64,000 nucleotides of DNA, taken from positions 1,364,968 through 1,428,967 of the forward strand of contig CAJFCJ010000009.1 of the NCBI GenBank assembly GCA_904063045.1. The letters are read 5' to 3'. The notes under the pieces are model-generated. The model was not told where the DNA came from and did not search any database. It was given only the letters and a program-made list of their open reading frames with translations. Below, one piece after another: positions 1 through 64,000 of the stretch (its first letter is position 1; each line of letters begins with the position of its first letter). The position numbers were made by a program, and so were the translations under genes. Source of the DNA: Dimorphilus gyrociliatus (Eukaryota > Animalia > Annelida).

Positions 1-96
1 CTGAATAGAACGTAAATATTATCATCTGACTGGAAGGGTAAACTTTTCGTTGTATTTAAAGTTCATTTATAATAAATTGTTTGCCAATTTCCTCAG

Positions 97-1356
97 CCGG
101 TTTAGTATCCATTGGACAAACCGCTAATATAAATATCCCAGTATCTACAGCTGGTGAGTAATACCTTATTAAAGGTTATAGTTGCTATATAATAAACTGT
201 AATATCTTGTTTAATACCTATTAGTGCCTACCACTGATTCCGGAACTCCGATTTATTCCTTAAAGAACAAGGATGGGAAAATCTGCTTTAAGGCTGCTTT
301 CGACTCGGAAGTTCATGTGAGGTTTAAGCCTGATAATACTACCAAGGTTCCATTCATTTATTATTTCCTAACATTTTCCTTATTATCATATAACATCCTA
401 ATGGTACGATAAGAAAAACATACATAAATACATACAGGAAAAGACCGTAGTAGTCAAAGTACCAGCTGATGCGAGCGCAACCGGTAAATGTGACGAATAT
501 AATTCTGCTTTGACTCTAAAATGGTCCAAATATTCTTTAAAATTTTCATTTCAAAAAGTAAGTTTAATTAATTAATTAATTAATTTTTTTATTAAAAAAA
601 AAAGAATTCTATATTTTATAAGTATAATTACTTTTTTTTGTAGAAGGCTGCTAATTTAACAACAAAAAAGCACAAAGCAACGCAATTATACTATTCTAAT
701 GGAGTAAATTTTACTATAAATACTACAAATAATTCTGATTTCCCAGACTTACGTGACGAAGGTTAGTCGTCAAATTGGATAACACTTCTCTCTATTGTTT
801 TTTTTTTTTTTTTCCCTTTATCTTATCTTTCTCAATAAAAGGTACAAAGACTTTAGAGAAGAAAACGAAACAAGTAGGGTTCATAGTATCACCCTCTAAT
901 CAATCATACAGCTGCGTAATACTGCAAAAATATACATTGAAGTTACCGTATTTATATAAAAAAACCAGTCAGTTTAAAAATGCTAAGCTTCATTTGAAAA
1001 ATGTACGATTTCAACCGTTCAACGTACCGGAGAGTGGCAAATTCTTAAAAAGTAAGTGTTACACTTTCAAACCTTTCTTCCTTTAATCAATTTATTAAAA
1101 ATAAACAAACAAAGAGTATAATATAGTTAAAAGAAAAAAGCAAATAGAAGGAAAGCATAAGACTTTATATAAACAAAGAATAAATATTAATATAACAGGT
1201 CACGACTGTCCAGCGGACGTCGCCAATAAACAAGCAAAACAGAATATTGTACCTCTGGTTGTTGCCTCTTCCCTTGGAATTTTCATCATCATAATTATTT
1301 TTGCTTATTTTATTAGTAAAACACTTAATAAACCGGGTTATAAGGCAGTTGATTGA
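97..1356 (+). CDS. LAMP-family lysosome-associated membrane glycoprotein (5' end probably outside window)
   Basis: Exons 97-153, 225-346, 438-557, 644-761, 842-1051, 1199-1356 join in frame with GT-AG borders. LAMP-like Cys pattern (ICFKAAF..., GKCD..., SYSC..., VRFQPFN..., HDCPAD), many NxS/T sites, a TM segment (IVPLVVASSLGIFIIIIIFAYFI) and tail ...PGYKAVD* with a GYxxV sorting motif. Confidence 0.85.
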
Positions 1357-1864
1357 TAAGGAATGAAATATGTTTCCATTTCTTTTATTATTGGTTAACA
1401 TTAAAATTGATGACTCTGCTGTTTTCGTGATTGCATTTTATCTTAGATTGATGATTGTCAGTTTGATCACATTATAAAAATCGCACATTGTTGTTGTTAC
1501 TTATAAAATTTTTTTTTTAATTCATTCATTCTAAAGAATATGTATTCTTAACGTCGTCAAGAACGAATATAAAGATATATCCCTCATTTCCTTATGCAAA
1601 TTAGTTTTCAAACTACATTAAAAAACGTATTCAACATATAGGTTATATACATTCATATACAGCATAAAATATAACATTCTGGGTATACATTAGAGATAGA
1701 ATAGATAACGTACAAACAAGTGCAAATATCAAAAAGGCACCAAATTGAAAACAGAACGAAAAAAGTTGACATGATGTTTTAATAATAAAAAAACGAAGAC
1801 GGATTATTTTGTATACCTGTACAATTTCTAATGATGAGTATATGTATGCACATATATACTAAAA

Positions 1865-1865
<1 letters not shown>

Positions 1866-1910
<45 letters not shown>
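1866..1910. repeat. (TA)n microsatellite
   Basis: About 22 TA units with one interruption, between the convergent LAMP and PAK 3' ends. Confidence 0.95.
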
Positions 1911-2134
1911 CGATATGTTAATTGACACATGTGCTTATGCAAGAATTAAAGCAGGTTAATCAACTCTACAAGTGTTAGGCAGAAATTGATATGTTTTTCT
2001 TTTTTTTAGATTGATATGAGCAATATTTAATCACAGTTTTATACCCTCTTCAAGTGCCTGCTCATCATGCTAAAAAACAAACTAATAGACAACTACAGTC
2101 GAATAACAAATAATATTATCTTAACTCACTCCTT

Positions 2135-4279
<2,145 letters not shown>

Positions 4280-5019
4280 CTTTTATTACCTGTTTATAAA
4301 TTGCGAGAATGGTAAATACGTTCTGATAAAATTCTATACGACAAGCGCATTAATTCTGTCTAGGTTTACACTACTACTTTTTAGATAGCAAAACTTCCGG
4401 TTCTCCTACTTAACCGTACACAAAAGAGGAAATCAAAAAGGTAAAAAGATCCTGTAGCAATATCAATTTCACAGTAGTAAAAATAATATTACTGCTTTCA
4501 CCTCTAATCCCCAAATTACTTCTGTGAGATCGAATAATACATTAATCGGCCCCGTCTCGGTTTTCACCTAATAAAAAACCCGGGACTTTGAAAAAGAGCA
4601 CCAAACTTTGGCAAATAGCCAACGACCATTCGAAGTTTTTACTTCCAATCCAAACCTCTTGAGCAGATCAACTCAACGCAATTGACTACCAAAGCGATAA
4701 ATGCTATTACAATGACGCTGATCCTTAGCACCTTTCACCTTTTCATCTACACTGGTTTATTTACCACGCCCATCGAATTTAGGCTACTACAGCAAAATCA
4801 AAACAAAAATCTACGAAATTTGAAGTTCATTTGGAAACCGGATATTCAGCTTTATGCATTTTTACAGGTAGAACCCATGAATAATAGGTAATACAGAACC
4901 TATTTTATTCCACTTAACTGTGTCTCACCGATGCCCACATAACAAGTACCAAAAAGAACGGTTTAGCTTTATTCAAACACCAAAATCAACCTACTAATTT
5001 AATACGAATCTTTATATTA

Positions 5020-5407
5020 ATACCTGATTCACAAAAATTATTCACGTTTAGAAAAACATCAATAAAACAATCAATTTTCAATTTATCACTCTTCGCGCTC
5101 GCTCATCGTCCATGGACATAATCCACGTGACCTCTTTTGACCAATCACAATCAAAGTCTCAAAAGGTGTATAGAAAACATTTTTGAGATGTACAATTTCG
5201 TGTACTTCCGGTAGCCATTTTGAAAAGTTGTATTTACATATAGGACAACATTTTGTTTTTCCTGAATAGGTCTACAACTAATAATCGCACGCCCAACGTT
5301 ATCCGCCATTTTGTAAGGAACTCGTTGTGAAAGCGTTGTTTTAAAGATTTACCTTCTATTTCTCCCTAGAATATATTTGGTTACGGTTATCTCGATTATT
5401 TCGCATC
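5020..5407. promoter_or_regulatory. Putative bidirectional promoter of PAK (-) and CREBZF (+)
   Basis: Genes diverge here. Motifs seen: CACGTG 5124-5129, CCAAT 5141-5145, ETS-like ACTTCCGG 5204-5211, YY1-like CCGCCATTTT 5303-5312. PAK ATG is preceded by an acceptor (ttataaacag), implying a non-coding first exon. Confidence 0.55.
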
Positions 5408-6373
5408 ATGGAGGTTATGCCGACAAGCGAATTGTATCTGGATGGCGAGAGTGACGAAAATTTAGATGTCTTCCTCACTGAAGCACAGAATGACCTGTTC
5501 GGAGAAATAAGTAAGGAGGTACCGATTGGAAAAATGAGCGCGTTCGATGAAACTGAAACTACTGAATATGAATCTTTGAATTTTAAGTCTAAGTCACCAA
5601 CAAGCCTTGAGCAGCTATCCCCTTCCTCCAACGGATCCAGTGGTTCTGAAGGTCAAGATTTCATTAAATTTCGTACACGAAGAATGCAGACCAGAAGTCA
5701 GACTGAATCAAAAATAAACTCTGTTTCTACAAAGCCAATAAAAGCCTATATATTAAAACCTGTGTCCAAACCATCACAACAGGAAGAGAAGCCCTATGCG
5801 AAAAAATATAGTTCGAATTACTATGACACAGATTCAAATGTGTTTCATTCAAGTATGACAAAAGCTGCATTAGCTGCTAGAGAACAAAGGCAAAAGAAAA
5901 AGAACTATGTAAAAACTTTAGAGGAAACTGTCCACAACCTAAAAGAGGAAAACGCTGCTCTCAAGAAATCCTCAGTTCAGTTAAGCAAGTCAATAAATGA
6001 ATTATCGAACGAGGTGAAGTATTTGAAAAGCGTTTTAGCCAACGAAAGTACTCTTTCTTCTCTTTTAGCTAATCTACCACTAGTTACTAATTCTAATGGT
6101 TTGGCAATACCAATTAATACTGGAAGGAAAAGAAAGCATTATAAAAGAGTGGAAACTTCTGATGATGATAGTGAAATTGATGTTGAATCAACTCCTAAAA
6201 AAGCTTCTAAACACGATCATTCATATGGTTGTCAACAACAGCAAAAAAAGAAGAATGTAGTAGGTGAGCAGTCAGCAGGCATTTGTCTGCACCTAACAAA
6301 CAAACACGTTTCTGTTGAATTTTGTCCGCAATGCAACAGCAAATCGAATCGACTGGCTTCAAAATTCGAATGA
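5408..6373 (+). CDS. CREBZF: CREBZF/Zhangfei-like bZIP protein, intronless
   Basis: 321-aa ORF with bZIP AAREQRQKKKNYVKTLEETVHNLKEEN...EVKYLKSVLANESTLSSLL and C-terminal GICLHL...VSVEFCPQC, both matching remembered CREBZF motifs (YLRAVLANET; GVCLHV..VSVEFC). Confidence 0.85.
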   Translation: MEVMPTSELYLDGESDENLDVFLTEAQNDLFGEISKEVPIGKMSAFDETETTEYESLNFKSKSPTSLEQLSPSSNGSSGSEGQDFIKFRTRRMQTRSQTESKINSVSTKPIKAYILKPVSKPSQQEEKPYAKKYSSNYYDTDSNVFHSSMTKAALAAREQRQKKKNYVKTLEETVHNLKEENAALKKSSVQLSKSINELSNEVKYLKSVLANESTLSSLLANLPLVTNSNGLAIPINTGRKRKHYKRVETSDDDSEIDVESTPKKASKHDHSYGCQQQQKKKNVVGEQSAGICLHLTNKHVSVEFCPQCNSKSNRLASKFE

Positions 6374-7379
6374 ACAAACTTAAAAGAACAGACTATAAAG
6401 AAGACAAGCTTATAGCTATGTCAGTATGATTTTCTTATGTAAAAGCCAATGGGTGACTTCGTGCTGCAGTTATCCGTTGGCTTATTTTTCATTTTTTCTG
6501 CGAGCAATTCTGTTAGTATTAATAGTTTCTTCATTTTCAGCATCATACTGAGTGCGGAAGAATGTCACGCTCATAGCCGTGATAACGCTTGACCGTGTCA
6601 GTAATTATCACATTCATTTGGTGCAAGATGACTGGAGAAATTATATACTGCTTTTTCGATTCAAATATTAATAATAATTTCTCCGATCATCTTACCACAA
6701 CTACATTCCGCAATCACGATTTCGCATACATACGAAAGAAAGAGAACAAAAACAACATAACTAATAGTGAAGTGATATTAATTAATTACTTTTGTTTCAG
6801 CAGTTGGGCATTTTGTTGGTCAAAGATGGCCGGTAATGTAAATTCGTATCGATAAAATCAGGGAGTTTGAGTAGTTAGGGAAATGTTATATTATTATGTT
6901 TGTTAATAACAGTTTCAAAAGAAGACGCTGCGCCGAAACTAGAAAAATCTGAAGCTGAAAGTAAGGTGAGAGTAAACACAGTCGTAAGAGGTTCTATCTG
7001 TATGCCCATATTTTTGTAAATAATTTTTTATATACTTAATGAGCGAAATCCTTCTGCAGCACAAATTATAAAAAATAGAACCATATCAATAATAAAAGAT
7101 TTATTATTCAAGGAAGGGTTTTGTGAAAATGTATACTTTTGTAAAAAAAAATATTGTATTGTCACTTGAGAGAATAAACTATAAATGTATTAAAAAATTT
7201 ATATTTTTTTAATGATAAATATTGCAATCTTAATATCAATTTATAAACATGACCTGAATATTTATCTGGTGTTGAGGAGTGTTCGATAGTATAACAGTTT
7301 AAGAAGTAAGTATCTTATTTTAAGCGAAAACATGACGTCTTTATGTATTATGGAAAGAAAACTTTGATTTTTCGATACT

Positions 7380-8518
7380 TTATCGCACTTTACTCTTACC
7401 ATTATTCAAAAGTCCGTAAATTCTTTTCACATTAGAATAAGCATTTTTTGGTATAATATAATGGTGAGTGTGAATATGAACGTCCTCGGAGACATCTGTA
7501 CGATAGGGGCAGGGTTTCACTTGGACCATAACAGTACCACCAGGTTTTGGAGGTTCGTAGGGGTCCCTTAACTCAAATCTCTTCATGGTTGAAACATAAC
7601 TCACCCTCGATCTAATAGTCAACTGTTTGCTCGATTGTTGAATTGTCCCTTGAAGAAAATCTTCAATTTTTCGTTCCATCATTTGCAAAGATTGTTCTCC
7701 TGTTTCATTGTCGAAACAGTTCTGTGGAGTCATCGATAGTTTCCCGCTAAAATTAACATTTGTTCAATTACATCAAATAATGAGAGCTAAGAATAATTAA
7801 TCATGTGACGTCAAGTATTTAACAATAGGGAATAGGTACTCTTCTTCAAGAAGTGGACGTATGATTAGTATAGAGGTACAAAAGAACTTACCTTTCCAAC
7901 CGTTTCGGCGCAGTTTGTGGTCTGACAAGCGTATTTAAAGATTTTGTATGCTCTCTTTCCTTCATCCTCTTGACGAACTTATCTCGACTGACATCGACGT
8001 ATCTTTGACGTCGTTCTATTTCGCTAGCAACACCTCTGCAAACAAGTCGATGAGTTAAAAAGCGCTCTTTTGTCCAGTGGAAATGATTATCGATACCTTA
8101 GCTTCGAATTATGTTCAATATCACTCTCAAAAAGTAGCGTCATACTGTTTAATTCCGAAATGACTGGCTGAACAGTATGTGGCCGTTGGTTAGGCGTCGG
8201 GGCTTCGTCGGAAATACTCAATTGTTCAAAATTGGCTGGCAGATGGTTTGAATCGCATTTTAAAGCCCTCTTTTGAATCCTTTCTAAATCCCTTCGTTTT
8301 TCTTTTACATTTTCTTCTACAGTTCGCCTATCCTTCTCCTCTTGTAACCTTTCGATTTTATATAATTTTTCAAGTTCTCTCTTAGTCCTGGCACGTTGTC
8401 CCCGGAGAAAGCCAGCTGATCTAACTCTTTGTAATCGATTTTCTAGTTTTTGAATGTAATAATTCCTTTCTCGAGGCTTCGGTATATAAAACTCTTCACT
8501 ACCATCATCGGTAGTCAT
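7380..8518 (-). CDS. Uncharacterised coiled-coil, R/K/E-rich protein
   Basis: Exons 8518-8097, 8035-7892, 7746-~7380 join in phase. Charged helical N-half and RPHT/RPQTAP motifs. 3' end uncertain (stop at 7380 or a donor near 7397). Confidence 0.65.
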
Positions 8519-8987
8519 GGCGGATGATATAATAAAAAAGTTACATTTACTTATGCATTTTATCGCTTTCTTATCAGTATCTTAACGTGTTCGGTAATTT
8601 TTTAAAGGTATTTAGATAAGATATAGTTTCATATTTTGTTTCCATGTGAAAACATTACACATCATGCGCATGACACAGGCCTAATGAGGCTATTTTCAAT
8701 TTAATGCCTTAGGGCACCATCGAGAAGAATCGGCTGTTTTAAAATTTCCTTTGATCTCAAATAGGCATTTTACAACCTTAATAATAGTTTTTCACCTCTA
8801 TAAGAATTTTATACTACTACTCATAATTTTCTAACTCATTTTTAATTAAAAATTTTTAAAGATAAAAACTTTCGCCGTAGTTTTTTAAGACGTAAATTCT
8901 ATTTTATTCAAGCGATTGTTGTTGAATTTTTTTTCACAAGATTCACAATGAGAAATGAAAAAGTTTATAGACTACTAGTGTCAATAT

Positions 8988-11900
8988 TCACCACTTGAAT
9001 TTGAAGTCCATTTTTATTAGGTACTTCATCCTTACTTGAGAAACATCGTAGACAATGTATTCGTTATATAATAAACTGGTTCTTTCTCCTTTTGAATTTG
9101 TACCTTTTCCTAGAGGAATTTCTACTCCGTCTCCTGTAATAATCTTATCCTCTGGATTTGGAACGGTCATCCCCTTTCCTTTTGTACTATGTTTGCCCTT
9201 AGGTAAATTAGTAACGTATTCGGCTGCCTTACATTCATACATATTACCGAGAGCTACTTCGCATAACAGCAACAAGCCCGTAGGCTCTGCTTTAGACGTT
9301 CGACAGTAGTTAGCAGATTTTGATACCATGTCAGCGAAATAGATACCCTTTCCAAACATATAACCGGTAACTGGCGCCTCTGGTGGAGCTATACGTAGAC
9401 CTTGGGAAAGTATACCAGCAAAGTTAGTGGTCCTTGAACCATGCCATAAAAGTTGACGATTGTGCAGATCTTTGAATGGTTTATATCTTTTATCTTCCCC
9501 GTGTTTATCTATTTTAAGTACATCTATAACTTCCAATTGATATTGGTTGTGTGTAGCAGCGTGGGTATTACGAACGTAATCGACAATTTGCTTAAATTCT
9601 AAAGATTCCTTGTTCAAAACTTCCATATCCGTTTTGAGAGATTGATAATGAACATCAATGGGGTCACTTTCACTACCCTTTCCTCCTTTCAATAGGCTGT
9701 AAGCGACTTCAATATCTAGTAAATTGGTCAACATGTCATTTTTTGACTTGATAATATCTACCGTATTTAGTACAGTAGGTTTTCTTAAACCGAAATCATG
9801 TGGAATTAGTGTATAAAACCTGTTCGACGCGTCCAAGTATTGTGTAGGACTTCCGCCAGTGTCTATTAAATGTTGAAGCTCGTTAAGTACTTTATAAGCA
9901 TCTTCGATCTGTTTCTTAGATAACTTTCCAAGCGGCATTTTCTTTAGATCAATTTCAAATTCGAGCATAGCCTTCTTCATACTTTCCACATCGAAAATTA
10001 GGCGTATAATGTCTTGAATTTCTTTCGCCAATTTCGAATTACTTTTCCCAGATAGATCAACTTCAATATCTTCATCTTCGGCGCCGTAGTCAATTTCAAT
10101 AGGATAAAATTTTCGCGGTTTCTTCTGAAAATCTTTTCTCTCTGACCATTCATTTCCGGTTTTCTCGTAATAAACTGTAGTAAAGTTGTCAATTGCTCTG
10201 TCCTTTGATCGAAATTCATCTAATTTATTACCGCCTATTGTTGTTCCAACACGACCCCAGGCTCTAAAAACCCAAAATAATTTCCCTTTATCAGATTCTA
10301 ATATTTGAAGTTTATAGTAAGAGTTGGTCCCTTTTTGAATGTCAACCATATTTAAAACAACATTGTAAGGCTCCCCCTTATCTTGTAGAAGATGAGCGGT
10401 ATCTTCGAGTCCTGAATCGGGATCTACAGCTGCTCCTCCTTTCACTTTCATTTTTGTCTTTTCAGCCCCAGAGAACATTTTCTCATCCTTCTCTCTCTGT
10501 TTCTCCATAATTGACTTTCTAATTTTGGGTTTCTGTATTCTTTGCTTTGGCTAAAAATGCATCATGTACTTGTTAAATAAACGCAAAATGTAACTTTAAA
10601 TGTATAAATAAACAAACAAAATCACTGAAACGTAATAAACTTACATCATCTCCCCAATCGCAAAGTTTATGCTTGTCAATCAAAGAAACAGGGTCGACTT
10701 TCATAGCCTCTTCTAAGAAATCCTCTTTAACAACTTGTATATTATTCTTTTTAGCTTCTTTAATAACCTTTAAATTTTTCTTTACTTCGGCCTCATTGCT
10801 AAAGACTGCAAATGTTTTTTCGTCCACTGCAGTTGCAACTGTACCACCCAGATCTTTAATTTCTTTAGTCAATTCGGCTTTGGATTTTGTAGTTTTTCCA
10901 ATAACGAAAGTCATTCCCTTAAGTGGTAATTCAACATTTGCATCAGTTCCTGCGTTGACAGCCGTTTTAGGAGCAGGTGGAAACACTCTTGTCCGCTTCT
11001 TATACTTGTACTTAGCCCTAAAAATCGTCAACGAAAATATTGAATGTAAAAATTGCCAACAACCTTTGGGAATGAAAATTTGTGAAAGCAAAGCTACACA
11101 GTGAAAGGTAAAGGTGAAATGAAAAGATTCAAGATCATAGCACTCACAAACAATCGGCGTCTAAATACTCCTCAGGGATTTTAAAAGGTTTTCTTTCAGG
11201 CGTAACCGTAGTATAACTACAGGCAGTAAAGCCTGAAAAGTTTCCAGTGCATCGGTAACAACTTTTCCCAGTACTGTAATATATTTTGAAAAACGAAAGA
11301 AAATCATAGTGTAAAGTGAAAGTGATTAAGAAAGTAAAAGAAAGAGTAAAATAGATTAAAGACAGATTGAGCTTTTGCCTTAGGGAATCACGACAGTCAA
11401 GGATCGCTGCTTGCAAGCGTTCACTCACAAATATTCAACATCGTGATAATCCTCTGGTATTTCAAATTTATCCCGCTCGGGTTCAGAAGTTCTATACTGA
11501 CACTTCGTCCAAGCAGAAATATTACCACGGCATGAATAACCGTATTTACTAATTTGGGCGAGAAACTCGTCATCTTACGTCTTCAATTTGTTTATAATAA
11601 ACATGGTATATAGATATTTAAACAAACATACCTGTGTACCAATTGACCTTCTTTACATTCAGGACACTTTTTCAACAACCCAAATGCCATACAATCAGTA
11701 ACTCTGTCTAATAAATTATCGTTCCCTGATGGAACGTCCTGATTATTGTATTCCAAAAGGCCTTTTAAAGCGTTATTCGAAACTTCATTCGACAATTTAT
11801 CCCTTATGGCCCACAACATCTCAGATTGCTCTCTTAATTTCTTTTCCTCGGGCTTTTCCTCTTTTTCTTTCTCTTTCTTAACTTTTTTAGGTTTTGTCGC

Positions 11901-12828
11901 TTCAGTGCCGCCGGTTGCTTTTCGTTTTCTATTTACGAAATTACGCAATTCAACATTGACCAGATAAATAAACATTCGTGTTTATACATACACGCCTTTG
12001 CCTAATTTCTCGATTAGCGTTTCCTTATCCTCTTTTGCTAATTGCTTGTAACCGGGTATCCTTTCAAAGGTATAAATGTTTTAATAAGTTATGTAATCGG
12101 GTTGAAAATTAATTGTTGAATTCTAAATATAAGAAAACACTAACTGATCTGGCTGCATCTCAGTTGAAAATCCAAGATCATCCCGATTTTCAACAAAGCA
12201 ATCTTGATGATACCACATATTCTGAGGTCCGTACATTCTAGCTCTTTGCGATTCAAAGTCCTTCTTAGCCAATCTAACTTCCTGCTTTGGAATTTTGCTG
12301 TCACATCCCCTACAGACACTCGCTCCGGACTTAGCATAGTCAATCAGAAAATCTTTGTAATTCGTTTCGCCACTATAAGCACCATCTTCACCATCTGCTG
12401 AACCTATTGAACAATCACCTGTTAAAAATTACTTTACAAGCCATATGACCTAACCTGACACTTTGTCTTTAATCTTTTTCTGATCGTCCCATCTGAGGGC
12501 ATCGAAATTATGAATTTGATTCACAGAAAGTAACCCTCTAACTCGTTCCCAAAAACAGTTATAATGATACCAGTTAGGCGTCTAAAATGAGTTGGCATTT
12601 ATAAATATTATTACTATGTTCATTAAAAATACCTTTCCGTCAAAATGGGGACTCTGAAAGGGCATAAAAATAATTAGTTGAACATTTTTGATGAAAAATC
12701 AACAGTCCAACCTGAACCATTATAGCTAATCTTAAACTGTCTTTTCCTATGTTTTTGAAGCATTTTTTGCAACTAGCGCGATTGCTTTTTGCGTATTCCG
12801 CTTTGAACGGATATTCACTGTCTCCCAT
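8988..12828 (-). CDS. PARP1: Poly(ADP-ribose) polymerase 1
   Basis: Exons 12828-12712, 12653-12633 (21 nt, SPHFDGK), 12581-12455, 12418-12145, 12060-11992, 11928-11632, [11548-11429 or 11273-11148], 11017-10645, 10550-8988. Contains Zn1 ([13 protein letters not shown]...WYHYNC), Zn2 ([13 protein letters not shown]...WYHQDC), Zn3, BRCT, WGR (RAWGRVG), helical domain and catalytic H-Y-E triad (WHGS, GIYFAD, YNEYIVY). Confidence 0.98.
11148..11273 (-). other. PARP1: PARP1 Zn3 second-half exon, copy B (variant, Trp->Phe)
   Basis: 126 nt, phase 2-2, ttacag|T...TT|gtgagtg. Encodes (S)[41 protein letters not shown](L); 19/37 aligned residues identical to copy A. Confidence 0.85.
11429..11548 (-). 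other. PARP1: PARP1 Zn3 second-half exon, copy A (canonical, Trp-containing)
   Basis: 120 nt, phase 2-2, aattag|T...TT|gtgagtg. Encodes (S)[39 protein letters not shown](L). Confidence 0.92.
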
Positions 12829-13361
12829 ATCGAAATAAAGAAAAGATTGTTTTGTGAGTAGTATTTATATATTACAAATATTTTCGAAACACCATGGGCA
12901 AGTTGGAAATCGCGCAAACAAGCAAAGAGTGGTTACGAAAGGAAAATTGCCCATTCAACCGAAAAATAGGCGCGGAAGCCCCAACCAAACAACTTTTTTT
13001 GCAAAATTTATTTTTGTCTAAAATAATTTTCTTTTTAATTTAATATTATTGTTTACATAGTTTATCAATATTTAAATTTAAAAAATTTATCTTTTTTATC
13101 AATAAACAAATATTATCCTGTGAAAAAAAAACTTGCATTGTAGACACAGTATTGTTTAGCATATTGTAATGGCGGCTCATGCAAACTAACGTCTTAGACT
13201 TTCAAAGTTTCCTCAGAGAATACAGCTGCCCTTACCATATTTTTTACATATAAATTATTAGAAATATTTCGAAATTGTGTTCAAGTAAGTGTACTATAAA
13301 ATAGTTATGAATTTTTCTGGAAATCAACTATTAACTTGCAGACCATCCAGTTAAGTCCGAA

Positions 13362-16300
13362 ATGGAAGAGAAGAACAATTCTGTTTTTAACCTTTCCTTT
13401 TTAAGTACCGGTGATGGAACTCCCCACCAAGGCAAAGAATTGAAAACGGCTATAGGCTTTTCGCCTGTGACTGAATTAGCATTGAGCTTTAAAGATATGT
13501 CGGCCAGGTATAGAAATTCGTTTGATACGGTCTAGTCTTACGTGTGTAGTTGCCTATTGACATCAAATGTATTTAAAAATTGGGATCAAGTAATTATATG
13601 AACAAAGTCGTTAATTGAGAAGCATTGGTCAATTTACGTTCGGAGCTAATTAAACGCCTATAAAAAAAATCTCATCGGGGTCAATGGCTTAATTGCTACC
13701 AATTCGGGCCATCGAACAATCTCGGGGCATTGTTCATTCCCACATTGGAAAAAAATGTACTTTCGAATTGCGTACGGAGAGAGTTGATTGGTGGGGAATA
13801 CTTCGAACTGACCTACATACAAGCCTGCTAAGTCGGAAAGTTCTTTTTATAGCATAAGGGGAATTTTCGCTGGTGAATCGACCTTATCGCGTGAGGGTCT
13901 TTGACACATTAGCGGGTAAATTTAAAAATATCGAATTTAGGCCTATACCAGGCACATCAAATATTTACCATGTCTGACCCACATGATAAATGTGCACACT
14001 GCTAATGGTGATGAATGGCGGTCGTTTTCGAACTTTGTAGCTATTTTTGAACACCTGCGGTCGACTACCGTATTAGTAGAATACAAAAACGCACTAGATA
14101 AATATACGTTATATAGCGTCGCTTTATTGCTAACCGATAACTGCATAGGCCAATTATGAATTTAAGAGACGGAAACCCTCTCTGTTTACCAATACTATTC
14201 ATTCAATTGTTCTGATTGTTTATTCGAAACGAAATTATAGTTGTGATTATTTACGAAACAGGAAGTGAAAGTGTTAGGAGGACCTAAGTGATGTAACGCC
14301 TTTGTTAAAAATAAGACGAGTTTTTCTAAAACTTTCTAATTACTGCGGGTTTTTATTCGCATATGAACGTCGCAGATCTCGTATCTATTTCAAAGCGTCT
14401 ACCGACGACGTTCTAATTACTAACCATATACCCGCTGATTTATTAGCATTGTGATAAGCCCTTATCAGAGCAGATGCGACGGTATATTAGTACAACTGTG
14501 AATGCTTTGTTTGTCCCTATGTAGTTTGTAACGGTCGTTTCTATAGCGACACACCGGCAGATGCGGGATGTTTGTAATCGCAACACCTGCGTAATTGAGC
14601 CCCACCGCTATCTTTATATTCAATTGACTTGTATGGACCATTTGAACATTATTTTGTTGACAGTTCCGGAAGTTCGTACGAGGAGACGCCTGTTAGAAAG
14701 CTATGTTTGAATGATACTAACACACCACCAAGTACGGGTTTACGCAGAACGAAGAGCAGTACTTTTGGAAATAATGACGGTAAGTGTGACGTCACAACTG
14801 AAAAACGACCTACTGCCGCTGGGAAGCGTTACTCTTCAAACGGCCCTGTTTGGCTATCGCACCTGTTTTTTTTAAGGGCAGCTTGTATTATATGTACATT
14901 CGGGGCTGACGGTATGTTTGATAATGCCGTTCATTAACCAGGGTTTTCGGCTACCGTCTATTCATGTTGATGACGTCATAGAGTGTAATTGATATAATGT
15001 GAACATTTAAAGTTAACCAACTTGCTAATTAATACGTATATTTCGCAGGTGACGGCGAGCTTGGGGAGTTGAAAGGGTGAGTAAAAAAACATCGCCATGT
15101 AGTTTATCACCTTCGGGCTTTTCTGTGTTTGTCTAATCTTTTTGGGTCATTTGGGGAGGGGTGGCGAGAGTGTAATGCCTGTAATAGATAGTATAACGTT
15201 GCAGACGTATTCGAAAAGACGCTTACGCGGCGTTACCTCACAAGTAGGGCGTTGATTGGCTGGCGCATAGCCAAAAAAATTTTCCCTGACCCAAATTCTA
15301 TAGGGCGTTAGAGGCGTTACTCTCACCACTCGACGCCCTCCCTGTGTCGTTTTGAATACGTGCTTGTTGTTTGCATTCGCCTAAACAGAATCTATTCGCA
15401 CCGTTTCAAGGAGCAATTCGCGTCACTCTCCTTAAGGTCTTATTTTATTTTCTTTTATATGATAGGCTTAAAGTACAGTAACGACCGAACCCATTTTCTT
15501 TTCCCTCTCTGTCTTTTTATTTTTTGAAAGTGGCAAACTTTCCCCCAACGACTAAAGCTGGCTTTCTTAAAATTCGTCTTCAATTGTGTTCCCCTACTAT
15601 AAAATGTGCATGTGTTTTGACGCTTTTCCGCAAGCACCATGTGTCGCGAGCTACTGCACCTGCCGCTTGCAAGAACAGCTGCAAAGTTCCTCTGGTTCCA
15701 ATGCTATTTGTTAGGTCTATAGTGGCACGCTTCGCTATTATTTGCGAGAAATAAAAGGGGCGCCTTTTCTAATCGCCTATACACAAGGTAGGTGCAGGTG
15801 GAATGTTGATAATTATGTAGAAAGGATTAGGCAAACTTAGGGCCAGCAGTCGGCAAGCTTTCCAAATCTATGTAATCAGGCGGCGCCGAAAGTTTGCAAG
15901 CGATCCGCTTTTTGTTTCAAACGAAGCATTTCGGCGCCCACATCTTGCGTAATTATTAGTCGTTGGAAGGAAGCATTCGAAATTTAAATTGTCAAATAAC
16001 TATGAAACTGAGAAGGGCATTGTTTTGTGTGGGGCGGGTTGGCGCCGACAGTTACCTTTCACCGAAAACGTCTCTCTAATACTTTGGACATATGTCAAAT
16101 CTTCAATGTCAGCTTATACAACTATTAGAATTTGTATATTCGATGTATTCTCTTTAATAATTGTTAATTGCCAATCGTCCCGTCGAGGTTGATGAGTATA
16201 GCATTCAAGTCAAACTTGAGATTATCTTGTCCAATGTGTTAGCCCTATTTTAGGGCCAGCTCGACGCTGATTGGTCCAGGGGGCGTCGGTTACCTAGACA

Positions 16301-18427
16301 ACAAACGGCTCCGTCGCTTTCGAGTCAGACGGCGAGAGAGCAGCAAAGCGTATGGATTGTTCATCTAGTCACCATCAGTCGTCTTACGATATGCATCATT
16401 TACAAAACCTCATCGATGATTTCTTTCAGGATATTTCCCCTTTAAGTGACGCTAGCTTTCCGTAAGTTAAAACCCCCACTTTTATGGCAAGCAATTTAGT
16501 CGTTTCAATGTCAAGCGTAATACGAGTCGGTTCGGATAGAAAGTAGAAAGTAGGAAGTAAGGTGATTTGCATATTTTTAATTTTGGTCTTTTTCTTTTTT
16601 GCAACGTTTAGTTCCTCGTTTCAAAGAACGAAATCAATGCCTGTTGTAAGTATTACTTTTCAATCAAGCGTTCATATGACGTAATGGGCGCTCATTTATC
16701 AAGATACAGCTAATTACAGGCTTTACTTACTTTTTTGACATTTAATAGAATCCGTCCTCTTCATTCCTTCACGCACCTTCGCCCTTCAACACAACTGCGG
16801 AGGATAGCGATTCGAGTAAAAAGCATTCAGACGAAGAGTATTCGCCGCCTCGTTTTCCTGCTCTCGACGACTCATCAGAATCGCAATCGTCACCAGAACA
16901 GCTACCTTCTTCATCGGCTCTACCTATGGACGACGGTGAATCAAGAGATAGTGGCATTTCTGAAAACTTTCAAATAACTTCTTCTGCCTCATTCATACCA
17001 TCTTATCCTTTTAAACAACTTGATAGCCGTAAGCCTTTCAGTGACCGTACAAACTTTAGGAGATCTACTTCAACTCCACTCTCTTCTTTGACAAATCGTT
17101 TTAAATCGAGAAGCCTTTCTGTCACCGTAAGTTTATATTTAACATTTAATTTAACATTTTTAAAAAACGTCTCCAATTAATCGTGCTTTATCAGTCTGCC
17201 GATAAGACATCGTGTCAAAATTCGCCCGCACGAACCGAACAAATGGATGATGGTTTCGTTGATCTCATGGAACAACAAAATGCTATGCTTACTTCTTTTG
17301 AGGTATTATTATTAAACAACTTGAGTAAGGGCTTTTGTAATAAAAACATGTATCGGCTTCTATAGATGTCGGCCTCAGAAGGTATTCAGGAACTTATGAA
17401 TTCCAGCCAATTACCTCTACCGCATTCCGTACATGACAAGGAGAATACGCCATGTTCTCGCTTTGAACGTTGTTCAACTAGACGCATTCCGTATAAGCGC
17501 TACAAGACTTTCGATGTTAATCGCCCCTTGCCAAAATTGCCAATTGCATCGAAGCGCGAAAGCGAGGGTCAAATGTCTGAATCAAAAAGAAGAAAAAGTA
17601 TAACTGAAGAAAGCCCTAAGAAGACTTTCCAACGGAAAACTCCACCATTTATCTTGCATAGATCTCTTTCTGAACCAGAGTGCAATTTGCTATGCAAGGC
17701 GCTAGATAACGAGCAGCATTTGGTTGGTGATTATACGAGACCCCCAACTCTTCCAATCGTACCTGGTAAACACCAGCTGAAGTCTGTTTCTTGCGAAACA
17801 GTCGCCAAGTTAGTTAATGGCGATTTGGGAGACATAAAATATGACATAATCGATTGTCGATACCCTTATGAATATGATGGAGGGCATATCAATGGCTCGT
17901 TGAACTTGTTTTTGAGACAACAAATTCAGGCAGAGTTATTTGATAGGATATTGAGTGGCGATATGTCTGAGAAGGTGTTAATCTTCCATTGTGAATTTAG
18001 CTCCGAGAGGGGACCAAAATTGTTTGTATAAAATATTTGACCTATGTATAAAATTAATTTGCTAACTCAATTTTTAGAGCGAAACACACGCGCGAAATGG
18101 ACCGTAGTCAAAATCACTACCCACGCCTACATTATCCGGAAATCTATATTATGGACGGCGGTTATAAGGAATTCTACGAAGTTGCAAAGGTGGCGCCTCT
18201 ATCTTTAAAAAAGCGTTTAAATTCTTTAACGGTTTTCGCAATTTTTCCGACAGGATCTCTGTTTACCGCGTAGCTATGTCCCAATGCTACACCCAGATAG
18301 AAGTGACGATCTAAAATACTTCCGAGCACGAGCTAAGTCCGAAAACGATGATAAAGAATTTGCGAAGAAATCTAAGAGAGGAGGTTTGAAGAGGCAAAAG
18401 TCTTCCTGCCGTAAACTGATTAGTTGA
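13362..18427 (+). CDS. CDC25: CDC25/String M-phase inducer phosphatase
   Basis: Exons 13362-13507 (FSPVTELA), 14664-14779 (ETPVRKL), 15049-15076, 16612-16645 (RTKSMP), 16749-17126 (DSGISE), 17195-17302 (DDGFVDL), 17366-18021, 18078-18189, 18254-18427; all phases compatible. Rhodanese domain with [15 protein letters not shown] and catalytic [11 protein letters not shown]. Confidence 0.93.
16165..16461 (+). promoter_or_regulatory. CDC25: Putative internal promoter and alternative first coding exon (16352-16461) of CDC25
   Basis: CCAAT boxes at 16171, 16231 and 16270 (reverse). ATG 16352 opens [37 protein letters not shown] ending CC|gtaagt, phase 2, matching acceptor 16612. In-frame TAG at 16295 argues against an internal exon. 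Confidence 0.65.
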
Positions 18428-18856
18428 GCGGTCACACCAGCTGTTTCTTCCGTTTTTGGCTTTTTTTATTCATCGACTTGTGTTCGATGTTTTTTTAACT
18501 TTTTTTCACCTTGTTATTTTAATTGTTCTTCGTTGCTTTGTCTTTCGGCGTGCGTGCAAAGTCTAGTGTAAAAATTTTTTTCGAAATCGATTATGAATTG
18601 GTCGAAATCTATTTATTGAATTAATTGTTGGCGAATTTAAAAGAAAAATTATAGAATTGTGTGCTTATTCGCGGATGTTTGTTGCATTATCGAGTGAAAT
18701 ATGAACAGTTCTTGGTACAATAAAAATGTAATTTGTCCTACGAGTTAAAGAACAGAATACAGAAAGTAAACGTAAACAGGAAATAGTTAAAATGATACAA
18801 TTTCCGCTCTTTATTTCTCTGGTGTAGGCGCCTTTTTCTGTTTTGTCGTTTTGAAT

Positions 18857-21166
18857 CTAAGCAGGAGGTAATAGATAATAAAAAGTCATGTTTTTAAAGT
18901 TCGATAAGTGTTGAATATTAATTAGCTTCTTAATCTTACCCCTGTTGTTAAGTCTTATCTTACGGCCGTTTTTCCGAAACGATAACGAATCTGACATTCT
19001 GCGACCCCTATCAACTCTAAAATCTTGTTTTTCATCGGGTCTGTCGTCTTTTACTTTCTTGTCCATCACAAAATCTGGATCAAAAGTCTCACAATGAGGT
19101 AAATTTATGTACTCATCAAGGCGACAAGCCCTCTTTTCTGTCTGCTCTGTGCGGTTTGTTCTTTCGGTCATTTTACCATCTTCACAAAAATACCCCTCGG
19201 TGCATTTCCTGTACCGAACTTGGATGGGCGTCTTACCGCCTGTAGGCCTACATTTTATCGTGCACGTCCAAACACTCCATTCACCCCAAGGCCAATTGGG
19301 AGGTCTTTCCCTTGGTCGGTCGCACCTCTCCCCTTCCCATTCGGCATTACAAGAACATCTAAAAGAACCTACGGTATTAATACACTTAGCCCGCCCGGAT
19401 TGAACACCGCATGGATCTTCTAAACCTTCTGCACATTCGTCTACATCTCGACAGGACGTTCGTATAACGGCGCTAAATATTTCCTCATAACCTTTCGGGC
19501 AATCGCACCTGTAGCCCGCTTCTCTATCCGCGTCCCACCGACAATATAGCCTACCCCCACATAATTCAGCTGTGCCGTTGTAGTCACAAGGGTTCCAGAC
19601 GTCCTGACATTTGTCACCAGTGAAAGGTCGTAGACAAGCGCAGCTAAATGACAAAGCCTTGTTTGGATCTTTTAATTCAATGCAAGTTCCACCGTTTTCA
19701 CATTGGGTAATACCTTTTTGGCAAGGGTCGCCCACTTTTTCGCAGGCTTTCTTAATGGGATTCCAAGTGAAACCCGCCTTACAAAAACACTGCGGATGAG
19801 ATTAAAAATCAATTAATTCTCGGTCATTAAATCTTAGTTGTAATTTAATAAAAAAGCAATTAGATAAGAATTGTGAATCTCATCCCGTGTAAGACTTTCG
19901 GAACCTAAAGTTGTATTTTTGGTCACGTAATAATCTAGTATATAATTTATGTAACTTCCGCTGCTTGGCATCACGAATTTCCGGAAGCTCTGAATAAAAT
20001 GGGACTGAAGTATTGTAAAATGAAATACAAGGCTGAAATCTTGAAATTCCTGGGCCATCGCAACTTTTTGGGTTATTACATGGATCGGGGCAATTCCGGT
20101 GCATATCTCTCCCCAACATGCACCAATGATAGCGTAATATGAGTGACATAAATTCGTCCTTGTGATAACCTTCCCTTAAGAACTCTGGCGGTCTCGCATC
20201 TTTTAAGGTATTGTTAGAAGAGAAGATTTCAATCTCTAAATAACGACTATATATACATAAAAAAATGCTTAGAATGTCCTCTCTTCCTACAATTTTCATC
20301 TTTGACACCCTCTTCAACAATTTCTAAAATTTCATGGTCCTTCAAGTCCAGGGCGTTACTCTCACAAGAGAAGAGTGATAAAGGCTCTTCCCCGTAAGCT
20401 TTTTTCAATTTGCATACGTCAAAACTATATTCAGAATTTGTCCCGAATACGGTTGAATAGACATAACCAAAAACTTTTTTTTACCACGTTTTTTTAATAT
20501 TAAATCTTATTAATGAATGGGTAACGGAATCCACCGTAGCGTTTAGCTTATAGATGGCGTCTTTTTTTTCCTTTTAACATGACTTTTTATGAGGCCCCCA
20601 TTTACGTTTCCCCTACTAATTCCTTTCTCTCTGTCTCTGTCATACCTCCTGCCCCCCTAACGCCCTTGCTTCCCTCTTTCCCCCCCCCACCCTCGCTCTC
20701 CCCATTCTGTTTCTCTTCGTCTCATATATACCGACCTTAATAGGTTATATAGACATTTAAATTTATAGTGTTTTTTTTTAAATGTGGTAAAAAAATATAT
20801 ACGATCGCTAAAATAATAGTTTGGTATTCCTATGAACTGAAAATTATAGTAGTGATCCTTTCCCGCGGAAAATCTTCTCTTATCATCCTTTTTATCCCAT
20901 AAAGCTGTATTCATATTTATTTTAACTTGACCGAACCACGCATCTTTAAAAACAGTCTTAATTTCTCGAAGTTCAAGCACCCTGAATGATCCTTCGTCCT
21001 CTTCGGGATAATCTATTATTATTGGAGGGCCTAGGTTGTTGGATTTCTTTAAGAATCTAGGGTTTCTTTGTTGTAGAAATGTTTTTGCCTGTTTTTCCCC
21101 AAGGAATTGTGGTTCTACCCAATATAAACAAGTTAATAACCAAGCAAACCGCCAAATTGTCAACAT
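18857..21166 (-). CDS. Secreted protein with EGF/cbEGF repeats and a TSP1-like domain
   Basis: Signal peptide MLTIWRFAWLLTCLYWVEP. Probable exons 21166-20736, 20424-20309, ~20237-19900, 19789-~18965. About 4 EGF modules including cbEGF (DVDECAEG...CINTVGSFRCSC), then WPWGEWSVWTCTIKC...VRYRKC. Some junctions unresolved. Confidence 0.75.
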
Positions 21167-21358
21167 GGTCGTTACGTTGGAAAAGTGAAAAAACAGACCG
21201 TTCGTATTTCAAATTGTAGGCTAAATTAACGCGGGAGTATTGATAACGAGACCGGAAACATAACCGTGGCAGTGGCTTTTTTCACCGTGGTTTTTAAATT
21301 CGTACACGAACAATTTGAGAAATTTTGACTATTATCACTCAAGAGATCAATCGTTAAC

Positions 21359-23353
21359 ATGCAATTGTCCGGTAGTTATTTTTTAAAGATGCCTCTAATC
21401 CATATATTAATTTCAAGAGGATGATTACAATTATAATCTTCGTAAATGTTGTTTTTATTTTGAAACAACAGGATTATGTGTTCTAGAGTTTATAAGATGA
21501 AATCGAAGAGTGTTACACCAACTAATACAGATTAAATAAATTTTTTATTTAGGTCAAAGGCAAAGGAAACAAGTACCTAATCATGGCTCGTTTCAAGACC
21601 CAAATATAATGGATACAAGCGCTCCTCCCCAAATGTCAAACTATGGCAATATGTGTAACCCATATCCGACACCTCCACCACAACAACAACCGCAACATTA
21701 CCAACAGCCAAGTGGAAATTCATTTTATAATCAAGGTAATAATGAAAAGAGAAAGGGGAACTAACTAGCTAGGAGTATTTAACTTTATATAGAACCGTAA
21801 ACAAAATTATTTTTATACTATTTCAGAAGAGACTTATAATATGAATGTTCAAGAAGGTATATAGATTAAGAGCATATATTTATTTGTCGATCAATTAATA
21901 ATCAACCTTATACAATACTTTGATTTGAAATGTTTTATTTACTGACTTTTTAACAAACTTTTGCTAAGTGAAGGCGTGGTTGGCGGTTGGGCTATTTTCA
22001 ACAAAGCCTCTATCAAACAAACAAAATATAAACTAGAAAATAAATAGTCTTTTATCTCCCTTTCAAGATATGTCAATGATCTATCCATCACAACAACAAC
22101 AGTCGCAACAACAAGTATTTCCAGGACAGCAATTCGTATCAGATCCAGTAGTTGCTAATGTTGCTATGCAATACGGTTCGCAGTTGGCTGATCAAGGCAA
22201 ACAATATGTTCATGGTCAAGTAAGCTTTATTCGATTTTCGAAAAAAATTCAATATATTACGCAAAAAAAATTCATTTTTAATAGTTAGAAAAGTACTTTG
22301 TTCTTGGAAAACTGCAATATTATTTTGCTGTTGACACTGCATACGTTCTTAAAAAGCTTGGATTGTTGATATTCCCTTTTGCACATAAAGTAAGTGTAAA
22401 TAATTGATTATAATTTAGTTTTCATTATTATAAATAAATAATAATGATGAAATAATATTGCTGATTTAACAAAACTTTGATTACTCTTTAGGACTGGCTT
22501 CGTAAGACAAGTCAAAACGAAAAGGGAGAGGAAACTAAAGCACCGCCTCGTTTAGACGTCAATGCTCCTGATTTATATATTCCAAGTAATTGAATGAACG
22601 AACACTAAAAGCGTTTATCTATTTCTTTTCTTTTCTATTTACCTTTATAGCGATGGCATTCGTTACGTATATACTTTTAGCCGGATTTGCATTAGGAACA
22701 AAAAACAAGTTAGTTGACTAATAATTCCGTTACTTAATTCAGTTATCTCTTTCAAATTACATACTTATAAATATATATTATAAAATTTCCACTAGATTCA
22801 CGCCAGAGGATTTAGGAGTTACAGCTAGTACTGCAGTTGTGTGGTTATCTATTGAGATACTCTTATTACTATTTATAACTTATTTATTACACGTCTCTAC
22901 AAGGCTTAGTTATCTTGATTTGTTTTCTTATTGTGGATATAAATATTTCGGGTAAACTATAAAAACAAAGAACATATCTACCTCTACGTACGTGTATTAT
23001 ATACTTTTAAACGTTTTGATCATTTTTACAGAATGTTAGTAGTCATAATATTTGGGCTTTTGTTGGATTCAACCGGATATTACGGTGCATTGTTATACAC
23101 AGGCACTACTTTAGTATTCTTTTTGGTAAATAGCATTTTAAAGATTCATTATTTATTCAAATTAATTTATTTGAGAAATTAAATTTAATCTTTTTCTTTT
23201 TTTTCCCTTCTCTCTATCTCTATCTCTCTCAAGGTGAGAGCCTTGAAATTTGATATCTCTGGAAGAGAAAGGAGAAGTTCGTTATACGTTTTATTCGTTA
23301 TCGCTCTCTCCCAGCCAGTCTTTACTTGGTGGCTTACAAGACATTTAGTTTAA
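21359..23353 (+). CDS. YIF1: YIF1 ER-Golgi membrane protein (YIF1A/B)
   Basis: About 10 short exons. Motifs [66 protein letters not shown]-terminal [13 protein letters not shown]. Start exon (ATG 21359) is tentative; exon 21553-21735 is firm. Confidence 0.9.
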
Positions 23354-23952
23354 AAAATGTATTGGCTTATTTATATATGTTTCTTTCCCGTGTATAAATA
23401 TAATGAATAAAGAAAAAGAAATATCGATCCTTTTAAATATAAGAATTTAAGAAAGCGTGGCAATAAATAAATGATATTCTTAATATAAAGAGGAAAGAAG
23501 TCAAGAAACAATACAAAGTATCCTATAGATGTCGCTTAATAAACTATAAATATTTTATTTATCATTTTTCTTGTATATAGTTTAATTATGTTTCCTTAAG
23601 ATATTCATAGCTAACGATGTATTCATTCATTTTCAAGCATTTGTGTGAAAAATTTGCATAATATACTACAACATTTACATTGAAAAAAAAAGATAAACAA
23701 ATATAAATTTATACATGTATCATTTTTTTTGTCGCTGCTGATATTTTTCAGTGTTTTTTCTATTAAAAAAGATGAAACTAACAAAAATAATGATCAAAAT
23801 AAGTACAAATGTACAATTTACAATGTACTTTTTTTTTATATGTTATATCTACAGTACATTCGATAGTGTATAAATAGATATTATACAGAGTATGTAATAA
23901 TATGATAAATTTATTGCATGATGTAAAATGGAAACAAAAATTGAGAGGAGAA

Positions 23953-26900
23953 TCATTTAAGAAGTTTGTTAGCCCTTTTATTCGCATCTGAAATGCGAGC
24001 GTAATTCGAAGAACCCTGCAACGTAAAACGATTAAATATCGACTTAACTGGAAGGAGATTAAAAAGTACAGTAATATATAGTATATACATATATTTATTT
24101 AAATAAAATTTCTACGTTTGTGCTATATATAATGGAATAATAGCGAATTTACTAATGCTATTAATCCTAATTTTCTCAATTTTAAAGATAAATACAATAG
24201 AAGATGGATTAGGATAGCTCTTCTCATTTTTTTTTTTACCTTTTGATTAATTCTATCAATTTGCTTATTCTGTGATTCCAATTCGCTGCCCATATCGACG
24301 GCCATATTCCTAAGATTGCTAATCATTCCACTCACTTCCATCATATTTTGTTCCATTTCGTCCTCGCGAGCATCGTTTGTGATTCGTGTGATGAAATTAC
24401 CGGTCATTTCAGCACCCCCATCTCCCACTATTACTCTTGGACCATTCGTGTTGACCTAGACGGATATTTGAATTACGTGACTTGGAAATAGCGTCTAAAA
24501 AAATGTGACTGATCGCTCATAGGCTTCTCCCAACCCTCATGCGCTAGCCCTTCATCGGAATGCGTTTATAATCTAATCTCTCTTACTCTCCCATTAAGGA
24601 GAAGAATAGAGAAGAAAGAACTAAAGGATGAATGTTATAAATTTATACAAATCAACTGCAAGCGTAAAAGAGGAGTATTGAATTATTTATTTTCCATTTT
24701 CCTGCTCGGCGTTTAATTGAAAATTAATGAGGCTTCCGTTCATTTTTACCTAAACTAACATCTCATAGAATCCTAAGCTTTTAATAAGAAATAGTTACAA
24801 CAATTTCAAAATGAGAGAAAATGGCCTAGTTGTTTAGAGGATAAGGAGGCGGGAGAGAAAATGTGGGCGGTAATAGGAGGGAATACTATAGAGATAAAAT
24901 GGGACAGTAAGAGAGAAAGAGAAAGCGAAAGGGAGAGAGAGAGAGAGAGAGAGAGAGATGGAATGGTATAAGGGAGGGAGGGGCAACGGGGACGGAACGG
25001 AACGGAAAACGACAACTAAAAAAAAATCAATGTAAAGACAATTTAAGCCTTTTGTATTGAAACCGTTTTAGCTCATATTTTTTCATCAAACGAATTAAAG
25101 AGGAAAGAAAGAGAGAATACAAAATTTTTGCAGGTCCTTTTTCCTTTTTTTTTGTTTAATATCCAGTTTACTATTTACAGTATTGGTTTACCAAGAACGT
25201 GACTATAGTTCTTTTTTAAGGTTGTTATAAACGCCTTCTACGTTGGCAATTAGCTTTGGAAATGATACTAAACAATAATAAATTGCATTCTAGGGTATAA
25301 AAGTGTATCGGAAATAAAAAATGACGTATTTGCTAATATTTCTCTTATATCTTATTTCTTTTATTTTTACCTGCTACATTTTCAATTATATAAGGGTATT
25401 TATTAAACTATTGACAGAATTCTACATGATTTAACCGTTTTAAAGGCCGAGAAGCGTGTAAATAAGGGAATTACTCCTATAATTGTTGACTTTCGAGTCG
25501 GTAGGTATCGCTATTACAGTTACTCTTTTTCTTTTGATACATTGAAACCAAGACCTATATCCTCCATCTTTCTTAGAGCTTTCCTAACAGTTTTCTATTT
25601 GCCCACTCCATTGCGTAAATTATGATATATACTGGCTGATATTCAAAAGATAAAATGGTTCCCTTAGCTAGTTTTAGATGGGCGTCGGCTCTTAAAAATT
25701 TGCAAATTTTCCTACATTAAACCACTTTGATATTCAACTCTTGCCGACCGCATTATGCAAAGTCTCTCTCCAACCTTTCTACTTTCCGCCTCCAAAATAC
25801 TCCTACACATCCGGTTTGAATAGAATAGTAAATGGTGCAAAGACGTATGGACATGTTTTATTTATTATGCATGTAGAAAAAGAGCAAAAAAAACATCCTA
25901 CCTACTCCCAACAACCGCCCCTCCCTTCTTTCTTTCTATATACTGCTCTTTCTATTCGACCTAATCATCTTTTCTCTCCTGTTTTTAACGATTGTCTAAT
26001 GTTGTATGTATAGCATAAGTTATTAATTATGACAACATTTTGACTAAGGAAAGTATTGATAATGAATTATTTATACAAAATGATTACGTCATGTCGTCAA
26101 TTTTTATTTCTATCACCTTGTTCATTCTAACTATCTCTTTATGCCTCTCTTAATAGATTAAATTTAAATGAATTACCATGTCGTTCTTGCACGCTTCCGA
26201 TCGATTGGTGGAGTAAAAAAAGCTAAAGCCTACATCACCCCCGGGACCATCCCTTGGGTTCCATGCATATAATTAACTCTATTACCTGGCCGTCTTCGTT
26301 AGCTTTCCATGTATTGTTATAATCCGATCCTCTTTCGAAATTTTTCGCTCTTTTCCACGGTAGAACACATAGACCGCAACATTTTTCCATACCCTCGAGG
26401 TTCTTTTCCGCGTCGCGCATATCGACGTTGATTTGATCCATTCCTTCTTCGATGTGTTCCAATTGTTCTAAGATAAAGAGACACGAATTTGTTTTGTTTC
26501 CTTTTTTTAAGATACTTATTAAATATTCATTTGGAGCGTCACACTTTCTCTCTAATACAATTTCTCAATCGGTTCAGCTTGTCGTCAATAGGCCCGTGCA
26601 TATCGTTTCTTGTTTAATTATGTTGAATAATTCATAATTTATTTACCTCCTTGTTCGTCGAGCATAACGAGTGTTCGGATACCGGCGTCTTTGCTCTTGA
26701 TGTTAGAAGATTAAAAGATTAATTGGGTCAAACTATAATATAGATTATCCGAACCTCTTCGCACATTTCCAGTATGCGTTTCGTGCTCTCCAGCGACTGA
26801 AAAATTATTCAAAAGAAACCGGAAGTTAGGTTTGTGTATGAAAAATAAAAGAAACGAGCTATTTGAATTAGGAAGATAAATAGAACCTGCTGAGTTCCAT

Positions 26901-27021
26901 AATGGATGTCGAGTTGTAGTTGTTCAGCTTCCGTTGGAGTTCGAGGTTTCTCTCTCTCCTCAGCTTCAGCATTCTGTGGCCTATCATTGCCAGTCATTCC
27001 AACTGCATTGTTCGCCGTCAA
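23953..27021 (-). CDS. SNAP25: Synaptosomal-associated protein 25 (Qbc SNARE)
   Basis: Exons 27021-26887, 26796-26755, 26695-26647, 26467-26286, 24455-24240, 24015-23953 (228 aa). [33 protein letters not shown], Cys cluster [44 protein letters not shown]. Confidence 0.96.
24933..24958. repeat. (GA)n microsatellite in SNAP-25 intron
   Basis: 13 perfect GA units in a purine-rich tract. Confidence 0.9.
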
Positions 27022-27253
27022 CTGCAGCGCAATTGCAGTCGTTTCACTCTATATAACTACGCGCCGTTAGATCAATCGATATTGAGAGCGTCCCGCGCCG
27101 CCGACTGATCGAGTGCGAAAATCACCGAAAGCGTTTCTTTTGACGTCTCTGAGCGTTGCAGACAAACAGAGCAAATAGAAGAATTGTTAGAAGACGAGTA
27201 GAAATATTGCAGAAAGAGAAGTAAATAGAAGTAGAATCAGCTAGAAGATACAA

Positions 27254-27255
<2 letters not shown>

Positions 27256-27286
<31 letters not shown>
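27256..27286. repeat. (GA)n microsatellite upstream of SNAP-25 first coding exon
   Basis: About 15 AG units; on the minus strand part of a long pyrimidine tract before the candidate acceptor at 27149. Confidence 0.9.
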
Positions 27287-27290
<4 letters not shown>

Positions 27291-28628
27291 TCCTAGAGAG
27301 AACAGACAGTAAGAAAATGAATGAGAAAACAGAAAAAAAGTACTTAAGTACTTTGCTCTCCTACTATCAAAAACAACCAGCGTCGTTTAACTCTTGTCTG
27401 ACGTCTCTTTCCTACAACTAGCGACGTCTCTCGGACCGAATATTTTATCAGTTATCATCATTGATCTATTTATCAAAGGCCGACAAGTTATTTTTTACCC
27501 TATTTGCCAAATCCGTAAGGATAAGCTCTACTATCTAGTCAGAATCTGTATGTATTTATGGTCCGATTTATTACAACCATATTTATTAATGTCAAACGCA
27601 CATAATTGATAAATTCAAAGCCTATAAATATTTATATGTAATTATGGAAAAAAGGGATCGCATTTGTAATATGTTTGTATTTCGCATAGCAAATTCCTTT
27701 CGATTTATACAAAATATACTCAAAAATTACATATAACTGTATAATAATAATGAACATTAGTCTTTTAAGCTGTAAATTTATTCATTTATGCATAAACTAT
27801 TGTCTTTTATGTATAATTTTAATATATAAAATGTATATGTAGTATATATATATATATATAACGAACGTATTAGTATATAGTATTAGACAAAACTTTCAAA
27901 AGATAAATCTAACAGTGTTATATAAACTGTAATATAATTAAGGCAGGTGGTTAATGCATTTTATTCTCTTTCTACTTTAAGGAAACACGGGGTAATTAAC
28001 GTAAATTACAACGATTCAAACATTTTCAATTAACCTGCCCAGGTTTAAATTTATTATATAAGATCTTATGTAATTGCTCGCTGGCGTTCGTCACTGTTTA
28101 AAATCACTTGGTAAATCGTAGGCTGAAATAAACGGTTTTTTTACCACCTTTTCTTTTATTCTCCTACTTAAACTTATCTGCCCTGTGAATGAGGCAATGG
28201 GGAGAGAGAGGAAGAGAGGGAGGGAGGGAGGGAGGGAATAAACAAATGAATGAATGAAGAAGAAGTAGAAGAAAAAAGAGATAGAATGTGTATGCGTACG
28301 TGATGAATGAAAGAGATTTCTATTTAACTGTAAATTAACCACAATGAATATCCTTATAAAAGTAAATACAACAAAGGAGAACGACTATTGTTTTCCTTTT
28401 GTAGCAGATTATAGACATATAAATGAATATGTATATGTAGTGCCCTGTATATAAATTATAATTGTTATTCTGTATGTCGTATTTATCACATCTCATTAAT
28501 ATTAATAAGCTAGCACGCCCGTGAAAAATATTCATATCAACCTTTTGAAAATATTGAATTGAGAAACATCTGGCCATTCGCTATGACGTATTAAAAAACT
28601 TAACTGGGAGAAACTATTTTAAGCGAAA

Positions 28629-30776
28629 ATGTCTCTGGAAGGAGGCGATCTGGGACTGGGTAAGGGCTTAAAACCTGGTGGAATCCCCGTGGACATTCCT
28701 AAGGAAGAAGAGCAAAAGACTAGAAATATCCGACTTAAAACCTATAAAACCCTGTATGGTGGCAGAGTAGAGGATAATTCGATTTCTAAAGGAGATGACC
28801 TCTTAATAGGAACCTCGCTTAAACAGCAAAAGAAATTGTTCGAGAGACAGGTGGCGCAACTAAGCCTGCCTGGATTGAGCAGGGATCATCACCAATACGG
28901 ATTAATAGATCAGAGTTTGTATATCATTTGGGAAATTAGGCCTATATAAGGGGAGAATTCGCTATGCTAATATCGATTGAAAGAATTATGATGCACTGAA
29001 CTCTTGGGAATAGTAGTGAATAAGGTTTCTAATTAGGTTATGTTTAATTAGACAAAAAATATATAGTGAAATAAGTAAACTATATATAAGCATATATATA
29101 TATAATAATATCTATATATATATATAAATATATATGCTTGAGTAAGTAAAGTGAAAATGCTATAAATCCTAAAGATGTATAGATGAAAAGAATAAATAAA
29201 AGGGAGAAAAAAATAAGGGAATGTATACTATAATAGAGTTTAATAATAACATAATAAATATCGTTTCTCTCCCTCTAACTCCCCCTTTCTTTTTCTACTA
29301 TAATTATTCAACTAGGGAACGTCTCTAAAATAAACATTTCAGTTCTCACCCTTTCCTCATTTCGTTTCTTCTAGTTATTTTTGTACAGTTTATAAATAGA
29401 AATAAATTATTCCTTATTTATTTAGCGAAAGATGGAAGAGGTAATCAGAGTGAAGAAGATTCCATTGCAATTCAAGATAAAAACGTTCAGAGGAAACTGT
29501 ACGAAGCTCAATGGGAAATCGAACGCTTAACGCAAGATTTAGAGATATGCAAGAACCAGTTGGACGCCAAATACAAATCCATTAAACTCCTCCAGAACCA
29601 GGTTTTCCTTATAAGCTATTATTTACTTGACTTCGAATTTATATATTCTTGCTTTAAACGCTATTTATGTTATCTCTAAATCAAATCTCCTTAATTCCCT
29701 TCTCTCTTTCGACATTATAGGCAAGCATTTACCAAAGTCAACATTTTGAATCGTTAACAAGTACGAAAACCATTGTACAGCATCTTCAAAAGGTTACTTT
29801 CCTTAACATAATTTATACATCATATTAAAAAGTAAATTATAGCGAATTAGCTCTTGTTACAACTGCCCCCCTTCCATATGCTATTTTGTGATGAGTTCTA
29901 TTTAAAATAGGAAGTCAACAGACTGCAATTCGAACTGGAATTACGTCAATCAACATTAATCGGAAGCCAAGAAACTTGGCGGGAGAGATTTGATAGAGTT
30001 TGTAAAGAGAATAGTGCTCTATTCGGTATACTAGCACAAGAGAGGAGAGAAGTAGAAGAATTGAGGCAAAAGAATAGAGAACTTGAAAGGCAAACAGATG
30101 ACTTAAAACAGGTCTTAAATGATAGGGAAAAGAAGAGATTTGAATTTCTTGAAAGGGCCCTAAGCACCGAGGAATCGGACGATGAAAAGCCATTTACCGC
30201 CGAAGAACTAGCCGTTTTAGGTACATGTAATTGTAGATTGGATAAAAAGGAGCCTTGTCGTTGCGCAAAGACTTGCGTAACACTGCATAGAAGATTGGAT
30301 TCCTGTCGGAGTCAAATCTTCTCTATCAAACAACAAAGGATGGAAGCGTTACTATCAGTAGACGCATATCGGCAAGCTTTTGAAGAGCAATTGAACAGGA
30401 ATGAAAAACTTTTAAGAGACTGTTCAAAGACAATTCAACTACCTCCTCTCGCCAGGGAGAATGTTTTACAATTTTTAAGATGTATTAAACATATAGATAA
30501 CACAACAAAAAACAATGATGACAATCCATTAGATAATGTATCGGATACTGATATATTCACCATACTTATAGAAATGGTAAAAATTAACTTCACAATATTT
30601 TCAAAGTCGAATTAAACTATTTTCTATTCCTTTCTATTTAGATATCTGAGAGGAATGAAGCGTTAGCCAATCAAAGACTGGCTGTGAAGATACTCGGCAC
30701 TAAGGTTCAAGAGTATGAAAAACTTTTAAAAGGAAAAGAGCAAACTAATGTGATTAACATGAAGAGTCTTGTATAG
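28629..30776 (+). CDS. CCDC125: Coiled-coil domain-containing protein 125-like
   Basis: Exons ~28629-28914, 29425-29600, ~29721-29792, ~29911-30577, 30642-30776. Motifs ELAVLGTCNC...PCRCAK, VDAYRQAFEEQL and EALANQR match remembered CCDC125 segments (ELAVLGACLC..PCSCAR; ADAFRIAFEQQL; EALAHQR). First exon tentative. Confidence 0.8.
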
Positions 30777-31761
30777 ACTCTGTTATTGATGGTTTCTTAA
30801 TAAATATCCTTTTGTATATAACTTTAACGGAATATAATATCTAGATTTAAACGCCTTCGTGTTTATAATAACGTTTAAATCGTTTCGAATCGGGTCTTTT
30901 GCCATCATTATTTCTACTTTCGATTTCATTCTTCATTTTATATAAATTGCTTATTAAAGAATAATTCTGAAAATTGAAGATGATCTGATCATTATTGCTT
31001 TTATGTAAACAACATCAATAGGACATTTCAGGCTCTTAAACATAACATTATATAGGAGAATAGTTTTTTTTCTATATACACGTTAAGTATCTCTGCAAAA
31101 AGAACCTTACCTTGATTGTTTCTTCTTGTTGTGTAGTTATAGTATCGAATTTAATTAAACATAACAACAAAGTAGTGCATACTGTATAGATATAAAAAAA
31201 GAAGGCGATAACAAAGCAAAATGCCATAGAAGCAAGGCTATAATTGAAATTTTTGAACAAAACGAAAGTAGATTCTAAAGGCTATAATTTATTACGTAAC
31301 AGCAAATATAGTGTGGAAGTGTCATTGTAGCTTAGATCAAATGATTACATAAATAAGATCAGGCGTAGAGAAAGCGATTTAATGATAGTATTTTTGTTTT
31401 TATTATTTAAGAGAGTGTCATTGGTTTTCCTTCTATTTCTTCTACTTTTTCTTCTTTCTGTCTTTCTTCTTCTTCTTCTTCTTCTTTAAATTAAAGGTCA
31501 ATGTTTTATCAGTTTTATTTAAAAAACAAATAACAAAAGAGTCAAGTTTTTGTTCTTTTTACTTTTCTTTACTTCTAATGATTATGTACTTTCATCCAAC
31601 ATTGCAATTATTTACTTTAACCATTGACTACAGATTAATTAACGACTTTAATTAACTTTCATTTCTATTGAAATTGTTTAATATGTTTGTTAAAAGTTTT
31701 AACTAAATCAAATACTTTGAATACTTGTTTTTGAAATGTCACAAATTGATTACAAAAAGCT

Positions 31762-31845
31762 CGAAATATGACGTAAATAAAGGAATGTTCGAAAAATGAC
31801 GTAAATAGAGAAACGTTCGAAAATGACGTAAAGTAAGGAATGTTT
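31762..31845. repeat. Three ~28-bp tandem units, each containing TGACGTAA
   Basis: cgaaatatgacgtaaataaaggaatgtt / cgaaaaatgacgtaaatagagaaacgtt / cgaaaatgacgtaaagtaaggaatgttt. Confidence 0.9.
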
Positions 31846-33908
31846 CACAAAAAGCAAAAACTAACCTTATATATGAGAAGACAAGATGGAAAAGAAGAAG
31901 AATAAGGATATTAAATTTATTTAAGTATGTTACTTAAGATAGATAGCTTTTTTTTCTCGAATATTTCATAACTTGATTTTAATAGGGTTACATTTCCTTT
32001 TACATAGAATGTATTAAGCTCTAATTGTATATGAAAATTTAATTTGGAAACTGGAAATGTTTAATACCTAAACTATAAAACAGAAGTTTCTTTTATTAAA
32101 TATGTTATTAAAATATAGCTTTGCATCTTGTAATAGTTATTTACGAACCAAATAGAAAATGACCAATTTAGCCTTTCTTTCGCAAACTGGCTTTATCCTT
32201 CTGATACTAATTGATTTTTAACGACCTGGGGGACCATTTCAGTAAACTTCCTAAAGCAATTATTTACATTTAGAAAAAAATTACTAATTGGAAAGAATAT
32301 ATTAGGATCCTGTGGGCTTAGTTAATTTTTTTTAAATAGACATAGGATATACACGATCGTACCATAATAAAGCCAGAAATAGAGCTATTACTCTCTATTT
32401 ACTTCTAAGGCTGTTATTACTTATGCTATAATTATTAAGGAATATTTTAACCGAGATCGTTTCTCAGCAGGCAAACATTTTTGACAGGCAACGTGATACA
32501 GTGTTCCATTACATAACAACTTGAGAAGCTACTTTCCAGGGACACTTAGTAAATTAAATCTTCTCTTTGTTGTCCTGTTCGCTTGGATAAATAACGCCAC
32601 CTGTTATTCTTTCTATTTTGATTAATTTTTAGATAAGATCTATTTTTGGAACATCTAAATATAATATCCCTAATACCATCAACTTTATCGCTAATTAGCA
32701 ATCGTTGTATCTAATTGGGTGCTATCTTTGAAATCCAATATATAACCTTTTTTCGTCTTTGTTCAATTAATATTTTTTTTTCAAAGAAATTAGATAATTA
32801 ATGACTAATTTTAGTTTACCAAAAATAGACATCCAATCTTTTTCCTGAGAGATAACAGATTTTTTCCATTTTATAACATATTTATTAGAGTTTAGTATTA
32901 ATTAAATAGTCTCTCTTAAAAAAACAACGGTTGGGTATTTTTACACTATAATAGGGAAAAAATAGTAATTTATAGGAATAGCCGACTGTAGAATGAAACC
33001 TTTTACATTAGTTGAACGAGGATTGTATTGTTTAAGAGAGAGAGAGGTAACAGTGAGAAAGTATTCAAGTATACCTCTGATTAAATTGTTTTCATTAATT
33101 ATCTATCATTCTGCTAAAACGAATTATTTAAATAAACAAATCCTAAAGAGCTTTTTCTTTTTATAATTAAAACAATTGGATTGCAGGCTTTACGTTTTAA
33201 TTATAGAATAGTATTTGAGAACGAAAATTGCATGATAAATTTGATAGAAACTGCATAATTTGGGTTCTAAATGCTATTTTAAATACTTCTGGACTGCAGC
33301 CTAACAGTGTTCTTCTCATTTACGAATTTTTTATTCATCATGGATTGTACTGAGGTATTGTAAGCATGAATGTTGTAGCCTTGAAAAGGAAAATGAGGAA
33401 AGCTGAATAAACTAATCAGCTTAAATCTATGAATTCTATTAGACTTATATCGTTACAGTTGTTATCTGCATGTCCTTAATTTCCATATTTTACTCCCTTT
33501 CCCCAATTTACGTCTGTCCGCTCTCTGCGGGTAAAAATACTGAATACTAAAAACTAAATCAAACATCGTAAGTGCCAAATTAAGAAATTAAGTTAAAAAA
33601 AATTAAGTTTAAAATACTAAGTCAGTAACTGAAAAATCAGTAATATTTAACTTTATCATGTAGTTATCGATGGTAGTGCAATACAGGAGAAATCAAACGT
33701 TATCTAATGAAGATATATTGAATATTAGTATGAAAAGAATGTGTTTATTTTCTTGGTTCAATACTCAAATTTTGCTGATTTGCGCAACATGTTGGTTGGT
33801 CGTTGCCGTAATCCTTGTAGCAATGGTCTTTTACAAACATTAAAGCATGAAGGACTCTCTAAATTAACTTAATAATAAAATTTATTTTATTTTCAAAAAA
33901 TGTCCAAT

Positions 33909-34393
33909 TTATCGTATTCCAAATTTTTCTTTCAATCGATCTTCTTCATCCTTCTTGTCTTGAAGTTCTTTCCTGCAATAAAGTTTTGCTTATAAAACAC
34001 AAAAGGATTTTATTATAAGTATAAACCAACTCAGCCAAGGGGAGGTAATTTTCTATTTTTTTTCTGATGTGAGTTTGCCCGTCCTGATCTAAAGCCAAAA
34101 GAAATGGTCCCAATAAATGAGCCTTTCTGATCATTTTATCGAGTAACGACGTCGCCATTTTATATCTGACGCCTTGCTGCTACAAAATTAATTTCTTAAT
34201 AAGGTTGTCAATGAGCTATTACCTGCCCTACCTTAATATCATCTACTTGATTACCATCAATAATTTTTAATTCCTGCAAACGTGTTAAGAATAAACCTTG
34301 CAATTCCAAATGCTCTGTCAAGTACACTAAATTTCTCTCTAGTGTAAGTTTAAACACTTCATCGGAGTATTCTTTATGACTTTTTCCGGACAT
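33909..34393 (-). CDS. CARD-only protein, paralog 1 (124 aa)
   Basis: Exons 34393-34232, 34179-34031, 33972-33909. MSGKSHKEYSDEVFKLTLERNLVYLTEHLELQGLFLTRLQELKIIDGNQVDDIK/QQGVRYKMATSLLDKMIRKAHLLGPFLLALDQDGQTHIRKKIENYLPLAE/KELQDKKDEEDRLKEKFGIR*. Six-helix CARD hydrophobic pattern; AATAAA about 23 nt after stop. Confidence 0.8.
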
Positions 34394-34753
34394 ATTATGA
34401 AAAACGAAGTTTCTTAAAGCTGTATAGCATGAGCGATAATGCGTGGGAAATTAACAAATATAAGTTCAGTGTCCAGACAAATTTCAAGGACGTATAATAC
34501 AATTTATCACTTAAAAAACAAGTGTTATTTTAATATTCAAAATTTATTAAATAAGTGGCTTTGTAAAAATCCACATAAAAGTAATAATCCATGATTTTAT
34601 TAGTTGAAAAGTTCAGTTTTGCGTCTTGTACGAAAAACAAAAGTAGAAGTTATACAGTATAAAGACAATGAAAGCTCGTATACTTTTTAAATTTATCATA
34701 TAACAACAATGTGGAATAAGAAAGAAACTGTAATATGATCTGGTGCTATCTTG

Positions 34754-35245
34754 TTATTGTCCAAACTGCTGTTTGATAGCCTCCCTTTGTTTTTTTCTAT
34801 CATTGACTATTCTCCTGGAAACAAAGTTATGATCAACTTATTAATAAAGATAAATTTTAACAGATATAACAGAAAACCAACTGTGCATCTGGTAAATACT
34901 CTGTGATATTTTCAGCCAAGAATTTTTGATTGTCATCAAATAATGCTAACACGAACTGAGGTAAATGATGACTGTTCCTAATAAGTATATCCATTAATTT
35001 AGACGCTTTACGAAATCTAGCTCCCCCTGACTAAAACAAGTGTGTTTATAGTTGTAATATTTAATATTTGTACTTTAAATATCTACTTCAATTTCTTCTT
35101 TCTCGAGCTGGGTAATAACTCCCCTCGCCAATAATCGGTTGAGTAAAAGGCTACCGTCTCCTATACCTAATTTTTCTGTAATGTCGACTAACTTTCTTTC
35201 AAGCACAACCTTATAGGTTTCTGGTGAATAAGTCATTTTCGCCAT
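34754..35245 (-). CDS. CARD-only protein, paralog 2 (122 aa), not in the ORF track
   Basis: Exons 35245-35087, 35030-34882, 34814-34754. MAKMTYSPETYKVVLERKLVDITEKLGIGDGSLLLNRLLARGVITQLEKEEIE/SGGARFRKASKLMDILIRNSHHLPQFVLALFDDNQKFLAENITEYLPDAQ/RIVNDRKKQREAIKQQFGQ*. Same intron positions and phases and same 149-nt exon 2 as paralog 1. Confidence 0.8.
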
Positions 35246-36546
35246 TAGCTATTTTGCTGCAGTGCAACACTGGGCGATAATATGAAGCAAATTGTTATTA
35301 TATATTCCAGTGTCCACTATCAAACTCACCAGAAACTTGTTCAAAAAAGGCAGCTGTGCTATGTTACGAAAAGACTAATCTGCAAATTAGTTTCTTTATC
35401 GTTTAAGTGAAGAGACCAATGTCATTAAGTCTTAATAAAAAAATAAAAGACTCATGTTTATTAAGACTATTTTCCCTTTAATATAATGAGATTTTAATGT
35501 TTTAAATCGAAAAAGCCTTTTTTGTCAATAAAAGATCAATACGAAAAAAAAACTATTTAGTGTGTATAATATGACAATTTAAATAAGCTGCAATCGACTC
35601 AATAAAATGGCCTTTTATCTAGAGAGAGAGATTAAACGAATGTCGCTTAGGAACGAACTGACGCTGTATAGATTTCCAGTCTGTTAGATTGATAGACAGT
35701 TTTTTATTCGTAATGAATTCAAAACCGAGAGTAAAGGTGAGCTGTTAAGCAATAATTTTCATTATTTTATATTTAATTAAGTTTAAAAAGTTTGAAGATT
35801 AAGTTAAAATTATTTAGAAAACTTTTTCCCGTTTAAAAAACGAGAGAATAGAGCAAGAAAAGTTAGGAGATATTGTCCAGACGAAGTGTTAATTACAATT
35901 TTACATAATTCAATTGACTTGTTCTAATTAATTACCCCATTAAACTTACTCTTAGTCAATTAATTCGAATTATGGTTAACTTTATATATACTCATGTACA
36001 ATACACATATATAATCATCTATTCCCTAGTGTTTGTTGGCTTTCAGGGTCAGTTATAGTTCAGTAGTTGATATGCTCTAGTCTTTTACCATAGATTCCTA
36101 TTAGCTCTTTTTTGTAATTTATTATTCTTTCTTTGTTAGCCTTAATACCATTTGTATTGTTATTAATTTTGCATTAACACTTTCAGTCGACCAGAGGAAA
36201 AGGTAAAGGATCAAAACAAGTAAGTTAATTTTTTAGTCCTCATTAATATTCAGTTTACCGTCAAAAATTATTATTTTTCAATATCCTTTAGTCTTATGTT
36301 TTGTTTAATTTTTTATCCCAAGCCTTAAGGGGAATTAATTTTAATTTAATATTCAAAATTTCGCGCCACCGGAAGAAATCTTTATTATTTAAGGGAATAA
36401 TATTTAAGTATTAAATGTTGAAAAACATAACTTTGTAAATATCAAACTTGGAAATTAATAGTTAAAAAGCAAGAAAATATTATAAATAAATAGTATTTTT
36501 GAAGTTAATATCTTAGTAGTCTCCATAGAAACGGAGACAGTAAATA

Positions 36547-37905
36547 ATGTCTGAGAAACGATCGACGTCCGTAGCTAAAAAGCATAGTGTTTCCCAGAAA
36601 ATCAAGCGAAAAAAGCACGAAACTGATGCCTTTAGGGAAGAGGTTAATAGTGTTTATATAAATTTTCTTCTTGATTAATACTTTACAAGAGTTAATTAGA
36701 AAATTTCCAAGAAATACTAAACGCTTACTGTTTAAGTTTAAATAAGTTATATTGTCTTATTAACAGGATATTATAAAGGAGTCGTTAGCCTTCAAAGTTC
36801 TTTCGGAGGAGATTACAAAAGAATGCCTAGAATGTAGCGACGTTTTAAAGATAGAAGAGTAAGAGAATTTAGCAATAATTTTTCTTTTCTTTTTCTTACA
36901 AGTATAAAAGATATAAAAAGATTTAAAATTGTTGCAACAGAAAATTACTTGACTTTCTCAAATTACAACAAACACATATTGATTTAAAAGAAGGATCAGC
37001 TCTCGATTACTATGTTGGACTAGTTTGGTTTGCCAAACAACAAAAATATAATGCAGAACAAACGTCAGCTCTTTATACCGTAGGTCATAATTTATTCGAT
37101 AATATTCAAGGTAAAAACAAGTTCTAAATTGTAAATAAAAAAAATTTAAATGAGCTTTTTAATTTATTCTTAAAGAAAAACACATAAGCCTAGTTGAGAA
37201 TTTAAAAGAACTTAAAAAGTACTTTGCCGGAATAGCTATGAATGACACTGTCGAATTATCTGGAGGATTAGAATGTTTTGATTTAAATCAAGCTAAAGAT
37301 ATTCTAACTTTTTTAAATATAACGTAAGTAAACCTCTTGATAGGCTAATTAACATTTTCGAACTGCAAATATTCTCATATATTTCTTTCTGCTATTTTAC
37401 AGCATCTTTCAACATTATCGATTGTACGAGTATATGTTTTGCTGCACTCAGGCAGAAGAAATAATAGGTCTTGATGTAGGTATAGTTTTGAACTAGTATA
37501 TGAACTAAGTGTATACTTAATAAACAACTTTGTTTTTTCTAATTGAAGTTAGAGGTTGAAGTACCTAAACCGGCAACTCTACCCTGGCCAGCTCCCCTAG
37601 ACGAAGCCGTTGATGAATCTCTATTTAAACAGTATATAGCCCCGCCTCCAGAACCAACGCCGGAACCTGAATTAAGTGAAGAAGAATTAGCAGCTCTTAA
37701 AGCGGCCGAAATTGAAAAGGATATTGAAACGGCGAAAAGAGAAGACGAACTCCTAAGTCAATTGCAACCTGAGGAAATAAAAAAGATTATTTCTGAAGTT
37801 TTCGAAGAAGTTGTTGGAACCGTCGATCACCAGGTTGCTGAAAAATTAAGAGAAAAAGAGAATCAATTCATTCAAAGGATAAATAAAATACATAAAGTAT
37901 TATAG
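36547..37905 (+). CDS. CABCOCO1: CABCOCO1/C10orf107-like ciliary protein (CFAP119/CLAMP family)
   Basis: Six exons from ATG 36547. Motifs IKESLAFKVLS, DLKEGSALDYYVGLVWFAKQQ, IFQHYRLYEYMF, LEVEVPKPATLPWPAPLDEA. Confidence 0.8.
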
Positions 37906-38030
37906 AGAAAGCTGACTATTTACTTTAAATTTATTCAGTTAAGATTTATAAAAGGATGAGAATAATATGAATGTGAAATAATAAAAAGTTATAAGTTTTT
38001 GTAAGTTCTTTATTCCTCCATCTCTTCCTC

Positions 38031-39224
38031 CTAGGAAGGATACTCTGGCAATGACGATTGACTACTTGTGTTATAATTTGTTGCTTTATTATAATGTTCC
38101 CACAGCTCCTTAACTATTTCAGTAACGATCAAAGAGTTTGTATTCGAACCAATAATTCTTAAGATAAAGACACCATCTACCGCTAAATAATTAACGGCGA
38201 ATCTCCTAAGGTTTTCATCGTCACTAAGAACTCGGTATTTAGTAAATTTAAGATGCTTGTTAACGTAGGCAAGTTGATTTGTTACGGCAAAGCTAAAGTG
38301 TTTAACAAATGAAATGACTAAGATGAATATAACAACAACAATCCAAAACCAAATGAATAAGAATAATTTCTCGTTAAATAAATTTATAGGTAGAACGCAT
38401 TGAACTGTATATCTTTGAACATTACCAACAACTCTAACTTTTAGATCGCACATTGTTACTCTTGGAAATGTTATCGAACCACTTGATTCTGTATTATAAA
38501 TCAAATTTTTCAACTCTCTTAAGCCATACATGTAGAAATTGTGATTCAGGAAGTAGTTGAGGGCGATTATTTGAAGGCAAGCGTTTATTATATATAAAGC
38601 TTTTGTTACTAAATAACAAGCTACTAAATATGTTCCTCTTTGTCTGCTACAGCAGAAACAACTGCAAGCAATTAGATTCTTTAAAGAACATGTCATATCC
38701 TTACTAACTTCTCTTCTGGCTCTTACATATCTTGTAAACATTTCAATAATATAGTCTAAAGTTTGTTTTCTCTTTTCCTGTTTTCCAATATGCTCAAAGT
38801 TTTCTGCCTCTTCTACTATAGATTCTATATCGATACCTGATTTTGTGTTCATAGCCCTCCAGAATAAAGCAGGTATGAAAAAGAAAAAGCCCATTACTAA
38901 AAACATTATCGGTACCCATTGATAATACTCGATATGTCTTTGTCCAACGTCTTCATTGGGTTTTGGAATAGATTTATCGAAAGGTAGGTAGTAGGTATTA
39001 CTCACCCAACAATAGCTATTTGTATAAGCTTCCCATCCATCACTAAAATGAGCAGGTACCCAACAATTTATAGTTTCACCTACCAAATTGGTTCCAGTAA
39101 CCACAATTGAAAACACTAAGAGAATAGCAGTTGTATAAGTATGCGATAGTCTATCAGAATTCTCTTCATCCCTTCTCGCAGTTGGAAAGGCAACATTACC
39201 AACAACACTAACAACTTTCTCCAT
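38031..39224 (-). CDS. Innexin A, CDS intronless (397 aa)
   Basis: DRLSHTYT, INCWVPAHF, YTNSYCWV, YYQWVP signature, FPRVTMCDLK, QCVLPINLFNEKLFLFIWFW; four TM segments. Confidence 0.97.
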   Translation of the reverse strand: MEKVVSVVGNVAFPTARRDEENSDRLSHTYTTAILLVFSIVVTGTNLVGETINCWVPAHFSDGWEAYTNSYCWVSNTYYLPFDKSIPKPNEDVGQRHIEYYQWVPIMFLVMGFFFFIPALFWRAMNTKSGIDIESIVEEAENFEHIGKQEKRKQTLDYIIEMFTRYVRARREVSKDMTCSLKNLIACSCFCCSRQRGTYLVACYLVTKALYIINACLQIIALNYFLNHNFYMYGLRELKNLIYNTESSGSITFPRVTMCDLKVRVVGNVQRYTVQCVLPINLFNEKLFLFIWFWIVVVIFILVISFVKHFSFAVTNQLAYVNKHLKFTKYRVLSDDENLRRFAVNYLAVDGVFILRIIGSNTNSLIVTEIVKELWEHYNKATNYNTSSQSSLPEYPS

Positions 39225-40210
39225 TCCTTATTAAAAAGTTCTTAAATGTACGATTATATCTTCTATAAAGCTTTTAGTTTCTTTTCTTTTTAATGAAAAA
39301 TAACAAAAATTTTCTAAGTGCTTTCACGAACAAAGTAAGGTTATCGAACTAGGCTTGCTATGTTGAACAGTAAGTATTTAAAATGTTTTTCACATGCATT
39401 GTAGAATTTCCGGTTCTGTCTCTGTTTAGTATTTGAAAAATTTTTATATATATATCTGAGGAGAGTTCTTTTTAAAAGTTTTAAAAAGTATGCTCTATTC
39501 ACCTATTCACTGAATGGAGCATTTGAATATTCGGTTACCAGTATGAAATAGGCCAAATGTATTATGATAGACGCATTATTACGCCAAGATTTTGAAGATT
39601 CATAATGATAAGAATTGATAAATAGAATAAAAGGTAGCAGAGGAAAAGCAGGGAGAGAGAAAGAGCTCCAGGGTTGATTTTAGTAAGGGACAAAGGAGAC
39701 TATATTTAATAATATATCTATAGATATACAATATATACTGTATATATTATATATTCAAATATTTCTCTAATGGCGAAAACAACTTGTTTTATTTTTTTAA
39801 AATGCTTTTTAAAGTCATTTATTCAGACAATCCTTAGTCTAGTTTATTATGAAATTTTGACCTCAGGGCAAAAGGACCTATAACTAAATAAATATGCTAA
39901 TATTATTCACTCAATAACCTTTAAAAATGAAAAGCGCATCCTCTTCCCGTTTTCAAATAAACTATAGAAATAAATAGAGTGCATGATGAATCATTTCTCT
40001 TCACCCTCTTCTATCTTTTTTTTTTTTTCTTCTTTTTAGCAGATAATTGTTATCTAGGATAAATAAATAGATTTTGGTATTTTGTAATATTTATTTAGAA
40101 TCCTTAACAGAATGATAACGGTAAAGAAAGAATAACATAATAAAAAATGAACTTTTATATTATCGTCACATCCGTTTTTTTTTGCTATTAGACGCTTTTT
40201 TATTTTGTTC

Positions 40211-41436
40211 TTAAACAATCGCCTCTTGATTATTAGAATTTGAATTAATCTCTTCATATTTTCTTTTATACAGTAATTTAGCTATATCGGACGTTACTAA
40301 AGAGTTTGTATTGCTATTGATCATCTTTAGCACTAATGCTCCATCCTTGTGAATATATTCACAAAAATCTTTTAGATTATCTTTGTTTTTAACCCCTTCT
40401 AGAAGATTATGAACGTATCTCTTTCTATCTATAAATGATAAGGCAAGGAAGAGCCATCTTATAAAGGAGAAAGCTTGAAGAACAATTGCAAAAATAATCC
40501 AAATCCATATAAAGATGAAAATTTTTTCATTAAACAAATTAATTGGTAATACACATTGTAAATTGACGTCATTTATAGTTCCGAGGCGTCTAACTTTGAA
40601 ATTACACATTGTTACTCTAGGGAAAAATTTTGATTCTGCTAAATCGTTTCCATTGCTCATGTCATAAAGAGCCTTGAGAGAATATGAACTAAGATTAAAT
40701 CCCAGCATGTAGCTCACCAGAAAAAATTGACCAATAGAACTTACTAAATACAATACTTTAGTTATAAGATAACACGTTATCATAAAATTTCCTCTAGCCC
40801 TATTACTTAACACGCAAAGTATCTGCAAAATCCAGTGTTTTCTCGCTAGTTGATTATTAACAAATTTCTCAAAACAAAAGCAAATCGCCTCTAATTCCTT
40901 GTCATCTGCAGTTGATTGGTACTCTTTAGCGGCTTTGATAAGAGGCGATAGGGCCACTCCTGACTGTGAATTTACCCAACTCCATAAACAACTTGGCAAA
41001 TAGAAGAAAACACACATAGCGAACAAATACAAAGGAACCCATTGATAATATCGTAACGTTTTATCTTCACGATACAATTCATCTTGAGGGATATCTTCAT
41101 CAAAGGGTAATGGATAAGTTCCTTTAACCCAACAATAATTATCTGCGTATTTCTTCCAACTTCTAGCAAAATACGCCGGAGCCCAACAAGCAATTGGATC
41201 ACCAACGTACTAGAAATTATAAAACAATTAATACAAATTTATAGAAGAATTTCATTCCATTTTCCAGTTTTTACCTGACTCTTTGTGACGAAAAAGTTAA
41301 AAATAAGCAGTAATGTTACAGTATATGTTGAAGATATTTTATCAGATGTAGAATGTATTTCATCATTTCTCGATTTATTCTTCCTGCCTCTTAAAGCTAT
41401 AATCTTAAATGCAGCTTTAATTACACCACTTGACAT
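40211..41436 (-). CDS. Innexin B (386 aa)
   Basis: Exons 41436-41275 and 41209-40211 (phase 0). YVGDPIACWAP, YADNYCWV, YYQWVP, FFPRVTMCNFK, QCVLPINLFNEKIF. Confidence 0.95.
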
Positions 41437-41728
41437 CTTTCTCTCAGTTAATCCGAAACTTTCTACCTTCTTTAAACGTTTACTGATTTAATATTTTGTT
41501 TTTTAAAAAAAAAAATTTAATACATCTTTCCTCTTATGCTATTTTTTTGTTAGTTGTATTTGCGCGGTCCACAAATTTTTGATAATAAAAACGTTCAATG
41601 GCCGATCAAACGGAAGAGACAGATAGAGAGAGCGAGAGAGAGGAAGAGAGAGAGAAAAAAAAATACCAATAAATTTATACTACTAAAGTTTTTTGAACAG
41701 GTATAATAGTATTTTTTTGCATAATAGT

Positions 41729-41733
<5 letters not shown>

Positions 41734-41760
<27 letters not shown>
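41734..41760. repeat. (TC)n microsatellite upstream of innexin B
   Basis: About 13 TC units; further GA tracts near 41620-41655 and 42530-42544. Confidence 0.9.
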
Positions 41761-41767
<7 letters not shown>

Positions 41768-43693
41768 CTCTCTGCTATTCATTCATTCATTCATTTCGTA
41801 TTATAAAGAATTTTTAAATAATACAACAATAAATAATGGTCCTTTATATAGAAATATAGTAAATATCTTTAATATGTGTAATTCAGGAAAAATCTATTTA
41901 TAAAAATTCTCTCCTTTTGACCTTCCCACCCTCTTCGTCATTTTTTTCATGATCGTTATTATTATCCTTATCATCGCCTCTCTGTCTCTCTCCTCCTTAT
42001 ATATGTATAATATAAAACAACAATAACGTCTATGAGAAAGAGCTATAATCTTTAATTATTGCATTCTTACAGTATATTTTACTAATATAGTGCACTCAAC
42101 TTTAAAGATTAGTGCATATTTCTTTCTTCAACCTTTATATATTTAACAATTTTATATTAATTGTACCAGTTAAAGGGCTATATTATTCTGTGATGTTAGG
42201 CCTAGATAAACGTGTTACAAACAATCTATAACAAACATGTCCTATTATTTGACGACGAGTTCTTGTCTCTTTACTATACTGTATAAAAAATAACAGCTAT
42301 GGTAAAAGGAAGTCCGCTGTTAATAGAAATCCTGAAGTGATGCAATATTTCAAAAGTACCTGAAGAGTGAAAGTATAGTGCTACTATTCTAAAGATAAAG
42401 CTATCGGCTGTAACATTTATGATGATTGATTGCCCTTGACAAATTAATTAGCGAAAGATGTTGTGTTACCCATCAGTTCTACTCAATTTCAATCCCGTCT
42501 CTTCTCGTGTCTGGGGAAGCACACACACAGAGAGAGAGAGAGAGGTGGGTGTAAGAGGTGGGAGAGGAGTACGTTATAATATTTTTCCGAAATGTAAAAC
42601 CTTTCGTCTTTTCCTTAATTAATCAACTTCAACTATTAAGAAAGTTTCTTTTTTTGGAATCAGGAAGGTAACGCCCTCTTTATGCTATGCTGTTATTTTA
42701 CAGCATCAAATTGAGGACACTCATAGACGATATTTCTCTGTTTATAACTTTGATCTACTATTACGAAATGATTAGTAAAAGTTAAAACAGAGATAAAGAG
42801 AGTAGGAGTAAGAAGGAATCAGATGATGAGAGACTATAGAATTTTCTGAAATAACAGTTAATTAATGGACAGAAAAAAGGCCCCCTTTTAATTTATAATA
42901 ACCAATTCCATTAATTAGAACGTCTCTATTATTTAATTCGCCTAATCAGAAAGATAAGGCTAATTATAATTAAATAAAACTTGCAAAAAACTATGAAGAT
43001 AGTACTAATGAATTTATCTTTAATTAATTATTTAATTTAATTTAAATCTCTTAGTATTTTTTAGTTAAATGAGCGAAAAAAGAGGAGATTTTTATCTAAC
43101 CCCTTAATTATCTTTATCTATTTTTATTATGTAGTCTTATCAAATTCTCTATCTTTCATTTCCCTCATTAAGATTGATTACTTTAATGAATTCCTTAACG
43201 AACTATTGAAATGCCGCAATAAGCTAAAATACACTATATTTCATTGTTTAAAAAAATCTGTTATTGTACTATTAATCCAGGTCATTAGATTTCATCTTTT
43301 GATATTTTTCATTCAAGATGAAAACATATACTAAACGATCTAAACGATAAAATTTAGAAGAGTTATTAAATGAGTGTCGCCCCCTATAGTCTTCCATCAT
43401 TTTCACATTTAATATTGAAAATTTGACTTAATTTTTCTTTGGCATTTTAGCTTCGTTTACAAAAAAGATTTAAAAGAGAAAATGGTATTTAATGCATTAT
43501 TATTAGTATTCTTTAAGTATAATCTTGTTAGGCTATTTGAAAAAAATATTATGATATTTGTAGCAAAAATGACCAAATATCGCTCAATAAATATATACTT
43601 AAAGTATCATAAAAGATTCATTGACCTTTAGAATCAGTAAATTTGTTGACAAGAGGTTTTTGATATTACTCAATTATCTACTCTAATTAACAG

Positions 43694-45323
43694 TTTCGAC
43701 AGTTAACACCAAGACTATTGTCAACTTATAGAATTATGGAAAGGAGTTATTCAAAATTTGTCTTAAATAAGGCGTATGTAAATGGTGAATGGATTGCTGC
43801 AAATAGCGGAAAGACATTTGCCGTGTTTAATCCTGCGAATGGGGAAGAAATTGGAAGCGTTCCTGACATGGATGCCCATGATACAGAAAAAGCAATCCAA
43901 TCTGCAAAAACTGCATTTCAATCCTGGAGAAAGAAGACCGCAAAGGAGCGTAGCATTATCCTTAAAAGATGGTTTGACCTAGTTGTTGAAAATACACCTC
44001 AGCTAGCGGAGCTATTGACTGCTGAAAACGTAAATAAAACCATGGTCTTTTTCTTGTGACACATTAATAATACCAAATGGTTATTTCAGGGTAAGACTCT
44101 GGCTGAGAGCAAAGGAGAACTAGGTTACGCTTCGTCCTTTATTGAATGGTTTGCCGAAGAGGCTAAAAGGTTGAATGGAGATATTCTCCAATCTCCCGTA
44201 TCTTCTAAAAGATATATGGCTATTAAGCAGCCGATAGGTGTTTCCGGTATGATTACGCCTTGGAATTTCCCTTCTGCAATGATCACAAGAAAGGCTGCTC
44301 CCGCTATTGCTGTTGGTTGTACCGTTGTTATTAGACCTGCCGAGGACACTCCGCTGTCGGCTTTAGCTTTGTGCAAAGTAAGAGAAAAAAGCATATGAAC
44401 CATGTGAGTAATGACAACCATCCATCTTTTTTTCTTAAAATTAGTTAGCTGAAGAGGCAGGAATTCCTCAAGGAGTTCTCAACGTTGTCACAAGCTCTCG
44501 TGACAAGGCATCGGAAATTGGAAAGGTTCTTTGTACTCATCCAGACGTCATGGCTATTTCCTTTACCGGTTCAACTCAAGTGGGCAAAATACTACTGGAA
44601 CAATCGGCTTCGACTGTTAAGAGGGTTTCACTTGAACTAGGTGGAAATGCTCCATTTATAGTTTTTGAATCGGCTAATATCGATAAGGCGGTAAAAGGTG
44701 CAATGGCTTGTAAATTTCGAACTACTGGTCAGGCTTGCATCTCTTCCAATAGATTTCTAGTTCATGAAAATATTTACAATGAGTTCGTTCAAAGAATGAC
44801 AGAGGCAATGAAATCTCTAAAGGTCGGACATGGAACTGATACGACAGCAACTCAAGGACCTTTGATAAATGATCGAGCTGTCCAAAAGATAAATAATTTA
44901 GTTGCTGACGCTACGTCGAAAGGTGCCGCCGTGAAAATTGGGGGATCTACACATCAACTAGGAGGAAATTTCTACGAACCCACATTAATTACAGGTATTA
45001 ATGAAAAAATGGATATAGCTTCCGCCGAAATTTTTGGTCCAGTAGCTGCCATTTATAAATTTAAGACTGAAGAAGAAGCCGTTAAAATTGCCAATTCAAC
45101 AAGATACGGATTGGCTGGATACTTCTTTTCCGAAGATATAAGTCAAATATTTAGAGTAGCAGAGGATTTGGAAGTAGGAATGGTCGGAATAAACGAAGGA
45201 GTATTTTCCTGTTGCGAAGCTCCATTCGGTGGAGTAAAGGAATCAGGACTTGGTCGAGAAGGTTCAAAATATGGCCTAGACGAGTTCTGTGAAATAAAAC
45301 AGCTCTGTTTCGGAAATATATAA
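43694..45323 (+). CDS. ALDH5A1: Succinate-semialdehyde dehydrogenase (first coding exon not located)
   Basis: Exons 43694-44029, 44090-44377, 44445-45323. [27 protein letters not shown], catalytic LELGGNAP (Glu) and GQACIS (Cys), [22 protein letters not shown]-terminal [13 protein letters not shown] looks like a mitochondrial transit peptide. Confidence 0.95.
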
Positions 45324-46076
45324 ATAGAATTTAATAATACAGCATTGATATACAGTATATATAATATGCTGTATGTTACATATAACACATATTTGGGTCT
45401 TTTATCATTGGTGTTTGCTCGCGTAGTATTATGAAACAGTATAAGAGGGAAGAAAGTTAAAAATTCCTGGTTAAAGTATTACATTATCTCAAAATAGCAT
45501 CCCAAGTTTCATTCCATCCACTGATAGTATGAACGTAATTATATACTATTGTATTTTAAAGAACATCCTTTTCTTTGGGAAATTACAAGAGATTATTATA
45601 GGAATACATCTTGAGTACAAGAAACGACTTAAAAAAGGTAAAAGGGGAGTTTTTTTCTAAGTTTTGAAAAAAAGCATGGTTTTTCAGTAGTATAGGCCGA
45701 TTAAATCAAAACCATGTAGAAAGGAAAGTCAACTAAAGCAATTCCTTCTTTAAATATATGAGATATTTTTAGTGAATATTTACGATTATTTAAAAAAATA
45801 CCCAGTTATTTTTATATGTAATAAAATACAAATTATGAGAATAAAGTTATGTATCGTTCCAAATATAACACATAATGACTCACAAGAAGACTAGAATTCC
45901 CCTAAGTTTAAGCCATCGATAACTGCCTTAGATGTCTAAAATTTCCTTATTAACTGTTCAAAATTGTTTGATTCATTCGGAATATACCTAAGAGACCCAT
46001 GTTAGTTTTTATGGTTACCCATAATGGTTGTTTTACCTCGTATATAAAGCCACTATGATGTCAGTTTAGCCTAAGA

Positions 46077-47439
46077 ATGCGAGGAATAACATTTTTTTAT
46101 TGTATACAACTTCTAACTATAAAAGGAATGGGTTAGTAGTCATTAAATAATAACTATTAATTGTTAATCAATTATTATCATGTTGTTTAAATAGTTAGCT
46201 ACTATGAAGTAGACAATTGTCAAGGTAAAACAAATAAGATATCTCTGTGTTTAATATGAAAATGTTTAACCAGATAATTCAATCATAGGATTAGATTGGG
46301 AAAAACAGATTTGCTGCAATGGCGTTATACATCCCAAGTATCACAAAAACGAACTTCAGGGTTGTTGTGGTTCTGAAACTTACGGAAAGGATAGCTTTTT
46401 TTGTTGCTCAGGTCAAGATAGTAGAAGAAATAATATATATAACATAAGCCGGCTAACAGAGCCGAAAGATGAAAACTACTGTTGTGATACGAAAATTTAC
46501 AACAGAATCTCTCATATCTGTAAACAGGTTAAAGAAGAACGTATTCTATTGGAGAAGGGAAAGGATATTTGCAAAAAAGACATTTTTAACACCAAAGAAG
46601 AAATCTGTTGTAAAGGTAAGAATTCCTATTTTAGTTTAATTGCTGTGTTTATTAAGAAAAAGGTAATATTAATAGGCAAACTACAAAAGCTAAAACCTTA
46701 TCATGCATGTTGTGGCTACTATACATTTAACGTCTCGACACATAAATGCTGCCCTTCAATAGCGGGAGAGAACATCGTTAAGAAAGATCGAGTCTGTTGT
46801 GGATCATCGTCGATAAACCCAAAGACAGAGAGGTGTTGCAAAGAGATGAGGTTTAACAAACGTTTCGGAATAGAGTGTTGCGGAGCAAATACGTTTAACA
46901 TATCACTCGAAGTTTGCTGTAACGGAAATATCTATAAGCCGGCCTTCGCAAAGGATTTGATGAACATTAAGTGCTGTAATGGCAGAATCCCATTTGACTT
47001 GAGGGTAGCAAACTGTAAGAATGGAATCGTAGTCGAAACAGCTCCTTTATGTGGATCAAATCGGATATATAGGAAAATGAAATGCTGTGGCTCCCAATTC
47101 GGCTACTATGAACAGTATTTCACCTGTCTGCATCGGGGCAACTCTACGTTCTCAATTGAGCCAAAGCGTGAAAGGGGATTTTTGATAGTTAAAATCAAAA
47201 AACTAACCGAATCAAAACACAATGCTACCATATTTATAAGTGTCAAGTGCTTGAATAGCTCAAAGAAAAGAAACAGAATAATGAAGAGAGGAATAACATA
47301 TATAACATTAAGTAAAAGAAAAACATCTAAACATAGACTAAAAACGGGAAGAATCTTTTATATAGACACAAGATGTCTCATTATATCCAGCAGCACAATT
47401 GAAATCAAAAAGTCGTGCAACAACATAAAAAGAAGATAG
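46077..47439 (+). CDS. Galaxin-like secreted Cys-rich protein A
   Basis: Signal-peptide exon from ATG 46077 (MRGITFFYCIQLLTIKGM), small exon near 46195-46224, then exons ~46273-46615 and 46676-47439. About 10 CC-G/N repeats (ICCNG, GCCGSETY, YCCDTKIY, VCCGSSSI, ECCGANTF) and a very basic ~110-aa C-terminal domain. Confidence 0.8.
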
Positions 47440-47879
47440 TCTTTACCTGTATCTCAGGATACAAAAAAAATTATCTTAACAAGATCTCAATAGGAAAAAA
47501 TTTCGAATTCTTCCAAGAAGTGTTTTTAGTGACCTAAAAAACACGCTCGAAATAGTGAGTTCATAAAAGAGAAATTTCGAATTCTTTTGTCCCCTTTGTT
47601 GTTAGTTTATTGTTCTGATAGTTGTATTAAAAAAAAGAGTCAAATTTTACGTTCATATTTTGAATTGCTATTTAAATAAATGAATATTTAATAAATATGT
47701 TGATAATTGTTAGCGTGAAAAGAATAAAACTTTAACCAATCAGCTCTTAAAAGAACAATAATTCTTCTACTGAGAAGGCCTATAAAAGTATTTTTATTTT
47801 CTTATTGTAACATAGAGAATTCACTTCTCTACATTTTTCTTTCGAATTCGTTAGAGTTTAACATTTTTTAACGTAAACT

Positions 47880-49595
47880 ATGCCATTAGTTTTGCTGTTT
47901 CTAAGTAATTATTCAATTTAATCAATACCATATATAATAAACATTAGAACGTTGGTTTTTTTATTAATTCAATATGTTCTTTTTTTCGATTCGAAGGCTT
48001 TCTTTTATCGTTCGGACTATCTACGAATAAGTGTAATGGAGGTGATGATAGTGGTAAGTCGCAAAAAAATACTTGTAATAGATAACTACATACACAAAGA
48101 TAAAAATAAGCTAGGTATTTGATAAAATGTATTATTATATATCTATATATATATTAGTATTTAACAAATCATTTCTCTATGTATATATATATATGTATAC
48201 TAGTATATTGTATAACACATAACTTTTTCTATCTATTCAGGTATTATTTGTTGTAATGGGATACCTTATAGAAAGTACCAAGGTCCTACGAATACGCTTA
48301 TCTATGACCAATGCTGCGTTTCGAAACCATACCTATCAGAAAAGCAAATTTGTTGCAAGGTTTTGAATGCTAGAAATCAGGTTGTTTACAAACTTCATAA
48401 GATCAAAACTCTTGCTAATATTACCCGTACACCAGAGTTTTGTTGTGGCCTAAAGTAAGTAACCTAAACTACTATAGCTTCCTCAGCTTAATATTTATTA
48501 TAATTGAATGGAATTCCGCTAGCTTTAGCAACAATGATAACTGCTTAATATACTATTACAACAGGTCAATGACCATACGAGTAAATTAAAAAAAACTAAC
48601 AATTAGATATGTTATACCTTGTTTTCTGTCGTTTTAGCAAATTTAATATGAACTATCAACGATGTGATTCTGGAAAAACTCTTTGGAAGAATGAACAACT
48701 CTGCAATGGTGTAATTTATGATATCAACAACGAGCTATGCTGCAATGGTAATGCTAATTATATAATTTCTTCTTGCATTAATTTGCATTTAAATTGTCCT
48801 TTCTCCTAAAAATTAGGAAGAATATATAGTACTAAAGAATATAGTAGTTGTTGCCACCAGACCCCATACAATATAATAGATAGTACGTGTTGTACCGATA
48901 GTAAGAAAGTTATAAGGAAACACAAAGACTATTCATGTTGTAGAGGAGCTCCAAATTTTTACATAAATAACACCTTTGAGGTATGTTGCAACGGGGAAAA
49001 GAGAATAAAAACTCCTGGAAAAGTTTGTTGCGGTAACAATCTCTATGATTCACTTAAGGGAATTTGCTGTAAAGATACCAACTTTATTGAATTTAGTAAT
49101 ATTAATTTGAAAAGACATTGGAGTTGTTGTCATACTGTACCGTATGATATGAGAACGTCAAAATGCTCAAGCAACAATCTTGAATATCAATCAATTAATA
49201 AAGTTCATAATAAATGGTTTCATTGCGGAAAATCAATTATCTATCATAAAGATTTATACATTTGTCATAAGGACGGAAAATACAAATACATCAAAAGGAG
49301 ATTGTCATTGAAAGAAACACAAGTATCTTTGTTCGTTGAGAATCTTTCAACAGTGAGGAAGAGAGGAAGATTTCTATTGTTGAATCTTCATTTAAAATCA
49401 AGTAGACACTTGCGAAGTCTTAATTTAAGGATGCCAAAAAATTTTAAATTATTTTTAAGCAATAAGTTCACTTCACAGCTGAACAATAAACTACATAAAG
49501 GTACCATATTTAAGATAAAGTTTCATTGTCTAAGATCTAAAGAGAGTAACTTTTATATACTTAATAATTTTTCCAATTGTATTTATTTCCTTTAA
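47880..49595 (+). CDS. Galaxin-like secreted Cys-rich protein B
   Basis: Exons 47880-47904, 47997-48053 (signal MPLVLLFLSFLLSFGLS), 48241-~48454, ~48639-48749, ~48817-49595. CC repeats (ICCNGIPY, QCCVSKPY, VCCGNNLY, SCCHTVPY) and a basic C-terminal domain as in paralog A. Confidence 0.8.
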
Positions 49596-49929
49596 TGTCT
49601 ACTTAACTACTATAGAACAATTGTAAGTTTATACTTATATATACTGTAAATAAATTGTTTATACGTTGTTTAATTTTCTAGATGTGTTCTTTATGTTTAA
49701 CTGCCTACAGTTGTTGTTATTTAAGTCACTATCTAAATTTATATATACTTTTACTTTGTTTACATATCGTTTTTTCATAAAATAAAATTTATCTATATCT
49801 TCATTTTGGACTTTATTTTCTTTTTTCAGTAGATTCGACACTTGACCTTGACCTTTTACTGGGTATTTCCTTTCTCAAGACACTCTCTAATTCATTCTGC
49901 TATTCTCTTATAATTTAAAAGACTTTGCG

Positions 49930-50990
49930 ATGGCTAATATTAATAATATTTACAGTAAGTTTTGTATTAAAATGAAATACTATATATTTCTAATAGGTGG
50001 AAATTAGAATGTTTACATTTTCCACCTTTAAATCAGGAATATCGTCTATTTTCGTACGAACTATTAATTTCGCAGGCATGAGAAAACCTTACGGTACTGG
50101 GGCTGAATCTTTTGACATTCGTGATTTACATGCTAAAGAACCTATTGGTCAATTCATGAATTGGTTTCAAAAAGCTGTCGATTCTAGTAGTAATTATGAA
50201 GCAAATGCCATGTCCCTAGCTACAACCACTAGGTAAAAAATTTCCGTTTAGATCTACAATTGAATGAGAAATAATTTTCATACACTTTTTACTTTTTAAG
50301 CGACGGAAAGCCTTCAGTTAGAATTGTATTGATGAAAGCATTTGATGAAAGAGGCCTACAATTTTTTACCAACTTTAATAGTAGAAAAGCAAAAGAATTG
50401 GTAAAATATTTATAACCGTTGAAAATTGTTATTTAAAGAAGAACGAATGAACTAGTAATTCATCGGTTCGTTTAATTTTTAGATTGAAAATCCTCATGCA
50501 TCGGTTGTTTTCCATTGGATTCATCGCGCTGACAATAATAAACTATGGTCAAGACAAGTGAGAATGGAAGGGATAGTTGAAAAGGTATCGTCACCGGAAG
50601 CAGATGCATATTTTAGTTCTAGACCAAAAGATAGCCAAATTGCTACACATATAAGTATAGAACAAAGCGCAGCAGTGGCTAATAGAGAAGAAATGTTAAA
50701 GACTAAAGAAGAGCTTTACGCAAAATTTGATAATGAAGCAGTGCCAAGGCCCTATTATTGGTAATTATTAGTTAATTGATAAAAATTCATTTTAAACTAT
50801 AAAATATTAATAATCTTCTTCTAGGGGAGGATTTCTTATTAAACCGCATACAATAGAATTCTGGCAAGGACAAACAAATAGATTACACGATAGAATAGTT
50901 TTCAAGAAAATGAAACCAGAAGATGTTCCTGATAAAGAACCATTCATTCAAGGCGAAAACGGATGGATAATTCAAAGATTAATTCCCTAA
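49930..50990 (+). CDS. PNPO: Pyridoxine/pyridoxamine 5'-phosphate oxidase
   Basis: Exons 49930-49954, 50076-~50232, ~50301-50400, ~50483-50761, ~50824-50990. [75 protein letters not shown]. Confidence 0.95.
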
Positions 50991-51518
50991 ACATACTTAT
51001 GTTTTATGTAAGATAAACGAAACTAATTTGTTAGAAAATACGTACAAGATCTTATCATATAACTTTTTCATATAGAAATTAACTCTCTTTCATAAAAAAC
51101 AAAAGTTCCAGAGAACTGAATATTAGGGTCTGTAATAAATGTAAACAAATACTTGCACTCAGATTTGAGAACTTTACTTCCTGTTTCTTTTCTCAAAAAC
51201 CCCATATTTTAATATAGAATACAGGTTTCGCTTTTCTTTTTCCTTCCTTAAGATATTTAGATAGACAAATAGACAGTTATACTATATGTATAATATATTA
51301 GGATTATTAATAAATATACAGTATATAAAGTACGAATTAAAAAAATGTAATTTGAAAATGGCGATTTATTATCCGCTGATTTATCTCGCCATATTTTTAG
51401 CAACAACAAGTATAGAGTCTTAAAATATCAATCTAACCTTGGCACTGCTCAATTTCTTCAAGTACAAACTTACTAAATTGAAGTTTAATTTACAAGTAAC
51501 TAGATAAACTTAGAGAAA

Positions 51519-52789
51519 ATGGAACCAGAAATTTTGCATAGCGGCTACTTCCATTCGCTTCTCCGGGATTGGAATTCACCTAATACTAACATAGGACCAG
51601 AACATGTGATTTACCCTGTATTTATAACGTATTATGGATTTTAATAAGAGATAGATGTTATAGATATTTAAAATATACTCTGTAATACAGGGATAACCCC
51701 GAAGGTCTGGAGGAAATAACTTCATTACCCAATCAATATCGAGTTGGTGTAAACAAGTTGAAAAAATACCTTGACACACCTGTAAAGAATGGCCTTCGTT
51801 CCGTAATACTATTTGGTGTTCCAAGTAATTTAGAAAAGAATGCTATTGGTACTCATGCTGATAGTTCTGAAAATCCTGTAATTAAAGCTATTCCTCTTCT
51901 AAAAAGCTGGTTCCCACATTTATTAATTATGTGTGATGTATGCTTATGCGCCTACACTGATCACGGACATTGCGGTATATAAAAATTACAAAACTATACT
52001 CTAAATTTTGTATGGTGGATCTCCATTTTCAACTATTTCTATATGTTTGTCTATCTCTTAGGTATTCTTGATTCGGACCAAACAATCAACAACGAAAAAA
52101 GTATCGAAAGACTTGCTCAAGTTGCACTCTCCTATGCCCAGGCTGGTTAGTGATAACCGAAACTCATTCGCCATAAGATAAATAATCTCTTTTTTTCTAC
52201 AATTTTATCAAGGTTGTCACGTAGTGGCACCATCTGACATGATGGATGGAAGGGTGGGAGCCATCAAAGCTAAACTTAGACAAGATAATTTAGCAAGCAA
52301 AGTTTCGATTTTGAGTTATAGTGCAAAGTTTGCGTCGTCTTTTTACGGACCATTCAGAGATGCCGCTAAATCAGCTCCGGGTTTCGGAGATCGACGATGC
52401 TATCAATTACCAGCAGGTAGTAGAGGTCTAGCTATGAGAGCGGTTGATAGAGACGTGAAAGAAGGTGCTGATATGCTTATGGTCAAACCGGGACTAGCAT
52501 ATCTGGATATAGTCCGACAAACCAAAGATAAAGTAAGTAATTATAAAAAATTTAGAGTAAATTGTCTTATCTAATTTTTATTTAATTGTTTCATTTTTAG
52601 TATCTAGAATATCCGCTGGCTATTTACCAAGTTTCAGGCGAGTACGCTATGATGTGGCATGGTGCTAAAGGAGGAGCTTTTGATCTTAAGAGTATCGTGT
52701 TTGAAACGCTAATGTCTATGAGGAGGGCCGGTGCGGATATGATATTAACCTATTTTGCGCCAAATATTCTTGAATGGCTGAAAAAATAA
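51519..52789 (+). CDS. ALAD: Delta-aminolevulinate dehydratase (porphobilinogen synthase, Zn-type)
   Basis: Five exons. [14 protein letters not shown] zinc motif, [43 protein letters not shown] (Schiff-base Lys), YQVSGEYAM. Confidence 0.97.
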
Positions 52790-52796
52790 ATTTATT
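52785..52796. terminator. Palindromic bidirectional polyadenylation signal AATAAA-TTTATT shared by ALAD (+) and GNL1 (-)
   Basis: AATAAATTTATT at 52785-52796 is its own reverse complement. The + hexamer overlaps the ALAD stop (TAA 52787-52789); the - hexamer lies 22 nt past the GNL1 stop. Confidence 0.7.
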
Positions 52797-52818
52797 TTCT
52801 GATCTTTTAAAAGTTGAA

Positions 52819-54988
52819 TCAATCGTCTTGTAAAACACTAAATGGATTTTTTGTGAGTTTCATTGCACATAAATTTTCTTCCCCATCTTGATTTTCAACT
52901 TCATCTTCTTCATCCTCATCTCCATCTTCATAGTCTCTTTCCGCATCTTCACTATTATCTTCATCATCTTCAGGTAGACTTAGCGTATTTCTTTTAGAAT
53001 GCTCTTCTTGTTGCTGATCTATAGATTGCGCTTCTGGATCATTTTCCCAAACAGATTTGTTAGCTGTATAATTTGGTGGTCTGAAAGCTAGGCATATTCG
53101 TCCTTCAACTGCTAGTCGTAATATATGATTAGCTGCTCTATAAACATCTCGCCTTGCTGCTTTTGCAGTTAAAAATCCCTTCTTAGCAGCCCAAGCTAAA
53201 AATTACATAGTATATTTAAAGAGTTAGATAGTTTTTATAGAAATTAATTTATAATAAATCTACCATCGCAAACGTCCCATGCACTCCATTCGTTACAATT
53301 TTCATCATCACTTGGATGTTTTAGTTTTAATATTTTGGTTAGGTCCAATCTCTCAGAGAGAAAACCGACGGAGCTGTACGGTTCACGAACTTGGGCTATA
53401 GGATAGATTCCTGACAGAATCTGAATAGGAGAAAATTGGTTAATATAATAAAAGATTTAAAGATTTAAGATAAAAGTAGCTTGAATAAAACCAACTTGTA
53501 ATGACTTATCTGTTAAAGAAGGGAAGACTAAGCCAGGACAATCGCATAGTTTAACAGTTTTTGTAAGATAAATGGTTTGAAAATGTTTTGTATGACCAGG
53601 AGTTTTTGAGACACTGACAACCTAAAATTTATTTTTAATTAGATATAGAGAAACAATACTAAATTATACAAAAAAAAAGACAAAACTCACCTTTTTTCCC
53701 ACTAAACCGTTCATTAGGGAAGATTTTCCAACGTTTGGATAACCGCAGCAACCGATAGTCAACATACCGCCTTTGAACCGCTCTCCAGTATCGATGATTT
53801 CCTCTTCTACACGAATTTCAGCAGCGTCCTCCTCTTCGTTGTCACTGCCTTCGTTGACAATTTGAATTTCAATACGTCTTTTCCACGACGACAAATCTAC
53901 CTTATCTTGAACAATTTCCTGGCATATTTGTAAAAGTTTAGACGCCCCAACACCAAATCCGCGTTTCTTTAGCTTTCTCTTCTTAAAGACAGCTGTTTTT
54001 TTTTGGAAAAATAATTATTATATAGTGAAGTTTGTAAATGTTGAAATAGAAGATTTTTTACATCGTTTTGAATCGATTTCTATCTCTTCTCGATCTTTTG
54101 GATATGAAGTGAAGCAAACAATTTTCAATTTCGGGAATTTTATTTGAAAATATCTTTTCCAAGCTATAACTAATGACGATTGAACTAAATCTATCTTGTT
54201 TAGAACAAGAATTACTTCTTTTTGTAAATCTTTTGTTATATGATCGTAGAGAGCAGGTGAAAAATGAAGAGCTGGATGACGTATATCTGTAATAATTAGT
54301 ATAATGTCTGACATAGCAAGAACTCTCCACAATTGTCGCCATGTCTCTAAATTTAGTTCTACAAAACTTAAGTTGTCAGATTTGTAAGTTTCGAAAAGTC
54401 GATCTAAATATTCCTGAAAATATTTCTCTTCTTGTCTTTCCACTATTTCTTTAGTCATTTTATAGTTCCAGGAAGGACGTTTCGGTAAATCTAAAGCTGA
54501 ACCAGGTTCAAATATCAAATTAACGTCAAGTTCTAAAGATTCCTCTGGAAGGACTTTGAACGGTATTCTTGCTTTTTTCTTACGATCTTCTATATCTTGG
54601 TCAGAGTCCTTAACAAAGTGTAGTCGATATCTATAATGAAATTTGAATATATCTTTGATAAATGGGTTCTTTGTATAACCTCACCGATTAGGGTCATAAT
54701 GTCCATTCTTATTTTTGCCAGGTTGTTGATTAATCTTTTTTACATTAACAGTTGTGTCAGCAACTTGTGGACACTTCTTCTGTGAGCTATGCGATCTTGA
54801 GCGTCTTCCAACGATTGGCATACCTTAAATAAGAGAATTTTGCTAATATCTTCAGTAGTCTTGCAATTACTAATGAACAAACCCTCCTCATCAACTTGGT
54901 CAAACCGACCTCTGTTTCTTTCACGTTTTTCTTGTAATTGTTTTTTCTTTTGCTTTGCACTAAAAGGTGTCTTACGATGACCAGGCAT
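52819..54988 (-). CDS. GNL1: Guanine nucleotide-binding protein-like 1 (circularly permuted GTPase)
   Basis: MPGHRKTPFSAKQKKKQLQEKR; LDLPKRPSWNY; ELNLETWRQLWRVL; DIRHP; G4 NKID; G1 GYPNVGKSS; VSKTPGHTKHFQT; DCPGL; acidic C-terminus. About 7 exons. Confidence 0.95.
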
Positions 54989-55834
54989 CTTTGCAGACAG
55001 TTCAAGTAAATTATTCTTATAAATTAAATAAGAGCATAAAATTATGAAATAGTGAAACTGTTTTTATGCAATACATGCTCCGCACGAATTTTTAAATGAG
55101 ACAGAGGGCCCTAGTCTACATCCGGACAAAATAATTAGACAGTTCTAAAACTATAATAAAGCAATTATAAAATCATTTTGCCTATTCAAAAATGAGTTTA
55201 TATACAAGAAAAATGTTAATCAAAGCAAAATATATTAAAATTCGAAGCTTTTATAAAGTTATATTAAAGAAGAATGAAGCATATTTTCGATCAAAAAGAA
55301 TGTCAATGGTACTATTATTTTAGGATTTATAATTTTAAACAATGTCCAGAGAAAATGAAGTAAAAAACTGTTAAATTTTAATTTTAGTCCATCTTGCATT
55401 TTCAACTTTTATAAGTTAGCTGTCTTTCTTTTTTATCAAAAAAGTTCAAATGTTTGACAGATATTTTAAATTTTATTCTTAATATTTTCATAAAAATGTT
55501 ACACATTTTTAAAGTAGATTTTTCTTAAGAAAATTAAATAAAAGATTCAATTAATTTTAACTTAATTTTAAAGGTTTGTAGAGGTTTTATTTTAATCAGT
55601 TTTATAAAGTAAATTTAAAGCAACACAATTGTTTAAAGTGGTATATTTAGCCTTATTTTTGTTTATTTATTAACTTGAATATGCGAATGGGGTAGATTAA
55701 TAGAATTTAGAACGTTATACACATCCATTTACGAAAATAACGTTCTGAATGTCTGGTCCCTGGTGTGAATCCATAATGTTTGGCCAGCAGGTGTCCGATA
55801 TCCTGGGTTAAGTATCATAAGCCTAATCAATAGA

Positions 55835-56899
55835 ATGACTTCTACAGATAAATGTAAGAATTGTAATTATTCATATTAACATGTTTTGTTAGCTTTTAAT
55901 CTAATAATGAAAATATGGTACTGGATTTGTATTATTTGATTATGATTCACACATAAAACTGCTTAATTCATTTTATCGCTCAATTTTTTCAGCAACGGAA
56001 AAGCATCTCCATATGATGTGGAGAGATAGTGCTTGGATACCAATGCTAAATCCCTCAAATATTTTGGAATATTTTGCAAACAGTCCTTTCTACGATCGAG
56101 AATGTAATAACGAAATAATAAAGATGCAGAGGCTAAATCCAGACCAACTTCTGAATATGACCGGAATAGAATATTTTTTGTTACACATTCAGGCACCCAT
56201 TCTTTACGTTATCCGAAAGGGTAATAGGCAGTCTTCATCTCACAGTAAGTCTTCCAATCTTTATAATTTATCAGTAAAACAAGTCTTTTATAGTTAATAC
56301 TATATGCGACTACTACATCATAAACGGTTCAGTGTATCAAGCTCCCGACTTGTGTTCAATAGTTAATTCAAGATTGGTAAGTTATCCTTTAAATTTAGTC
56401 TTCCTTAATCAAAATCCATATTATTCCATTACAGTTGAATTCAACGCACAGCTTGTTATCAGCATTTGAAGAAGGTATGTATACTTTTAATAGAAAATTG
56501 AAATATTGCAGAATATATTATTTTTGTTTTACAACCAGTAAAATCATATTCTCGTTATCATCCGTCTGTGGGATATTGGTGGCAATTTAAAAATGACACA
56601 AGCCAGTCATTAAAGAAAAAATTAGCTAAAAATAATGACCCAGTTGGATCTTTTTTTCAAAGACAAAAAGTAGACGCCTTACTGACTGAACACGCCAAAA
56701 AATTCCCTATTAAAGCTAGATCTCAGAATGAAAATATTCAAAATGATACAGCTCAGATTGACAAGAAAAGTCAAGGTTTGCGTAAAGCTGTTGTATTTGT
56801 TAACTTAATAATTTTTCAAACTTTTTAGATCATGGTAAACCGCAAACTAGTGATCCCTCAATGCCACCCCCTGGTAAGAAACCGAAAATAGCCCATTAA
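55835..56899 (+). CDS. MED6: Mediator subunit 6
   Basis: Exons 55835-55853, 55991-~56245, ~56294-56376, 56435-~56475, ~56539-56776, ~56830-56899. WRDSAWIPML, SPFYDRECNNEIIKMQR, MTGIEY, LYVIRK, DYYIINGSVYQAPDLCSIVNSRL, YHPSVGYWWQF. Confidence 0.95.
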
Positions 56900-57695
56900 T
56901 AAGCTACACCTTAGAATAGGCTATTTGAACAACTTAAACATCTCAAGTGTGAAAGTGAAAAAAAAGATTTTGTATTGTGACATTTGTTAATGTAAATTCA
57001 ATGGCTGTTTTTAAGTTTCTGTTGATTTTATTTATTTTATTCAAAACAAAACTTAAAATTTTAACTCAATCACATGCAATTTTATCTACACTATTTCATT
57101 GACGGTACATTACAGTACTAACAAAAAATTAAAAATAATAACTGTATTCGTAAATATATCTACCTGTCACCGCTGCAAGCATAAAACGATTATGTCGTGT
57201 CGCCAACTTAAGTTGGGGGCAGTAAAGCCCAACAGTGTAATAGATTCACACTGTGACTCATTAATTTATGAGTACTTACGTTTTGGAAATAAAATTATCT
57301 TGCATTCAAGTAGGTACATAAGTAAAGTCACTTACATTAGGGGAAAGTCATAACGAAAAATCCTGTAAACGAGTTTTCAATAGACAATAAATAGCGTCGC
57401 CTAGTCTTTCTGACTGGGGGCAGAACCCAACAATGCTTTAACACTGTGACGCTTTAAGTGTACCCACCTTATTCTGTTTAATAGCTTTTTACTACTTACT
57501 TCATTACATTGCAGCGGCAACGATAATAAGATATGCATATATTTATATATATATATATATGAATCTGTTTCAACAGAGTATATACATACATAAATATAGA
57601 CATTTTATATAAATATAAATGTGTATAAATATTAGTCAATGCATACATTTTTTATATATATATTTTTTAACGCAACTATCTACACAATTTTTTCT

Positions 57696-59550
57696 TTAAA
57701 AACCTCCAAGAGGTGGTCTCATCATACCTGGGGGAGGTGGCATTCCCATCATACCCATCATGGGTGGAGGAGCTGCTGGAACTGGTGGAGCAGAGATTGT
57801 TACAGCTCCTTTTGTTTTATAACGAGGCATACGAAACCGAAGTTCCTCCTGTAAAAATATTATTTAATAATATTTCAAAAATTTTTTTAGGTTTATTATT
57901 ATTTTACTTACAAGACTCAAGTCTTCTTCCGGATGAATGAGGATAACATTTAAGCCAGAACTCGATTCTGGTTTCTTAATAAGAGGGGCAGGAGAGGAAA
58001 TTATTCCTGGCTGAGACGTTGTATGTGTGCCGTAGGCAGGGAAAGTTGGCTTAGCTAGTATAGGAGGAGCCTGTTCAAAAAATATCTCTAATTTAAAAAT
58101 TGTCTTGTAAAGCAATCGATCGCTTAATTTCATTTTATAAGGGTAAGAAATTCTACATAGATTCTTGACTTCTTGGACCTACAATTTCCATCTTTTTAAA
58201 TCAAGCACACATTAATGCTTACCCAAAGTAACTCAATGTTATACATTAATTGCAAACTGTAGGTGATTCATTTGACGTTGAAAAAGAGCTGGCAAATTTG
58301 CATAATTATGTATGCATACAAATATACATGTATGTATGTAATACATTTATGAAGTTTACATTTTACAATAAAAAACTCACTGCGAACCTTTGCGCAAAAT
58401 AATTTTAATACTGGACGTCTAGAAGGAACGTTCAACGATCAAAAATGTCGTAAGAAAAGAGATACCTACCGCATTAGCGGCTGGAAATAACGGTTTTGGA
58501 GGTGCACTTATTACACCATTTGTCTGACTTTGCACCGGTGCTGACATAGGTGGAGGCCTTGGCAACATTCCTGCCATTGGGACTGGACCCAAGCTGCGAA
58601 ATAATAAGTTATTTAAATACTTAATCAATACTCAACCATAACTTTATCGTAACTTACGATGGCATTGGACCCATCGGAGGTCGTGGAAAACCCATTGGAG
58701 GCATACCCATTGGTGGCGGTGCTGCTGCTGCTGCGCCTAACAATGGTGGTGGAATTCCAGGCGGAACAGCTTGTGGTGCAATTGGTGGTGTTACTGTCGG
58801 AGGCCGAGTGGTCGGAACTGCCTGCGTTTCAGACCCTTAAAATAAAAATATAAAAATTAGTAACAGTTTAAAGGCATTGGTCAGAAAACAAAAAAGTATT
58901 ATATCAGAGTCGGATTGAAAGTTTTCATTCCTTAGTCAAAGTGAGCTGAGAAAGTTCATCATGATATATAGCAAACAACTATGATCGAGTTATACATACC
59001 CAACTTATTTCGTTCATGGGCTATCAGGTCACCTTCTGGAATACCTTCCATGCCGTAAATTTCTAATTCAGTATCTGATCTGCCTGGTAGTGAATTGGGT
59101 ACCTTGTCTATTTTTTCTTTATGGACCTGCATACAGTGAATTGATAGACCCGGTGCCGTAAAGAGTCGTTTGTGGCAAATATGGCATTTAAAATGCTTAG
59201 CTTTCTGATGCTGAACAAGAATTTTTTCATCTTCGAATTCTCTATTACAATACCTTAATATATGTTAAGGAAAATACATTATAGAATACCACGTCAATTC
59301 ACGTGGTCCTGCTTTCTTTCATATAAACGATCTTTTTGATACTTTTTTATCAAATATCTTTAACAAAGTCTTATCTAAGTTTATTAATTTACTTTTCTGC
59401 TAGAGAAAGCAAGAAAATCTTCATAAATTTCCTAGAGGAACATGCTAATTTTGCTACATTACATCAGCTAATTTCTAGTCACAAAAATGACTGTTTTTAA
59501 AAAGGATACCAGCACCAGGGTTTCAATTGCTTCTTCCTTTTTCTACCCAT
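57696..59550 (-). CDS. ZNF207: BUB3-interacting GLEBS-motif zinc-finger protein (BuGZ)
   Basis: [14 protein letters not shown]|[41 protein letters not shown], Pro-rich low-complexity middle, [19 protein letters not shown]. Confidence 0.95.
59254..59509 (-). other. ZNF207: U12-type (minor spliceosome) GT-AG intron 1 of ZNF207
   Basis: 5' site |GTATCCTTTT (59509-59500), branch site TTTCCTTAAC (59273-59264) about 11 nt before the AG, and no polypyrimidine tract. Splits the W codon in phase 2. Confidence 0.92.
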
Positions 59551-60118
59551 TTTTTTTTCAAATTAGGAGGCCACCGTCCGTTTCAGCTTATACGAGAAAC
59601 CCAAAGAATTCTTGAGAAGAAATGTCGCGTTGGAAAGTAAAATATGGCGGCGCCAAATCGACTGTCGTATCGACAAATCAGAATCGAAATGAATCGAAAG
59701 ATCGATTTTTTTTATTTTTCATTTTGTTTAAAAACTATAGTTCATAAATTAAGAAATTATCACTAATTTACCTGAAATAGCGATATAAAGTAATCTATTT
59801 TTAAAATAATAGACCGGTAAACCGGTTAGTGAATGACCGGTTTTTGTTTTTAAACTTTTTGCACTGTTATCAGTAAGCGCGAAAGAAACAGGAGCTGGCT
59901 TCGAACTATGGCAAATGACATTTGTTTTTTCTCATGGCACATTAAACAAAATATATTTCACGCCCGGAATTTATCCCACTTTTCGCCGAAAAATGATTAA
60001 GACATATTAATCATCCTAAATATTTATTACTCAGTACTTTAGTAAAACAATAAATGTGTATATTATACATATGTAACAAAATTTAAAAAATTCTTCTTAA
60101 AATATGAAAAGTTTTCTT

Positions 60119-62397
60119 TCATTCAAGCCAAACAGCAATAATAAAAGGAGTAAAAAGTATTAAAAAGTTTGCAAAAGTTAAAGCTGACGATCTATTAAGA
60201 ACATATACCACTTCTGCTTTTTTGAAGGGGTTCGATCCAGTATCAAATTTTTGAGGACAACTATCAACTGTTAAAAGAGAAGAAGTAATAATATAGAGGA
60301 TTTTAAAAATGTATTTAAAAGCAACTTACAAATTCTTTCATTTTCTTTCAATGTTAAAGCTAATGTGGCTCCTTCATCAGCATTATTAGAATATGCATTT
60401 TGATTAACACCACACTCTGATCTTGTTGCTCTTGACATTACAATATCTCTCCAATCCAATCTTTCATATACCCAACATCGAAATTTTGAAATAGCATCTT
60501 CTTCATCGTAAGTTATCAAATAAGACTTCATATCCTCCATCCAAAACCCAACGCAACTTAATTCTCTGTCTGGTATGTCATATTCTCCAATTGGCTTACC
60601 GGTATGATCAACTGTGGCGCAGTATTCGGCATCAATAAGTATCTTTTTGGCATTACCGGAGCAAACTTTAAATTCTGTAACATATTCTCTGCAATCAATG
60701 CGATGTCTTGGTCTTTCGGTTATTCCTCGAACTCTGGTTGTGTAGTGCTCTTCAATTGAACCAGACTGCTTAAACTGATATCTCCCGGCAATTGGGCAAT
60801 TAATAGGTGAAGGTGGATTTAATACAAATGTGTTATATTTCCAATTGAAATCCTCTCTGTTAATAGTAAAACTGGTCCAGGTGCAGGTTTGTCTAAATTT
60901 TCGGAAGAGATAATCTGATCTGTCCATTTCAGCCGAAGAGAGTCTATAGGGTTTACTCAATCTCCATCTAATAATATTATGATGTCTTGGAACAAAATCA
61001 AAGCAAACATAGTCAACTTCACACTTTCCAACTGTCGTTGCAGTCATCAAATAGCGGGAATCAAGGGACATTTGACATGTAAAGTAGGTCTCCTTGTAAG
61101 AATATTGATCGAGTTTTGTATTGAAATATATATGGGTGGAATTTATGACGACATGAGTATCAAATTCACCAGTTGTGAACCAAGTACCAGTAAAATCTCT
61201 TGGTAAATTGCAAAGAGGTAAAATTTGCTTGCTTACAAAAGGAACGGGAATTAAAACAAGACGAATATCTCCATCGTAAGGACTAAGCAACGTACTACAG
61301 CCAGCCCAACGGGATAGTGACCATCTTACTTTGTTGTTTTTATTTTGTTCATCTTTTCTAGTTAATAAACATCGGTACCTATCTCTCGGAGTTTCAAACT
61401 TGGTATCTGCTACAGCACTAAATATATCACCGTCAGGAGTTTGCCAAGATCCCAAACATTGAAATCTTGTTCTTTCGTTTACCGAAGTAGATACATCATT
61501 GCATTTGGCAAAATTCATGATAAATACTTCATTATCTATGTACTGAGAACCTGGCTCTTGACAGGCTGTAATCTGACTTCTCGGTGAGTTACAGATACCA
61601 CCACCACCGAGACTTATTTCGTAGGTAAAATGATATGATCCTTCAATTGTAACTTTGCAATTAATTTTTTCTTCAGTCATCTTGAACAATGTTAGCAATT
61701 TAGAATCTGGAGAGATGTCTTTGCAAACGTCATTCAATGTTTTAATCTCAAATTTTTGCAGATCTATGCTGGTCTCTGTAAAAACGAAATTGATAAGAAT
61801 TTGTTAATCATGCGAAATTTATTTAAACTTATTACGTTTAAATTCCAAAACCATTCTTGTTCTAAAATACAATTCCCAACAAAAGTATGTAGTTTTCGCT
61901 CTGTTGTTATATGAATAATTAGAAAAGTTGACTAATAAATGAATATTATACAAACGCATCGTAGAAGAGAATTCGAGCATCCGAACGATTTTGAAAGCTG
62001 GTGTGATTTAGAAATGCAAATTCGACACATTTACTATTTTGATCATAATCGGTGTTCTCCTTTACTACTAAACCGTCAGCACTAAAGATTGCAGTAATAT
62101 CTGTACCCCTCTCGTGGGTAAAATATTCTCCTAGGAAATGCCTTGGCACCTTACATTTCTTAAGAGTTTGGCTGTTAACTGTAAAGAAAAGTCAAAAAAA
62201 AAATTATTATAAATTTTCGCTCAGGTGTGTTTGTAAAGTTGAATGATTTATAGTAATGTACAGCAATCATCTTATAATAAGATGACAGATTTGAAGTTCC
62301 TTATCTAAAATTATATGAATATTGACTACTTACCTAAAATAAAGGTGATAAGGAAGATAAAAGTAAGATAAAGCGGCCGAAAATATGATGCCGCCAT
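60119..62397 (-). CDS. Uncharacterised secreted, probably GPI-anchored Cys-rich protein with repeated beta-rich domains
   Basis: Signal exon 62397-62334 (MAASYFRPLYLTFIFLITFIL), exons near 62180-61950, 61900-61835, ~61775-60329 and a last exon ending 60119 with hydrophobic tail (SSALTFANFLILFTPFIIAVWLE*). Repeats of type C.lP..f.G.wf / C.G.W...d...y / FRCWVY; resembles APCDD1-like/DUF7042-type invertebrate proteins from memory. Confidence 0.75.
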
Positions 62398-63255
62398 TTT
62401 AAGATAAGGACAGGTATGCAATAGATGGCGTTGTACGCAAATGGGACAATATTACAAATAACAGTCACCTTTAACATGACTTGCTTGATAAATATTTAAA
62501 TTATCTCCATAGCCTAAATAAAAATCGAAAACAAATAACAGAAAAAATTTATTTTTTTTCAATATAAGTAAAGTTATATCAGCCAAAGGCGCGTTTTTTT
62601 TTAGAACATTTACATTTTCCAGGCCTATATAAGAATATTTTCGAACATGCAAACTTTCTATATATAATCAAGACATTTAAAAAAATTAACGATTTACTAA
62701 TTAACTCAAACATGTTTATTACAATATTAAACAGGTTATTCAGTATGTTTTAAGTTAGTTCTCGAATCTAATGAATAAACATGAGAGAATGTCGAGTGAA
62801 AATACTCAACATAGATGACATGGTTAAGTAAATTCAAATTTAGAACGAAAATGGCCAGACCCGGCGAAGCTGAAATAATTTTTCTCTCCAAAGGCGTTAA
62901 TTCTTTTCCAAAAAGGAAACACTCATTTTTTAAAGTTGTTAGCAATAAAAAGAAGTCATCTCTACCCGATAAGGAACAAAATCAAATGATGGAAAAGGCA
63001 AATTTCTTCTATTCATAAGAGAAAAACTCTAATATTTCATAATAATTCTTATGTTTTTGCCTATAAATTTGCTAGAATTTTATTTAAGCTTAACTTTTCA
63101 CAACTTATATTGTTCTGGTTTTTATTTTTGATATTTTTTATTAGTTTAACATTGTGAAAGGTCAAACTGTATATTTTTTGTTTTGTTTTGTCACCTGAAT
63201 ACTTTTTTTGAAATATTTTTTTAATGGCTTGTTATTTTCATAGGGAGGCGAGAAT

Positions 63256-64000
63256 ATGAATTACAGTAACGGTGAACATTCAAAATTAATTCCAACTCAA
63301 TCTTCTAAATATAATATGAAGTGGAATTCAATTAAACAGTATTTCAAGAGGAAAATTGGTTCGAAAACATCGAAAAAAGAGCTATGTGTTGAGGAGTTGA
63401 AACACCTTTTTACAGCAGCAAATCAGGAGAAACAACTTATTAATGTAGAAGAAATGAAGAACGCGAAAAAAGGGGGTGATTTTGTACCTTTGGGTGAAGA
63501 AGATTTAACCCAGTTAAGTCCCGATGAAAGAGAACGTAAGGAAATCATTACAGTAACCGATAAGTCAACGCAACCATTAACTCCTGAAGGGAAAGCAATC
63601 GAAAAAATTGCTTCGGAGGAAGCGAATATGTCAACTTCTGTGACTCTAGGGAAAGATTGTCTTCAGACGTCTAATAATGACAGGACTATCCATGACGAAT
63701 CACTAACGGCTTCTCAAACCCCTGAAGGAACATTTGCCAAGCAGTTGACTACCGAAATGGCCAACGAGATTTCTACTCCGACGCAAAATTTTGAAGGAAA
63801 ATCAAATGCAGGAAGATTCACCAACCCCAGTTACAGGCAAGCAACAACTCATGGAGCTTCGAATTTACTAGAATATGATGATAAAACTAGCTTAGTATCG
63901 AATAAGAGTAAATTCTTTGATAGAGGAGACGCCGATACTAAAAAAGAGGAAAGTGCAAAAGGAAAATCTTCAATGTCCAGGAGAAGACAGTCAAAATTTG
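63256..64000 (+). CDS. Partial ORF, low-complexity S/T/E/K-rich protein; runs off window
   Basis: Open from acceptor ttttcatag at 63243 and ATG 63256 to the window end (about 248 codons, no stop). No recognisable domain. Confidence 0.7.
   Translation, partial: MNYSNGEHSKLIPTQSSKYNMKWNSIKQYFKRKIGSKTSKKELCVEELKHLFTAANQEKQLINVEEMKNAKKGGDFVPLGEEDLTQLSPDERERKEIITVTDKSTQPLTPEGKAIEKIASEEANMSTSVTLGKDCLQTSNNDRTIHDESLTASQTPEGTFAKQLTTEMANEISTPTQNFEGKSNAGRFTNPSYRQATTHGASNLLEYDDKTSLVSNKSKFFDRGDADTKKEESAKGKSSMSRRRQSKF

Follow-up and report, generated by a model that had tools for sequence, protein, structure and literature searches.

A tandem-duplicated exon pair supplying alternative second halves of the Zn3 ribbon in an invertebrate PARP1 gene

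Exon 5a/5b of human SCN-alpha is an example of a cluster of mutually exclusive exons (MXEs). Tandem-duplicated exons that are spliced in this way form a well-described class (PMC3228551, PMC5740500, PMC9741552, PMC9013439), for which both surveys (PMC9741552, PMC5740500) and prediction criteria (PMC3228551) have been published. The locus analyzed here resembles such clusters, human SCN-alpha 5a/5b included, in that it contains adjacent homologous exons of near-equal length and the same phase, one of which is taken per transcript. As in those clusters, each isoform is abundant, purifying selection acts on the two copies and a flanking intron is conserved. Unlike the known clusters, the gene is PARP1 and the pair appears to be lineage-restricted rather than ancient. 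The PARP1 case has the defining properties of the class and is a new gene for it. An earlier note on this DNA knew of no description of such a pair, and full-text literature searches bore this out, as they found no paper on a mutually exclusive or tandem-duplicated exon pair in PARP1 or PADR1. PARP is also unmentioned in a survey of human tandem-exon events (PMC9741552).

The Zn3 loop of human PARP1 is situated at the Zn3-WGR-CAT interface, through which the binding of a DNA break is transmitted to the helical domain, causing it to unfold. The W318R substitution disrupts this interface; the mutant protein still binds DNA and compacts on it, while helical-domain unfolding and PAR synthesis are lost (PMC5175350). 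These data agree with the premise of the earlier note that the W318 loop is needed for DNA-break-dependent activation. PARP1 allostery, i.e. the path from break binding to helical-domain unfolding and the feedback of inhibitors on DNA retention, has been examined chiefly in artificial mutants, W318R among them. Whereas human PARP1 has a single version of the segment containing this loop, the present locus has two, and it thereby offers two selected, co-expressed natural variants of the interface segment on an otherwise identical protein. W318R is artificial and disabling; in contrast, the Phe encoded by the second of our exons is natural and conservative, and it is accompanied by ~20 other substitutions. 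Comparison of the natural forms lets one ask which residues set the strength of coupling.

Structure of the PARP1 gene and its duplicated exon

The window (the whole stretch of DNA that was analyzed, 64,000 nt) contains a complete PARP1 gene on its minus strand (Table 1). Introns were set from spliced RNA contigs of sequencing run X8, and in both the A and the B isoform an uninterrupted reading frame extends from an ATG at 12828 to a stop at 8988. Pfam searches with the separate exons identified, in order, zf-PARP (twice), PADR1_N, Zn_ribbon_PADR1, BRCT, WGR, PARP_reg and PARP, which is the PARP1 domain order Zn1-Zn2-Zn3(PADR1)-BRCT-WGR-HD-CAT. The gene is colinear with an oyster-type PARP1 of 988 aa (P0001). 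The species' own full-length PARP1 was absent among the protein matches seeded with P0001.

Table 1. Features of the PARP1 locus in the window and their identity to L001, a genomic contig from a more distant relative
Feature	Position	Strand	Identity to L001	Remarks and basis
PARP1 coding region	8988..12828	-		isoform A, 981 aa; isoform B, 983 aa
Upstream constitutive exon	11632..11928	-	84%	PADR1_N helices and first half of Zn3 ribbon (CPEC, first two ligands); Pfam, RNA joints
CCTTTTGGAAT in upstream exon	11750..11760	-		candidate pairing partner; 10/11 complementary to intronic ATTCCCAAAGG
Intron 1	11549..11631	-	69%	83 nt, GT-AG; RNA joints
Exon A	11429..11548	-	83%	120 nt, second half of Zn3 ribbon; loop GNISAWTKC, tail EDYHDVEYL
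Intron 2 (A to B)	11274..11428	-	69%	155 nt, GT-AG; sequence, L001 alignment
Motif ATTCCCTAAGG downstream of exon A	11378..11388	-		one change in L001
Exon B	11148..11273	-	77%	126 nt, second half of Zn3 ribbon; loop GNFSGFTAC, tail EEYLDADCL
Near-invariant block	11098..11187	-		last ~40 nt of exon B and first 50 nt of intron 3; 1 mismatch in ~90 nt vs L001
Intron 3	11018..11147	-	89%	130 nt, GT-AG; L001 alignment
Second conserved intronic block	11034..11076	-		43 nt; 1 mismatch vs L001; contains ATTCCCAAAGG, the motif copy downstream of exon B, at 11063-11073
Downstream constitutive exon	10645..11017	-	75%	linker and BRCT (43.6 bits); joined to 11148 and 11429
Terminal coding exon	8988..10550	-		WGR, helical (PARP_reg) and catalytic domains; Pfam; joint 10550-10645

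The upstream constitutive exon (PADR1_N, 81 bits) covers positions 2-14 of the Zn_ribbon_PADR1 profile and ends at 11632, where it is followed by GTATGT. The earlier note had placed two homologous exons of the same phase between this CPEC exon and the BRCT exon, and both their positions and their translations were confirmed. Exon A is preceded by AAATTAG and followed by GTGAGTGA, and exon B is preceded by ATTACAG and followed by GTGAGTGC. The sequence and an alignment with human Zn3 also verified that the two exons share a donor (exonic TTT followed by GTGAGTG), are free of stop codons and keep both of the Cys zinc ligands. In each exon the first base after the AG acceptor completes a Ser codon and the last two bases open a Leu codon. 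The core residues are identical at 19 of 37 positions, as previously claimed, and at 19 of 41 over the full segment; in this segment of ~41 residues the aligned sequences differ at 22 positions, with two extra residues in B.

The segment corresponds roughly to human residues 306-345, with C311, C321 and the W318 loop. Each exon alone matched human PARP1 Zn3 chains (the 2riq, 2jvn and 4dqy group) over residues ~309-345, with E=4e-6 for A and E=1e-3 for B, and the two Cys residues of A and of B align with human C311 and C321. Exon A contains the human AWTKC exactly. At the human-equivalent sites exon B has Phe (W318), Gly (A317) and Ala (K320), in agreement with the earlier note. Both exons scored above the Zn_ribbon_PADR1 gathering cutoff of 25.1 bits (A, 38.3 bits; B, 31.6 bits), matching profile positions 17/19-42 of 42. 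As each fills this part of the ribbon while the upstream exon fills positions 2-14, we conclude that A and B encode alternative second halves for a single ribbon. All four zinc ligands of Zn3 are encoded, by CPEC in the upstream exon and by C-x9-C in both A and B.

Alignment of the exon peptides revealed that A and B retain complementary pieces of the ancestral sequence. Exon A retains the ancestral loop SAWTKC (W-T-K-C) and the EYHDVE[FY]L tail and is altered in the stretch after the loop; B retains the ancestral C-T-G-N (CTGN) and RK-FKIPEEY. Relative to the ancestral sequence, B has Phe in place of Trp, position 317 is Gly rather than Ala/Glu, position 320 is Ala or Ser rather than Lys, and ~19 further residues are changed. 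It is more diverged than A from the single-copy orthologues and forms a long branch in the exon tree. Exon B also encodes additional Cys residues. The conserved tail DADCL holds one of them, and another, confined to the window, is found close to the exon start.

Exon use in RNA

Contigs from four runs were aligned over 8900-12900. The kind of library used for run X8 is unrecorded; its contigs lack every intron, and it is therefore RNA in practice. The X8 contigs were 100% identical to the window, with each intron missing. The downstream contig joined 8900-10550 to 10645-11017 (depth 1022), and the upstream contig contained 11632-11928 together with four exons further upstream (depth 721). Two short contigs lay between these flanking contigs as a two-path bubble. 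Both had 28 nt of the upstream exon at one end and 26 nt of the downstream exon at the other; these flanked the whole of A in contig 15 (depth 364) and the whole of B in contig 14 (depth 422). The combined depth of A and B was 785, roughly matching the flanks.

The same two paths were present in run X3, which is from a relative with ~8% nucleotide differences (~92% identical). In this case the depths were 110 for A and 58 for B, and both paths entered one shared 26-nt sequence that is the start of that organism's downstream exon. The two isoforms are roughly equal in abundance, with B accounting for 54% of the transcripts in X8 and 35% in X3. Low-depth unspliced fragments were also recovered (X1 contig 4 and X3 contig 10) and represent pre-mRNA or DNA carry-over.

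The earlier note had predicted four junctions, 11632-11548, 11632-11273, 11429-11017 and 11148-11017, and the absence of an A-B junction. All four joints were found in the RNA contigs with GT..AG ends, and neither an A-B joint (11429-11273) nor a joint skipping both exons (11632-11017) was among the contig joints of X8 and X3. The path from the A contig into the downstream exon had no branch, nor had the path from the upstream exon into the B contig, indicating that an A-B junction is too rare to survive assembly. The evidence consists of assembler contigs (k ~31) rather than reads, with depth being the word depth of the assembler and junction flanks of 26-28 nt being just short of the 31 nt that serve as a rule of thumb. 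Because rare variants are lost from contigs, A+B or skip-both forms at a low level would not show. At the level of contigs, which rare forms may escape, exactly one exon was found per transcript in both X8 and X3. The exons are adjacent, homologous, similar in length and in the same phase, as expected of tandem-duplicated MXEs, and A-only and B-only paths occur at comparable depth in two organisms. The splicing data from these two RNA data sets support the conclusion that A and B are mutually exclusive tandem-duplicated exons, one per mature mRNA, as the earlier note had proposed.

Conservation and age of the exon pair

Of the proteins matching the terminal exon, P0210 was the closest (89% identity), and through it we reached L001, a genomic Logan contig of 35 kb from a more distant relative. 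L001 aligns with the window across the whole exon cluster. Its exons A' (120 nt) and B' (126 nt) have identical boundaries and keep both zinc Cys residues and the splice sites. The loops are GNISAWT (Trp) in A' and GNFSGFT (Phe) in B', and the corresponding tails are EDYHDVEFL and EEYLDADCL. As the loops and tails are alike in the window and L001, the isoform-specific residues are themselves conserved. Nei-Gojobori analysis against L001 yielded dN/dS values of 0.21 for A and 0.09 for B, each from ~120 nt per exon and one species pair, and the synonymous sites of B were near saturation (pS 0.64). Thus, both copies are intact in L001 with dN/dS <1; for exon B, the check that the earlier note had proposed indicated purifying selection, albeit over few sites.

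Intron 3 is far better conserved than the exons adjoining it (Table 1), and the 3' end of B together with intron 3 is the best-conserved DNA of the region. Judged by their sequence, the near-invariant blocks found there are the usual signature of regulated alternative exons.

A tree of the C-terminal half of the protein groups the window with L001 on a separate branch within the lophotrochozoans. The nearest named proteins, from molluscs, a brachiopod and annelids, are 64-69% identical. The PARP1 loci of Lingula anatina, Crassostrea virginica and Capitella teleta each contain a single copy of the exon with the same boundaries, and nothing else similar to the exon was found elsewhere in these three PARP1 genes. 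The exon pair is thus not general to spiralian PARP1 loci, and because these three are single-copy the duplication looks lineage-restricted. None of the 325 PARP proteins retrieved contained two tandem copies. As the pair is present in both the window and L001, the duplication is older than their split, which corresponds to at least 0.66 synonymous substitutions per site on A and B. The tree of the 41-residue exon did not date the duplication, with relevant supports of 13-51. A protein-database search with the exon B peptide alone returned no match, short bubble contigs evidently being outside that collection. We also considered ~20 PARP fragments of ~640-660 aa as instances of the same break point in other taxa; these were rejected as genomic ORFs of an unrelated group.

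Splice choice and its possible consequences

Four mechanisms of exclusivity are associated with textbook MXEs, and the PARP1 pair could be assigned to none of them. Control through reading frame or NMD was ruled out because both lengths (120 and 126 nt) are divisible by 3, and the A+B (1023 aa) and skip-both (941 aa) products would likewise be in frame. Incompatibility between U2 and U12 sites was ruled out because the three introns are GT-AG and contain no U12-type 5' splice site; the donors of A and B are of the GTRAGT type. Intron 2 is 155 nt long while 51-nt introns are spliced in the same gene, making steric exclusion unlikely. Intron 2 contains a conserved central block followed by ~95 nt that is pyrimidine-rich and AG-free up to the B acceptor, and this stretch would allow a distant branch point.

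The remaining mechanism is control by competing RNA structures, as in Dscam and 14-3-3 xi (PMC6071210, PMC9013439). Here too, a motif is repeated after each variant exon and a complement is present in the upstream exon. Copies of the motif, ATTCCCWAAGG, are located downstream of A and of B, and these two copies and the upstream-exon complement are conserved in L001, the latter inside a 29-nt run identical in L001. However, the selectors are downstream and the putative docking site is upstream in our case, such that pairing would loop out the exon itself, and the position of CCTTTTGGAAT is not canonical for a docking site. The locus also differs from the Dscam and 14-3-3 xi model in its lack of covariation and in folding like shuffled sequence. 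The 651-nt pre-mRNA region folded no better than shuffles (z = -0.2), and the conserved block at 11098-11187 formed no stable local fold relative to shuffles (z = +0.5 and -0.7). Rfam matched no family in the introns or the conserved block, RNAduplex between segments gave only loose, uninformative duplexes, and the search for stems pairing in both species yielded only invariant, wobble-rich candidates without covariation. Two inverted repeats, one between the A donor region and intron 3 (11073-11085) and the other between the upstream exon (11643-11660) and intron 3 (11042-11059), were rejected as not clearly maintained in L001 when aligned by hand. A hairpin between the 3' part of exon A and the intron 2 motif (z = -1.8) was also rejected, with one compensatory and one disruptive change in L001.

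From their conservation, intronic elements probably set the splice choice. The locus is a compact case of exclusivity (introns of 83, 155 and 130 nt) without frame, U12 or obvious steric enforcement, and its ~130 nt of conserved intronic sequence is tractable in a minigene.

We consider it highly probable that a lineage-restricted tandem duplication of one PARP1 exon gave rise to A and B as a mutually exclusive pair for the Zn3 ribbon, and to two full-length isoforms; tuning of the interface is what we infer from the swap. According to this explanation, every mature mRNA would take A or B and encode a PARP1 of 981 or 983 aa that is otherwise identical, with the choice governed by conserved intronic elements. 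A de Bruijn bubble alone cannot tell paralogues from isoforms, and the two RNA paths could in principle be two gene copies or haplotypes. This is hardly conceivable here, as A and B lie in tandem at one locus in both the window and L001, each flank is represented by one contig that matches the window at 100% identity, and each path has exact exon boundaries with GT-AG ends. The divergence of B from the single-copy orthologues and its long branch would fit a duplicate in decay whose accidental inclusion yields a noise isoform, and the earlier note named a lack of reads using exon B, together with frame-breaking polymorphism in it, as the sign of a dead copy. However, B was present in RNA at depths of 422 (X8) and 58 (X3), or 54% and 35% of the transcripts; its length, frame, zinc Cys residues and splice sites are kept in L001 despite the pS of 0.64, and its low dN/dS and the conservation of its 3' end and following intron are likewise at odds with decay. 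That reading of exon B is very improbable and largely refuted. It is also unlikely that splicing is not strictly exclusive, with A and B being two independently regulated cassette exons that give low-level A+B or skip-both forms. Such forms would be in frame and, if rare, hidden by contigs, and no enforcing mechanism was found, there being no U12-like intron and steric exclusion being unlikely. On the other hand, the A and B contigs are unbranched in X8 and X3, leaving the A-B junction too rare for assembly, and A and B together account for approximately the flank depth.

Exons A and B can be read as encoding two functional PARP1s with differently tuned Zn3 interfaces. By analogy with human PARP1, the isoforms probably have different strengths of coupling between DNA binding and catalysis or differ in another Zn3-dependent contact. 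The property most likely to be affected is allosteric coupling, with chromatin compaction or partner contacts being a serious alternative; exchange of the W318-loop segment may alter the relay from DNA binding to helical-domain unfolding. Taken to its full extent, the swap could constitute a natural allosteric switch, in which A (Trp) would couple break binding tightly to activation and B (Phe/Gly/Ala) would bind but activate weakly or with other kinetics, as a low-output, long-dwelling or chromatin-architectural PARP1, the ratio depending on splicing that the conserved intron elements regulate. We offer this switch tentatively and regard it as rather doubtful; if true, cells would be able to adjust PARP1 output at the level of splicing, through the A:B ratio. 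There is also a distinct possibility, short of an even chance, that the swap is real but tunes some other property of Zn3, such as chromatin compaction, a partner contact, zinc-site stability or redox sensitivity. Substitutions occur along the whole segment and not just in the W318 loop, both species share the tail of each isoform (EDYHDVE[YF]L or EEYLDADCL), the change from Trp to Phe is mild by itself, and B has the additional Cys residues. An effect at the interface is favored instead by the loop, which is the best-documented functional site of the segment; both species have GNISAWT in A and GNFSGFT in B, making the loop isoform-specific as well as conserved. The reach of these results is one invertebrate lineage, and their functional consequence is one that we infer.

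The position equivalent to W318 was aromatic in 166 of 167 PARP1-type proteins, with Trp in 145, Tyr in 13 and Phe in 8. As Phe or Tyr occupies this position in 21 of the 167, the proposal in the earlier note of altered activation thresholds or chromatin behavior needs softening, and the Phe of exon B represents a conservative, naturally occurring state rather than a knock-out.

Conserved stretches around exon B

Two stretches around exon B, one partly exonic and the other wholly intronic, are more highly conserved between species than the surrounding coding exons (table). Folding of the two stretches gave no stable fold, and an Rfam search with them returned no match. Both are probably binding sites for splicing regulators.

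Features of the PARP1 gene in window coordinates
Feature	Position	Strand	Description
Conserved stretch, partly exonic	11098-11187	-	About 90 nt, one mismatch between species
Conserved stretch, intronic	11034-11076	-	43 nt, one mismatch between species
Micro-exon	12633-12653	-	21 nt, within the first PARP zinc finger; spliced contigs of sequencing runs X8, X1 and X3

Exon and intron sizes

The introns of PARP1 (window 8988-12828) are very short, measuring 51, 51, 58, 63, 83, 84, 94, 130 and 155 nt. The only longer skips are 358 and 411 nt, each of which bridges an alternative exon that is left unused. The spliced contigs place the micro-exon between introns of 58 and 51 nt. A single exon of 1563 nt encodes the WGR, helical and catalytic domains.

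PARP1 in other lineages and samples

Two PARP1 proteins occur in Lingula anatina, each on its own contig, and two in Ptychodera flava, both on the same contig (database proteins P0171/P0174 and P0191/P0193 cover these pairs). PARP1 was duplicated as a whole gene in these animals, whereas the duplication in the window is at the exon level. About twenty PARP fragments of ~640-660 aa from metagenome and Logan contigs (proteins P0257-P0324) share a start at one exon boundary (...SYKSKVKKR); in the group behind them, the BRCT-to-CAT region is one exon. In the genomic contig of a more distant relative (L001), the genes called downstream of PARP1 (11927-18441) are one unannotated gene followed by bZIP, PBD-domain and protein-kinase genes.

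Run X1, a coral metatranscriptome, contains an unspliced fragment (window 11057-11194) that covers intron 3 and exon B and bears sequencing-adapter remnants at both ends. Its presence indicates that the window animal, or a very close relative, occurs in a coral-associated sample.
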